From the IMG/VR virus record IMGVR_UViG_3300035698_026135, positions 49,330-113,329 of that record: DNA of 64,000 nucleotides. One strand, written 5' to 3'. Source of the stretch: a virus. Below are positions 1 through 64,000 of the stretch, piece by piece. Every line of letters begins with the position of its first letter. Positions within the stretch are counted from its first letter, which is position 1. Made by a program: the position numbers and the translations under genes. Below the pieces are notes generated by a model, which was not told the origin of the DNA, searched no databases, and saw only the letters and a program-made list of their open reading frames with translations.

Positions 1-2
1 CA

Positions 3-137
3 CTCAACGCGAACATCTTTGGGCTATATGAATTTGGTGGAGAAATCGGTATCGGACCTGTTATCGGCGTCGCCACCATCGAAGATAAGTCCAGATTTAA
101 TTTTGGGCTACAATTTCAATGGAGGCCTTGGGACTGA
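3..137 (+). CDS. 3' end of a gene truncated by the window edge; beta-strand-like C-terminus (possible outer-membrane or spanin-like protein)
   Basis: Open frame LNANIFGLYEFGGEIGIGPVIGVATIEDKSRFNFGLQFQWRPWD*. Its TGA overlaps the next ATG (TGATG, 135-139). Not in the ORF track. Confidence 0.55.
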   Translation, partial: LNANIFGLYEFGGEIGIGPVIGVATIEDKSRFNFGLQFQWRPWD

Positions 138-400
138 TGAAAAAAATAGAACTAGAAGAAAGAGAAGAGCGGGTCACGCAAGAGGATCGGGATGCATATA
201 AAATTCCCTTTGCTTGCTATGGGTGCAATTCACTAATGTATAACTGGGACCGTAGATGGTTCTATAAACATGGAGTATGCGCAGATTGCTCTATAGAATA
301 TATAGAGGATAGAGATTTGTCAGAAGATTTATTGAGAGATCGCCCTAAGTTATTGGCGTATGTCAAAGAAAAAATAACCGAAAGAAAGAAAAAAGAATAA
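137..400 (+). CDS. Hypothetical protein with two CxxC pairs (Zn finger)
   Basis: CYGC...CADC. Start moved to ATG 137, coupled to the upstream stop. Confidence 0.7.
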   Translation: MKKIELEEREERVTQEDRDAYKIPFACYGCNSLMYNWDRRWFYKHGVCADCSIEYIEDRDLSEDLLRDRPKLLAYVKEKITERKKKE

Positions 401-425
401 GTATAGGTATAAATGGAGATTTAAT

Positions 426-923
426 ATGTCTAAACCCCACACAATCACAAAGTTTAAAGAGATGCCCAGAGAGTTTGTTTACGAACAGGGCAAGGATTTG
501 TCGTCCGTTCTGCACAATATCGTAGTAGATATTCGAGAAGAGGCCGATCAAGCCATGGTCAATGATTGGAGTATTTCTCCAAGCCAATTAAAGGCCTGCC
601 ACGTAAAAGTTCATGGAACAGGAGATCTTCCGAAGGTTGAACTCAGAGTTTCCGAGATGCACGGTGGATATTTGGGAGATTTAGCTAACCCCCAGGAGCT
701 TTCCAGGCGCGGAACAGAGACTCTGAAATTGCTTGGTAAATTTGAAAAGGATCTCAAGAAGAAATTCAAAGAAAGATCCGGTAAGACTCTCTCCCTATCG
801 AAAGGAAAACCCCATGTAGATTGGCAATTAGTCGCAGCAAACGGCCTTTATCAATTTATTGCAACGAAAGTTTGTGATGTAAAGACGGCGATGCCGGGCC
901 ACACATGGGACAAAGACGAGTAA
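426..923 (+). CDS. Hypothetical phage protein upstream of terminase
   Basis: 165-aa ORF with GGAG SD; no recognisable motif. Confidence 0.7.
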   Translation: MSKPHTITKFKEMPREFVYEQGKDLSSVLHNIVVDIREEADQAMVNDWSISPSQLKACHVKVHGTGDLPKVELRVSEMHGGYLGDLANPQELSRRGTETLKLLGKFEKDLKKKFKERSGKTLSLSKGKPHVDWQLVAANGLYQFIATKVCDVKTAMPGHTWDKDE

Positions 924-938
924 GAGGCTCTTCATCGT

Positions 939-2588
939 TTGTCGAAAGAAATACTAAAAAACGACGCCATCAAAGAAGTTCTTAGATGTTCCAGAGACCC
1001 AGTTTATTTCATAAACAATTATTGTAAAATCAAGCACCCCCATCGCGGCTTGGTCACCTTTAAACTCTACGAATATCAAGAAGAGGCAATCCATAACTTC
1101 TTGACTTATGACAAAAACATTGTCAATAAATCAAGGCAGTTGGGGTATTCTACATTGCTGGGCGCATTTATCGCCTGGCTTATCTTATTTCATAAAGATA
1201 AAGAGGTTTTGGTCGTTGCGACAAAGAAGGACGTCTCAACAAATCTTCTGAAGAAGGTTAAATTGATCTTAAAACACCTTCCCGACTGGATGTATCTTGC
1301 TGATATTACGACCAATCAGGCTCATACCCTCGCTTTGAGCAACGGCTCGTCTATGAAGTCTATACCGCGCTCTGATGACGCCGGACGCTCTGAGTCACTG
1401 GCGCTGCTTGTGATCGACGAAGCGGCTCATATCCGTGATATGGACGAGTTATGGAAAGGTTTGGCCTCGACAGTAGCAACAGGAGGTAAGGCAATTGCTC
1501 TTAGTACGCCCAAGGGCGTTGGTAATTGGTTCTATCACTATTGCAGAGGCGCAAAGTCAAAAGAATTAGCATGGAATTATCAAGAAGTTCCGTGGTGGCA
1601 TAACCCCGATTATGCCCTGGGTCTCGAAGATGATGCCAACGTGCCTGGAGGAAAGACTTCGCCATGGTTCAGGGAAATGACAGAGGGTTGGTCAAACCAG
1701 CAGATCGCTCAAGAGCTTCTGGTCAGCTTCACAGAAACCGGAGATACATATTTTGAGCCATCAACAATAGAACAGTATGACAACGCTTCTATCGAACCAA
1801 TAGAAAGAAAGGGTTTTGACAAAGGTCTTTGGATTTATAAACTCCCAGGGAAAGATGATAAATTTATTTTGTCAGCAGACGTTGCAAGCGGAACCGCAGA
1901 GGACAATAGTTCATTTGTCGTGATGGAAATTAAGGAAATGGAGATCTTTGCCGAATTCAAAGGAAAGATATCCCCAGATGTTTTTGGCGAATATATTGTT
2001 AACGAAATTTGCCCGACCTATAATAGCCCTTTGGTTGTCGTAGAAAATAATAGTATTGGAATGGTAACTGCTTTTACTATGAGAAACTTAGATTATAAAA
2101 ATTTGGCCTACATAGACGAAAAAAGTGGAAAACTTGTAGATAAGTGGTATGCTGAATATAACGACATTCAACCTGGATGGCGAACAACTGCAAAAAATAG
2201 ACCTATAATACTACAAAAATTAGAAGAGTTCCTAAGAAAAGGTCTCATTAAGTCTTATTCTAAGAGAATGGCTAGCGAGATGCTTTCTTTTGTCTGGAAA
2301 AGCGGAAAACCTCAAGCGAGAAAAGGAGAGAACGACGATTTAATTATGGCTTTAGCTATAGCTGTTTGGATGCACGAATCCTATTTTGCCCATACCTCAT
2401 CTGGAAGCGACGTTGCGTCTATGTACGATGCTGTAATAATAAACAGCAATTCGGCATCAGAGAGAATTCCAAATAGTGGAAATAGAGTAGAATTAGAAAA
2501 ACAAAGAATTCGTAAGATTGTAGACAATCAATCTAACTTAAGAGTGGGCAACAGCATAATTAATCTAGATTGGATCTATAAACAATAA
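939..2588 (+). CDS. terL: Terminase large subunit (T4 gp17-like)
   Basis: DPVYFINNY, LYEYQ (Q motif), KSRQLGYST (Walker A), LLVIDEAAH (Walker B), STPKG, nuclease ADVASG and DDLIMALA. Confidence 0.96.
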   Translation: MSKEILKNDAIKEVLRCSRDPVYFINNYCKIKHPHRGLVTFKLYEYQEEAIHNFLTYDKNIVNKSRQLGYSTLLGAFIAWLILFHKDKEVLVVATKKDVSTNLLKKVKLILKHLPDWMYLADITTNQAHTLALSNGSSMKSIPRSDDAGRSESLALLVIDEAAHIRDMDELWKGLASTVATGGKAIALSTPKGVGNWFYHYCRGAKSKELAWNYQEVPWWHNPDYALGLEDDANVPGGKTSPWFREMTEGWSNQQIAQELLVSFTETGDTYFEPSTIEQYDNASIEPIERKGFDKGLWIYKLPGKDDKFILSADVASGTAEDNSSFVVMEIKEMEIFAEFKGKISPDVFGEYIVNEICPTYNSPLVVVENNSIGMVTAFTMRNLDYKNLAYIDEKSGKLVDKWYAEYNDIQPGWRTTAKNRPIILQKLEEFLRKGLIKSYSKRMASEMLSFVWKSGKPQARKGENDDLIMALAIAVWMHESYFAHTSSGSDVASMYDAVIINSNSASERIPNSGNRVELEKQRIRKIVDNQSNLRVGNSIINLDWIYKQ

Positions 2589-2589
2589 T

Positions 2590-4611
2590 ATGCCTGAAAA
2601 TACAAAATCTTTAACTCCTGGACCGAAAGGTCGCAATCCTGTAAAAATGATGCCGGACGGATCTGTCCTAAAGAAGCTGATAAGGCTCTTCAGAACAAAT
2701 TCGGTGATGAAACACCACTTTCAGTCTGATGGATCAGCAAAACCCCAAGGAACCGCAAAGGCATTTTTCAAGAATGCCTACAGTTTCAACCAGAGCGTAA
2801 TCCCCGGATACAGTGGATATGATAGATTTGCTCGCTATTCAGATTATGCAGAGATGGAATCTCATCCGATTCTCGCAAATGCCCTAAATATCGTCGCTGA
2901 CGAGGTAACCCAGAAGAACGAAGACGGAAAAGTCATTCATCTGGTATCTGAGGACCAACAGATAGAGAAGCTCCTTCGCGAGCTGTTTAGCAACATTCTC
3001 AGACTCAACGGCAAACAGGGCTGGAAGCTTGTCCGCAACCTAATCAAATACGGCGATGCCGTCTATCTAATTGATATTACTCCGGAAAATGGTGTTGTTG
3101 GACTTGTCCACATGCCAGCAAATGAAATCGAGAGAGAGGAGGGCTTCGATCGCGATGAACCTTCTGCTGTCAGATTCCGCTGGACAGCCAAGCAGAATAT
3201 CGAAATTCCGAATGCCTACGTGGCACACTTTAGACTAGAAGGGAATGATATGTTTCATCCCTACGGACAGAGCGTCCTAGAGCCTGCTCGCCGCCCATGG
3301 AGGCAGATTGTTCTCCTTGAGGATGCGATGATGGTATATCGAATTACTCGCGCGCCAGAAAGAAGGATTTTTTATCTAGATGTCATGGGAGCACCACCCG
3401 AAGATGTTCCAAACATCATAAACAAGTTCAATGAAACGATTAAGAAAAGTGCCGTAATCGACAACCAAGGAAGAGTAGACCTTCGTTATGGTGGAACCTT
3501 GGCCATGGATGAAGATTATGTCATCCCGGTCAGAGGTGCAGATAGCAGCACGCGAATCGAAACGTTGCCTGGCGGACAAAACCTGGGAGATGTTGAGGAT
3601 ATTGAATTCATTCGAGCTAACCTATTTTCCGCTCTTGGTATCCCCAAAGCATTCTTGACTTTTGATCAAGATATGAAATCAAAACAGGTATTGACACAAG
3701 AGGATATTCGCTTCGCTAGAACTGTAGCCAGAATTCAAGAGGTCGTCATTGACGAACTTATCAAAATTGGAATGATTCACCTATATGTGAAGGGCCTACG
3801 AGGCGAACAGTTGATTAATTTCAAGATTAAAATGACGAATCCCTCGACCGTCGCCGAGCTTCAAAAGATGGAACTCCTTAGGGCGAGAATGGAACTTGTT
3901 ATGAATGCCAAAGATGGCGTATTTGATACGACCTACATCTATAAAGAATTTTTAAATCTCTCCGATGATGCAATCGAGAAGATCAGAAAAGGACAGATTC
4001 AAGATAAGATGTTCCAGGCAAAACTTCTTCAGATAGAGAATGCCCAAGGCATGCAACAAGGCATGCCAGGAATGGATCCAGGTATGGGCGGCGGAATGCC
4101 GATGCCAGGAATGGACCCAGGTATGGGCGGAGCACCACCTCCTATGGGCGGAGCGCCAGGAATGAACCCAGGAGCAGGAATGCCAGTTGAAGGACTTGAG
4201 ATCGACGACGAGGCCGAGGAGCTTGACGAATATAAAGATCTGCACAGAGATTCCTCTGGGAATTTCAGAACAAAGGCAAAACGAGGACTTGAGGGAACAG
4301 ATCTCACAGGAGCAGGCGATCCAGACGATGATCCGTATGACATCGCAGGAATCAGAAGAACCTATGCCTCACCAATGGGATCAAACGAATCGGTAGAACC
4401 GGCCCAGATGACGATGACCGAAGTCTTAAAATTGGTAAAAGAATTTTATAAAGATGAAGATGCGGAGAAGAAGAAAAATTCCAACGTATCTGAATACCCA
4501 CTTGGAATGACGGAAGAGAAATTAAAAGAAATATTTGGCGACGATCAATCGGGCGCTCAGACGAAAGAAATGCTCACAGAAGCCTACCATGAAAGCATCT
4601 GCCGGCTATAA
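2590..4611 (+). CDS. gp20: Portal protein (T4 gp20-like) with low-complexity C-terminal tail
   Basis: RYSDYAEME, LLEDAMMVYRITRAPERRIFYLDV, IETLPGGQNLGDVEDIEF, EDIRFARTVARIQ. Confidence 0.95.
   Translation: MPENTKSLTPGPKGRNPVKMMPDGSVLKKLIRLFRTNSVMKHHFQSDGSAKPQGTAKAFFKNAYSFNQSVIPGYSGYDRFARYSDYAEMESHPILANALNIVADEVTQKNEDGKVIHLVSEDQQIEKLLRELFSNILRLNGKQGWKLVRNLIKYGDAVYLIDITPENGVVGLVHMPANEIEREEGFDRDEPSAVRFRWTAKQNIEIPNAYVAHFRLEGNDMFHPYGQSVLEPARRPWRQIVLLEDAMMVYRITRAPERRIFYLDVMGAPPEDVPNIINKFNETIKKSAVIDNQGRVDLRYGGTLAMDEDYVIPVRGADSSTRIETLPGGQNLGDVEDIEFIRANLFSALGIPKAFLTFDQDMKSKQVLTQEDIRFARTVARIQEVVIDELIKIGMIHLYVKGLRGEQLINFKIKMTNPSTVAELQKMELLRARMELVMNAKDGVFDTTYIYKEFLNLSDDAIEKIRKGQIQDKMFQAKLLQIENAQGMQQGMPGMDPGMGGGMPMPGMDPGMGGAPPPMGGAPGMNPGAGMPVEGLEIDDEAEELDEYKDLHRDSSGNFRTKAKRGLEGTDLTGAGDPDDDPYDIAGIRRTYASPMGSNESVEPAQMTMTEVLKLVKEFYKDEDAEKKKNSNVSEYPLGMTEEKLKEIFGDDQSGAQTKEMLTEAYHESICRL
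4050..4185 (+). repeat. Imperfect coding tandem repeat (MPGMDPGMGG) in the portal tail
   Basis: atgccaggaatgga(t/c)ccaggtatgggcgg occurs twice 39 nt apart, with degenerate copies flanking. Confidence 0.8.
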
Positions 4612-4723
4612 GAGCCGTTGGATTGGGAAGAAACTCTAGAAAGAAACGACGAAAAAGCAAATAAATTATTAGAAGAAGTCTATTTGCCAAATAAATAATA
4701 GTAGAAGCGAGAGAAAAAATAGA

Positions 4724-4957
4724 ATGACGCTTAATAATCCCATGAAAAATAAAATTACTGCTAAAAGGGTAGCTAGGGCAAAAAGAAGGCTGGTTAACCA
4801 ATATTCTTTGGGTGGAGGTTTTATAAACTCCTACAATTCAGCCATTAATATTGAAGAAAGTCTTGGTTTTTTTAGGCAAAATATTTCGGCATGTTGTCGA
4901 GGAGAATCCAAAACATCTCATGGATATGTTTGGAGACATGAAAATGATACGACATAA
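4724..4957 (+). pseudogene. Stand-alone NUMOD1 DNA-binding domain; homing endonuclease remnant
   Basis: VNQYSLGGGFINSYNS...NISACCRGESKTSHGYVWR matches the NUMOD1 repeats of ORF 36588. No nuclease domain. Confidence 0.75.
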
Positions 4958-5792
4958 CAAAAAAAGAAATACATTTATAGTTTACGAACAATTAATTACA
5001 CTAGTCACACAACTGGCTGCTGGCGGAAATAAAACCGAGGCAAATTTTGTTGTTGAAATCATTAAGGAATGTTTTCACCCAAAAACACATTTGGGCCGAG
5101 AATACAAATTAATGAAGTCCGTCTTCGAAACGAGGCTGGGCTCAAAAGAGGATGCTCAGGATTTACTCAAAGAGGTTCTTTCAGAATCTAAGATTATTTC
5201 CCAAGAAAAACTGGAATTTGAGAAGGGCCGGCTTATAAAAAATATAAATAAATCCTTTTCTAAAGATTTTTATAAAATCCCCATTAAAGAATACAAGCAG
5301 GCCGCATCCCTGCAAATCTTGATGAACGAATCCAGAACCAAAGATGTTGATACAACTCCCTCAGAGAGAGTTCAAATCAAGAAGACTTTAATTGAGACCA
5401 TCACCAGAGCGAAACCTGCTCCCGCCCAAGAGGTTGATAGCCTGACGCTATCTTTGATGATCAAAAAGTTTAATGGAAGATACGCAAAAATAATGAATGA
5501 GGACCAACGACACCTTTTGTCTGCTTGGACAAACTTCATTGTCAACAAGGACGAAACTCAAGCTAAAAAGGTCATCGAAGAGAAGGTCGATAAGTTGAAA
5601 ATTTCACTCTCCTCTTTAATGCATTCAAAAAATCATAAAAACAGTGAACTACGAGGCAGTCTAAAAGAAGCCTACGGCAAACTTGTTGAATCTAAGTTTG
5701 AACTAGATGAAAAATCAATTTATGAAGTTATGAGGTATTTTGACCTTACCGAGGACCTTAAAAATTATGACCAAGAAGAAAAAGAAGTTTGA
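4944..5792 (+). CDS. Head-module protein downstream of portal (function unknown)
   Basis: MIRHNKKRNT N-terminus. GGAG at 4932-4935 supports a start at 4944 (or 4938) rather than 4851. Confidence 0.75.
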   Translation: MIRHNKKRNTFIVYEQLITLVTQLAAGGNKTEANFVVEIIKECFHPKTHLGREYKLMKSVFETRLGSKEDAQDLLKEVLSESKIISQEKLEFEKGRLIKNINKSFSKDFYKIPIKEYKQAASLQILMNESRTKDVDTTPSERVQIKKTLIETITRAKPAPAQEVDSLTLSLMIKKFNGRYAKIMNEDQRHLLSAWTNFIVNKDETQAKKVIEEKVDKLKISLSSLMHSKNHKNSELRGSLKEAYGKLVESKFELDEKSIYEVMRYFDLTEDLKNYDQEEKEV

Positions 5793-7986
5793 TGAAGCAT
5801 CGGTCACAGCCGATATAACAGGATACCTCGCTTCTCGAAAAGCTTTTGCTAACGGAGAGGTGTATAATAAAAATAAGAAGAATAAGAAACCGACTCCTTG
5901 GTACCTGAAAACGGTCAAGGAAGTCCGTGCTGGCGTTCGTAAAGCGCTCACCGAACACAGGCTCCTAAGCGAATCTGATTTGAATTCGTTTGATGATCAC
6001 ATTGAAGATCTAGAGAATCAACTCGCCGACGCCGAAGAGAGATATGCCGAAAAGCCAAAAGATGCCGCACGGCGATTCAAAGTCCGCGAACTAGGTAGTC
6101 AAGTTCAACGATCCCACAAAGCGAAAGAGCTTGGCGGAGACGATTGGAGAAGTTATCTCATTGACCCAGAAGGCCAAAAGAAGATTGACGATACCAAAAA
6201 AGAGAAATCTACACGAAACAAAAAACAATCAGTGGTGGACGATTTCGACAAAGATCCCGAAGTAGAAAACTTTGTCTCTGTTGTGACTCCGGGCATCACA
6301 AAGTGGGTAAAGGCCAACAAAAATAAAACTGGTGTTTGGCTTCTGAATAAGTTTCAAAAATATCTCAACCAGACTAATACGAACGCTAAAGAGCTTAAGG
6401 ACATTGAGAGCCTCGTCAAAGATGTCCTGATTGGCAAATATGCCAATAGTCCGAACCTTACTTCTCCGCTTGGAAAACCTGCGGAGAGCGAAGAGGATAA
6501 AATTAAATATGGCACGCTCGCATTTCTAAAGGCAAAAGAAGGAGAGAAAACACCAGCGCAGCCAATGGATTCGCCAGAGATGAAAGTCAAAGGCTCAGGC
6601 AAACGCACCGCACCAGGCGCAGGAATGGTACAAAAGGGAAGCGATAGGTACCGCAAAAGAATCGCTAAAGAGCCAATGCCTGGAGCAATCGGAGACCTTC
6701 AAAAGCTTCACAAAAAGATAGACGTTGCACCAGAATTTAAAGGCAAGGCTGTTGTTCCACCCAAGAGCGGTCGGGGCGGAAGCTTTGATCCAGGAACAGC
6801 AGGAAAAGAACTTCAGCAATCTTATGTTAAGATTGTAGATGAGATTCTGTATGGAAAAAATGGCAAGTTTGACGAACTCGTAAACATCATTGGCCGTCGC
6901 CATGGCATAAACGATATGCCAAAGGTTGTTGCGCACCTTGCAAGCTTCGAAAAAGAAGGCGTTGACATGACAGAGAAGAATGTAGAAATGCAGTTTTCAG
7001 ACAAGGAGATCGAGGCCCTTGGAGAATTGTCTGTCCTTTCCGATCCAACCGAAGTTGCAAAATTACAGAGTCAGGGATTTACTCAATTTGAGGACGCTCT
7101 AGGAAATTACCTAAGAGACCTCTTTGCCGATAGAGGATATGACATTAAAACGTCCGATGAAGACGATGACTTAGATTCAGATTCCGGCGCCGTGACAGAT
7201 GGGATGAGAGCACTTCTTGCCATCGAATTGAAGGTTAAGAGAAACGAGGTGGACCAAGCCGCTTCCGAAATGAGAAAATCGAATCCAGAAAAGTGGAACA
7301 AGGCTGAGACCGCCGCCCTGAGAAGGTTGAGAGATCTTTCTCCGAGCGATTTCACCAAAGAGATTCAGGGCCGAAAGGGCCGAACCGACGATGCAAAAGA
7401 GCTTGAAAAAAGAAAGGCTGCCCTCAAGCCATCAGTAGACAAAAGAAGAGAGGAAGACGAAGCAATAGTTGCCCCTATGGGAAAATCCGATTTCCAAAGA
7501 AGTCTGGATGCACGGGAATATCACCAAAATATGTCTGCAATGGACAGGGTTATTGCGAGGCAAGAGAAAGAGTCGGCCGAGAATGAAGATCAAGGCCTAT
7601 TTAATCAGAGAGAAAACAAAATGAGTAAAAAAGAATCATACCAATTTAGCATCCTTGAGCTTTTCGAAGGCTTCGAGAATTCTTACGATATCGAGACCGA
7701 CGAAAAAGAAGAAGAGTGGGAGAATGGAACCCTTGCGTCCAAGAAAGAATGGGTTAAAGACCTATCCCTAGAGTCCCTCATGAGGACTATTGTTGAATCC
7801 GAGAAGGATAGACACACCAGAACGCGAAGCCCAGAGCCCGCCGATTGGCTTGAAGGAGATGCAGAAGTAGAAGAGGAACTAAAAAACGTCAATGTTCCTG
7901 ATGGTTGGAATAAAGGAAACACTCCAGATTCATGGCTCGCCGTTGGCAAGCATGCCGGAAAGCTTCCTGACAACGAAAGGAAATAA
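5767..7986 (+). CDS. Large charged hypothetical protein, putative internal head protein; possible nested in-frame gene from 7621
   Basis: GAGGA SD before ATG 5767. Cleavage-like motifs ALTE, LLSE, ELFE, TIVE. Lies in the head operon. Confidence 0.7.
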   Translation: MTKKKKKFDEASVTADITGYLASRKAFANGEVYNKNKKNKKPTPWYLKTVKEVRAGVRKALTEHRLLSESDLNSFDDHIEDLENQLADAEERYAEKPKDAARRFKVRELGSQVQRSHKAKELGGDDWRSYLIDPEGQKKIDDTKKEKSTRNKKQSVVDDFDKDPEVENFVSVVTPGITKWVKANKNKTGVWLLNKFQKYLNQTNTNAKELKDIESLVKDVLIGKYANSPNLTSPLGKPAESEEDKIKYGTLAFLKAKEGEKTPAQPMDSPEMKVKGSGKRTAPGAGMVQKGSDRYRKRIAKEPMPGAIGDLQKLHKKIDVAPEFKGKAVVPPKSGRGGSFDPGTAGKELQQSYVKIVDEILYGKNGKFDELVNIIGRRHGINDMPKVVAHLASFEKEGVDMTEKNVEMQFSDKEIEALGELSVLSDPTEVAKLQSQGFTQFEDALGNYLRDLFADRGYDIKTSDEDDDLDSDSGAVTDGMRALLAIELKVKRNEVDQAASEMRKSNPEKWNKAETAALRRLRDLSPSDFTKEIQGRKGRTDDAKELEKRKAALKPSVDKRREEDEAIVAPMGKSDFQRSLDAREYHQNMSAMDRVIARQEKESAENEDQGLFNQRENKMSKKESYQFSILELFEGFENSYDIETDEKEEEWENGTLASKKEWVKDLSLESLMRTIVESEKDRHTRTRSPEPADWLEGDAEVEEELKNVNVPDGWNKGNTPDSWLAVGKHAGKLPDNERK

Positions 7987-7988
7987 AA

Positions 7989-9701
7989 ATGCCAGTCATC
8001 CTCAAAGAGTATTATCAGCTCTCCCCAAATAAAGAGACCCTAACAGAAATGAGACAGTCTCTAAGCGAGGGCAAACCCTTCATCGTAAAGGGTCTCATTC
8101 AACGCGCCGATGCACAGAATCAAAATGGAAGAATTTATCCATTCGAAATTCTCAAAAAGGTCTTGGATGGCTACGACAAAGATTATGTATCGAAAGGTAT
8201 TGCATTGGGTGAACTCGACCATTGTCTAGCTGGAGATACGGAAGTGTTGACGGAAGATGGCTGGAAAATGCTTCCAGATGTAGAGGTCGGAGAGAATGTA
8301 TATTCCTACAAAGAGGGAGAAATCAAACTTGTGCCGGTAACGAAGACTCACAAATTTGCCTATAATGGAAAAATGATTCGCCTAACCAACGGAAAAAAGA
8401 TGGATCTACTAATGACCCCTAATCACAGAATGATTTTGTGGGATAGAGATAATAAAGATTACTATATGACAGCCGAAGATGCAAGAAAGTCATGGAAGAC
8501 AAAAAGCCCTTCCCTCTCTCATTCTAGCATTAAGTCGTCCGGCGAGTGGAATGACGGAAATAGCGAATCATATTTTGAGATTCCCGATACGGATTATAGA
8601 GTTTCGATGAAGGCGTGGGCCGGTTTGATGGGCATATTTTTATCAGATGGACACGTAGAGGGAAGTCGTTCGGGAAACGTTAGAAACAATAGGGTTACTA
8701 TTCACCAGAAAAAGGCCGAAAATATATCAAAAATAGAAGAATTGTTGTCGTCGACCGAACTTCCCTGGACTAAGTTTATTCACGAAAACGGAAAGCATGA
8801 GTGGAGCCTTCACAACAAAGGGGTTCATGCTTACTTTTCTCAGTTTGGCAATTCGGAAACCAAGTTTATTCCAAGGGATCTACTCTTACAAAATAAAGAT
8901 GTTTTGTCGACCTTGTCAGAATGGCTCCTTGTTGGCGATGGACGAAACAGAATTTCAAAAACCTCGAACTCCACAAGAGCTATTAAAGAGTATTCGACTG
9001 TGTCAACAAGATTGGCTGACGATGTTAGCGAATTGTTTTTCAAATTGGGATATAGGCCCTTCATCAAGACGGAGATAGCCAAAGAAGATTTGTTGATTGA
9101 AGGGAGGGTTGTCAAAAAAGAAAATTGCAAACCTCTCTATACTGTTGCTGGCAACACGACTAGCACATCGCTGGATGCTCGATTTATAAACTTCGAAGAA
9201 ATAGAATATGATGATTATGTTTATTGTATTTCGGATGAAAATAAGAACTTTTTAACACGTAGTCCCAATGGATATGTTTGCTGGACAGGCAATACCGAAG
9301 AGCCCGTTATAGCACTAAAGAATGTCTCCCATAGAATCCTTGAGGTTTGGTGGGAAGGTAAAGATGTGCATGGAAAGGTTCAAATTCTGAACACCCCAGC
9401 AGGAAAGATCGCCCAAGAGATGACACTAGCAGGAATACCTCTCGGTATTTCATCGAGAGCCGTTGGATCCGTATCCAAAAACGAGTCTTCTGGTGCCGAT
9501 ATTGTAGAGGATGACCTTCAAATGATTTGTTTCGATCTTGTCGGCACACCATCTACCCACGGCGCCTTCCTTCACGAGAATCAAAAAGTGCTTAATTCAA
9601 AAGCAAAAGAGATTACGGATTTTGATCCAACAAAAGTTTTGCCCGCCAGCGTAAGAGTAAAGCAAACTCTCGAAGACATCCTGGGCAAAGAAGTAAAATA
9701 A
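7989..9701 (+). CDS. gp21: Prohead core protease (T4 gp21-like) containing an intein
   Basis: QRADAQNQNGRIYP, ALGELDH, LKNVSH, LNTPAG, LGISSRAVGS, FDLVGTPST. Extein is 213 aa after removing the intein. Confidence 0.93.
   Translation: MPVILKEYYQLSPNKETLTEMRQSLSEGKPFIVKGLIQRADAQNQNGRIYPFEILKKVLDGYDKDYVSKGIALGELDHCLAGDTEVLTEDGWKMLPDVEVGENVYSYKEGEIKLVPVTKTHKFAYNGKMIRLTNGKKMDLLMTPNHRMILWDRDNKDYYMTAEDARKSWKTKSPSLSHSSIKSSGEWNDGNSESYFEIPDTDYRVSMKAWAGLMGIFLSDGHVEGSRSGNVRNNRVTIHQKKAENISKIEELLSSTELPWTKFIHENGKHEWSLHNKGVHAYFSQFGNSETKFIPRDLLLQNKDVLSTLSEWLLVGDGRNRISKTSNSTRAIKEYSTVSTRLADDVSELFFKLGYRPFIKTEIAKEDLLIEGRVVKKENCKPLYTVAGNTTSTSLDARFINFEEIEYDDYVYCISDENKNFLTRSPNGYVCWTGNTEEPVIALKNVSHRILEVWWEGKDVHGKVQILNTPAGKIAQEMTLAGIPLGISSRAVGSVSKNESSGADIVEDDLQMICFDLVGTPSTHGAFLHENQKVLNSKAKEITDFDPTKVLPASVRVKQTLEDILGKEVK
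8223..9293 (+). mobile_element. Intein (357 aa) with LAGLIDADG homing endonuclease, in the prohead protease
   Basis: Starts CLAGDTEVLTEDGW. Block B TPNHRM. LAGLIDADG-like GLMGIFLSDG and EWLLVGDG. Ends YVYC...CWTGN; +1 residue is Thr. Confidence 0.92.
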
Positions 9702-9733
9702 ATTTTAACAACTAACCCAAAAAGGAAGTATAA

Positions 9734-10084
9734 ATGAATATAAAGAAACTATCTTTGTTAATTGAGCGTATGGTAGCGAAGCAACTCCAGAAACACCTTA
9801 AGCCCATGATCAACGAGGTTCTTGCAGAAAAATACCTCTCTGTGCTTACAGAGCAGAAGGCTCCCGGCCTACAGGATTCTTTTCCAGCATACACACAAGA
9901 AACCAGGCCCACAACCGCACCTCCCGTAGAAGACGGCAGAAAACAACTACAGGAAAGAAGGGAAGCTTTGATAGCGAAGCTTACCGATGGAGACCCAGGA
10001 ATGGCTATGCTTTATGAGGGTACAAGCGCACTCGACGAAGTTGTCGATGATGATGGCGTTGATATCTCTCGGTTTGGATTTTAA
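9734..10084 (+). CDS. Hypothetical head-module protein
   Basis: AAGGA SD; MINE and VLTE cleavage-like motifs. Confidence 0.7.
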   Translation: MNIKKLSLLIERMVAKQLQKHLKPMINEVLAEKYLSVLTEQKAPGLQDSFPAYTQETRPTTAPPVEDGRKQLQERREALIAKLTDGDPGMAMLYEGTSALDEVVDDDGVDISRFGF

Positions 10085-10086
10085 TT

Positions 10087-10419
10087 ATGGATAAATTTAA
10101 TATATTTGGATTTCTTTTTGAGGGTGGAATGTTGAGCGAAGAGGGAGAAGAGGAAGAGCAACCCGAAGCTGAACCCGAAGCTCCACAACAGCAACAGCAA
10201 GCTGAGCCGACACCAGAGAAAAATGCTGAAGTCGTTAGTCCCACGACAAGTCCTTTCGATCAATTTACTGGAGAAACAATTCAGAATATTGAATTTCAAC
10301 CACATGAAAATGGTGGAAGTTTTACAATTAAAGTCGCCAACTCGAATTTGCCAATCATTATTAGTTGGGCTGGCGATCGAGTCACCATGAAGCACAAGGA
10401 TATTGTCTCACTAACGTAG
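10087..10419 (+). CDS. Hypothetical protein with capsid-targeting-like N-terminus
   Basis: MDKFNIFGFLFE..MLSE followed by an acidic/Gln-rich linker. Confidence 0.7.
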   Translation: MDKFNIFGFLFEGGMLSEEGEEEEQPEAEPEAPQQQQQAEPTPEKNAEVVSPTTSPFDQFTGETIQNIEFQPHENGGSFTIKVANSNLPIIISWAGDRVTMKHKDIVSLT

Positions 10420-10438
10420 TCAATATATTTTTGTTTTA

Positions 10439-10447
10439 CTATTTAAA
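10439..10447 (+). promoter_or_regulatory. Putative phage late promoter CTATTTA (representative copy)
   Basis: TA(T/A)TTA recurs before structural genes at 7598, 10440, 11565, 14472, 14589, 19413, 22423, 27291, 37476, 49295 and 62817. Confidence 0.6.
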
Positions 10448-10450
10448 CAT

Positions 10451-11536
10451 GTGAAACTGAAGCTTACAGACATTCTGAAGGAATTGGTTGGAGGTCCCAG
10501 CCTTCGTCCTCAAGGCCCTTCAGGCGCAAACCAACATCTATTCCCACACCATGGCCTATACGGCAAATTGGGCGGAGGGAAGCCTAAAGCTTCCAATAAA
10601 GCCCCATATAACGATAAGGATTCAGATTTAGAGAACGGCGATAAAATGGCCGACGAAGCACAACCAAAAATAGAAGAGCTTCCTTTGGAGAATCTATTTA
10701 AATTTACCACATCGGCCAACGATAATACATCGTTTCCTCGTCCTCCAACTATGGGAGCGGGATCAATGGCCGCATATGGAAAAGACACTAATGCGATCGA
10801 CTCCTTCGATACGAGCGATGAAGGAAATGAGGAGCGATTCAAGACACTTAAGGGCCGCGAAGACCAAAGAGCTAAGATTACAGAGCTTGCAGGGGGGAGA
10901 GAGAGACACCCTCGCGATGACAATGATTACTCCACCAAGCAAGGCTGGGCCAACGGAATTCCTGGCCGAGACAAAAAAGACATCGAAGCTGGTGATTTAA
11001 AAGTAGATGAAATGATGAAAGATAGAGCACCCGATGCTGACGCTGGAAAGATCTATAAAAGGATTGTAGGAGAATCTCATGCTGGCCCACTCAAGGAAGG
11101 GGGCGCCGATTCGTCCTTTTCGAGAATGAATTTACAAAAAACGATGAAATCGCCCCAAAGTGATTTAAATTTTTGGAATATTATTGATAGAGAAAATATA
11201 TATCTATTAACGAACCCTAACAAAAAGGAAAAGAATGACAAAAGGAAAAGAAGAAAAGTACAGATTGATAAGAGATTCCACAAAGCGGCTGAGCTAACTC
11301 ACGTCCCCGTTGTGGCTAAGCACCTAGAAGTGAAAGCAGAAGAGGTGAATGGAGACATTAGAAAACTAATAAAGAAATTTTGCAAAAAAGTGAGAAGAGA
11401 AGAAGTTCTTAAACCATTTTATGGAAAATTGATGCACTATACTCCAAAGTCTGAAATCAAAAGACAGAAAAAACTGTCTGCGATATATTCTCAGAAAAAG
11501 AAGGAAGAAAAAGAAGAAAAGGAAGAAATTTTATAA
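10451..11536 (+). CDS. Putative internal head protein fused in frame to a C-terminal ribosomal protein bS21-like domain
   Basis: N-terminus MKLKLTDILKE, disordered middle, bS21-like C-terminus. The fusion may come from a 1-nt deletion at 11240-11243. Confidence 0.7.
   Translation: MKLKLTDILKELVGGPSLRPQGPSGANQHLFPHHGLYGKLGGGKPKASNKAPYNDKDSDLENGDKMADEAQPKIEELPLENLFKFTTSANDNTSFPRPPTMGAGSMAAYGKDTNAIDSFDTSDEGNEERFKTLKGREDQRAKITELAGGRERHPRDDNDYSTKQGWANGIPGRDKKDIEAGDLKVDEMMKDRAPDADAGKIYKRIVGESHAGPLKEGGADSSFSRMNLQKTMKSPQSDLNFWNIIDRENIYLLTNPNKKEKNDKRKRRKVQIDKRFHKAAELTHVPVVAKHLEVKAEEVNGDIRKLIKKFCKKVRREEVLKPFYGKLMHYTPKSEIKRQKKLSAIYSQKKKEEKEEKEEIL
11235..11536 (+). CDS. rpsU: Ribosomal protein bS21 homolog (domain from about 11312; likely ancestral start ATG 11235, out of frame as written)
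   Basis: LEVKAEEVNGDIRKLIKKFCKKVRREEVLKPF..LMHYTPKSEIKRQKKLSA aligns by eye with the bS21 pattern (V..NE..D.ALRRFKR..K.GVL.E.R.R.FYEKP...RKR.K..A). Sits directly before scaffold and major capsid genes. Confidence 0.75.
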
Positions 11537-11599
11537 TTTCTCTGCCTTTTAGGAAATTATTGCATAATTAAATGTAAATCTAAAGGAGTTAAATAAACA

Positions 11600-12559
11600 A
11601 TGGCAAAACGCAATATTCTTCAAGAATCGATTGTTGAAGCAAAACAACTAAAAGAGGCTGCTTACGAAAATGCCCAGAGTGTGCTCATGGAGCACTTGAA
11701 GGATAATGTAAAGCAGTTTGTTGACGACCAGATTAATGAGTCTCTTCTTACTGAAGCTGACGAGGTTTCCGACGCAGATTCATGCGGTGACGATGAAGAA
11801 GTACAAGAAGAAGGTTACAACATGGAAGGAGAAGAGGACATGACAGACGATGAACTAGACCTAGAGGAAGTTCCCGAAGAAGAGGAAGAAGACGAAGAAG
11901 AAGAGTGTGGAGAAGACGAGGACGTGTCCGAAGGCTTCAGCGAAGAGGATCTAGAAGAAGCGATTAATGCTGCTTTGTCAGAAGTAACCCACGGCGGACT
12001 CGGAGACATGGATTGGATTGAGAACGATGGCGAGAAACACGGCACCGGGATCGAAGATTTTGATTCGAAAGAAGACGGATGGGAAAAGAAACGCGCTCCC
12101 AAAGCAACCGATGCTAAACTGTACGGTGGCGAGCAATACCACGAGAGTCTCAAAGCGAAGATTGCATCTCTTGTAAAAGAGAATGTTACGCTTAAAAAGG
12201 CTCACAAGAAACTCTCAGAGGCTCTTAGTGAAACAAATCTTTTTAACGCAAAATTGTATTACGCTACACAGCTAATGCAGAATGAGTCGCTTAACTCAGA
12301 TATCAAGACCAAGATAATTAAAAAAATGGACAAGGCCACGACTCGAAACGAGGCGAAAGGCATTTATGAGTCCGTAGAATTTGCTATTGGATTAATGGGT
12401 GAATCAAAGAAGACTTCCAAGAAGTCAAAACGTTCACTTTCCGAAGCTTATGGTTCTGAAGGCAAGTCAGCTGGCACAGGTGCCGGCGTAACAAATACAG
12501 CTCTTACTGAGTCGTATATACGTCGCAGCCAAATCCTCGCTGGTATTGTCAAAGAATAA
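11600..12559 (+). CDS. Prohead scaffold/core protein
   Basis: Very acidic, coiled-coil, LSETNLFNAKLYY, C-terminal RSQILAGI. AAGGAG SD. Directly upstream of the major capsid gene. Confidence 0.8.
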   Translation: MAKRNILQESIVEAKQLKEAAYENAQSVLMEHLKDNVKQFVDDQINESLLTEADEVSDADSCGDDEEVQEEGYNMEGEEDMTDDELDLEEVPEEEEEDEEEECGEDEDVSEGFSEEDLEEAINAALSEVTHGGLGDMDWIENDGEKHGTGIEDFDSKEDGWEKKRAPKATDAKLYGGEQYHESLKAKIASLVKENVTLKKAHKKLSEALSETNLFNAKLYYATQLMQNESLNSDIKTKIIKKMDKATTRNEAKGIYESVEFAIGLMGESKKTSKKSKRSLSEAYGSEGKSAGTGAGVTNTALTESYIRRSQILAGIVKE

Positions 12560-12580
12560 TAGGAGGCACAAGGAAAGAAA

Positions 12581-14209
12581 ATGAATTTTAAAGAATTAAC
12601 ACAAGATACTCGTAACGAGCGAACTTCACAGTCCGCTATCTCACGAAAGAAAGTTGCCAAATGGCAAAAGACAGGTCTTCTCGAAGGCTTAAAGGATGCC
12701 CGCACGAAAGCCAATATGGCTCGACTGCTTGAGAATCAGGCGGCATCGATGCTTAATGAGGCATCAGACACATCCGACGTAAAGGGATTTCAGGCTATTG
12801 CCTTCCCTATGGTACGTCGTGTTTTCGGCAACCTTTTGGTTGGCGAAATTGCATCGGTTCAGCCGATGGCACTTCCATCTGGTCTAGTCTTTTGGCTCGA
12901 CTTTACACATGGTAGTACCGGAAAGGCTGGTACTGGCCGAGACGACTGGTCATCCGGTGGCTCGGTATTTGGAGATCCCGTTGGACCTCTTACCGGTGGT
13001 GCTGATGGAACTGGAGGTCACTACAACCTTCATAATAGTTATACTCAATTCGAAGCTTCGGCTGCGGTTGGTCTAGCTTCGTCAGGTTCGGCAACTTGGC
13101 TTGAGGTCGAATATGATCTTGAGCTTTCGTCCGCTGTAGCTGGCGACACTCTTTGGAAGGTCACTGTTGACCTCGACGAGAATGCTGCAATCACAAATGT
13201 GGATCAATCAAACTATAAGAGTTTTGCCATCTCGGGAGCAGTGAACGCAGGTGTCACTCGCTACTACAGACGTCACAATTTGTTTGATACTGCCACCAAT
13301 ATCCTAACTGTCTTTTACACTGGTGCCGCTGCGCTCGATTCGGGCTCGGCTGTTCAAGTTGCTTATGTCAAGAAGGATGTTCTTGGAGCAGATACGAATG
13401 GTACAACCTTGAGCCCCGCGTTCGAGTATGCATTTGATAGTGCAGATGACATTCCAGAGATTGATATCAAAATTACATCTCATCCGGTCACAGCTAACAG
13501 TCGTAAGTTGAAAGTCAAGTGGACTCCAGAAGTCGCGCAGGATCTTAACGCTTATCACACTGTTGACGCTGAAGCTGAGCTTACTCAGGTGATGGCCGAT
13601 CAGGTGGCACTCGATATTGATTCCGAGGTACTTCAAGATATGGTCAACAATGCGAAAGCAGCGAAATACTACTGGGACCGTCGTCCTGGAACGTATGTCG
13701 ATAAGGCAACAGGCGTGGAGATCACTGGACCTTCCTTCACGGGTAATGTTCAGGAGTGGTATCTTACTCTCATGGAAACAGTCCTTGACGTAAGTAACAC
13801 GATCCACCGCAAGAACTTGCGCTCAGGAGCTAACTTCATGGTGACATCACCTGACGTAGCAACAATCCTTGAGTCAATGGTTCAATGGCGTCCTTCGATT
13901 GATGTTGGCGATCCAAAGCAAACTAAATACTCGATGGGTATTGAGAAAATTGGTACACTTGCAAACCGTTTCACGGTCTACAAAGCTCCTTTCTTCTTCC
14001 GTAATATGATCCTAGTTGGATTTAAGGGAGACGAGTGGCTTGAGACTGGATACGTCTATGCTCCGTACGTTCCGATGATCGTTACACCAACGATCTACGA
14101 GCCCGATAACTTCACTCCACGCAAGGCGGTCATGACCCGTTATGCGAAACAGATCATCCGTGGTGATTATTACGGTCTCGTGGTCGTGAAAGGAATGAAT
14201 ATTTTCTAA
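12581..14209 (+). CDS. gp23: Major capsid protein (T4 gp23-like)
   Basis: KWQKTGLLEGL, LLENQ, FPMVRRVF, SVQPMALPSGLVFWLDF, RKLKVKWTPEVAQDLNAYH, GYVYAPYVP, FTPRKAVMTRYA. Likely maturation cut LNE60|A61. Confidence 0.97.
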   Translation: MNFKELTQDTRNERTSQSAISRKKVAKWQKTGLLEGLKDARTKANMARLLENQAASMLNEASDTSDVKGFQAIAFPMVRRVFGNLLVGEIASVQPMALPSGLVFWLDFTHGSTGKAGTGRDDWSSGGSVFGDPVGPLTGGADGTGGHYNLHNSYTQFEASAAVGLASSGSATWLEVEYDLELSSAVAGDTLWKVTVDLDENAAITNVDQSNYKSFAISGAVNAGVTRYYRRHNLFDTATNILTVFYTGAAALDSGSAVQVAYVKKDVLGADTNGTTLSPAFEYAFDSADDIPEIDIKITSHPVTANSRKLKVKWTPEVAQDLNAYHTVDAEAELTQVMADQVALDIDSEVLQDMVNNAKAAKYYWDRRPGTYVDKATGVEITGPSFTGNVQEWYLTLMETVLDVSNTIHRKNLRSGANFMVTSPDVATILESMVQWRPSIDVGDPKQTKYSMGIEKIGTLANRFTVYKAPFFFRNMILVGFKGDEWLETGYVYAPYVPMIVTPTIYEPDNFTPRKAVMTRYAKQIIRGDYYGLVVVKGMNIF

Positions 14210-14240
14210 GCAATATCAAGTACTTAGAGAGATCTTAGAT

Positions 14241-14263
14241 AGGCCGCCTTCGGGCGGCTTTTC
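14241..14263 (+). terminator. Rho-independent terminator after the major capsid gene
   Basis: GCCGCC-TTCG-GGCGGC hairpin (cUUCGg loop) followed by TTTT. Confidence 0.88.
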
Positions 14264-14301
14264 TAATTGTATATTATAAAACCTTTGTTGTAGTTACTAG
14301 T

Positions 14302-14464
14302 ATGCACAAAGAAGAACTTGAGAGACTATATAACCACAACCACACAAGCTATGGAATGCAAAGAACTATGGAATACAGATAATGGAACCACTCTATGCAT
14401 ACCCTGTCACAGAAAGACTCCCACTTGGGGATACGGCTCAGTAAAAATATCGAAAAATATATAA
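14302..14464 (+). pseudogene. Internally deleted, frameshifted HNH endonuclease remnant
   Basis: MHKEELERLY from 14302, then in another frame from 14330 ITTTTQAMECKELWNTDNGTTLCIPCHRKTPTWG (HNH C-terminal half). Confidence 0.75.
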
Positions 14465-14481
14465 AATTATCTATTTAAAGG

Positions 14482-14580
14482 AGGTAAGACCTAGTAGAGA
14501 TTGTATTCGAGCAGGTATTTGGGTCCAGGTGGAAATAGAAGCCACGATAGCAGCAATTCTATTGTTGTTTTATTTTTCTT
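14482..14580 (+). ncRNA. Candidate small structured late RNA
   Basis: Lies between CTATTTA (14471) and a terminator-like hairpin AGCAGCAAT-TCT-ATTGTTGTT plus T-run. Internal stems GACCTAG/TTGGGTC and GTGG/CCAC. No well-placed ORF. Confidence 0.35.
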
Positions 14581-14600
14581 TTTAGCTCTATTTAAATACG

Positions 14601-15761
14601 ATGTCAGAACTATCCTTCGTCTCCTTTAGTGGAAGCACCCGCCCAACAGCCTTCGGAACCTACGACCTAGACGCGACCTTCCAAGCAGATGCGGATAAGG
14701 TCGTATATTACGTTCAAAGAGAGCTTGGCTCTCCCGTTCTTGATTCTGAGCTTGATCTAAGGTCTATTTGGACCTCGTTCGAACAAGCAACGATCGAATA
14801 TAGCCAAACAATCAATGCGGCCCATGCTCGAAATATCCTCCTTGATATGCTGGGCCAGGGAACAGGATCTCTCTCTGGGTCTGAGCAAGCTTTCCCGGTA
14901 AATAACTCAACCCAGTTTGCACGACGCCAGACGGTTCAATACTCGCACGAGTTTGGCTCAGGAGGCCCCTACAAGTGGTTTACTGGGTCCGTGACCCTCG
15001 TACCAGGCCAACAGCATTACGACCTCCAGGCGTCCATCTCAGCGTCTCTAGTGGGCACGCCGGACGATGGTAAGGGTATCACAATCAGAAAGGTCCATCA
15101 TTATGAACCAACCGCAGCATTTAGATTCTTTGACACGACCAGCGTCATGAATTTCATGGGTAACTCCCTGGGCTTTGAATCATATTCCCCAGAGACGATT
15201 TTCTATCTGTTGCCAATTTGGGAAGATGTTCTCAGAGGTATACAACTTGAATTAAATCAACGAGTTAGAAGGTCTAATTATTCTTTTGACCTCAAAGGAG
15301 GCCAGATAACTCTATACCCTGTTCCAAATTACCCCACGCCTCTATTTTATGAATTTAGCTTGGACCAAGACCCAACAGACGAATCACAACTCCAAGGGCT
15401 TAAAACTAAAGGTGTTACGTCAAACATTTCAAACATCGCCTTCGGGCATTTGGGATATGATGATATAAATTCCATAGGCAAAACCTGGATTTGGAGAATG
15501 ACTCTAGCTATGTGTAAAGAGATCTTGGGCCATATTTACAGCAAATATCAAAATATTCCTATCCCAGGACAGCAGATCACCCTCAATGGTGCTGATCTAA
15601 TTGCGCGAGGAAGAGAAGATCAAGCAAACTTGAGACTTGAACTCAAGGAACTCTTGGAGCAAATGAGTTATAAAAACCTCATCGCAGACAGGCAAGAGCT
15701 TGAAGATAACGTACAAAGGGAGTGGTTAAGGGTACCACTTTTAATTTATTTGAGCAAGTGA
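14601..15761 (+). CDS. Neck/head-tail adaptor protein (gp13-like)
   Basis: ELGSPVLDSEL, RVRRSNYSF, WIWRMTLAMCKEILG..SKYQNIPIPG..ITLNGADL. Position after the major capsid gene. Confidence 0.75.
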   Translation: MSELSFVSFSGSTRPTAFGTYDLDATFQADADKVVYYVQRELGSPVLDSELDLRSIWTSFEQATIEYSQTINAAHARNILLDMLGQGTGSLSGSEQAFPVNNSTQFARRQTVQYSHEFGSGGPYKWFTGSVTLVPGQQHYDLQASISASLVGTPDDGKGITIRKVHHYEPTAAFRFFDTTSVMNFMGNSLGFESYSPETIFYLLPIWEDVLRGIQLELNQRVRRSNYSFDLKGGQITLYPVPNYPTPLFYEFSLDQDPTDESQLQGLKTKGVTSNISNIAFGHLGYDDINSIGKTWIWRMTLAMCKEILGHIYSKYQNIPIPGQQITLNGADLIARGREDQANLRLELKELLEQMSYKNLIADRQELEDNVQREWLRVPLLIYLSK

Positions 15762-15789
15762 GCCTTGTATAGTAGGCTATTATTACAAA

Positions 15790-16059
15790 ATGATAAATAT
15801 CGATACAGAAAAACTTGTTGAAAAACACAGCCAAAAAGACCTGACCCTCAAGGAGTTAGCCAACTTTTTTGAGTTCCTGAAGAAGAAGGGAATAGAGATC
15901 GACAACGGAAGTTTTGAATTTTCTCCCCATATAACAATAAAACATTGCGACAATGAGCCGAACGTCGAAGTGCTAAATTTAAATCTTGATTTTGAAATAG
16001 ACAACATCTCCTTTGCGTCCCATGGAGACAAACAGATTGTGAGGCTCGGAAATGACTAA
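15790..16059 (+). CDS. Hypothetical protein
   Basis: 89-aa ORF overlapping the next start. Confidence 0.6.
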   Translation: MINIDTEKLVEKHSQKDLTLKELANFFEFLKKKGIEIDNGSFEFSPHITIKHCDNEPNVEVLNLNLDFEIDNISFASHGDKQIVRLGND

Positions 16060-16873
16060 TACATATGACGGAGAAAGACTTACTAGAAACTATGGCCTCG
16101 TGGATGTCGATAGAGCGTTTCGCGATTGGTGGACGGACAAACTTTCTCTCAATATAAAAGACCAAGACGGCCACAGTAAAGAGATCCCGATCTTCTTCTT
16201 CTCATCAGAGCGATGGAGCAAAGCTAGAGAAGATGCCAACACGGAAAAATCTCTTTCTGGTGTGAGAGACGAGAACGGAACACTCGTCCTACCATTGATT
16301 GCCATTATTAGAAACCCTCCGAGTTCAGGAAACGATGGGCCATACGGAAGAACATTTGCCGAAACAAAAGGAGAGGTGACGTACTCCAGAAGAATTCATC
16401 CAAAATCTTCAAAGATTAAAAACCTGCTCGAAGCAAGACCAAGCAGTATTGATCCCAACCTTCCTATCTATGAGGTTTTCACAGCGCCAGTTCCAGATCA
16501 CTATCAACTAACCTATGAAGTAAAGATCTGGACCCAGTACGTTGAGCAGATGAATGAGATAATAGAAAAGCTGGGCCAGGAACTAGATTTCAAATCAGAG
16601 CGATCTTTTCAATTTAGTACCAAGGATAAATATTATTTTATCGCATTTCAAGATGATGACTTTCAAGATGAGAGCAACCTGAATGAATATTCCAGCGAAG
16701 AGAGAATTGTTAGAATGACGACAAAGTTTTCTGTTGCTGCTCATATCCTGCCTCAATCTGACCAGAGAGAGAATACCCTTAAAAGATATTGGTCTCAGAC
16801 TAAGCTGGTAATCAAACAGGAGACTGCATTGACCAACGAAGAGTTTGACAGGCTCACAGGGAAATATGAGTAG
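16052..16873 (+). CDS. Tail completion/sheath stabiliser (gp15-like)
   Basis: VRDENGTLVLPLIAI, PVPDHYQLTYEVKIWTQYVEQMNEIIEK. Neck-region position. Confidence 0.65.
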   Translation: MTNTYDGERLTRNYGLVDVDRAFRDWWTDKLSLNIKDQDGHSKEIPIFFFSSERWSKAREDANTEKSLSGVRDENGTLVLPLIAIIRNPPSSGNDGPYGRTFAETKGEVTYSRRIHPKSSKIKNLLEARPSSIDPNLPIYEVFTAPVPDHYQLTYEVKIWTQYVEQMNEIIEKLGQELDFKSERSFQFSTKDKYYFIAFQDDDFQDESNLNEYSSEERIVRMTTKFSVAAHILPQSDQRENTLKRYWSQTKLVIKQETALTNEEFDRLTGKYE

Positions 16874-18775
16874 GTGAAGTTTGATTTATCTAAAATATTT
16901 AGAAAGCTCATTACAGAAGATGCTGAATCGAAAGAATACCTGAAGGGACTCAACGCAAAACAGCTTCAAAAGGGCGCTCGACCTCCAGAGGGAGTAGACC
17001 CAAAAGAGTTCTATAATAACCTCCAACAACAAATCTCCCAAGAGGCTGAGGACGGCCCTATCTTCAACGGTAGTATACTGGGGTTTGTAGAGTCGATTCC
17101 ATACCAGATGGACAAGAGACAAACTCAGTGGGTTGGAAATTTAAAAAAGCAAGGCGCTGCCCTGGACCCTGGACCGCTGGGCCAGGTCATTTCTTATACG
17201 AGAGCTAACGATATTGACATCTCTCAATTTCCCGATCTCGAAACAGCTAAACAGAGCTTTGACGATTGGGTAGCGGGGTCCGACGAAGAAGATGACGGTG
17301 ACCTTGGTGGGTATGCAACAAACCATGTCGCCATGGACTTTCCTGACGGATACAAAATTGTAAATATGACATCAGAAGATCTTGAGACCGAAGGCGAAAA
17401 GATGGGACATTGCGTCGGTGGGGAAGATTATTGCGAAGCTGTGGACACAGAGCAGTCCGAAATATACTCACTAAGAGACAAGCAGAACCAACCGCACGTA
17501 ACCCTAGAATATGATTTAAACGAAGAGCAGGTCGTTCAGATATACGGGAAGCAGGACGAAGATCCGATTCCGAAATACCATCCTTATATCTTTCAGTTTT
17601 TGATGAAGATGAACGACCCGGAGCAAGCTGCCGATTGGGCCGATGATAATTCTTTGAAAGGTCTCGTTCAACACGAAGATCACTCTGTCCGCGCATCCAT
17701 TGCCGGAAACAAAAAGATGACTCCAGAACTTCTTGATATTTTGGCCAACGACGAAAGCCATATAGTTCGAGAGATGACAGCAGAGAATAAAAACATCTCT
17801 CCTGAAGCTTTAGATAAAATACTCGACCACGAAGATGTCACCAGCATGACAAGAAAGAACGCAGCAGAGAACCCCAGAGCCAACGCCGCCACGCTAGAAA
17901 AGTTATATAAATTAGAGGACGAAGAAATCAATTGGAGGATTGTATCAAACCCCAATGCAGATAAAGATATCGTCTTAAAGATTTATAAAGATGTTTTAGG
18001 GAGTTCGAAGTGGGATTTCAGATACGAAGAGAAGTTCGCAGAAAATGAAAATACTCCCTCTGATATCTTGAATGATATTTCCCTGAAAACCAAAAGGCAT
18101 CGAACCACCGAGAAGCTTGCTAAAAATCCAAACTCTCCACCCGAAGTGTTGGATAGGATAATGGATAAATACCTTGCCAACGATCCAATCATCGATAGCG
18201 TTATTGTTCAGTATGTTGCATACAATAAGAACACCTCCGAAAAAACTCGCCACAAACTGATAGATACTGGATCTTTTCTTCGTCATCTTGCGATAGTCAG
18301 AAACTTGAGTGTTGATACGATCAAAAAATTGATTGACGCCTCCCTCTCAAAACAATCTCCTCGCGACCAAACCAAGACGTTTTGGGAAATTGCCTCAAAT
18401 GAAAATGTGCCCAAAGAGTATCAACGGAAAATGGAAGATAGCGGAGAAATCAGTGTTGCAAATAAGCTTGCACAAAATAGAAATTTAGATCCAGATCTAG
18501 CTAGAACACTTGATAAACGTTACGGAAGCGAAGCGCAGCAAATACTGGCGGCAAATCCTGCGATTCCTGACGACTTGATCATAAAATATATTAGCCACAA
18601 AAATCCGTATGTTAGGGTTGCGGTTCTCACCCAGAGTTCAGAAAGGCTCGGCCGAGAAGCTCTTGAAAAACTAAGTAAAGACGATTCTGGACCAGTTGCA
18701 GATAATGCCAGAATAAAGATTCAAGAACTTAGCGAATCATTTAATCCGCCTCTTCTGGGATTTTTCAATATTTAA
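16874..18775 (+). CDS. PcfJ-like domain plus LRV/HEAT-like helical repeats, with capsid-targeting-like N-terminus
   Basis: DLETEGEKMGHCVGG..Y..IYSLRD..NQPHVTLE, then more than ten ~25-aa A.NPN...L..L repeats. N-terminus MKFDLSKIFRKLITE. Confidence 0.78.
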   Translation: MKFDLSKIFRKLITEDAESKEYLKGLNAKQLQKGARPPEGVDPKEFYNNLQQQISQEAEDGPIFNGSILGFVESIPYQMDKRQTQWVGNLKKQGAALDPGPLGQVISYTRANDIDISQFPDLETAKQSFDDWVAGSDEEDDGDLGGYATNHVAMDFPDGYKIVNMTSEDLETEGEKMGHCVGGEDYCEAVDTEQSEIYSLRDKQNQPHVTLEYDLNEEQVVQIYGKQDEDPIPKYHPYIFQFLMKMNDPEQAADWADDNSLKGLVQHEDHSVRASIAGNKKMTPELLDILANDESHIVREMTAENKNISPEALDKILDHEDVTSMTRKNAAENPRANAATLEKLYKLEDEEINWRIVSNPNADKDIVLKIYKDVLGSSKWDFRYEEKFAENENTPSDILNDISLKTKRHRTTEKLAKNPNSPPEVLDRIMDKYLANDPIIDSVIVQYVAYNKNTSEKTRHKLIDTGSFLRHLAIVRNLSVDTIKKLIDASLSKQSPRDQTKTFWEIASNENVPKEYQRKMEDSGEISVANKLAQNRNLDPDLARTLDKRYGSEAQQILAANPAIPDDLIIKYISHKNPYVRVAVLTQSSERLGREALEKLSKDDSGPVADNARIKIQELSESFNPPLLGFFNI

Positions 18776-18780
18776 AACAA

Positions 18781-19329
18781 ATGTCATTATTTAGATCCAA
18801 GAAAGATATCGCTTTTATCAAACGCATCAACCGCGAATTGATCGAGAGAGTTATTGGCGAAAAGATAACATACTATCCCATCTCAAAGCGCCTCTCAGAA
18901 GAAAACATATATGGAGAAGCGGTCTCGAAAGTTGTTGACGCACCAGTTGAAATATATGCTCTCGTCGAATGGCTTCCTCAAGAAGTAAGCACAACGACCT
19001 TTGGTCAAGATAAAATCTACAACCTAAATGTCTTCATTCATGACGAACACCTAGAACAAATAGAGCTGAAGCCCACAGAAGGCGATGTTATTGATTATGA
19101 TGACAAGAAGTTTGAAATCACACAAATACAGACTCCAACTCAAATATTCGGCAAAGCGGGCCAAGAAATAGGAATTCAGTTGGTATGCACCACTATCCGT
19201 GAGAGTCAATTTAAAATCTCTGTCTCTGGAACAGTCGAAGATCCTGCGAGAACTCGACCTGATGATGATGCCAAAATCGATACCCTATATGGAAATAGAA
19301 CCTTTCCTCATTCTGGAAGTAACGGATAA
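18781..19329 (+). CDS. Neck/head completion protein (gp14-like)
   Basis: ELIERVIGEKITYY, NIYGEA..K...PVEIYALVEW, EGDVIDYD..KFEI. Confidence 0.7.
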   Translation: MSLFRSKKDIAFIKRINRELIERVIGEKITYYPISKRLSEENIYGEAVSKVVDAPVEIYALVEWLPQEVSTTTFGQDKIYNLNVFIHDEHLEQIELKPTEGDVIDYDDKKFEITQIQTPTQIFGKAGQEIGIQLVCTTIRESQFKISVSGTVEDPARTRPDDDAKIDTLYGNRTFPHSGSNG

Positions 19330-19424
19330 CTATTGATTTTGTATTTCTAGTACAATATCTGAAAAGATATTAAAAAACTTTAGAAAAAACTGCTTTTGGG
19401 TGGTTTTTTTTCTATTTATAGTCA

Positions 19425-19802
19425 ATGCAAGAGATCAGCGAGAATTGGCTAAGAGGGAAGTATGTTGATGATGGGATGTCTGCTCGTGAAATATCGGAGC
19501 TTACAGATAGATCTGAGCAAACAATCTGTAGGAGATTGTGCTCTTTTGGAATTCCGACAAGGAGCCCCTCGGAAAGATATGCGATCATGATGAAGAAGAG
19601 AGTCTTTAAGACTATAGATCTCGATGCTGACCATATCAAACCATTTATAAAGATTTTAGAGGACAGTAAGGCAACCTCTTTAAAAGAAGCCTATAATCAT
19701 AAGAAATTTTGGGACCTAGAAAATGGTCGCACCCTATTTAAATGTCATAAGAAAACAGATACATGGGGACATAAAATTCACAGTTACAAAGGAGAAAAAT
19801 AA
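19425..19802 (+). pseudogene. Degenerate HTH-HNH homing endonuclease (intact frame, Zn ligands missing)
   Basis: HTH (GMSAREISEL..SEQTICRRL..FGI), then LDADHIKPF...WDLENGRTLFKCHKKTDTWG. The first CxxC is absent and the second is reduced to one Cys. Confidence 0.72.
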
Positions 19803-19804
19803 TT

Positions 19805-22255
19805 ATGTCCGAGAAAATCCTCGTCAGCGCTGGCGTTTTTTCGCGAGAGATTGATGGTACAATCCGCCCCGCAGATCCACAGGGAATTGGTCCCGCATTT
19901 ATTGCATCACGAGCAAAGGGGCCCGCGATGGTTCCGATCCGAACAAAGGATCTAGATACAGATCAACTATATTTTGGCGCACCAGACGCCTCAGGCAAAG
20001 ATTTTGGAGCCTATATGAACAGGCTCTATCTGGCACAAGATGCCACGCCCAGTACGTTCATTCGCGTCCTCCCCGTTGAGGGCACCGGAATCACTCCAGG
20101 GTTTACGGTAAACAATGTTGTAGCAATTGGATCTTCGGGCTCGACCGAAGGAAACATTCTTGCTTTGATTCATTCATCGGGAAGTGTAACCCTCACGGAT
20201 CTATCCTCCTCGATAGACGAACTCGGCCTCGTGATCGCTGGTGGCGACGGAAGCGGCGGCGTTCTTTCGGTTACCATGTCCTTGAATAGAAATTCAGACA
20301 AATACATAAAGAAGGTCTTGAATACAGATCCTACTCAGTATGGTACAAAAAATTATTATGTTTATTCCGTGTATGATTATGCGGACAAGGTTCCTGAGTC
20401 GGGAGTTGATGCGTTCTTCGCAGCCACTCTTCCAACAGGAGAGGCCGGAACTTACACCGATGGTTTCATTACGGGCGCAACGACGAACGTGATTTCTCAA
20501 CCATTCGATGCAACCGAATATGATCTATTTGGCGTCGGCTCAAGATTCGCAGGCGATAGCGCAAATACAGAAATTAAAGTTTCTGTTGTGAATATCAAGA
20601 AGTCTCCGAATCCAGATCAGAATGAGTTTGGGTCTTTCGGACTAATTGTTCGCCAGTACGCAGACAACGATCGTCAGCCAGTTGTTCTTGAGTCCTTCTC
20701 TAATCTATCTCTCAATCCAAGCGACAGAAACTATATCTGCCGAAGAATTGGTGATCGATACAAGGTCTGGAATTCAGCAACGGACAAGTTTGATGCATAC
20801 GGCGAGTTTGAAAACAAATCAAAATACGTCTATGTCAATCCAACTACAGATCTCAAAAACGGAAACGTTCCAGACGCCGCACTACCATGGGGTTTTAATG
20901 GATATAGGAATCTGACCTCTGGTGCCGTTGGCAACAAGGCTCCCTTTCCCCCTCTTCCGTATGTTCAGGACCTTGTTTACAAGAGCAACTTTACAACGAA
21001 GGTTTATTGGGGCGTTGAGATTATCAACAACGCTTCAGGCGCCATCAACCACGGCGTAGCAGATCGAGTTAAACATCTTAGTAAAACTCTTCTTGCTGCA
21101 TCTGGAACTGTTGACGCGGACTTCTCGCTTAAGTTTGTCTCAGGAGCCACCGCCAACGTCGCAGGCTATAGTGCCACCGGTCGTTTGACTGCACCTGATT
21201 TGTCGACCCTGAGTACGTCAATTCAGTATAGTGCATCAACCGTTATGCCCACAGCGGGCTCAGGCGGATTCCTTTCGGTGGACAACATTGAAAACACGGT
21301 CGTTGCCAAGTTCACATTCCCTATCGCTGATGGATTTGATGGACTCAACATTCACCTAAAGGACCCATTGTCCTCAGAACAGATGTTGACAGACCAAGAC
21401 TATCAGACGCACGCGTTCAAAACGGCGATAGACATGCTCTCCAATGCTGATGATATCAACATTAACGAGTTATCCATTCCTGGAATTTACGCCAACAAGA
21501 TCAGAGATAAGGCCGTTGAAGTCGTAGAGGATCGCGGAGACGCATTTTATATGATGGATATCTCAGGTGCCACGGTCGATGATGCCGTGGACAGTGTTGT
21601 AGTCAATCAGCTCGACAGCAACTATGCCGGAGTGTGGTATCCCTACCTTCGACTCAACGACTCCTTGAATAACAAGATTGTGGAAGTTCCACCAACCGTT
21701 GTCATGCCAGCAGTTCTTGCCTTCAATGACAAGACCGCATTCCCTTGGTTTGCTCCTGCCGGATTCAATCGAGGCGGACTGGCGCAATATGGAGTAGTTG
21801 AGGCAAAAGACAAACTCAACAAGGCAGATAGAGATAAACTTTATGAGAATAGAGTCAATCCTATCGCGACCTTCCCCAACCAGGGAACCGTCGTCTGGGG
21901 TCAGAAGACACTGCAAATTGCACCTTCTGCCCTTGATCGAATTAACGTTCGTCGAATGCTGCTTAGAGTCAGAAAGACAATCGCTCAAGAGGCACGAAAT
22001 ATCGTCTTCGAGCCGAATGTCCCTGCTACGTGGGAAAGATTTAAGAATCGCGTCGAGCCTTTCTTGAACCGCGTCAGAGAAAATGCCGGAATTGAAGATT
22101 TCAAGTTGATTCTCGACGAAAGCACGACCACCGAGGATTTGATCGAGCGAAACATCATGTATGGTAAAATCGCAGTCAAACCCACCAGAGCGGCAGAATA
22201 TGTCTTGCTGGACTTCTTTGTGACAAACAACGTTGCCGGCTTCCAAGATAGTTAA
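19805..22255 (+). CDS. gp18: Tail sheath protein (gp18-like)
   Basis: VSAGVFSREID, KGPAMVP, PWFAPAGFNRGGL, LYENRVNPIATFP, VVWGQKTLQ, SALDRINVRR, VFEPN. Confidence 0.96.
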   Translation: MSEKILVSAGVFSREIDGTIRPADPQGIGPAFIASRAKGPAMVPIRTKDLDTDQLYFGAPDASGKDFGAYMNRLYLAQDATPSTFIRVLPVEGTGITPGFTVNNVVAIGSSGSTEGNILALIHSSGSVTLTDLSSSIDELGLVIAGGDGSGGVLSVTMSLNRNSDKYIKKVLNTDPTQYGTKNYYVYSVYDYADKVPESGVDAFFAATLPTGEAGTYTDGFITGATTNVISQPFDATEYDLFGVGSRFAGDSANTEIKVSVVNIKKSPNPDQNEFGSFGLIVRQYADNDRQPVVLESFSNLSLNPSDRNYICRRIGDRYKVWNSATDKFDAYGEFENKSKYVYVNPTTDLKNGNVPDAALPWGFNGYRNLTSGAVGNKAPFPPLPYVQDLVYKSNFTTKVYWGVEIINNASGAINHGVADRVKHLSKTLLAASGTVDADFSLKFVSGATANVAGYSATGRLTAPDLSTLSTSIQYSASTVMPTAGSGGFLSVDNIENTVVAKFTFPIADGFDGLNIHLKDPLSSEQMLTDQDYQTHAFKTAIDMLSNADDININELSIPGIYANKIRDKAVEVVEDRGDAFYMMDISGATVDDAVDSVVVNQLDSNYAGVWYPYLRLNDSLNNKIVEVPPTVVMPAVLAFNDKTAFPWFAPAGFNRGGLAQYGVVEAKDKLNKADRDKLYENRVNPIATFPNQGTVVWGQKTLQIAPSALDRINVRRMLLRVRKTIAQEARNIVFEPNVPATWERFKNRVEPFLNRVRENAGIEDFKLILDESTTTEDLIERNIMYGKIAVKPTRAAEYVLLDFFVTNNVAGFQDS

Positions 22256-22278
22256 AAAATAAAACAAGACCTGTATAG

Positions 22279-22305
22279 AAAGCCCCTGAATTCCAGGGGT
22301 TTTTT
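22279..22305 (+). terminator. Rho-independent terminator after the sheath gene
   Basis: AAAGCCCCTG-AATTC-CAGGGGTTTTTT. Confidence 0.85.
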
Positions 22306-22452
22306 ATTTGTGGTGTACGCTTTTATCAAAATATCGGCCTTTTATCGGCCAGGGAACCAAAGACTCGCTTTATGTCGAATAAATAGATATTTAAATTATT
22401 TTACTTTTGTTTGTCTCATTACTAATTAAAAACAACTAGGAGATAAACTTGA

Positions 22453-22941
22453 ATGGCTGAAACATTAGAAGTAACACAGATGCTCGCAAATCAATACGAG
22501 CCCAAAAGAAAGTTCCGTTGGTTGCTAGAAATTGATGGAATTGACGCCTTTACTTGCAAAACGACCCAAAGACCCAAAAAGAAATTTGAACCCAAGACGA
22601 TTGATTATATTAATCAGAAAAGGTATGTCGCAGGGAAAGGGGAATGGCAAGAGGTTCAGTTTGTTCTGTATGACCCCATTGCTCCATCGGCAGCACAAAA
22701 GGTAACATCCTGGCTCCGATTGGTCCACGACGATCCTACTGGACGTATGGGCTATGCTGAAATGTATAAGAAAAACTTCGCACTCAAACTCCTTGATGGA
22801 ATTGGGAATGTTGTTGAAAAGTGGAACATCATAGGCGCTTGGCCCATGGATGTTGATTTTGGAGAACTGGACTACGAGTCCAGCGACCTTACCGAAATTA
22901 CGGTAATGATTCGTTACGACGAAGCGAGAATGGAATTTTAA
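22453..22941 (+). CDS. gp19: Tail tube protein (gp19-like)
   Basis: YEPKRKFRW, IDYINQKRYVAGK, LYDPIAPSAAQKV..WLRL, VVEKW..GAWP...FGELDY. Confidence 0.93.
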   Translation: MAETLEVTQMLANQYEPKRKFRWLLEIDGIDAFTCKTTQRPKKKFEPKTIDYINQKRYVAGKGEWQEVQFVLYDPIAPSAAQKVTSWLRLVHDDPTGRMGYAEMYKKNFALKLLDGIGNVVEKWNIIGAWPMDVDFGELDYESSDLTEITVMIRYDEARMEF

Positions 22942-22978
22942 TCACACACATTAGGAGACAATAAGGAATTATTTTACA

Positions 22979-24730
22979 ATGAAGAAGAAAAAGATGAAAT
23001 TGAGTGAATTCGCACCTCTAGCTGCTGTTGGGGGTGCTCTTGCATCCGCAGCCACAGACAAGGTTGTCGATGCCCTAACTGATGCAAAAGAAGAGGGAGA
23101 GATCTCCGAACAGTCCGCATTTCAAGAAATGTTTGAAGCCGGAATGAAAAACGAAGATTATCCGGCACGAAATCAATATCCTGGCGGACAAGAGTTTCCA
23201 AAATATAAGAAGCCCGAAAACACCGGAAGTGAAGAGTTAGACGAAGACGGATATCCCCATTCGATTCAATATCCCGGAAAGAAACCCGCATGGCCAAGAG
23301 TTAAAGAGTCAGTAGCGCAAGATTTAGATCCAGGATTTAAAGATTGGGTAGAAGAGAGATATGGCATGGACCCAGCGCAGCTTGAGAACGATCAGCAAAA
23401 CAAGTTGGCCACCGAATATAGAAATAAGACAGGGCTTAAGAATAGGCCTAAAATCGGTGAGGCACGAAAGTCCCAAAAGTCCCTTAAAGAATTTGGGGCC
23501 GCTCAAGGACAATCCGATCCAAAGGCCGCCTTACCAGAGCTGATGAGGCTTTTGATGGCCCTACCTCAGCAAGAGCTTATAAAGATTGGTAGCATGATTC
23601 CCAAGTTGGCTTCAATGAAGCAAAATCAGAGAGAGTCTAAAGACCTTAAGGAACGTTTCCCTGGAGAACAAGGACGCGACCTATCCCAAGAGTACAGGGC
23701 AGACCAAGTGAGCCAAGCAACAAGCCGAATGCCTCAAGGCGCGGAAGCAAATCCCGATGATGTATTTGCAGATTTTGAAAACAATCAAATGAATCGTCAA
23801 ATGTCTGGAATGTCTAGAAGCAATCTTCCATCGATGAACAATTCACCACAAAATCCGTTCTCTGGAGAACGATCCAAGCCTGGTCTTGGAGTAATAAATA
23901 AAAACTTAAATCGGTTTTCGAGAGAGGATCTTCCCACAATGCACGGAGAAAATAAAAAGATTTCAATGACAAAAGGTCGATTAAGAGATATAATCAAAGA
24001 GAGTTTGGTTTTACAGAAAAAGAAAGAGTGTGTTAATCGCATTGTTAAACAACAGATCACAGAGCAGGTTAGAGTTCATCATTTGGCAAATCATTACCTC
24101 ACAGAGGGTCCTCTTTCCAATATGTGGCAAGGTGCAAAAACAGCTGGAGCTGGAGTTGCCGGAGCCGCAAAGGGTCTCGTTCAAGGCGCTCAGGGCGCAA
24201 TGGGCCAAGCTGCTGCTGGTATGGAACAGGGTCGCGCCGCACAGCAGGCACAGAATCAAGTCCAACAGGCAGAAAAACAACTCATGAAACTTGTCGGCAC
24301 AGCAAGCAAGGCGAAAGATCGTTTTACTCAAGAGACCCTAAAGAGTTCTCAGCTTTTAAATAATTATCATGAGGCTATCACTCAACTCACCGCAGCCCAC
24401 AAGCAGCTATCTCCTCAGCTTGGATCAGAAGGAGAGCGACTAAAAGGTGAGGTCGATCGCATGGTAGGACAGCTATATTATGACCTCAAGTCAGAAAAAG
24501 AGGGAGTAGAGACCTTCCTAAAGAGTCTTCGCTCAGATGGCTCAATGGTACAAGGCCAAGCTCAATATCAGGGATCTCAAGCTAGAAAGGGTGCGGACAC
24601 CGAGCGACAGGCTCAACATGGCGGCAAAACTTCAGCCAGAAGTCGCGCATCTAGAGATTCAGGCCCAGGCAAAAAACCTTACAAAGTTCCTAGTCCCGAC
24701 GATATGGGATTCGGCAAAAAAAAGAAATAA
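22979..24730 (+). CDS. Putative internal head polyprotein (Q/A/G-rich, many xxE cleavage-like sites)
   Basis: KLSE, EISE, ELDE, RVKE, SLKE, DLKE, LRDIIKE, QITE and YLTE|GP, separating short modules. Confidence 0.65.
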   Translation: MKKKKMKLSEFAPLAAVGGALASAATDKVVDALTDAKEEGEISEQSAFQEMFEAGMKNEDYPARNQYPGGQEFPKYKKPENTGSEELDEDGYPHSIQYPGKKPAWPRVKESVAQDLDPGFKDWVEERYGMDPAQLENDQQNKLATEYRNKTGLKNRPKIGEARKSQKSLKEFGAAQGQSDPKAALPELMRLLMALPQQELIKIGSMIPKLASMKQNQRESKDLKERFPGEQGRDLSQEYRADQVSQATSRMPQGAEANPDDVFADFENNQMNRQMSGMSRSNLPSMNNSPQNPFSGERSKPGLGVINKNLNRFSREDLPTMHGENKKISMTKGRLRDIIKESLVLQKKKECVNRIVKQQITEQVRVHHLANHYLTEGPLSNMWQGAKTAGAGVAGAAKGLVQGAQGAMGQAAAGMEQGRAAQQAQNQVQQAEKQLMKLVGTASKAKDRFTQETLKSSQLLNNYHEAITQLTAAHKQLSPQLGSEGERLKGEVDRMVGQLYYDLKSEKEGVETFLKSLRSDGSMVQGQAQYQGSQARKGADTERQAQHGGKTSARSRASRDSGPGKKPYKVPSPDDMGFGKKKK

Positions 24731-24733
24731 GTT

Positions 24734-26194
24734 ATGAAGAAAAAACCTTCTGAAAAAATCATTAACGAAGCAATCCAGGCCGCGATCAATGGGAGAATCC
24801 TGCACGAGGGTCCTATTAATTTCGTAAAATCTGTTGGCGCTGGAATAAAAGGCGCCGGCCAAGGCGCTCTTGGAAACTATAATGCCAATAAGGCCAAGTC
24901 TTATATGGACCAGTTTGCCAAGAAGACAGAGAAGGGTTTTCAGAAATTTTCCACAAAGACAAAGAATGTCGCCGGAAAGATGAAGAACTCGTCCAATCCT
25001 GCCGTTAGCAAGACTGGACAAGAGATAGACTCAGAAGTCGAAGATGCAAGGAATAAGCTAGGTCGTGTTATAAAAGATATGCAGCAAAACCTGCCTTCAG
25101 CCGTTGGCGGAAGTAAAAACAAAGGCGCCTTCGCTGGATCTGAAGCAGGACAAGAAAAAGGATCTCCAGAATCAGAAAAAGAAGATTTATTCTCCCCCGA
25201 AATGAAACAGTGGTTTGATGAAAAACATGGACATACCGGACTTAGCTTGGATAAATTATCTAAGTCATCCAGGGAAAAGGTTCAGTTTCAGTACAGTAGA
25301 GAGAAAGAAAAAAAAGAAGATGACGCCCTAAACCCCAAAGAAGAACCTAAAGCCGAAGAGCCAAAAGAAAAAAAAGAACCCGAAGCAAAAGGTGAGCCCG
25401 AAGCAAAAGGTGAGCCCGAACAACCGGAACCCGAAGTTCCTAAATCAGGATTTGAAAGATGGGTTGAAAAAGAATACGATTCGCCATTTGAGCAAGTTGC
25501 GCAAGGCAACGCAGCGAAGGCTCGTTTGTTCAAGGACTACCAAGAGCACGTCAGACAACAGAAGGTTATCAAAAAGGCCCAAGCGGCCCAAGCTAATGCG
25601 GCCACCGCAGAGCCAGCCCCCGCTGTTGACGAGCCCGTCACAACTCCTCCTCCAGGCTCCACGGGAACCGGAGCAAACGCCCCCAAGGTAAGCCAGGCTC
25701 AACCAAGCCAGAAAAAGAAAGCAAGCGGATACAAACCGCCCACGCCAGAACAAATGAGGAAGAAGATGGACAGAGACGAACACCAAAGAAGATCTGCTGC
25801 GAAACAGGCCGGCCAACAACAGGCTCGGCCACAAGAGGCCAACTCTCCAATGCTTCCTCCTCCATCAGCCGCAAGCCATCAGGCCGGCCGCACCAAAATT
25901 CCGACATCACAAACGCCAATTCGGGTCGCTCAGCCTGATGAAGAGCACATGAAAGCCAATTTTGGATCACGGACAGCAAATCAAACCGTCAAAAACCAGA
26001 AAATTAGAGACACATCAACCTGGAGGCCTCCAAGTAAAAAGGAGGGCCAACAAGAAGAGGGATTTGATGGTAGCAAAACAATGTCGGACTACATGTCGCA
26101 TTATGACGACAATCCAGACGAAGAGGCAGCAGCCCTTGAACAATATAAATTAGATTCTTTTTTCCCATACACACAGAAGAAGAAGCGTAAATAA
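24734..26194 (+). CDS. Putative internal head protein, partly paralogous to the upstream ORF
   Basis: KIINE..ILHE|GPINFVKSVGAGIKG resembles YLTE|GPLSNMWQGAKTAGAGVAG. P/Q/E/K-rich. Confidence 0.65.
   Translation: MKKKPSEKIINEAIQAAINGRILHEGPINFVKSVGAGIKGAGQGALGNYNANKAKSYMDQFAKKTEKGFQKFSTKTKNVAGKMKNSSNPAVSKTGQEIDSEVEDARNKLGRVIKDMQQNLPSAVGGSKNKGAFAGSEAGQEKGSPESEKEDLFSPEMKQWFDEKHGHTGLSLDKLSKSSREKVQFQYSREKEKKEDDALNPKEEPKAEEPKEKKEPEAKGEPEAKGEPEQPEPEVPKSGFERWVEKEYDSPFEQVAQGNAAKARLFKDYQEHVRQQKVIKKAQAAQANAATAEPAPAVDEPVTTPPPGSTGTGANAPKVSQAQPSQKKKASGYKPPTPEQMRKKMDRDEHQRRSAAKQAGQQQARPQEANSPMLPPPSAASHQAGRTKIPTSQTPIRVAQPDEEHMKANFGSRTANQTVKNQKIRDTSTWRPPSKKEGQQEEGFDGSKTMSDYMSHYDDNPDEEAAALEQYKLDSFFPYTQKKKRK
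25376..25420 (+). repeat. 18-nt coding tandem repeat (EPEAKG, about 2.5 copies)
   Basis: gaacccgaagcaaaaggt gagcccgaagcaaaaggt gagcccgaa. Confidence 0.85.
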
Positions 26195-26266
26195 ACATAC
26201 GCACCCAAAAATTCGAACTTAGACTAGCTTAGATTATCTTAGCTTTCATAATATTAAGGAGATAGC

Positions 26267-27088
26267 ATGACACAAAAAAATATAGATGTGCTGGAAGGCA
26301 CAAAGAAAAATGACGAGGGGGTACCATTTGAATCGGTACCCTTGCCGTCCCAAGGCGCAATTTACGCAGAGGAACACCCGCTCTATCAAGAGACTTCTGT
26401 TGAAATTAAGGCCATGACAGCAGTTGAGGAAGATATCCTTACATCAAGAGCCTTGATTAAAAAGGGTACCGTAATAGATGAACTTTTGAAATCTTGTCTC
26501 TTGAATAAATCGATTAATCCCGCCAAGCTTTTGGCTGGCGACAAATCCGCAATTCTTTTAGCTATTAGAATTTCTGGTTTCGGAGCAGACTATACCGTCG
26601 AGACGGCTTGTCCAGACTGTAGTAAAAAGTTTGACTATACCTTTGATCTCTCTAAGTGTTCTATTAAAAACCTGGCCGAAGAGCCACAGTCCCCAGGAGA
26701 GAACCTTTTCCTGATGACACTTCCCATGTCAAAAAAGGAGGTGAAATTTAGACTGCTAACAGCAGAAGACGAAGAAGATATTACAAAAACTCAAGAAGCT
26801 CGAAAGAGAGCTGTCATGAAGCAGACGAAAGGACGCGCACCAGATCTAGAAACGAACGTTACAGATCGATTGACTTTCGCTGTTGTCTCTTTGGGAGGCG
26901 AACAAGATAAATCCAAAATTGCTAAAATGGTCAGACAACTACGCGCAGGAGATTCTAAAGCTCTCCGTCGTAGGATGAACGAGATCGAACCAGACGTAAG
27001 GATGGAAGAGGAGGTAAACTGCCCTCATTGTGGAGCCGTGGAATCACACGACATCCCGATGGGGGTAGAATTTCTTTGGCCGCAATAG
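26267..27088 (+). CDS. Tail/baseplate-hub assembly chaperone (gp26/gp51-like)
   Basis: VPLPSQG..Y, IKAMTAVEEDILTS..LIKKG, GDKSAILLAIRISGFG..Y, two CPxC motifs, C-terminal EFLWP. Precedes the tape measure gene. Confidence 0.8.
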   Translation: MTQKNIDVLEGTKKNDEGVPFESVPLPSQGAIYAEEHPLYQETSVEIKAMTAVEEDILTSRALIKKGTVIDELLKSCLLNKSINPAKLLAGDKSAILLAIRISGFGADYTVETACPDCSKKFDYTFDLSKCSIKNLAEEPQSPGENLFLMTLPMSKKEVKFRLLTAEDEEDITKTQEARKRAVMKQTKGRAPDLETNVTDRLTFAVVSLGGEQDKSKIAKMVRQLRAGDSKALRRRMNEIEPDVRMEEEVNCPHCGAVESHDIPMGVEFLWPQ

Positions 27089-27281
27089 TGAATACTTATT
27101 CGGTATAGATAACAACTATATAACAAAAGTCTCTTTGAAGGAAACTTATTACTTGGTTGGCTACGGATTTTCCCATGAATCGCTTAGGAAAATGCCTATA
27201 GCCCTAAGAAGATATTATTTTTCTGAATTTGTTAAACAGAAAGAAGATGAGAGAGGAGAAAATCCCACTCCACAAAGATAG
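27069..27281 (+). CDS. Predicted frameshift-dependent C-terminal extension of the tail chaperone (lambda G-T-like)
   Basis: The +1 frame is open for 70 codons from GAA TTT CTT TGG: NFFGRNSEYLFGIDNNY...GFSHESLRKMPIALRRYYFSEFVKQKEDE. No SD-led start. Confidence 0.65.
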   Translation, partial: NFFGRNSEYLFGIDNNYITKVSLKETYYLVGYGFSHESLRKMPIALRRYYFSEFVKQKEDERGENPTPQR

Positions 27282-27308
27282 ATGCGCTTCTATTTAATCT
27301 AGAATTCG

Positions 27309-29597
27309 ATGAATAAAAACGACATGAAAGACATCAGTGCCGGCATGGGCGGACTGACGCAAGCGATTGATAGACTAGAGGCTCGCCTTTCTGGTGCGGG
27401 AGAGAACTTTAAAAAATTCGGAGCCTCTGCTGCTGACTCTACAAAGAAAACAGCCAGAGCCAAAAAGGGTACGTCCGACCTTTCTTCTAGTATGTCCAAG
27501 CAGGCCACCATTATGAGTACGGTCACCGACAAAATAAAGAGACACACCAGCGCTCTAGGTCTGCTTACAGCCGCCATTAGCCTAGTTAAGACCGCCTGGA
27601 AGTCCTGGATGGCTGTCGGCACAGCTTCAAAGAAGGCATTTGCCGATATGTCTGGACAACTAGGTTTATCCACAGCCCAGATGGGTAAGATGAAGAAGGC
27701 CTCCAGAGAACTTCAGGGGACATATAACGGCCTTGTCGGAACCATCGGCGAAGTCAATATTACACTTTCAGCAAAAGACACAGCAGAATTAGCTAAATCT
27801 TGGAGAAATGTCAATGAAGCAGCAGGCCCAGGATTCGGGAATGCCATGCTCACCTTCTCTAGAGGTATGGGCCTTGGAATGGAGGGCGCTACTACATTAA
27901 GGCGCTCGCTCGAAAGCATGGGTGTAACAGAAACAAGTGCAGAGTTTCAGGCTTGGGGCGGTGAAATGATCGGCTTCGCGGATAGTATTGGTGCAAGCGC
28001 TGGCCAATTGATGGGAGATTTCAACGAGTCCAAGGATGTGTTGGCAAGATTTGGCAAACAAGGCATGTCAACATTTAAAGATGCTTCCCTGATGGCAACA
28101 AAATTTGGTCTGTCCACAAAGAAACTTTTGGAAGGAATGACAGGGTTTGATAAATTTGGAGACTCAGCAAGCAAGGTGAATGAATTGAATGCAGTTCTTG
28201 GCACAACGGTATCTGCATATAAGTTAACGATGGAAACAAGTCCAGCAAAGAGGTTGGAGATGGTTCGACAAGAAGTCATGGAGTCAGGCAAAGAGTGGGA
28301 ACACATGAGCCACATTCAGAGAAAGACTTTAGCTCAGACTGTCGGACTAAGCGAAGAAGAAGCAGCTCGCGTATTTAAAAATAAAATGTCTCTTAGCGAG
28401 CTTCGCGGAGAGCAAGAGAAGGCAGCAAAAAAGAAAGGCCTTGAAGCGCTATCGGAAAAAGAGAATCAGAAAAAGATGCAAGACGCTCTTATTCGAACTG
28501 GTGAAGTGTTTGATAAAATAAGCCAGGCTATGGATGGATTCTTTAAGTCGATAGGAAATCTTCTAGCTCCCATCTTCGGAGATGTTAACGATGGCCTATC
28601 GGGCATGATCAACAAGGCGACTGTATTTATCAACAAGATAGCGAAGGACAAAAAAGTCCAAGCGTTCATGGTCAGACTGAAAGAAAAAATAGACCAAATC
28701 GGTAAAGAGGCACTTCCCTGGATCACCGACACAGCTTGGCCATTGGTAGAAAAGGCTTTTATGTTCATAGACAAACACGCCATTCCTGCTTTTGATTTAT
28801 TTCTAGATACCGTTAATATGGTTGCCGAATCATTTGAGTGGTGGGCAACAGCGTTCAATAAATATGTTGCTGCGCCTTTCAAGTTCTTCTTTGGGGATGT
28901 CGATTTTCTAACAAGGTTTAAAGATTCAATGCATATCATAATGCTCGACATTGGACAAGATATCTATAGTTCAATAGCAACACCGTTTCAGAAAATCTCT
29001 CAATTGATATTGACGCTCGCCGGGAAAGTTCCCGCCCTCGGCAAAATGATCAATAAGGCCGGCCTGGGCGAAGGCCTTAAACATATGGCTGCTGGCGGGA
29101 ACCCCTTTTCTAAGGCTATTGTAGAAAAACAAAAAGACATGACAAAAGATGAAGGTGCGTACAAGATCGCTGAAGTGATGAAAGGTCGCGGCGTAGGCGC
29201 AACCGAACTCGCTAAGCTACCAGAGCACAAAAATGCACTAGAGAATCTTATGAGGATGGCACCAGAGGGAACGAAAGATAAGGCCGCTTATGTACAAAGC
29301 CTGTATGACCGAATCGGTAAAGGCAACGGCGCCACTGACAACGAAAGAGGTAACGGCCAACTTGGCGGAATAAGAGCGCCAGCAGCCACCGCAGCCACCG
29401 CAGGCTATACCGAAACCCTTCTTCCAGAAGAGGCGGCTGGAGGCTCTTCAAATAAGAATGCAACAAAAAAGACAAGAAGTGCTTCACCAAGCAGTCTAAG
29501 CCCTGGATCCAAAGATATTACAATAGAAGCAGCAGATGTTGTTATGGACGGAAAGAAGGTTGGAAGCGTTTTGTTTCAAGCCTCCGTAAGAGATTAA
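27309..29597 (+). CDS. Tape measure protein
   Basis: 762 aa, helical, A/G/K/M-rich with periodic aromatics. Canonical position after the chaperone. Confidence 0.82.
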   Translation: MNKNDMKDISAGMGGLTQAIDRLEARLSGAGENFKKFGASAADSTKKTARAKKGTSDLSSSMSKQATIMSTVTDKIKRHTSALGLLTAAISLVKTAWKSWMAVGTASKKAFADMSGQLGLSTAQMGKMKKASRELQGTYNGLVGTIGEVNITLSAKDTAELAKSWRNVNEAAGPGFGNAMLTFSRGMGLGMEGATTLRRSLESMGVTETSAEFQAWGGEMIGFADSIGASAGQLMGDFNESKDVLARFGKQGMSTFKDASLMATKFGLSTKKLLEGMTGFDKFGDSASKVNELNAVLGTTVSAYKLTMETSPAKRLEMVRQEVMESGKEWEHMSHIQRKTLAQTVGLSEEEAARVFKNKMSLSELRGEQEKAAKKKGLEALSEKENQKKMQDALIRTGEVFDKISQAMDGFFKSIGNLLAPIFGDVNDGLSGMINKATVFINKIAKDKKVQAFMVRLKEKIDQIGKEALPWITDTAWPLVEKAFMFIDKHAIPAFDLFLDTVNMVAESFEWWATAFNKYVAAPFKFFFGDVDFLTRFKDSMHIIMLDIGQDIYSSIATPFQKISQLILTLAGKVPALGKMINKAGLGEGLKHMAAGGNPFSKAIVEKQKDMTKDEGAYKIAEVMKGRGVGATELAKLPEHKNALENLMRMAPEGTKDKAAYVQSLYDRIGKGNGATDNERGNGQLGGIRAPAATAATAGYTETLLPEEAAGGSSNKNATKKTRSASPSSLSPGSKDITIEAADVVMDGKKVGSVLFQASVRD

Positions 29598-29600
29598 AAA

Positions 29601-39792: not shown

Positions 39793-40256
39793 TGAGCGGC
39801 CCCAAAAACTTTGTCATCAAAGATACAGACTCATCTCTTGATGGCACGGTGGTTATCTGCGGCGAGGCACATGATGTATTAGTTCCTCGCCCTGGGGGCT
39901 TTTCGAGGAAGGTTGTAATGCGACCAGTGGAAAGCTTTTTTGTAAACGACCACGACCACGACAGCGAAGTGACGGGTCTGTGGGTGGAAGATATCAACGT
40001 AGGAACCGCAGAAGAAATTTTTGAAACCACGACACCAGGCATTCATATCAAAACGATAACAGTAGATTTGGAAACGACACAAGTCACGGTTGTTGAGTAT
40101 GATGATCGCCTACAGGTTGCGGCACTGATGTCCGGCGATGTAGCTTATACGTCATATAAAGAACTCAAACATCTTGGTTCGATTAAGACCGCCCTCGATG
40201 ATTGTTATGCCCCAGAAGATGTTATTCATTTTATTGATATAGTGAGGGAACTATGA
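39792..40256 (+). CDS. Hypothetical protein
   Basis: Coupled to SSB and recA by overlaps. Confidence 0.6.
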   Translation: MSGPKNFVIKDTDSSLDGTVVICGEAHDVLVPRPGGFSRKVVMRPVESFFVNDHDHDSEVTGLWVEDINVGTAEEIFETTTPGIHIKTITVDLETTQVTVVEYDDRLQVAALMSGDVAYTSYKELKHLGSIKTALDDCYAPEDVIHFIDIVREL

Positions 40257-41353
40257 GCGATTTTGCAAAAGAGTTAATGGCCGATGTAAATAAAACGTTT
40301 GGATACGAGATATCTTCTCGCATGGAAGACGGTTCACCATCGGACGTAGAGACTTTCATCTCAACGGGATCCACCCTATTGGACTATATTGTCTCGAATC
40401 AAAGAGGCGGAGGCATCCCTGTAGGAAAAGTTACAGAAATCTCTGGGCTTGAAGGAACAGGAAAGACTCTTTTAGCGATGCAGATCTGTGCAAACACACA
40501 AAAGATGGGAGGCCTTCCTATTTTTATTGATACCGAGAATGCCTTTCAGACAGATTTTGCTAAACGTGTTGGACTTGATCCCACAAAGAACTTTCTATAC
40601 GCCGCGCCTGTGACTGTGGAAGATGTTTTCAAATATATCTTTGCAGTCCTCAAGAAGCTGGACGACAAAAAATCCTCAACAGATTATAAATTTGTAACCG
40701 TCGTATGGGATTCGGTAGCGGCAACGCCGCCTGCAATCGATATCTCGGAAGAAAATCCAGACCCAACATCGAGCATGGCCCTGAAGCCAAGGATTCTCTC
40801 TAAGAATATCTCTACGTTGCTTCGTTCGACCGGACGAGCAAAGGTAGCACTCCTCTTCCTAAATCAGCTTAGGACCAACCTGAAGGCAACTCCATGGATG
40901 GATCAATACGTGACCCCCGGAGGTAAGGCTATTCCGTTTGCTTCCTCCGTAAGAGTGAGACTTTTAAGTAAAGGAAAAGTCAAAGCAGGCGATCAGGTTG
41001 TTGGAATAAACACCAGAGCGAAATGTGTAAAGACTCGCTTCGGACCCCCTCATCGCGAATGCATTTTTCCCATCTACTTCACTCACGGAGTTGACGATAC
41101 AGAAAGCATTCTAACCCTTCTCGTGGACAATAAAACAATTACAAAGAGGGCCGGAGGATCTGCGGGTAACAAATACGCATTCAAAGACGAACCTAAAGAA
41201 GCCGGCCTGAACAGAGTTGAATTCAAAAAGAGAATCAAAAACGACAAAGCCGCAGTCGAAAAGGTCGCAGACCTAGTGGAGGAAGCCATGAAGACATCTA
41301 TGATCAACCCAGAGGAGATCTCGATAGAGATAGTGGAAGATTCTGAGGTCTAA
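40253..41353 (+). CDS. recA: RecA/UvsX recombinase
   Basis: FISTGSTLLD, GGIPVGKVTEISGLEGTGKT, FIDTENA, VWDSVAA, FLNQLR, TPGGKAIPF. Confidence 0.95.
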   Translation: MSDFAKELMADVNKTFGYEISSRMEDGSPSDVETFISTGSTLLDYIVSNQRGGGIPVGKVTEISGLEGTGKTLLAMQICANTQKMGGLPIFIDTENAFQTDFAKRVGLDPTKNFLYAAPVTVEDVFKYIFAVLKKLDDKKSSTDYKFVTVVWDSVAATPPAIDISEENPDPTSSMALKPRILSKNISTLLRSTGRAKVALLFLNQLRTNLKATPWMDQYVTPGGKAIPFASSVRVRLLSKGKVKAGDQVVGINTRAKCVKTRFGPPHRECIFPIYFTHGVDDTESILTLLVDNKTITKRAGGSAGNKYAFKDEPKEAGLNRVEFKKRIKNDKAAVEKVADLVEEAMKTSMINPEEISIEIVEDSEV

Positions 41354-42081
41354 TGGTTCTACCAGCACAGTATGGCCTTGGGACTGTCATAACCTTTAGT
41401 TATATGTCGCCAACAGCGAATGATCGTATGCCTATGATTATGGTTCTCGCCGATCTTCATCGAGACGGACACATGCACGGGCTGAATTTGAGATACATGT
41501 CTCCTCTTCAGCAGCGTCAAATACAGTTCTATTTTCAAACCGAGGAGCAAAGACAGTCTTCCGTAAACCCATTTCAACAACAGAGGGTTGAGGACTATCA
41601 GAAAAAGCTCCAGCAGGAAAAGATACGCCAACAAAAGCTCGCCCAACAGCAATCTCAACAAGAGGCTCAGCGAGAAAAAAATGCGAGATACAAAATTCCC
41701 ACACCTGGAGAGTTGGATAAAAAAATAGAAGACCAAAAGAAGCAAGGGCAACAAGGATATATTGTCCGTCCCGATCCTCAAAATAAAACCTTCGGTGTCT
41801 CGACCTTTACTAAAACGAACTCAGCACAGGTCCAGGCGGTCGGTAACGCCATGGGCCAACTACAGCAGTACACGCCTTATGGGGGCGACGAAGAGACTCA
41901 GGAAGAGCCATCACCGTTCGCAAACATAAGTCGTAGCAACACGCCACGCATCAACAATCCATATGCGTTTTATTATCAACACGTAAAGCCGATGCTCGGA
42001 CAGTATACCTCGAAGGTCTACAGAAAATACAAGCACCAGCACGTCTTGAATATGCAAATTTTAAAAGGGGTAGCAAGATAA
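41353..42081 (+). CDS. Possible DNA end-protector (T4 gp2-like) with Gln-rich insertion
   Basis: GTVITFSY...D.MP.I.V...HGLNLRYMSP, and C-terminal Y..VKP...VYRKY..HV. Confidence 0.4.
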   Translation: MVLPAQYGLGTVITFSYMSPTANDRMPMIMVLADLHRDGHMHGLNLRYMSPLQQRQIQFYFQTEEQRQSSVNPFQQQRVEDYQKKLQQEKIRQQKLAQQQSQQEAQREKNARYKIPTPGELDKKIEDQKKQGQQGYIVRPDPQNKTFGVSTFTKTNSAQVQAVGNAMGQLQQYTPYGGDEETQEEPSPFANISRSNTPRINNPYAFYYQHVKPMLGQYTSKVYRKYKHQHVLNMQILKGVAR

Positions 42082-42204
42082 AACACGGACCTTCGACTCT
42101 AAGCCTTGCCATTCACATCAAAGGGTGCTAAAAATATATGATATTAAGAAGGTTTAGCACGCAGCGATAGTGATACCTAACCCCCGAAAGTGTAACGATT
42201 TAAA

Positions 42205-42585
42205 ATGGGCAAGACAGAGTTTATACAAGATCAAGCTGTGATTAGATTCATCAACCTGATAAAAGATGATACGAAAGAATTTGACTTTGTAGACATCATG
42301 CTCTTTCTTCCAGATGCCCTACGTCACTTCATGCACTTTTACTCTCAGACAATCAAGGGCAATGGTCGCTTTATTGGTTGCAACTTCTTTTATTGCGGAG
42401 ACACCTTGCGCTACAGGATCGAACTGATCTTCACCAACTCTACTGTGGAAGTAAGACCAATGTGGGTCCAGCGATTAGGTGCAGCCGTTTCCCTACACTA
42501 TGATTTCATTAGGCCGATTCATATCAGCGCAGATCTATTTGGCGTCCAGCCCAAATTCGAAAACTTAACAAAGGAAATAAAATGA
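42205..42585 (+). CDS. Hypothetical protein
   Basis: 126 aa; ATGA-coupled to the epimerase. Confidence 0.6.
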   Translation: MGKTEFIQDQAVIRFINLIKDDTKEFDFVDIMLFLPDALRHFMHFYSQTIKGNGRFIGCNFFYCGDTLRYRIELIFTNSTVEVRPMWVQRLGAAVSLHYDFIRPIHISADLFGVQPKFENLTKEIK

Positions 42586-43553
42586 TAATAGTTACAGGCG
42601 GCGCAGGTATGATTGGTAGCAATATAGCCAAGGTTCTTTGCGATAAAGGAGAGCACGTCGTAATAGTAGACGACTTTTCTAGCAATCCAGACAAATTTAA
42701 GAATCTTCTAAGTTTTGATTTCATGGAGTATATCGATAAGAAAGATTTTCTAAATGTCCTCATTGAACACGGCGCCACCAAATTTCATCCGGAACTAACG
42801 GCAGTGATTCATAATGGTGCGATATCATCGACGACTGCTGACGATGGCGCTGCGGTGATGAAAAATAATTACGAATATTCGAAAACGCTAGCCGCCTATT
42901 GCTCTATGCACGACGTTCAGTTTGTTTATGCTTCGAGCGCATCCGTATATGGAAACAATACAAACACACAAGAGAAAAGAGAGAATGAACACCCGCTCAA
43001 TCTCTATGCTTTTTCTAAAGCTTTATTTGATCGTCACCACCCAGGATTTGGTTTTAAAAATCAGGTTGTTGGACTTAGATACTTCAATGTCTATGGGCCT
43101 AACGAGTTTCACAAAAAGGGCCAGTCGAGTCCTGTCCTTCGATATTATGACGAAGTTAAGTCTGGAGTTTCCCCACGGGTTTATTCTGGCGATGACGGAC
43201 AAGGCAATGACGCAATTGATTATAGTCGAGACTTCGTTCACGTCGAGGATGTCGTTAAAGTAGTTTTTTGGTTTCTTGATAACCCCTCAATCTCCGGAAT
43301 ATACAATGTCGGAACTGGAAATAGTTCAAAGTTTGAATATATCGCGAGCCTTGTTACGAAGTGGTTTTGCGAAAAGGATCCTGATCATGACCCAAGAATA
43401 AAGAAGGTTCCAATGCCAGAGAATGTAAAGGGCGGCTCTCAACCCTTTACTCGCGCCAACATATCCAAACTAAGAAACGCAGGCTATAAAGATAAATTTT
43501 TGTCGATCGAAGAAGGAGTAGAGAAATATCTCGATTGGCTAAACGCCCAATGA
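42582..43553 (+). CDS. hldD: ADP-L-glycero-D-manno-heptose 6-epimerase
   Basis: MIIVTGGAGMIGSNI, HNGAISSTT, MKNNYEYSK, YASSASVYG, PLNLYAFSK (YxxxK), GLRYFNVYGPNEFHK, RDFVHVED, YNVGTG. Confidence 0.9.
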   Translation: MIIVTGGAGMIGSNIAKVLCDKGEHVVIVDDFSSNPDKFKNLLSFDFMEYIDKKDFLNVLIEHGATKFHPELTAVIHNGAISSTTADDGAAVMKNNYEYSKTLAAYCSMHDVQFVYASSASVYGNNTNTQEKRENEHPLNLYAFSKALFDRHHPGFGFKNQVVGLRYFNVYGPNEFHKKGQSSPVLRYYDEVKSGVSPRVYSGDDGQGNDAIDYSRDFVHVEDVVKVVFWFLDNPSISGIYNVGTGNSSKFEYIASLVTKWFCEKDPDHDPRIKKVPMPENVKGGSQPFTRANISKLRNAGYKDKFLSIEEGVEKYLDWLNAQ

Positions 43554-44518
43554 GAACTCTGCTTCTGGATGGCACAAATATCTTCATCCAACACTATGCT
43601 GCGAACCCAACCACAGACATAAACGGAACACCCGCTGGCGGCGTCGTAGGATCCCTCAATGCCATCAGGGCAATCATGAAGAAGGTTCGACCCAACAAGG
43701 TCATCTTTGTTTGGGATGGCCCTAATGGTTCAATTCAGAAACGCAGACTCTTCAGCGAATATAAAGAGGGCCGACGAAACAGAACCATTGTGGGTCGCCA
43801 CTACCAATTCAAAGACGTCAATGCAGCAATGGAAAATAAAAAATGGCAAACCCTACAGCTCAGGAATTTGATTGACGCCCTTCCGGTATGTCAGATCATC
43901 ACCGATTCCATCGAAGCAGACGATGCAATAGCGTATATTGTAAACCAGGCTGAAAGCTTCGGTCACACATCAAATATTATTGCAACATGCGACAAAGACT
44001 TCTATCAACTGATCGGAGATAAGACTGTCGTCTATAACCCTTCGACAAAAAATCTAATCACCGAAAACTCCCTAGTAGAAAAGACTGGCTACCACCCAAA
44101 CAACTGGCTCTTCTTTAAGTCTATCAATGGAGACAGGTCTGATAATGTTGGTGGAGTGAAGGGCGTCGGACCAAAAACAATCGCAAAACTTTTTGACGTT
44201 TCGGATGGCGGTGCTAGACTGACACCAGAAACTATCCGAGAAGTATATACAAATTGTACAGACGATAAGCTTAAGAAAAAGTACAAAAAACTTTTCGATA
44301 ACATCGATCTAATAGAGAGAAACTGGAAACTTATGTCATTAGAAGAGGTTATGATTGATCTAGGTTCTAGACAAAAAATCTTTTCAATTATAGAAAATTT
44401 TATTCCGGTAATGAACAAAACCCAGTTCTATGTAGAGTTAGTGAAATTAGGCGGGCTCGGCATACCATCGTATTTCTTTGATGAATTTCATATCTTAAAA
44501 AACAAAAACCACCACTAG
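43550..44518 (+). CDS. 5'-3' exonuclease / flap endonuclease (PolI N-terminal or T4 RNase H-like)
   Basis: LLLDGTN, FVWDG, EYKEGR, IEADDAIAY, DKDFYQL, GDRSDNVGGVKGVGPKT. Confidence 0.93.
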   Translation: MRTLLLDGTNIFIQHYAANPTTDINGTPAGGVVGSLNAIRAIMKKVRPNKVIFVWDGPNGSIQKRRLFSEYKEGRRNRTIVGRHYQFKDVNAAMENKKWQTLQLRNLIDALPVCQIITDSIEADDAIAYIVNQAESFGHTSNIIATCDKDFYQLIGDKTVVYNPSTKNLITENSLVEKTGYHPNNWLFFKSINGDRSDNVGGVKGVGPKTIAKLFDVSDGGARLTPETIREVYTNCTDDKLKKKYKKLFDNIDLIERNWKLMSLEEVMIDLGSRQKIFSIIENFIPVMNKTQFYVELVKLGGLGIPSYFFDEFHILKNKNHH

Positions 44519-44529
44519 AGGAGAACATT

Positions 44530-46968
44530 GTGACCGCAACCATAGCCATGCAAAAACCATCATCCATTTCTAGTTCTACTCCAAAAGAGAACGGCTTTAC
44601 GCCAAACTTCGAAGAGAGAATTGTCCAAGCTATCTTGAGCGACCCACAGTTCGGAGAACAGATGATTGAGGTCCTTGACCCCAAACATTTTGACATGCAA
44701 TACACCAGCAAGATTGCTGAAATTATTCTGGACTATTTCAAAAAATATGAATGTATTCCATCCCTATCTTTACTCTCCTCTATTTGTATTCAGAGTATTA
44801 CGGTTCCGATACTCAAAAAAGAGTGTGCTTCATTCTTGGATAGGATCCAAACCAAACCCCTAAACGGAGATTTGGAATACGTTAAAGAAGAGTCTCTATC
44901 ATTCTTTCGAACCCAGGCCGTGAAGTGGACGCTGGTAGAAGATGTCATTCCAAAGCTGCGGAATAAAAACTTAGATGAAATTCTTCCCGTACTAACGGAA
45001 GCAATCAATAGAGGAACAAACCGCGACGTTGGATACAATTACAACAAAGATCAGGAGTTGCGCTTTGTGGATAATCAGCTCGCCAAAGTCCCATCGCCAT
45101 GGCCATGCTTCAATAAAGTGCTCGGTGGTGGTTGGGAAGGTGGACGGCTTGCTACAATTATTGGTGCATCGGGGTGTCATAGAAAAGGTACAAAAATTCT
45201 TAATTATGCCGGAGATTTCATAGACGTAGAGGATATTAAAGTTGGAGACTTTCTTATGGGGCCAGACTCGAAACCAAGAAGGGTCTGCGATCTCCATCGA
45301 GGAAAGCAACAAATGGTAGAAATTAATCCTAAAAGGGGAGATTCTTTTGTTGTAAATCTAGATCATATCCTGAGTTTGCGCAGGTTAAGTAGGACAAAAA
45401 AACAATCGCACTTGAATATTTCGGTAAGAGACTTTTTGACAAAGACCGATTATTTTAAGACTCATTGTAAACTTTATCGCCCAGAGGGTATCGAATTTAA
45501 AAAAGAGATAACGGAATTTAAAATAACTCCCTACATGCTTGGAGTGATGCTTGGAGATGGATGCCTAACGAACCACAGAGTTGAAATAACCAGCGAATCA
45601 GAAGAGGTTGTAAACGAAGTATATAAAGAGGCTGATAGATTTAATATAGGCGTTAGTATTCACGAAAAGGAAGATAGTGCCGCTAGCGGATATTATTTTA
45701 CAAGCAATCGAAAGCATAATAATCCAATAGTTTTAGAGTTGTCGAAATTGGGATTGATCGGAAAAAAATCTGGGGACAAATTTATCCCCAAAGATTATAA
45801 ACTATCCTCCAGGGAAAATAGGTTAGACCTCCTTGCCGGACTTTTGGATACCGATGGAAGCCTCGATAAATCCGGGTATGAAATCACAAGCAAGTCTTTG
45901 CTATTAGCCAAGGATATAAAGTTTTTAGCCCAAAGTCTAGGATTTTCTGCAACACTGAATAATAAGTGGGTCAATGAAGATATTTATTATAGAGTTCATA
46001 TTAATGGTTTTTGCGAAACTGTTCCCGTAAAAATAAAGTATAAAAAATCACCAGGCAGAAAGCAGATTAAAAATCATTTGATTACTGGATTTGAAACTAA
46101 GTTGTTGGACGAAGATTTTTATTACGGGATTGAGGTCGATGAAGACAGCCTATATGTAATGGAAGATTTTTTTGTCTGCCACAATTCCGGGAAAAGTCAC
46201 AGCCTAGTCAACATAGGCGCAGCTGCCTTGTTGTCTAAGGGCGAAGGAGGAGCAGGTAGGACAGTAGTGCATTATACTCTTGAGCTTAGCGAAATCGACG
46301 TGGCCCGAAGGTATGACGCCTGTATTACTGGGGTGGAAATTAACCACATCCCGCAAAATAGAGAGCTTGTCTTGGCATCCCTCAAAAAGAAGCTTCCCGA
46401 AGGATGTAAGTTGCGGATCAAGGGCTACCCTATGAACAGCGCTTCCGTCCAAACAATCAAGGCACACCTCTCCCGCCTTCGCCTTAACGATGTTGTCCCC
46501 GACATTATCATCATTGATTACGGCGACCTTCTGGCGTCTGGAGAAAAAGAAGAGCGTCATCGCTGCGCGCAAAACTGGACGAGTATGAAATCCATGGCCC
46601 AAGAATTAGAGATCCCTGTCATCACAGCGACACAAACAAACAGGTCTGGATATGAATCGGAAGTCATTACCGTCGATCAGGTATCGGAAGACATTAGAAA
46701 AATTAACCATTCTGATATTATCATTACGATGGCCCGAAATTCTGAACAAAAAAGCTCAGGCATCGGCAAGATGCATTTTGCAAAGAATCGCCAAGGAGAG
46801 GATGGACAAATTTTCGCCTACTCAATTATGACGGCGAAGTCTAAGATTCTGGCTTACGAAATCACGGAGGAAGTTCAGGATAAGATTGATGCGAAAAACC
46901 TAGAGTTAAAGCAAGGCCAACAAAAATCAAAGATTGATGCACTGACTGACTACCTGAAGAAGAATTGA
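44530..46968 (+). CDS. dnaB: Replicative DNA helicase (DnaB/gp41-like) with intein
   Basis: Spliced Walker A GASG|SGKS, HYTLEL, IIIDYGDLL, PVITATQTNR, AKNRQG. Confidence 0.93.
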   Translation: MTATIAMQKPSSISSSTPKENGFTPNFEERIVQAILSDPQFGEQMIEVLDPKHFDMQYTSKIAEIILDYFKKYECIPSLSLLSSICIQSITVPILKKECASFLDRIQTKPLNGDLEYVKEESLSFFRTQAVKWTLVEDVIPKLRNKNLDEILPVLTEAINRGTNRDVGYNYNKDQELRFVDNQLAKVPSPWPCFNKVLGGGWEGGRLATIIGASGCHRKGTKILNYAGDFIDVEDIKVGDFLMGPDSKPRRVCDLHRGKQQMVEINPKRGDSFVVNLDHILSLRRLSRTKKQSHLNISVRDFLTKTDYFKTHCKLYRPEGIEFKKEITEFKITPYMLGVMLGDGCLTNHRVEITSESEEVVNEVYKEADRFNIGVSIHEKEDSAASGYYFTSNRKHNNPIVLELSKLGLIGKKSGDKFIPKDYKLSSRENRLDLLAGLLDTDGSLDKSGYEITSKSLLLAKDIKFLAQSLGFSATLNNKWVNEDIYYRVHINGFCETVPVKIKYKKSPGRKQIKNHLITGFETKLLDEDFYYGIEVDEDSLYVMEDFFVCHNSGKSHSLVNIGAAALLSKGEGGAGRTVVHYTLELSEIDVARRYDACITGVEINHIPQNRELVLASLKKKLPEGCKLRIKGYPMNSASVQTIKAHLSRLRLNDVVPDIIIIDYGDLLASGEKEERHRCAQNWTSMKSMAQELEIPVITATQTNRSGYESEVITVDQVSEDIRKINHSDIIITMARNSEQKSSGIGKMHFAKNRQGEDGQIFAYSIMTAKSKILAYEITEEVQDKIDAKNLELKQGQQKSKIDALTDYLKKN
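45175..46185 (+). mobile_element. Intein (337 aa) with LAGLIDADG endonuclease, in the helicase P-loop
   Basis: Starts CHRKGTKIL. VNLDHIL, PYMLGVMLGDG, LLAGLLDTDG. Ends FFVCHN; +1 residue is Ser. Confidence 0.94.
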
Positions 46969-46969
46969 T

Positions 46970-47332
46970 ATGGAAGATTACGCAAAAAAGATAAACGAAT
47001 TAACGGGAATGTGTTATAAGACAGCCTTCGACAAAGGCTGGCACGACGACGACTCGGACACACAGTCAGCAACTTTTGTTGAAAGTTTGTGTCTTGTTCA
47101 CTCAGAAGTATCAGAAGCTCTGGAGGAATACAGGAAGGGGAGAGAGCCAGATGAAACCTATTTTGAAGCCGGCACAGGAAAGCCCGAAGGCATCCCCACA
47201 GAACTAGCAGATGTTGTGATAAGAGTCCTGGATCTATGTGGGAGATGCGATATAGATCTGGGCAAAGCAATCGTTGAGAAGATGGCCTACAACAAGACAA
47301 GAAGTTATCGACACGGAAACAAGAAGCTGTAA
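46970..47332 (+). CDS. MazG-like NTP pyrophosphohydrolase
   Basis: LVHSEVSEALEEYR, GKPEGIPTELADVVIRVLD, KMAYNKTR.YRHG.K. Confidence 0.85.
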   Translation: MEDYAKKINELTGMCYKTAFDKGWHDDDSDTQSATFVESLCLVHSEVSEALEEYRKGREPDETYFEAGTGKPEGIPTELADVVIRVLDLCGRCDIDLGKAIVEKMAYNKTRSYRHGNKKL

Positions 47333-47351
47333 GCTGGGAGGCTTTATAAAA

Positions 47352-49292
47352 ATGTCAGAATTTAAACAAACAGGAACCAAAGAGTATTCTCAGTTCATTC
47401 ATCTATCGAGATATTCTCGATGGGTCGATAACGAGAGTCGAAGAGAGACTTGGAGCGAAACTGTTGATAGATATATTAATTTCTTTAAATCTCGGTTCCC
47501 AGAACAAGAAAAGGAGATCTCTAAACTAAGAGATCCCATTTTAAATTTTGAAGTTATGCCATCCATGCGTTGTCTAATGACAGCAGGACCAGCTCTTACG
47601 AGAGATGAGATGGCTGGATACAATTGTTCCTATCTGGCAATAGACCACCCCAGAGCGTTCGATGAGATCATGTATATCTGCATGTGTGGAACTGGCGTAG
47701 GGTTTTCTGTTGAATCGAAATATACAAACAAGCTTCCCGAGGTCGCCGAAGAATTTCACGAAACAGACACCGTGATTGTCGTGGCCGATTCAAGAATTGG
47801 TTGGTCGAAATCTTTTCGAGAATTGATCAGCCTGCTCTACAGTGGCCAGGTTCCCAAGTGGGATCTCTCCCGCCTTCGAGCTAAAGGTGCTCGCCTGAAG
47901 ATTTTCGGTGGACGCTCCAGCGGCCCAGAGCCCCTGAGTCAATTGTTTCACTTTGCCGTAGATACCTTCAAGAAAGCCGCAGGAAGAAAGCTTACGCCGC
48001 TAGAGTGTCATGACTTGGCATGTAAGACTGCCGAGGTCATCATTGTCGGTGGCGTCAGACGTAGCGCGCTGATCTCTCTGTCCGATCCGAACGATGATCA
48101 AATGCGAGTTGCCAAATCAGGCCAGTGGTATATCGAAAACCCACAAAGAAGATTGGCAAATAACTCTGCTTGCTATACTCAGCGACCGTCGTTTGAAATA
48201 TTTCTCAAAGAGTGGAAGTCTCTATACGAATCGAAGTCTGGCGAGCGAGGATTTTTCTCAAGACAGGCCGCGAAGAAGCAGGCCGAGAACACAAAGAGGA
48301 GAGATCCAGATCACGACTTTGGATGCAATCCCTGCTCCGAAATTCTTTTGCGCTCAATGCAGACATGCAATCTAACGGAAGTCATCGCTCGATCAACGGA
48401 TGATTTAGACACCCTAAAGAAGAAGGTAGAGGCAGCTACAATCCTCGGAACGCTGCAAGCCTCGCTTACAGACTTCCGATACGCTCGAAAGAAGTGGAAG
48501 CAAAACTGCGAGGAAGAGGCCCTGCTTGGTGTCAGTATCACCGGAATCATGGACAGCAAACTCCTATCTACTATCAAGACAGACAAGGACTGCGAAGCCC
48601 TGGCCGCAAGGCTCGAAGAGCTTAAGACGCACGCAATCGGAGTAAATAAGAAGTGGGCCAAGAAACTAGGAATCAATCCATCTGTTGCCATAACGACCGT
48701 TAAGCCAAGCGGTACAGTATCTCAGTTGACAAACACCTCCTCCGGTATTCATCCAAGGTTTGCAAAGAACTATGTCAGAACCGTCCGATGCACCAAGGAT
48801 GACCCAATGACAAAGTTTATGATAGAAAAGAATTTTCCCTACGAGAATGATGTCATGAATGAAAACAATGTTGTCTTTAGCTTTCCTGTTGAGGCACCAG
48901 ACGGAACGTTCGCAGATGAAGTGGGGGCACTAAACCAACTTAAACTCTGGAAGCTCTATCAAGATCACTGGTGCGAACACAAGCCTTCAATTACTGTATA
49001 TTACAGAGATTCAGAATTTCTTGAGGTTGGATCATGGGTTTGGAACAATTTCGAAAATGTTTCCGGGATTTCTTTTCTTCCCTATTCTGATCACGTATAT
49101 AAACAGGCTCCCTACCAACCAATCACAAAAGAAGAGTATTTAAAACTCTGTGAGGGAATGCCGCAAAATATTGACTGGACAGAGCTTGGAATGTTCGAAA
49201 AAGAGGATAATACCAAGAGTTCTCAGACGCTAAGCTGTCACGGTGGATATTGTGAGGTTGTCGATTTAACAAGTGAAGAAGTAGATGCGTAG
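47352..49292 (+). CDS. nrdJ: Class II (adenosylcobalamin-dependent) ribonucleotide reductase
   Basis: SRYSRW..RRETW.ETV.RY, MPSMR, GYNCSY, GTGVGFSVE, VGGVRRSA, NPCSEI, TTVKPSGTVS, C-terminal CHGGYCE. GGGAGG SD. Confidence 0.94.
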   Translation: MSEFKQTGTKEYSQFIHLSRYSRWVDNESRRETWSETVDRYINFFKSRFPEQEKEISKLRDPILNFEVMPSMRCLMTAGPALTRDEMAGYNCSYLAIDHPRAFDEIMYICMCGTGVGFSVESKYTNKLPEVAEEFHETDTVIVVADSRIGWSKSFRELISLLYSGQVPKWDLSRLRAKGARLKIFGGRSSGPEPLSQLFHFAVDTFKKAAGRKLTPLECHDLACKTAEVIIVGGVRRSALISLSDPNDDQMRVAKSGQWYIENPQRRLANNSACYTQRPSFEIFLKEWKSLYESKSGERGFFSRQAAKKQAENTKRRDPDHDFGCNPCSEILLRSMQTCNLTEVIARSTDDLDTLKKKVEAATILGTLQASLTDFRYARKKWKQNCEEEALLGVSITGIMDSKLLSTIKTDKDCEALAARLEELKTHAIGVNKKWAKKLGINPSVAITTVKPSGTVSQLTNTSSGIHPRFAKNYVRTVRCTKDDPMTKFMIEKNFPYENDVMNENNVVFSFPVEAPDGTFADEVGALNQLKLWKLYQDHWCEHKPSITVYYRDSEFLEVGSWVWNNFENVSGISFLPYSDHVYKQAPYQPITKEEYLKLCEGMPQNIDWTELGMFEKEDNTKSSQTLSCHGGYCEVVDLTSEEVDA

Positions 49293-49304
49293 ACTATTTA
49301 TTGT

Positions 49305-49777
49305 ATGATTAGACCAAGTGAACAAGAGTGGTTCTTATATGTGGGGACTACAAAAAAGAATTGGGAATAAAGGACCTAGTTGAAAAGTATGGCGTTGGCA
49401 AGCACGCCATATACAAACAACTAAAAAAAAGAGATATAGAGCTGCGCTCTCTACGGGCTGATGAAGACGGAAGGCAGTGTACGACCGTTCCGGAGAGAAA
49501 AAAGATTTTTCAAAGATCTAAAAACAGGGCCAAAAAGTACGGAATCGATTTTAATTTAGACGTTGAAGATATCGTCATACCAAAACGATGTCCCGTTTTC
49601 GACAAAGAATTGATATATAAAGATCACGACTGGTGTGCCTCTATTGATAGAATTGATCCAAATGTTGGTTATATTAAGGGAAATATTCAAATCATTTCAA
49701 ATAGAGCGAACATCATAAAGAATAATGCAACCACCGAAGAGATAGGAATATTGTTTGAGTACATGAAGAAGCTTTAA
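49305..49777 (+). pseudogene. Frameshifted HTH plus HNH-type homing endonuclease
   Basis: ATG 49305 (MIRPSEQE) is one base out of frame with VVLICGDY.. from 49328. C-terminus IVIPKRCPVF..ASIDRIDP..GYIKGNIQIISNRAN..K. Confidence 0.68.
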
Positions 49778-49854
49778 TTATATCATAGATATATAATTAA
49801 TAAAAAAAGGGTTTTGAAAAAATTAGATTCTATATAGATCAGGAGATATAAATT

Positions 49855-50070
49855 ATGGAAAACTTACTACAATGGATTACGGAGAATTTAGATACAGTTC
49901 TCGTAGTCGCTTACGCACTATTGAATGTTGTCAATGGAGTTCTGAAACTTGCTACAGGCGAGACAAAAGGATGGGTTGCTTTCATTCGAGGCTTGCTTGA
50001 TAAGGTTTCTGTTCTCACGGCCAAAGACGGCAGTGGGACTATTAAACTACCGCTTGCATCGTCCAAGTAA
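49855..50070 (+). CDS. Small membrane protein, holin candidate
   Basis: 71 aa with hydrophobic TVLVVAYALLNVVNGVL. AGGAG SD and its own terminator. Confidence 0.5.
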   Translation: MENLLQWITENLDTVLVVAYALLNVVNGVLKLATGETKGWVAFIRGLLDKVSVLTAKDGSGTIKLPLASSK

Positions 50071-50093
50071 AATATTGCTTGCGTAATCATCTC

Positions 50094-50130
50094 AAAAGCC
50101 CTATCCTTAGTTGGATAGGGCTTTTGTTTT
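50094..50130 (+). terminator. Terminator hairpin overlapping a sigma70-like promoter
   Basis: AAAAGCCCTATCC-TTAGTT-GGATAGGGCTTTT; TTGCGT(50079)-N17-TATCCT. Confidence 0.8.
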
Positions 50131-50145
50131 ATCAGAGAGGCGAAT

Positions 50146-50721
50146 GTGAAGAAACCAATTTTATTTGACGTAGACGGAGTTCTTGCCGGGTGGGTAAGTG
50201 CCGTATTAGATTATTCAAACACGAAGAACGAAACCAATTGGACTGCTGACCAAATCCGGCAAGACCTGAGAAAGTATGATGTCTGGAATGACGACTGTGA
50301 AGAACTCGTCAAGAGTCCCGGATTTAATAGAACACTCAAGGAGCTTGAGCCAGGCTGCACTGCTGTTCGACATTTCCTTGCAGACTCGCATTACAAAGTG
50401 ATGTTCCTTACGTCGCCCTATCATAACGCTACAACTTGGGCGCACGATAGAATTTGCTGGCTTCATGATCACTTCGGCGTAACTCGCGACGATGTAATTA
50501 TTGCAAGAGACAAAAGATATGTAGATGGTTGTGTACTTGTTGATGACTTGCCCAAGAACGTAAAGGCTTGGTCCGACTACAATGAAACCCGTGCCCTTTT
50601 GATGGACCAGCCATGGAACAGAAAGGATGTGGCAATGAATTTTGGAGCCCTGCGTGTACAAACAGCAGAAGATATTATAGGCCAAGTCACTGAGTGTGCC
50701 TACCTTCATGGAGAGAAATAA
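50146..50721 (+). CDS. 5'(3')-deoxyribonucleotidase (HAD, NT5C-like)
   Basis: ILFDVDGVLA, FLTSP, WLHDHF, DKRYVDG..LVDD, PWN. Confidence 0.88.
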   Translation: MKKPILFDVDGVLAGWVSAVLDYSNTKNETNWTADQIRQDLRKYDVWNDDCEELVKSPGFNRTLKELEPGCTAVRHFLADSHYKVMFLTSPYHNATTWAHDRICWLHDHFGVTRDDVIIARDKRYVDGCVLVDDLPKNVKAWSDYNETRALLMDQPWNRKDVAMNFGALRVQTAEDIIGQVTECAYLHGEK

Positions 50722-53700
50722 TGACAATTAAATTTGTCGGCTTACACGCCCACACCACATTCTCTGTCGGTGATGGAATCGGATATCCTCAAGACCATTT
50801 CGACTACGCTATAGAGAATGGCATGGACGCCATGGCGATTTCTGACCACGGTAATTGCAATTCTTATGGCTACATGCTTCAGGCTAGAGATGATTATAAA
50901 AAGAGGGGCACTCCATTTAAACCGATCTTTGGTATCGAGGCCTACATCCATCCGTCGCTTGAAGAGTGGCGCATTCTCAAAGAACAAAGCAAGATGCCCA
51001 AAGAAGAGGTTGAGGGCGATCTTGTCGTCGAGAACGAAGCTGAATCAAAACAAAGAAAATGGTATGACCCGATCAAGAGAAGACACCACCTAGTTCTTCT
51101 TGCTCAGAATTATCAAGGCATCCAGAACATCTTTCGTATGGTGAGCCAATCTTATCGCGATGGATTCTATCGATATCCTCGCGTTGATTTTCAGATGATG
51201 AAAAAGCACAACGAGGGAGTGATAATCTCAACTGCTTGCATTGCCGGGTTACCATCTTGGATAACGTTGCGCGATCACGAAAAAGGACAGGCAGAAGTTC
51301 AAAAGGCGCTCGCAGGAGAACTCCTTCCTCTTTTGGAGATCTTCGGAAAGGATCGAGCTTTCCTCGAACTTCAGTTTAACAAACTTCCCGAGCAAAGGAT
51401 TGTCAACGATGCTCTGATTAATTTTTCAGAAACATCTGGATACAAGCTCGTGTCCACAGCAGACTCTCATTATGCTCGACCAGAATGGTGGCGAGACCGC
51501 GAGCTATATCGTTTGCTGGCCATGCAATCAAAGGGCTGGGATAAGCTGGACGATACGCTACCAAAATCGATTGATGAATTAAAATGTCAACTCTTTCCGA
51601 AAAACGGAGATCAAATGTTTGAGGCATACAAAGAAATGTATGACGGAGGAGATCCTCGCCTTGACGAAATAGTTAGAAACTCACTTGAGCTAACTCATGA
51701 CATCGCACACAATATGATTAAACACATTGAGCCCGACAGCTCGATGAAGCTTCCCGTATCAAAGATTACGGATAAGACTCCCTACGAACGACTTAAGGAG
51801 TTGTGCGTCGCAGGAATGAGAAAGAGGGGCCTAGCCAAAAATAAAGAATATATTTCACGCCTTAGTGTTGAGCTTAAGATCATTCGTGACAAAAACTTCT
51901 CTTCATATTTTGTCACCCTAGAGAGAGCGATGAATGTATTGAGGGAGCACATCCTTATTGGTCCTGCTCGTGGATCTGGAGCTGGCTCCCTGGTTTGTTA
52001 TGTTCTAGATATCACTCAACTCGATCCAATCGCAAACGGACTTCTCTTTGAACGGTTTCTATCAGCAGCTCGCACCGAGGCTCCCGATATTGATACAGAC
52101 ATTGAGGACAGAGATATCTGCCTGGCAAAACTGAAGGAGGAGTTTGGAGAGGGTAATGTCATTCCTGTTTCAACCTTCAACGTTTTTCAGTTGAAGTCCC
52201 TAGTGAAAGATATTAGCAAATTCCACGGAGTTCCATACGATGAAGTAAACAAGGTCACCACCGTAATGGAAGCTGAGGCCCGACAACCAATCCTGGATTC
52301 GATTGGCGGCGATCAAAAGTTTTATGTTTTCGATCTCGATAATGCAAAACTCTATTCCCCAACCTTCCGACAGTTCGTAAAAGATTATCCCGAAGTTGAG
52401 AAACACATCGCTCGACTCTTCAAACAGATCAAATCTATCGGAAGACATGCTGGCGGTGTTATCATCTGCGAAGAATCAGAATCGTGTATGCCGTCTATTA
52501 GAATTCGAGGAACTAATCAGACACCGTGGACTGAAGGTATGGCCGCAAAGCACCTTGAGCAATGGGGTTTAATTAAATATGACTTCCTTGGCCTGAGCAC
52601 ACTAAAGTTTATCAGAAAGAGTATCGAACTAATCCTCAAGAAGAGAGGAATTGAACCAACGACCGAAAGGGTATATGAGTTTTATAATAAAAACTTACAC
52701 CCTGATATCATTGACCCTGAAGACCAAAAGGTTTTCAAGAAGGTTTATTGGCAAGGTAGGTTCCCAGGAATCTTTCAATTCACAGAACAAGGCGCTCGTA
52801 GCTTTTGTCAACGCGCTAGACCTACTAGCGTCAATGAGATCGCTCAGCTCACCAGCATCTATCGTCCAGGTCCACTCCACGGCAAGGTAGACCAGCTTTA
52901 TGTTCAAACAAAAAGCGAAGACACGATAAGCTACGACCATCCAGTCCTGGAAGAGGTTCTAGGAGAGAGCCTCGGCTACCTGATTTTCCAGGAGCAATTT
53001 ATGTTGCTGGCCAACAAGCTTGCAGGATTCACTCTCGACGAAGCAGACAAGCTGCGAAAGCTTTTGGTCAAGCCCGTCACGTCCCTTGCTGAAGAGATGA
53101 TCGAAGAGCGCAACAAAGTTGGAGAGAAGTTCATTGATGGTTGTGTTGCGAATGGTCTTGATCCTTATCGGGCTAGACATCTTTGGGAAGATGAGATCTT
53201 AGGGTTTATTTCTTACGGCTTTAATAAATCTCATGCGATGGCATACGCATACATCTCCTATCAGTGCGCTTGGCTTCTGACGTACCACGAAAAAGAATGG
53301 GTCCGAGCCTATCTTGAGTGCGACAAAGATAGAGATAAGGCCATTGCGGACGTTTCTTCGATTGGATACAAGGTAGGAAAGCTTGACGTTAATCAGTCCG
53401 GCCTTGACTGGGAGATTGTTGACAACGTTATCTATCCATCTCTTACGACGATCAAAGGGGTCGGAAACACAGCAGCAGAGGAGTTTATCAATATTCGAGA
53501 TGAGTTAGGGGGGAGATTTACAGATCTAGAACAGATGTTTTACTATGACGGGTTCACCGAAAAGACCAAGAAGCCCAAGAAGTTTTGGAGATTTTCCAAA
53601 TTCAATAAGAGGGCACTGTCTGCAATGATAAGACTTGAAGCGTTTGATTCGATTGATATCATTGACCCCACTCAAACTGCCAGCGAAACAGACGCCGGCT

Positions 53701-54200
53701 CCACTCAAATGTTCCAGAACTACAAACATATGCACAAGGTTTTGATCGAAGAGAAAAACTACGACAAACTCAAACGCGGGTCATTGAAATATAGAGACGA
53801 AGCCCGAACAACAACGTGTAAAGATTGGACCAAAAATCAAAAGATCGAAGAACAGAAAGAGTTGATCGGAACCTATGATAAAACCCTCCTCTTCACAAAA
53901 GAGGTGCTGGAGGCATTTAATAAATTTGATATCGTTCCTTTGTCAGACATCAACAAGACTCCTCAACTCATATGGTTTATATTGAAGGACCACAGAAAGA
54001 ATATTATAAAATCCGGCAAGCCCTATCTTAAATTAAAAATATCTGATGCTGACGATTCAACAAAGTCATTTAATTACTTTGGAGAAATTATGCCACTTAA
54101 AAAGAATTCCATATACGTTATAGAGTTATTTGAAAAAGAAGGGTGGATTAATTCTCCCAGAGGAAAAAAACTTATCAAGATTGGCAAGGACGATGACTAG
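50721..54200 (+). CDS. dnaE: DNA polymerase III alpha subunit (family C)
   Basis: PHP domain LHAHTTFS..DG, ISDHG, IFGIEAY, ADSHY; GPARGSGAGSLV, LLFERF, PDIDTD, GRHAGGV, IKYDFLGL, YGFNKSHA.AY. Confidence 0.96.
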   Translation: MTIKFVGLHAHTTFSVGDGIGYPQDHFDYAIENGMDAMAISDHGNCNSYGYMLQARDDYKKRGTPFKPIFGIEAYIHPSLEEWRILKEQSKMPKEEVEGDLVVENEAESKQRKWYDPIKRRHHLVLLAQNYQGIQNIFRMVSQSYRDGFYRYPRVDFQMMKKHNEGVIISTACIAGLPSWITLRDHEKGQAEVQKALAGELLPLLEIFGKDRAFLELQFNKLPEQRIVNDALINFSETSGYKLVSTADSHYARPEWWRDRELYRLLAMQSKGWDKLDDTLPKSIDELKCQLFPKNGDQMFEAYKEMYDGGDPRLDEIVRNSLELTHDIAHNMIKHIEPDSSMKLPVSKITDKTPYERLKELCVAGMRKRGLAKNKEYISRLSVELKIIRDKNFSSYFVTLERAMNVLREHILIGPARGSGAGSLVCYVLDITQLDPIANGLLFERFLSAARTEAPDIDTDIEDRDICLAKLKEEFGEGNVIPVSTFNVFQLKSLVKDISKFHGVPYDEVNKVTTVMEAEARQPILDSIGGDQKFYVFDLDNAKLYSPTFRQFVKDYPEVEKHIARLFKQIKSIGRHAGGVIICEESESCMPSIRIRGTNQTPWTEGMAAKHLEQWGLIKYDFLGLSTLKFIRKSIELILKKRGIEPTTERVYEFYNKNLHPDIIDPEDQKVFKKVYWQGRFPGIFQFTEQGARSFCQRARPTSVNEIAQLTSIYRPGPLHGKVDQLYVQTKSEDTISYDHPVLEEVLGESLGYLIFQEQFMLLANKLAGFTLDEADKLRKLLVKPVTSLAEEMIEERNKVGEKFIDGCVANGLDPYRARHLWEDEILGFISYGFNKSHAMAYAYISYQCAWLLTYHEKEWVRAYLECDKDRDKAIADVSSIGYKVGKLDVNQSGLDWEIVDNVIYPSLTTIKGVGNTAAEEFINIRDELGGRFTDLEQMFYYDGFTEKTKKPKKFWRFSKFNKRALSAMIRLEAFDSIDIIDPTQTASETDAGSTQMFQNYKHMHKVLIEEKNYDKLKRGSLKYRDEARTTTCKDWTKNQKIEEQKELIGTYDKTLLFTKEVLEAFNKFDIVPLSDINKTPQLIWFILKDHRKNIIKSGKPYLKLKISDADDSTKSFNYFGEIMPLKKNSIYVIELFEKEGWINSPRGKKLIKIGKDDD

Positions 54201-54208
54201 ATATAGCT

Positions 54209-54406
54209 ATGGACACAAACAGCAGACCGTTTCGACATTTGTTCGTCAGTATGCTGTGTCCATTGTGCGCCGAAGCAGTAGTCGTCGGAATGAGCGACGA
54301 GGTTGTAAAGAACGGGTTTATATGTCCCTACTGCACCGAGAACGTTTCCACCGATGAGATGTGGGAAGAGATAATTGAAAGCTCGAAAGAGTTCGAGAAG
54401 AATTAG
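54209..54406 (+). CDS. Small Zn-ribbon protein
   Basis: CPLC...CPYC. Confidence 0.6.
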   Translation: MDTNSRPFRHLFVSMLCPLCAEAVVVGMSDEVVKNGFICPYCTENVSTDEMWEEIIESSKEFEKN

Positions 54407-54615
54407 AAACACGGTGCCTGACAGCCCCTAAGATCGACGTAGAGTGATCATACATAGTCGTACCCCGATAATACACAAGAGCCCTATAAGGGGCGCCACA
54501 GGCCCGCCATAGAGATTTTTGATAAAGAATTTATATTTTGTTGAATTTATTGAAGTTATATAATCTATATATAAAATTATAAATTCCAAAAGGTAAATCA
54601 AAAATATATAAAACT

Positions 54616-54942
54616 ATGAACTTGGAAATAAGTCTAGAAGAAGACCACGAGATCACTCTTGGCGCGCATAAAATAAAGGTTTTTTTCGTAGATCCATCAC
54701 ACGAAAGGTTGGATGGGGATCACGGATGCTATGCCCCCAAGGAATATTCCATCTTTATCAACAAGAATGATCCGGAATCCATTAAATTTACGAGCTATAC
54801 TCACGAGATCATCCACGCAACAGAGCATATATTCACATTTGAGATGGATCATTTTCAATTAAATCTCATTGCAGAGTGCATAGGACAAGCTTTTGATGTC
54901 ACGCCTACGGCGAAAAAAAAAGCAAATAAAAAGTCCAAATAG
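54616..54942 (+). CDS. Small HExxH metallopeptidase-like protein
   Basis: HGCY...IFINK...THEIIHA. Confidence 0.65.
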   Translation: MNLEISLEEDHEITLGAHKIKVFFVDPSHERLDGDHGCYAPKEYSIFINKNDPESIKFTSYTHEIIHATEHIFTFEMDHFQLNLIAECIGQAFDVTPTAKKKANKKSK

Positions 54943-54978
54943 AAAAAATATAAACTATATACAGCAAGAGGAAAAATT

Positions 54979-55164
54979 ATGCTTTTAGAGAATAAAACCA
55001 AGGACGAGGACCAAGATCGTATCAAATGCGGCAAGTGTAGTTCTGAGTATCACGCAAGACAGGATGTTGAGACATCTGCTCTTGATTATAGCTGCCCTGT
55101 CTGTTCGCACGGAAAGTTCCAAGAGAACTATCAGGCGCCAACCAAAAAGATTCTATTGGACTGA
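54979..55164 (+). CDS. Small Zn-ribbon protein
   Basis: CGKC...CPVC; GAGG SD. Confidence 0.65.
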   Translation: MLLENKTKDEDQDRIKCGKCSSEYHARQDVETSALDYSCPVCSHGKFQENYQAPTKKILLD

Positions 55165-55184
55165 GGTCCGAAAAAGGAGTAGAA

Positions 55185-55463
55185 ATGAAAGAAGATATTG
55201 TAGAGATGACGAATGAGCTTAAGAAGATTGTTTCCGAAATAAAGGGGGTGAAAAGCTTATCGGAAAATATACACTTGATGTATGTTGCGGAAGTGGAAGG
55301 CGAAGAAGACAAGAGAAATGTTGAAAAAGTCGCACAAACCCTGTCACAACAAGCAACAAAATATGGTTTTGAGCTTGAGATCGTTCCTGCCACAAGCGCA
55401 GAGCTTCAGACTGCACGAGACAAGCTGGCCGAATACGCCGCTCGTGAAGCTGCTCAAGCATAG
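55185..55463 (+). CDS. Hypothetical protein
   Basis: AAGGAG SD. Confidence 0.65.
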   Translation: MKEDIVEMTNELKKIVSEIKGVKSLSENIHLMYVAEVEGEEDKRNVEKVAQTLSQQATKYGFELEIVPATSAELQTARDKLAEYAAREAAQA

Positions 55464-55475
55464 GAGATAGAAACA

Positions 55476-55847
55476 ATGGCATCATATAACGACAAAGATA
55501 AACGATCGAAGCAGGCGGAACCTGCCGAGAGGGTGATAGTGGATCCAAATGTGGGACGACTAGCTAAAGCAAAGACCGACAACGAGACGTTGCGCCGAGA
55601 GATCGAGCTACGCAAAGATACAGAGAAGGAGTTGCTAGAGACAATATCTAAACAGAAAGCAGCTCTCGCACACGCAGACGACGCTGCGGCCAGTCATGCT
55701 GAAACGTCCGTCGCACTAGGTGCAAACGAGAGGGCCTCAGTCAAGGAATTGATTGACTTCATGTTCTCTCTTTATCGTGAATCTGAAAGCTCTATTGTCC
55801 GCCAGAAGATTAAGCATTGGCGACAACTATTATCAAAGCTAGTATAG
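55476..55847 (+). CDS. Hypothetical coiled-coil protein
   Basis: AGGAG SD. Confidence 0.65.
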   Translation: MASYNDKDKRSKQAEPAERVIVDPNVGRLAKAKTDNETLRREIELRKDTEKELLETISKQKAALAHADDAAASHAETSVALGANERASVKELIDFMFSLYRESESSIVRQKIKHWRQLLSKLV

Positions 55848-55854
55848 GCTCGAA

Positions 55855-57414
55855 GTGATTTTAAAATCAGAAAAAGATTTAAGGCAAGTTTCTGAAAAAA
55901 TAAATATCAAAGAGGGTATAGAATTAGCCTACAGGCTAGAAGGGGAGCTGCGGCTTTGTCGTAACGGCATAGGACTTGCAGCTCCTCAGATAGGAATCTA
56001 TAAGCGCGTAATTGTAGTTCGCGCCAAAGAATACATCCACTTCATAAACCCGGAGATCATAGAGAAGACAGGACCCTTCATTCACAAGAATGAAGGGTGT
56101 CTTTCGTTTCCGGGCCAGTGGATCAACACGCTGCGATATAAAAACGTAGTCGTCAAAGACGATTTACACGGCACGACGAGCTTTAGTCAAATGGCATCGT
56201 TGGTAGCGCAGCATGAATGTTTGCCACATGAATCGATTATCCACACGGAAGATGGAGATAAAACAATTAAAGAAATTTTTGAAAAAAAATGGAAGGGAAA
56301 AGTTCTTTCTTGGAATGAGGAATTATTTGATTTTGAATATAAAAAAATTATAGGATGGTCTAAAAATAGAAACGAAAATAAGAAAAAGTGGCTAAGGCTT
56401 AAGTTTTCTAGGACGGGACCAAACAAGTCTCTACTCTGCACAGAGGACCATAGGTGCTTTTATGTAAAGGACATCTTAAATCCAGAGAGCGGCATGGCCG
56501 TATCAGCCGCAAAAGATATGAATGATAAATTTCTCGTCAGGTTGCCGACTGACAGGAAGTCTAACAACGAACACGGATTATATAATTCGCAACAAATTTC
56601 GGCGCTGTACGGGTTATTGCTTGGAGATATGTGTATATCTCGCCGAGGCGAACTCGTCTCAAACCACGGCGAACCACAGAAAGAATACAGTGTTTTCAAG
56701 GCAGATTATTTTGGGGGAGTCACAAGAAAGGGGTATTCTGGATTCAGAAAAGAATATAGCAACGTTTGTTTCCATGGCCCAATAACAGAACAAACAAAAC
56801 TTCTTCGAGAAAGAATCTATTCGCCTAATAAACAAATTGATTTTATAGCAAACAAAATGACTCCCATATCTTTAGCTTTTTGGTATATGGATGATGGAAG
56901 CCTTGCAACAAATGGCGGATTCAATTTGCATACAGAAGGTTTTGACAAAAAGCAAAACGAAATTCTGAGAGATATTGTGTTTAATTTATTCAAAATAAAG
57001 TGTCAGGTAAATCAGAGAAAGGTTCGAAATAATAACAAATATTATTTAAAATTCAAAAAAACAGAAGAGTCAAAATTTTTTAAAATAATCTCAAAATATA
57101 TTCACCCATCGATGAGATATAAATTGAGAGATGATATTTATGAAAAGTTTGAAAAAAAACACTTTGACTATAAAAAGATTCCCTTTTCGTGCAAAAAAAT
57201 AACAGAGATTAGGCATTTAAAAAATAAAGAAAGCTGTTTGTTCGATTTAGAAATAGAGGGAAATCATAATTTTATAGCAAACAATTCCTTAGTCCACAAT
57301 TGTGATCACTTAGATGGGATATTATTCTTTGATAGAGAGGTTCCCGAAGCTTATGATCCATGCATTTGCGACAGCGGGAAGAAGTTTAGATTTTGTTGCT
57401 ATAAAAAACTATAA
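55855..57414 (+). CDS. def: Peptide deformylase with intein and C-terminal SEC-C motif
   Basis: GIGLAAPQIG, FINPEI, EGCLSFPG, spliced QHE|CDHLDGILF. Tail DPCICDSGKKFRFCC. Extein is 158 aa. Confidence 0.93.
   Translation: MILKSEKDLRQVSEKINIKEGIELAYRLEGELRLCRNGIGLAAPQIGIYKRVIVVRAKEYIHFINPEIIEKTGPFIHKNEGCLSFPGQWINTLRYKNVVVKDDLHGTTSFSQMASLVAQHECLPHESIIHTEDGDKTIKEIFEKKWKGKVLSWNEELFDFEYKKIIGWSKNRNENKKKWLRLKFSRTGPNKSLLCTEDHRCFYVKDILNPESGMAVSAAKDMNDKFLVRLPTDRKSNNEHGLYNSQQISALYGLLLGDMCISRRGELVSNHGEPQKEYSVFKADYFGGVTRKGYSGFRKEYSNVCFHGPITEQTKLLRERIYSPNKQIDFIANKMTPISLAFWYMDDGSLATNGGFNLHTEGFDKKQNEILRDIVFNLFKIKCQVNQRKVRNNNKYYLKFKKTEESKFFKIISKYIHPSMRYKLRDDIYEKFEKKHFDYKKIPFSCKKITEIRHLKNKESCLFDLEIEGNHNFIANNSLVHNCDHLDGILFFDREVPEAYDPCICDSGKKFRFCCYKKL
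56218..57300 (+). mobile_element. Intein (361 aa) with LAGLIDADG endonuclease, inside the deformylase HExxH motif
   Basis: Starts CLPHESIIHTEDG. Block B CTEDHR. LYGLLLGD and LAFWYMDDG. Ends FDLEIEGNHNFIANNSLVHN; +1 residue is Cys. Confidence 0.93.
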
Positions 57415-57418
57415 TAAA

Positions 57419-58180
57419 ATGGCCAGAGGGAAACAGGAACTAAAAAAGACATCCTTGAATAAAGAGAAGAAGGTCATGGTTCGTTTTCCACGTAGGTCCC
57501 TAAAGAAAGTCAAGAGTCTCCTAATCGAATATAAATTGAATAGTATGCAAGAACTGTTCGATTCGCTGGTGGTGAGTGGCATAGTCTTTCGAAAGAAGGA
57601 GATAATCGAATTCGTAAGAAAGCACGCTCCCGATTACAAGGAACGATACAGACAAGAGAGACTTTCGAGATTAGGTAAGGCCGAGAAGCCCGACAAGCTC
57701 GATATGTACGGAGTTAATATGTCGATGTATAAAGCTGACTACATCGCCCTAAAGAATTTTGTAGTAGAGGAAAACGTAAAACAACAATGGTTGTGGAACA
57801 TTCTTTTTGAAGACGGCTTCTCCATGGAGGCGGAGTGCATCATCGAGCTTGTGAATAGATCAAAGAAGCTTGAGATAAGCTCAAGAAAAAAATCAATCGC
57901 TCGCTTGACGAACGACGAATATATTACTACACTATCACTAGAGGAAGCCAATAAGATCCTGGAAGAAACAACCAAAGAATATGACAACAGAGAGTTTGAC
58001 GCTTCCCTTGAGGCCATCATTGAATCTAAGATAAAATTAGACAAAGAGATGAGCGAGCTTGACGAAGAATCCCAGCTAGATGCCGACCTTGCAAAGAAGA
58101 TGGATAACCGTCGAAAATCAAGACGCACCAAAATTCAACACCTAACAAAACCGCGACTGGATGAAAATGAACAAGACTGA
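57419..58180 (+). CDS. Hypothetical protein, possibly tandem ribbon-helix-helix
   Basis: Two strand-helix-helix-like segments (KKVMVRFP..LKKVKSLL..MQELF; VNMSMY..YIALKNFV..QQWLW). Confidence 0.6.
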   Translation: MARGKQELKKTSLNKEKKVMVRFPRRSLKKVKSLLIEYKLNSMQELFDSLVVSGIVFRKKEIIEFVRKHAPDYKERYRQERLSRLGKAEKPDKLDMYGVNMSMYKADYIALKNFVVEENVKQQWLWNILFEDGFSMEAECIIELVNRSKKLEISSRKKSIARLTNDEYITTLSLEEANKILEETTKEYDNREFDASLEAIIESKIKLDKEMSELDEESQLDADLAKKMDNRRKSRRTKIQHLTKPRLDENEQD

Positions 58181-58463
58181 ACGACCATCGATTTTTGAGC
58201 ACATGGGCCATGCTCTATTTTTTTTGCTTCCTTATGTTGCAACCAAGGTTTACAAATTGGCATACGAAGAGTATGCAAACACCAGCCTATATAAAAGCCG
58301 CCAGTCGCTTGGCTCAGAGGAGTCGATTAATTATTACACTTCCTTGAATCAGATAGACTACCACCTGATGGCCTGGAAGAAGCATTGGTTTAAAATTCTT
58401 TTTGACCCAAGACGCATCATGCCACACGAAGATCTTCTTTTGTCTGGAGGTTGCGCGGTATGA
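58161..58463 (+). CDS. Hypothetical protein
   Basis: Overlaps both neighbours. Confidence 0.55.
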   Translation: MKMNKTERPSIFEHMGHALFFLLPYVATKVYKLAYEEYANTSLYKSRQSLGSEESINYYTSLNQIDYHLMAWKKHWFKILFDPRRIMPHEDLLLSGGCAV

Positions 58464-59167
58464 ATATCATCGGAATCAACGGCCAACTCCGCAGCGGAAA
58501 AGATACTGCTGCTGCTCATCTGGTAGAGAAGTGGGAATTCAAACAGGCTTCATTCGCCAATCCTCTCAAACAACTGGGGAAGAAGGTGTTTGAATTCTCG
58601 AACGATCAACTGTGGGGGCCGTCACAAAACAGGGATGCGATGGATGAAAGATATCCCGCCTTCTATGAACATGCTTTTAATAACCTTGAGAACCATGGGA
58701 CAACCTGGCTTAAGGACCTGGGAAATTATTATACGACCGCTAACATGTGGAAGCTTCGCAAGTGGTTCTTCGATCTAGAGAAAGATCACCAAGAATTATC
58801 TCCTCGAATTGCTCTTCAAACTCTCGGCACAGAGTGGGGCCGCGAGATGATGCACAAAGATATCTGGGTTGATTCACTATTTCTTCGAGCGCAAAAGCAG
58901 ATAGACGACGGAGCAGCCGGCATTGTTGTTTCCGATATAAGGTTTGAGAACGAGATGGAGGCTGTCAGAAACGCAAAAGGACGCATCCTTCGCATAGAAA
59001 GACCGGAGACCGACAGCGACGCTCTCAAAGCTGGCGTCCTGAACCATCCGTCAGAAGCAGAGCAGGCCACGATATCATTAGACAGCTTCAATGCGGTCAT
59101 TCAAAACGATGGTACGCTAGAACAATTATATGAGAAACTAGATAAATTTATGCTGTCGAGCCGATAG
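58460..59167 (+). CDS. Deoxynucleoside monophosphate kinase (T4 gp1-like)
   Basis: IIGINGQLRSGKDTAA, SFANPLK, SPRIALQTLGTEWGR, DIWV, VVSDIRFENE, HPSE, NDGTLEQL. Confidence 0.92.
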   Translation: MNIIGINGQLRSGKDTAAAHLVEKWEFKQASFANPLKQLGKKVFEFSNDQLWGPSQNRDAMDERYPAFYEHAFNNLENHGTTWLKDLGNYYTTANMWKLRKWFFDLEKDHQELSPRIALQTLGTEWGREMMHKDIWVDSLFLRAQKQIDDGAAGIVVSDIRFENEMEAVRNAKGRILRIERPETDSDALKAGVLNHPSEAEQATISLDSFNAVIQNDGTLEQLYEKLDKFMLSSR

Positions 59168-59173
59168 ATAAAT

Positions 59174-59431
59174 ATGATATATCGAAAAGGAGAGTTCGTC
59201 CAAGTAAATAATTTTAAATCACACTTCAATGAGGAGTCCGGCCTGGTCGATACAGTCCTGAGTCTCGAAGATAGAAAACCTTTTGTTGTCACGTTCTATA
59301 TAAACGAAATGAAAATGAAGGAGAGTTTCGACCACACCGAATTAAAACATGTCAGGGACGACAGATTAGAAAATGTCAGGAAAGATTTTTACCATGAAGC
59401 TAAAATGTACGAGTTGTCTAAAGCTTTATAG
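59174..59431 (+). CDS. Hypothetical small beta-barrel-like protein
   Basis: YRKGEFVQV...GLV...VTF. Confidence 0.55.
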   Translation: MIYRKGEFVQVNNFKSHFNEESGLVDTVLSLEDRKPFVVTFYINEMKMKESFDHTELKHVRDDRLENVRKDFYHEAKMYELSKAL

Positions 59432-59582
59432 TCACGATGAAATAAAAACGAGAACCATTGGCGACGAAACCATGCATGCTTGCCAAGAATGTAGGGGCGA
59501 GTTCTTCAAGGAAAAAGGATTTATAAGCAGAGTTTTTAAAAAGATTTTTGGAATAGAACCAAAAGAGAAAGATGATGAATGA
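59394..59582 (+). CDS. Small Zn-ribbon protein
   Basis: CTSC...CQEC. Confidence 0.5.
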   Translation: MKLKCTSCLKLYSHDEIKTRTIGDETMHACQECRGEFFKEKGFISRVFKKIFGIEPKEKDDE

Positions 59583-59836
59583 ACATAAATCAAATCGTTG
59601 ATCAGATACATCAACAGAACAAAGATTTAGTTATGACTATAACTGCCGTTGACAAATCGGCAATTATATTCTTTAATAAACTCGGCCAAGCACAAGGGGA
59701 ACTGCAAGTCCAACAAGACCAGCGCGGCAACCAGCGCGCGGTGTTCCATAGCTATGACAATAAGATAGATGAGAACAATATACCTTCGGATCGGGTAACT
59801 TACGTCCCGCAAGAAAAAAACAAGAAAACACCTTGA
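59579..59836 (+). CDS. Hypothetical protein
   Basis: ATGA overlap. Confidence 0.55.
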   Translation: MNINQIVDQIHQQNKDLVMTITAVDKSAIIFFNKLGQAQGELQVQQDQRGNQRAVFHSYDNKIDENNIPSDRVTYVPQEKNKKTP

Positions 59837-59862
59837 CTTCAGCAGCCATTGCTGTATATTAT
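59833..59862 (+). promoter_or_regulatory. Sigma70-like promoter
   Basis: TTGACT then TATATT/TATTAT at 16-18 nt, followed by AAGGAG SD. Confidence 0.6.
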
Positions 59863-59882
59863 AAAAACAAAAGGAGATAGAT

Positions 59883-60116
59883 ATGCAACGTTATTTTTTA
59901 CATAAGGGCCGTTACGTGGTAACAACGAACGAAGACAACACAGGATCCGAGAAGGTCTCTGTGGAGTTTGTAGGCCTTCACTCAAGTGTCAGCGGGCTCT
60001 CACGCCGAGGACGACCACCCAAGTATGCAAACGCAGTTGCGGTTAGCGAACTAGAAGAGATTACAGACACAACCGTTCTTTCAGAATTTGCACAATCGCC
60101 AAGCGAGCAAAACTAA
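59883..60116 (+). CDS. Small protein with AT-hook motif
   Basis: RRGRPPKY; strong SD. Confidence 0.65.
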   Translation: MQRYFLHKGRYVVTTNEDNTGSEKVSVEFVGLHSSVSGLSRRGRPPKYANAVAVSELEEITDTTVLSEFAQSPSEQN

Positions 60117-60130
60117 GAAACGAATTTCCA

Positions 60131-60204
60131 GAGGCCGGGAGACCACGCAGCCGTGTATAAAGCTGCAACTGTTGTTGGTCTGTTAGGTGGTTAATCCCGG
60201 TCTT
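60131..60204. ncRNA. Candidate structured ncRNA or cis-regulatory RNA
   Basis: GAGGCCGGGA/TCCCGGTCTT (10 bp) encloses GACCA/TGGTC and GCAGC/GCTGC in an otherwise AT-rich intergenic gap. Confidence 0.45.
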
Positions 60205-60219
60205 GCTTTAAGATAAAGA

Positions 60220-60483
60220 ATGCATTTATTATTTGATTTCAGATTTCTAAAACATTACATAGGCTACTTGGCCCTAACATATATATGGATGTTCTTAACG
60301 TCCTCAGAGTCCTTAGGTCATTTCCATTGGCACCTCATCTTGTGGTGGGTGGTCGGAGTAGCAACTGTTCTGGTCTATAGTTTCAAAACTTTAAACGAAC
60401 GAATTGAAAGACTAGAAAGCGAGGTAATCCAAAAAATACTTAACGACATTCACGAGTACCAATACGATGAAAAAAAAAAATAG
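60220..60483 (+). CDS. Small protein with two transmembrane segments
   Basis: YIGYLALTYIWMFL and LILWWVVGVATVLVY. Confidence 0.6.
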   Translation: MHLLFDFRFLKHYIGYLALTYIWMFLTSSESLGHFHWHLILWWVVGVATVLVYSFKTLNERIERLESEVIQKILNDIHEYQYDEKKK

Positions 60484-60679
60484 AAAACAATTATTCCAGG
60501 CGCTTGGAGATGTTGAGATCGTTTTTCGAACAGGACATTACTCTCTAGCCTACGACATGATAAAAAGTCTGATTGACCTTGAAAAAAAAATAAACGAACA
60601 AAAGATTCCTAAAAACCTAACTAATAATGAAGACAAAACAAATAACAATAGCAAAGAAAAGGGAGAAGAAAATGGATAA
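60467..60679 (+). CDS. Hypothetical protein
   Basis: Overlaps neighbours. Confidence 0.5.
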   Translation: MKKKNRKQLFQALGDVEIVFRTGHYSLAYDMIKSLIDLEKKINEQKIPKNLTNNEDKTNNNSKEKGEENG

Positions 60680-60842
60680 TATTACATTATGGGCCGTTCA
60701 AAACATTGAAACAGGAGGCGTGTCATGGACGCGAACAGCCAAGCGACCTGCGGTCTTCAATACTCGACAGGAGGCTCGACTCGCACTCTCTAGCGGCGAC
60801 ACTTGTCAGTATGGTCGTATCATCAGGCTGGTTAGTAACTAA
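60672..60842 (+). CDS. Hypothetical small protein
   Basis: GGGAG SD; FNTRQEAR motif. Confidence 0.55.
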   Translation: MDNITLWAVQNIETGGVSWTRTAKRPAVFNTRQEARLALSSGDTCQYGRIIRLVSN

Positions 60843-60856
60843 CGATTATGGCCCAA

Positions 60857-60929
60857 TCCTAGGTAGCTCAGATGGAAGAGCACTGATCTTGTAAGTCAGC
60901 GGTCGCCGGTTCGAAGCCGGCTCTGGGAT
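60857..60929 (+). tRNA. tRNA-Thr(TGT), CCA not encoded
   Basis: Acceptor TCCTAGG/TCTGGGA, D arm GCTC/GAGC, anticodon arm CTGAT-CTTGTAA-GTCAG, T arm GCCGG-TTCGAAG-CCGGC. Followed by CTA. Confidence 0.9.
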
Positions 60930-60958
60930 CTAAGATACAAACAATAGGACGAAACCCC

Positions 60959-60987
60959 TTGACGATCGTCGCCCCATACCCTAAGCT
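60959..60987 (+). promoter_or_regulatory. Sigma70-like promoter
   Basis: TTGACG-N17-TAAGCT; AGGAG SD before ATG 61000. Confidence 0.6.
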
Positions 60988-60999
60988 CTAGGAGTCGCC

Positions 61000-61557
61000 A
61001 TGATCTACTTCACTTCAGATACGCATTACAACCACACAAGAATCCTGGAGTTCTGTCCAGAGACTCGTCCATTCAAGTCGATCGAGGAGCACGATGAGGC
61101 CTTGGTCCGCAAATGGAACGCCGTCGTAACCCCCAGCGATGTCGTCTGGCACCTTGGAGACTTTGCCATGGGGGACCGTAAGGTTGGAGTCAACGCCCTT
61201 AGAAGGCTCAATGGACAGGTCAACTTCATTCATGGCAACCACGATAAGAACATATTGAAGATGTCCAGCTTCACAGATCAACTAAACTGGCATGGGCCAT
61301 ACAAGGAAATTACTCTGAAATTTGATGACGGAATCAAGGTTCCTGTCACTCTGTGCCACTTCCCCTTGGAGATATGGAACCACCGCCACCACGAGGCGTG
61401 GAGCCTTCACGGCCACTGTCACGGATCCTTTCCCTCCCCTAAACACCAAAAAAGGGTGGACGTAGGGGTTGACGTATGGGATCTAGCCCCTGTTTCTCAG
61501 GACCAACTTCGCGCTCATATGAAAAATAAAATTTATAAATCATTAGACCAACACTAA
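61000..61557 (+). CDS. Calcineurin-like metallophosphoesterase
   Basis: FTSDTHYNH, WN.VV...D.VWHLGDF, GNHD, LCHFP, LHGHCHG, DVGVD. Confidence 0.92.
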   Translation: MIYFTSDTHYNHTRILEFCPETRPFKSIEEHDEALVRKWNAVVTPSDVVWHLGDFAMGDRKVGVNALRRLNGQVNFIHGNHDKNILKMSSFTDQLNWHGPYKEITLKFDDGIKVPVTLCHFPLEIWNHRHHEAWSLHGHCHGSFPSPKHQKRVDVGVDVWDLAPVSQDQLRAHMKNKIYKSLDQH

Positions 61558-61581
61558 AACCCAACAGAAAGATAATTAATA

Positions 61582-61902
61582 ATGCTAATGGACCAAAATC
61601 AGACCACAGCCTACTCAACCCTAAAAGCTAAAATGGTGGATGTAACCAATTTTATTCTAGAAAACATGGAGAAACCAACTAATTCTTTGGTCCAAGCAGA
61701 GTTTGACATACTATATAATCAGTATTACGGAGCCCTAGAGGAGCTTGAAGCACTAGGGATATCCGAAGAAGAGGCCATTTCCATGAATACGAAATGTCCT
61801 GTTGAAGTTCCACACGACAAACGCGACATGTTTCGTGAGTGGTTTTCAGAAAGAGTTCATACAATGATGACCAACCAGGGTGTTGGTTTTCAAAACAATT
61901 AG
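61582..61902 (+). CDS. Hypothetical protein
   Basis: 106-aa ORF. Confidence 0.6.
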   Translation: MLMDQNQTTAYSTLKAKMVDVTNFILENMEKPTNSLVQAEFDILYNQYYGALEELEALGISEEEAISMNTKCPVEVPHDKRDMFREWFSERVHTMMTNQGVGFQNN

Positions 61903-61917
61903 GAGAATACGAAAAAA

Positions 61918-62730
61918 ATGACAAAAAGAAGCTGCGGTATTGGCGTCTCGGCATATATCGACAACCCAAATATTAAAGCTTTTTTTACCGTTGGGGCGCC
62001 GGCGCCTTTTTCCTTTCCTCTCAATGGCGCAAACACCTTATATCATTATAAGTTTGCTGAATCCTCCTCCGGCTCAACCGATCTATTATATGGAGACGAC
62101 CTTCTTAGTGCTCACGGAAGCTTTGGTTTTATAGATGACGGATTAGGATATACCGTCTTGTCTGCTGCCTATGGAACCAGCGTCGTTGGGGAAACAAAAT
62201 TTGTCAGCGAAAACGATATGTCGTCCTCGCTAACGGTTGAGTTCTGCTACAAGAGGGGAGGAACCAATGATAATGACAGCATACTTGTTGCGTATACTGG
62301 GTGGGGAGCTTCTGCTTCCGAAAACTCTTTGTGGTATTTTCTGAGCAAGTGGGGCGGCTCGGATGGAGTTGTGGCTTTCGGCCAGGAAGCCACAACAAGC
62401 AATTTTAGCTACGTGACAGGAACCGTTGCGAACGCAATGGCCGCCGACACATGGTACCATATCGCAGTCACAAGAGATGATTTGGGAACGAGTGGAAAAC
62501 TATATCTAGATGGAGCTTTGATTGCTGCCAACTCTTCCATGACCGAGCCCGATTCCGGAGGCGGCTCAAATACAAGACTTAGACTAAATGCCTTCTCTGA
62601 ACACGCCGGAGGAGGAGGAATATTAAACAGATCTTCTGGTTATTATTCTGGATTGCATGTTATGGGCGTCGAAAAAACAGCAGAGGAAATTGCTGAACTG
62701 GCGACAACAGCACTCATTGGAAAAAAATAA
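61918..62730 (+). CDS. LamG/concanavalin A-like domain protein (virion surface or adhesion candidate)
   Basis: LTVEFCYK, DTWYHIAVTR...KLYLDG, EKTAEEI. Confidence 0.78.
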   Translation: MTKRSCGIGVSAYIDNPNIKAFFTVGAPAPFSFPLNGANTLYHYKFAESSSGSTDLLYGDDLLSAHGSFGFIDDGLGYTVLSAAYGTSVVGETKFVSENDMSSSLTVEFCYKRGGTNDNDSILVAYTGWGASASENSLWYFLSKWGGSDGVVAFGQEATTSNFSYVTGTVANAMAADTWYHIAVTRDDLGTSGKLYLDGALIAANSSMTEPDSGGGSNTRLRLNAFSEHAGGGGILNRSSGYYSGLHVMGVEKTAEEIAELATTALIGKK

Positions 62731-62829
62731 TATAATAGATGGGCTCAACGCTCTCGCGTTATGATATATGTTTTATAATTATCAAAACAATTTATTGTCA
62801 AATTCGTCGTCGATCCTATTTAAACTAGC

Positions 62830-64000
62830 GTGACGTCAGCACATTTCAGCCAAAGCACAGAAGTACATGCGCCATTCTCATTTAAGGTAGATACGGAAGC
62901 AGGTATAGGCACAGCTACAATTACGGATCCTGAACGAGGAACCCATAATGTAGATGAAAATTTAGATTCGGGCCGTCTTATAAGAGAGCTTGAAGCTGGT
63001 CGAATGCACATAATTCAGACTGGCTCCAGCCCGATGCAGACAAGAAGGATTGATATAACTGGAGCAAGTGAAGTTGTATATTCAGGAGCCCTAGATTCTG
63101 CAAACAATGCAGAGGCAGCAATTGATGTGGCCTATGGGATGGGCGAACATTTTAAAATCTCTGCAAATGATACAACGTCTGGCTCATTTGAAACCAAGAT
63201 TCTTGCTGGAGAAAATATTACTATCGCCGTCTTTAATGACGGTGGTACTGAAACGCTTCAAATTTCTGCCGCTCTCCCTTCTACGTTTAATCTTGATGAG
63301 GGCTTTAAAATCTCTGCAAATGATGCAACCACAGGATCATTTGAAACAAAAGTATCGCCCGGCGAAGATATCGTCTTCACTGTCGCCAACGACGGCGGCG
63401 ATGAAAATATAACAATATCTTCCACGGGCTCGAAAACACAGACCTACTTGGGCGATGCGACACGAGGCTTTCTTGGTGAGAAGATAACCGCTGGAACAAA
63501 CGTGATAATTAATACTCTCGACGCTGGAGGCGGCGACTATGTTATTCAAATTTCTGCTTCTGCCCCTGATCCAAGTGATGATCACTTCAAGATCTCTGCA
63601 AATGATACAACCACAGGATCATTTGAAACTAAAATTCTAGCTGGAGACGGAATGCGCAAAGTTGTCGCTAATGACGGCGGCGACGAAAATCTTACATTTT
63701 CATCTACTGGATCAAAAGTAAAAGCGTCCGCAGCCGATACTGTGCCAGGCTTTCTTGGCTCGAAGATTCTTGCCGGAACCGACATAACTATTTGGACAAC
63801 CGACGAAGGAGGGAGTGATTTTGCTATTCAGATTTCTTCCTCTATTCCCGGTTCAAGTGACGAACACTTCAAGATCTCTGCAAACGATACATCAACAGGT
63901 TCATTTGAGACAAAAGTTTTAGCTGGAGACGGTATAAATTTCGACGTCGCCAACGACGGAGGAGCAGAGACGCTAACACTTTCATCCACAGGCGCGGTAT
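62830..64000 (+). CDS. Repeat-rich fibre/appendage protein, truncated by the window end
   Basis: Open frame from GTG 62830 to the end (absent from the ORF track). Six ~40-48-aa repeats, four with FKISAND.T.GSFETK..G..NDGG.E. Confidence 0.8.
   Translation, partial: MTSAHFSQSTEVHAPFSFKVDTEAGIGTATITDPERGTHNVDENLDSGRLIRELEAGRMHIIQTGSSPMQTRRIDITGASEVVYSGALDSANNAEAAIDVAYGMGEHFKISANDTTSGSFETKILAGENITIAVFNDGGTETLQISAALPSTFNLDEGFKISANDATTGSFETKVSPGEDIVFTVANDGGDENITISSTGSKTQTYLGDATRGFLGEKITAGTNVIINTLDAGGGDYVIQISASAPDPSDDHFKISANDTTTGSFETKILAGDGMRKVVANDGGDENLTFSSTGSKVKASAADTVPGFLGSKILAGTDITIWTTDEGGSDFAIQISSSIPGSSDEHFKISANDTSTGSFETKVLAGDGINFDVANDGGAETLTLSSTGAV

Follow-up and report, generated by a model that had tools for sequence, protein, structure and literature searches.

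A single open reading frame in the head gene region of a virus appears to join a capsid-targeted protein to ribosomal protein bS21, which raises the question of whether this virus carries a ribosomal protein in its virions or whether one missing base has merged two ordinary genes. The frame lies within the window, a stretch of 64,000 nucleotides (positions 49,330 to 113,329) that forms part of the 113-kb IMG/VR virus record IMGVR_UViG_3300035698_026135, for which CheckV estimates a completeness of 52%. The original prediction, made from the sequence of the window, was that the fused bS21 would be packaged, released by the prohead protease, and injected at the start of infection.

Reading Frames at the Locus

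According to the sequence and the list of open reading frames, positions 10451–11536 on the plus strand form one open frame as assembled, running from a GTG at 10451 to a TAA ending at 11536 and encoding 361 aa that begin with MKLKLTDILKE. Four [LI]xE sites occur in this protein, at residues 9–11 (LKE), 74–76 (IEE), 143–145 (ITE), and 214–216 (LKE). The frame, its first residues, and its internal xxE sites are present exactly as had been claimed. The GTG start is embedded in ATGTGA (10449–10454), where an ATG is followed by an immediate stop in another frame. No obvious Shine–Dalgarno sequence precedes this GTG, yet the MKL(K/S)L start is kept in relatives.

The alternative reading that accompanied the original prediction, in which one additional A yields an upstream stop and a second start with its own Shine–Dalgarno sequence, was also found in the sequence. 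A Shine–Dalgarno-like AAGGA is read on the plus strand at 11225–11229, 5 nt before an ATG (11235–11237) that is out of frame with the 361-aa ORF and opens only a 20-aa peptide in the window as assembled. When one A was added to either of two short runs, 11240–11243 or 11246–11249, translation gave a 272-aa upstream protein, ending in STD at a TGA (11266–11268), and a 100-aa product starting at ATG 11235. Both products fall inside the size ranges of their respective relatives. With the extra A in place, the upstream gene spans 10451–11268 (+) instead of running on to 11536, and the second gene, encoding a phage bS21 of 100 aa with a pI of 10.0, spans 11235–11536 (+) and shares 35 nt with the upstream gene, read in the +1 frame.

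Gene Neighborhood

The locus is situated in a T4-type head module, all genes of which are on the plus strand. The module begins with a large terminase gene (TerL, 939–2588) and a gp20-type portal gene of the gp20 family (2590–4611), followed by an ORF without a family match (4851–5792). The interval between portal and protease also contains a Lys/Glu-rich ORF of 748 aa (5740–7986) that belongs to no family in Pfam or PHROG. Where this ORF truly begins is uncertain, as the TTG listed as its start lies about 50 nt inside the end of the preceding ORF. The gp21-type prohead serine protease gene (7989–9701) was recognized by both Pfam (PF03420, 6.5e-17) and PHROG (phrog_207, 1e-36) and contains an intein, with matches to Intein_splicing (3.3e-6), LAGLIDADG_3 (1.5e-5), and Hint located inside a split Peptidase_S77 match. 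Because a LAGLIDADG intein interrupts the protease gene, head maturation would depend on protein splicing.

Between the protease and the fused frame lie two small ORFs of 116 aa (9734–10084; LIE at residues 9–11) and 110 aa (10087–10419; LFE at residues 10–12), whose order is kept in L002, a related metagenomic contig, at 355–777 and 792–1196. Downstream, at the position of gp22, is a gene for an acidic, helical, scaffold-like protein (11600–12559; IVE at residues 11–13), assigned by position and composition and without a family match in Pfam or PHROG. The gp23-type major capsid protein gene follows (12581–14209; PF07068, 1.2e-63; phrog_138, 9e-62). This gene order confirmed the claim that the frame lies just before the scaffold-like and capsid genes. 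All three ORF neighbors carry an (L/I)xE motif ending at residues 11–13. The 116-aa and 110-aa proteins are candidate prohead-core proteins and, like the scaffold-like protein, possible analogues of the T4 core proteins.

A blastn search with 6 kb against phage records gave only short matches in the capsid gene (13500–14200), to Flavobacterium phages and to one uncultured 484-kb phage. Strong Shine–Dalgarno motifs stand before the genes of the window, which by our own reading argues against a Bacteroidota host.

Relatives of the Two Parts

The N-terminal part of the 361-aa query had six relatives of 263–306 aa and 35–65% identity, which cover its first ~72% and terminate, give or take a few residues, at the stop created by one extra A. 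For the bS21 part, an exhaustive phmmer search of 1.84 billion representatives gave 21 relatives, all of them free-standing proteins of 75–108 aa (21/21) and none fused. A fused bS21 was also sought among longer proteins, a search that is weak evidence, and none was found. Scans of IMG/VR viral contigs gave no relative, and the metagenome scan gave L002 only. A tblastn search of 50,697 phage records gave no match, whether the query was the whole ORF or only its bS21 part.

Two of these relatives show how the genes are arranged. The closest bS21 relative, P0007 (96 aa, 73% identity), begins with MKRKRRQVKI, and its start methionine aligns exactly with the out-of-frame ATG at 11235 of the window. 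This protein and P0001, a 266-aa relative of the upstream part, are each recorded on a single contig of 2146 b. A backtracking search showed that a single DNA of 45 nt, read in two frames with the second at +1, can encode both the C-terminal 14 aa and stop of P0001 and the N-terminal 14 aa of P0007. This solution was unique among the tail lengths and frames tried. From the shared contig size and this computation, we infer that the two genes are adjacent. L002 (50% identity) has the same layout, with upstream ORFs in the order of 140 aa, 134 aa, and 308 aa. There, a +1-frame ORF from ATG 2080 (MNKKTKL...EPLQVTLEEVKG) overlaps the upstream stop at 2121–2123, after which the contig ends, and its EPLQVTLEEVKG aligns with HLEVKAEEVNG of the window. 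The bS21 gene overlaps its upstream neighbor by 44 nt in both P0001/P0007 and L002, and by 35 nt in the window with the A added. Overall, a +1 overlap of 35–44 nt, with Lys/Arg-rich tails in both frames, is kept in three lineages that are 50–65% identical, and a run of seven As lies inside the overlap of L002.

The fused architecture is not conserved; every relative is unfused. Comparison with related genomes consequently speaks against the fusion that had been predicted, as the relatives carry separate genes.

The same overlap could also be taken to mean that the two-gene form gives both products, with a minor fusion made by +1 ribosomal frameshifting or by transcriptional slippage that loses one A, and with the four-A contig of the window mimicking the shifted state. 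This would agree with the retention of an A-rich +1 overlap in three lineages and with the seven-A run of L002, and by our own reasoning the AAA AGG with which the overlap begins in the window could favor +1 slippage. However, no defined shift site is common to the three lineages, and the A-richness is explained by Lys/Arg-rich coding in both frames. Runs of four to five As are, moreover, too short for efficient transcriptional slippage. We consider production of a fusion by either route most improbable.

The A-Run in Other Samples

Parts of the stretch 10700–11900 were found, in small shares, in six metagenome runs, all from salt lakes, and four of these were aligned; no RNA run was listed as containing it. 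The runs contained 12–19% of the sampled words. The A-run is seen in two of them (X2 and X3), which are salt-lake metagenomes from different studies and years, whereas X1 and X4 do not cover it. Apart from one extra A behind 11245 in each, the Logan contigs of X2 (152 b) and X3 (249 b) agree with the window at every position, over 151 and 248 b respectively. The run at 11246–11249 (+) is one base shorter in the window than in these two runs, and the missing A merges the two frames. The five-A form was observed in assembled contigs with a depth of ~3 and not in raw reads or a read pile-up. In these contigs of the same phage, the fused frame is not reproduced, as the extra A separates the frames.

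The difference is unlikely to be noise, since the same indel occurs in two runs and falls at the single site where it recovers the gene structure shared by every relative. The other genes of the window are tightly packed and look intact, which speaks against a contig full of errors and means that the four-A form could be a real allele. We conclude that the four-A state is a rare or minority allele or else an error made locally during assembly. The caveat in the original prediction, that one missing A might hide two genes, was the correct reading, but it had placed the base in the run at 11240–11243, whereas the extra A of the other samples falls in 11246–11249. With the base in the second run, the N-terminus of bS21 becomes MTKGKRRKVQ instead of MTKRKRRKVQ.

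If the four-A form were a genuine functional allele, a head protein bearing a capsid-targeting sequence (CTS) would be packaged together with the fused bS21, trimmed by the prohead protease, and injected. The window as assembled does contain one ORF whose N-terminal (L/I)xE is conserved, the gene for a gp21-type protease is nearby, and T4 CTS fusions carry foreign proteins into capsids (PMC9026906). On the other hand, there is no fused relative, and the two other samples of the same phage are unfused. In the four-A form, no free bS21 is possible from ATG 11235. Past residue 216, the 361-aa ORF also has no further [LI]xE ahead of the bS21 start at about residue 262, so trimming by the protease would leave a tail of ~46 aa and no clean release of bS21. 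A functional fused allele is therefore very unlikely.

Identity of the C-Terminal Domain

The predicted bS21-like domain was examined by profile and structural comparisons. Against the window's own domain, PF01165 (Ribosomal_S21) scored 20.2 bits (E 4.8e-4), and 20.9 bits in a second search, which is below the Pfam gathering cut-off of 27 bits. Sub-threshold matches to PF01165 were also obtained from archaeal control genomes, which should lack bS21. As the score alone was insufficient in light of these matches, a sequence family was built. PF01165 was matched by 15 of the 23 aligned family members (best E 3.8e-14), and PHROG 21469, "ribosomal protein S21", by four. A profile of the family searched against the PDB retrieved 27 distinct sequences, every one of them a bS21 chain (27/27; best E 4.5e-7).

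The AF2 model of the 100-aa bS21 is helical, with a pLDDT of 84.5. Foldseek gave no significant match for this model in the PDB. In a structural comparison with 48,161 chains, the top two matches were both bS21, with Z scores of 5.3 and 4.7 that are barely above the helical background and an rmsd of about 10 Å. These matches align 68 residues, nearly all of the 69–70-residue bS21 chains, at ~20% identity. The conserved core comprises residues ~29–99 of the 99-aa query and covers nearly the full length of the solved chains, and in this it resembles cellular bS21 (rpsU); it differs from cellular bS21 in its low identity to the solved chains and in its additional extensions, a basic one of ~35 aa at the N-terminus and a Lys/Glu-rich one at the C-terminus.

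An unrelated Lys/Arg-rich helical protein could resemble bS21 by composition without being a working bS21. Such a protein might likewise score below the Pfam cut-off, as archaeal controls do, and give no significant Foldseek match and a best structural Z of 5.3. It would not readily account for the matches of 15/23 relatives to PF01165, for a PDB profile search in which all 27 matches are bS21, for the four PHROG S21 matches, or for bS21 chains being the best two of 48,161 structural comparisons. A resemblance by composition alone is accordingly highly improbable. On the evidence of the sequence profiles, we accept the C-terminal ~75 aa as ribosomal protein bS21 from a divergent phage clade. 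The domain call of the original prediction was upheld in this way by the family and its PDB matches; as for the direct comparison with Ribosomal_S21, the domain does match, as do most of its relatives, but its own score stays under the cut-off.

The Upstream Protein

The upstream protein had no match in Pfam, PHROG, or (by profile) the PDB. It is predicted to be largely disordered, and its AF2 model, with a mean pLDDT of 47, was unusable for a fold search. An N-terminal (L/I)xE is present at residues 9–11 in all relatives, L002 included, as LLE, LKE, or IKE, and an [IV]xE at about residues 143–145 is likewise kept in all relatives. The leader originally likened to the T4 capsid-targeting sequence is thus both present and conserved, although a loose N-terminal (L/I)xE motif is found in 14 of 60 ORFs in the window (23%). 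In T4, the first ten residues of IPIII are enough for capsid targeting, and gp21 cleaves after Glu in a short motif such as the LIE at residue 9 of gp21 itself (PMC9026906).

Given the pattern of four such motifs in a row, their conservation, and the adjacent gp21-type protease, the upstream protein is most plausibly a core or internal head protein that undergoes processing. It resembles the CTS-bearing core and internal head proteins of T4 that are cleaved by gp21 (IPI–III, Alt, gp67, and gp68; PMC9026906) in belonging to a T4-type head module with a gp21-type protease and in having a leader of ~10 residues that ends in (L/I)xE. It differs from them in that no sequence homology to a T4 protein or to any other family was detected, and its cleavage and packaging are putative.

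Discussion

The locus is very probably two overlapping genes, merged in the window by one missing A, of which the second encodes a free-standing phage bS21. The two-gene structure is demonstrated by the relatives, and membership in the bS21 family by the profile matches. The first gene would give a largely disordered head-module protein of ~272 aa that may be processed by the gp21-type protease. The second has its own Shine–Dalgarno sequence and would give a free bS21 of 100 aa from ATG 11235, its first 35 nt coinciding, in the +1 frame, with the end of the upstream gene. Expression of this bS21 is probably late, alongside that of the head genes, and may involve translational coupling. By analogy with known phage bS21, the protein may replace host bS21 on 30S subunits and bias initiation towards phage mRNAs. 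As a separate protein, bS21 lacks an (L/I)xE leader and thus any signal that would direct it to the capsid. The packaging, protease release, and injection that had been predicted are not supported, as the fusion on which they depend is contradicted by the separate genes of the relatives and by the five-A form in two other runs.

Were the four-A form a real allele after all, or a mimic of a low-level +1 shift, some virions would contain bS21 attached to a core protein that is targeted to the capsid, and a ribosomal protein would be delivered into the next host. We regard this as very unlikely. Delivery of a ribosomal protein by virions would have been new as an infection strategy; what the evidence favors is a one-base artefact or a rare allele. 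Single-base frame merges in A-rich overlaps can make false "fusion" proteins in metagenomic phage contigs.

With bS21 as a separate gene, the arrangement beside protease and capsid genes is one that has already been described. Published phage bS21 genes are generally 2–4 genes from the prohead protease and capsid genes, and in 310 of 900 genomes a protease lies within ten genes (Chen et al. 2022, PMC9723584). The bS21 of pelagiphage HTVC008M enters E. coli ribosomes (Mizuno et al. 2019, PMC6375957). The protein of the window is similar to that of HTVC008M and those of Chen et al. in being small, basic, and free-standing in a large lytic-type aquatic phage, and its gene is likewise close to the prohead protease and capsid genes (1–3 genes). 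In contrast, the gene runs in the same direction as the head genes, whereas the bS21 genes of the clades of Chen et al. are on the reverse strand (PMC9723584), and, together with its relatives, it differs from the published clades in the out-of-frame overlap with the upstream head gene. It is also very divergent from published phage bS21, given the absence of a tblastn match, the score below the Pfam cut-off, and the basic N-terminal extension.

With this locus, the known phage bS21 genes gain a T4-like clade from salt lakes that is very divergent. The new, small detail is the 35–44 nt out-of-frame overlap with the upstream head gene in three lineages. Phage bS21 is highly expressed late, together with structural genes (PMC9723584). 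The overlap is consistent with co-expression with late head genes and, through this, with the proposal in the literature that phage bS21 supports the late, large-scale synthesis of structural proteins.
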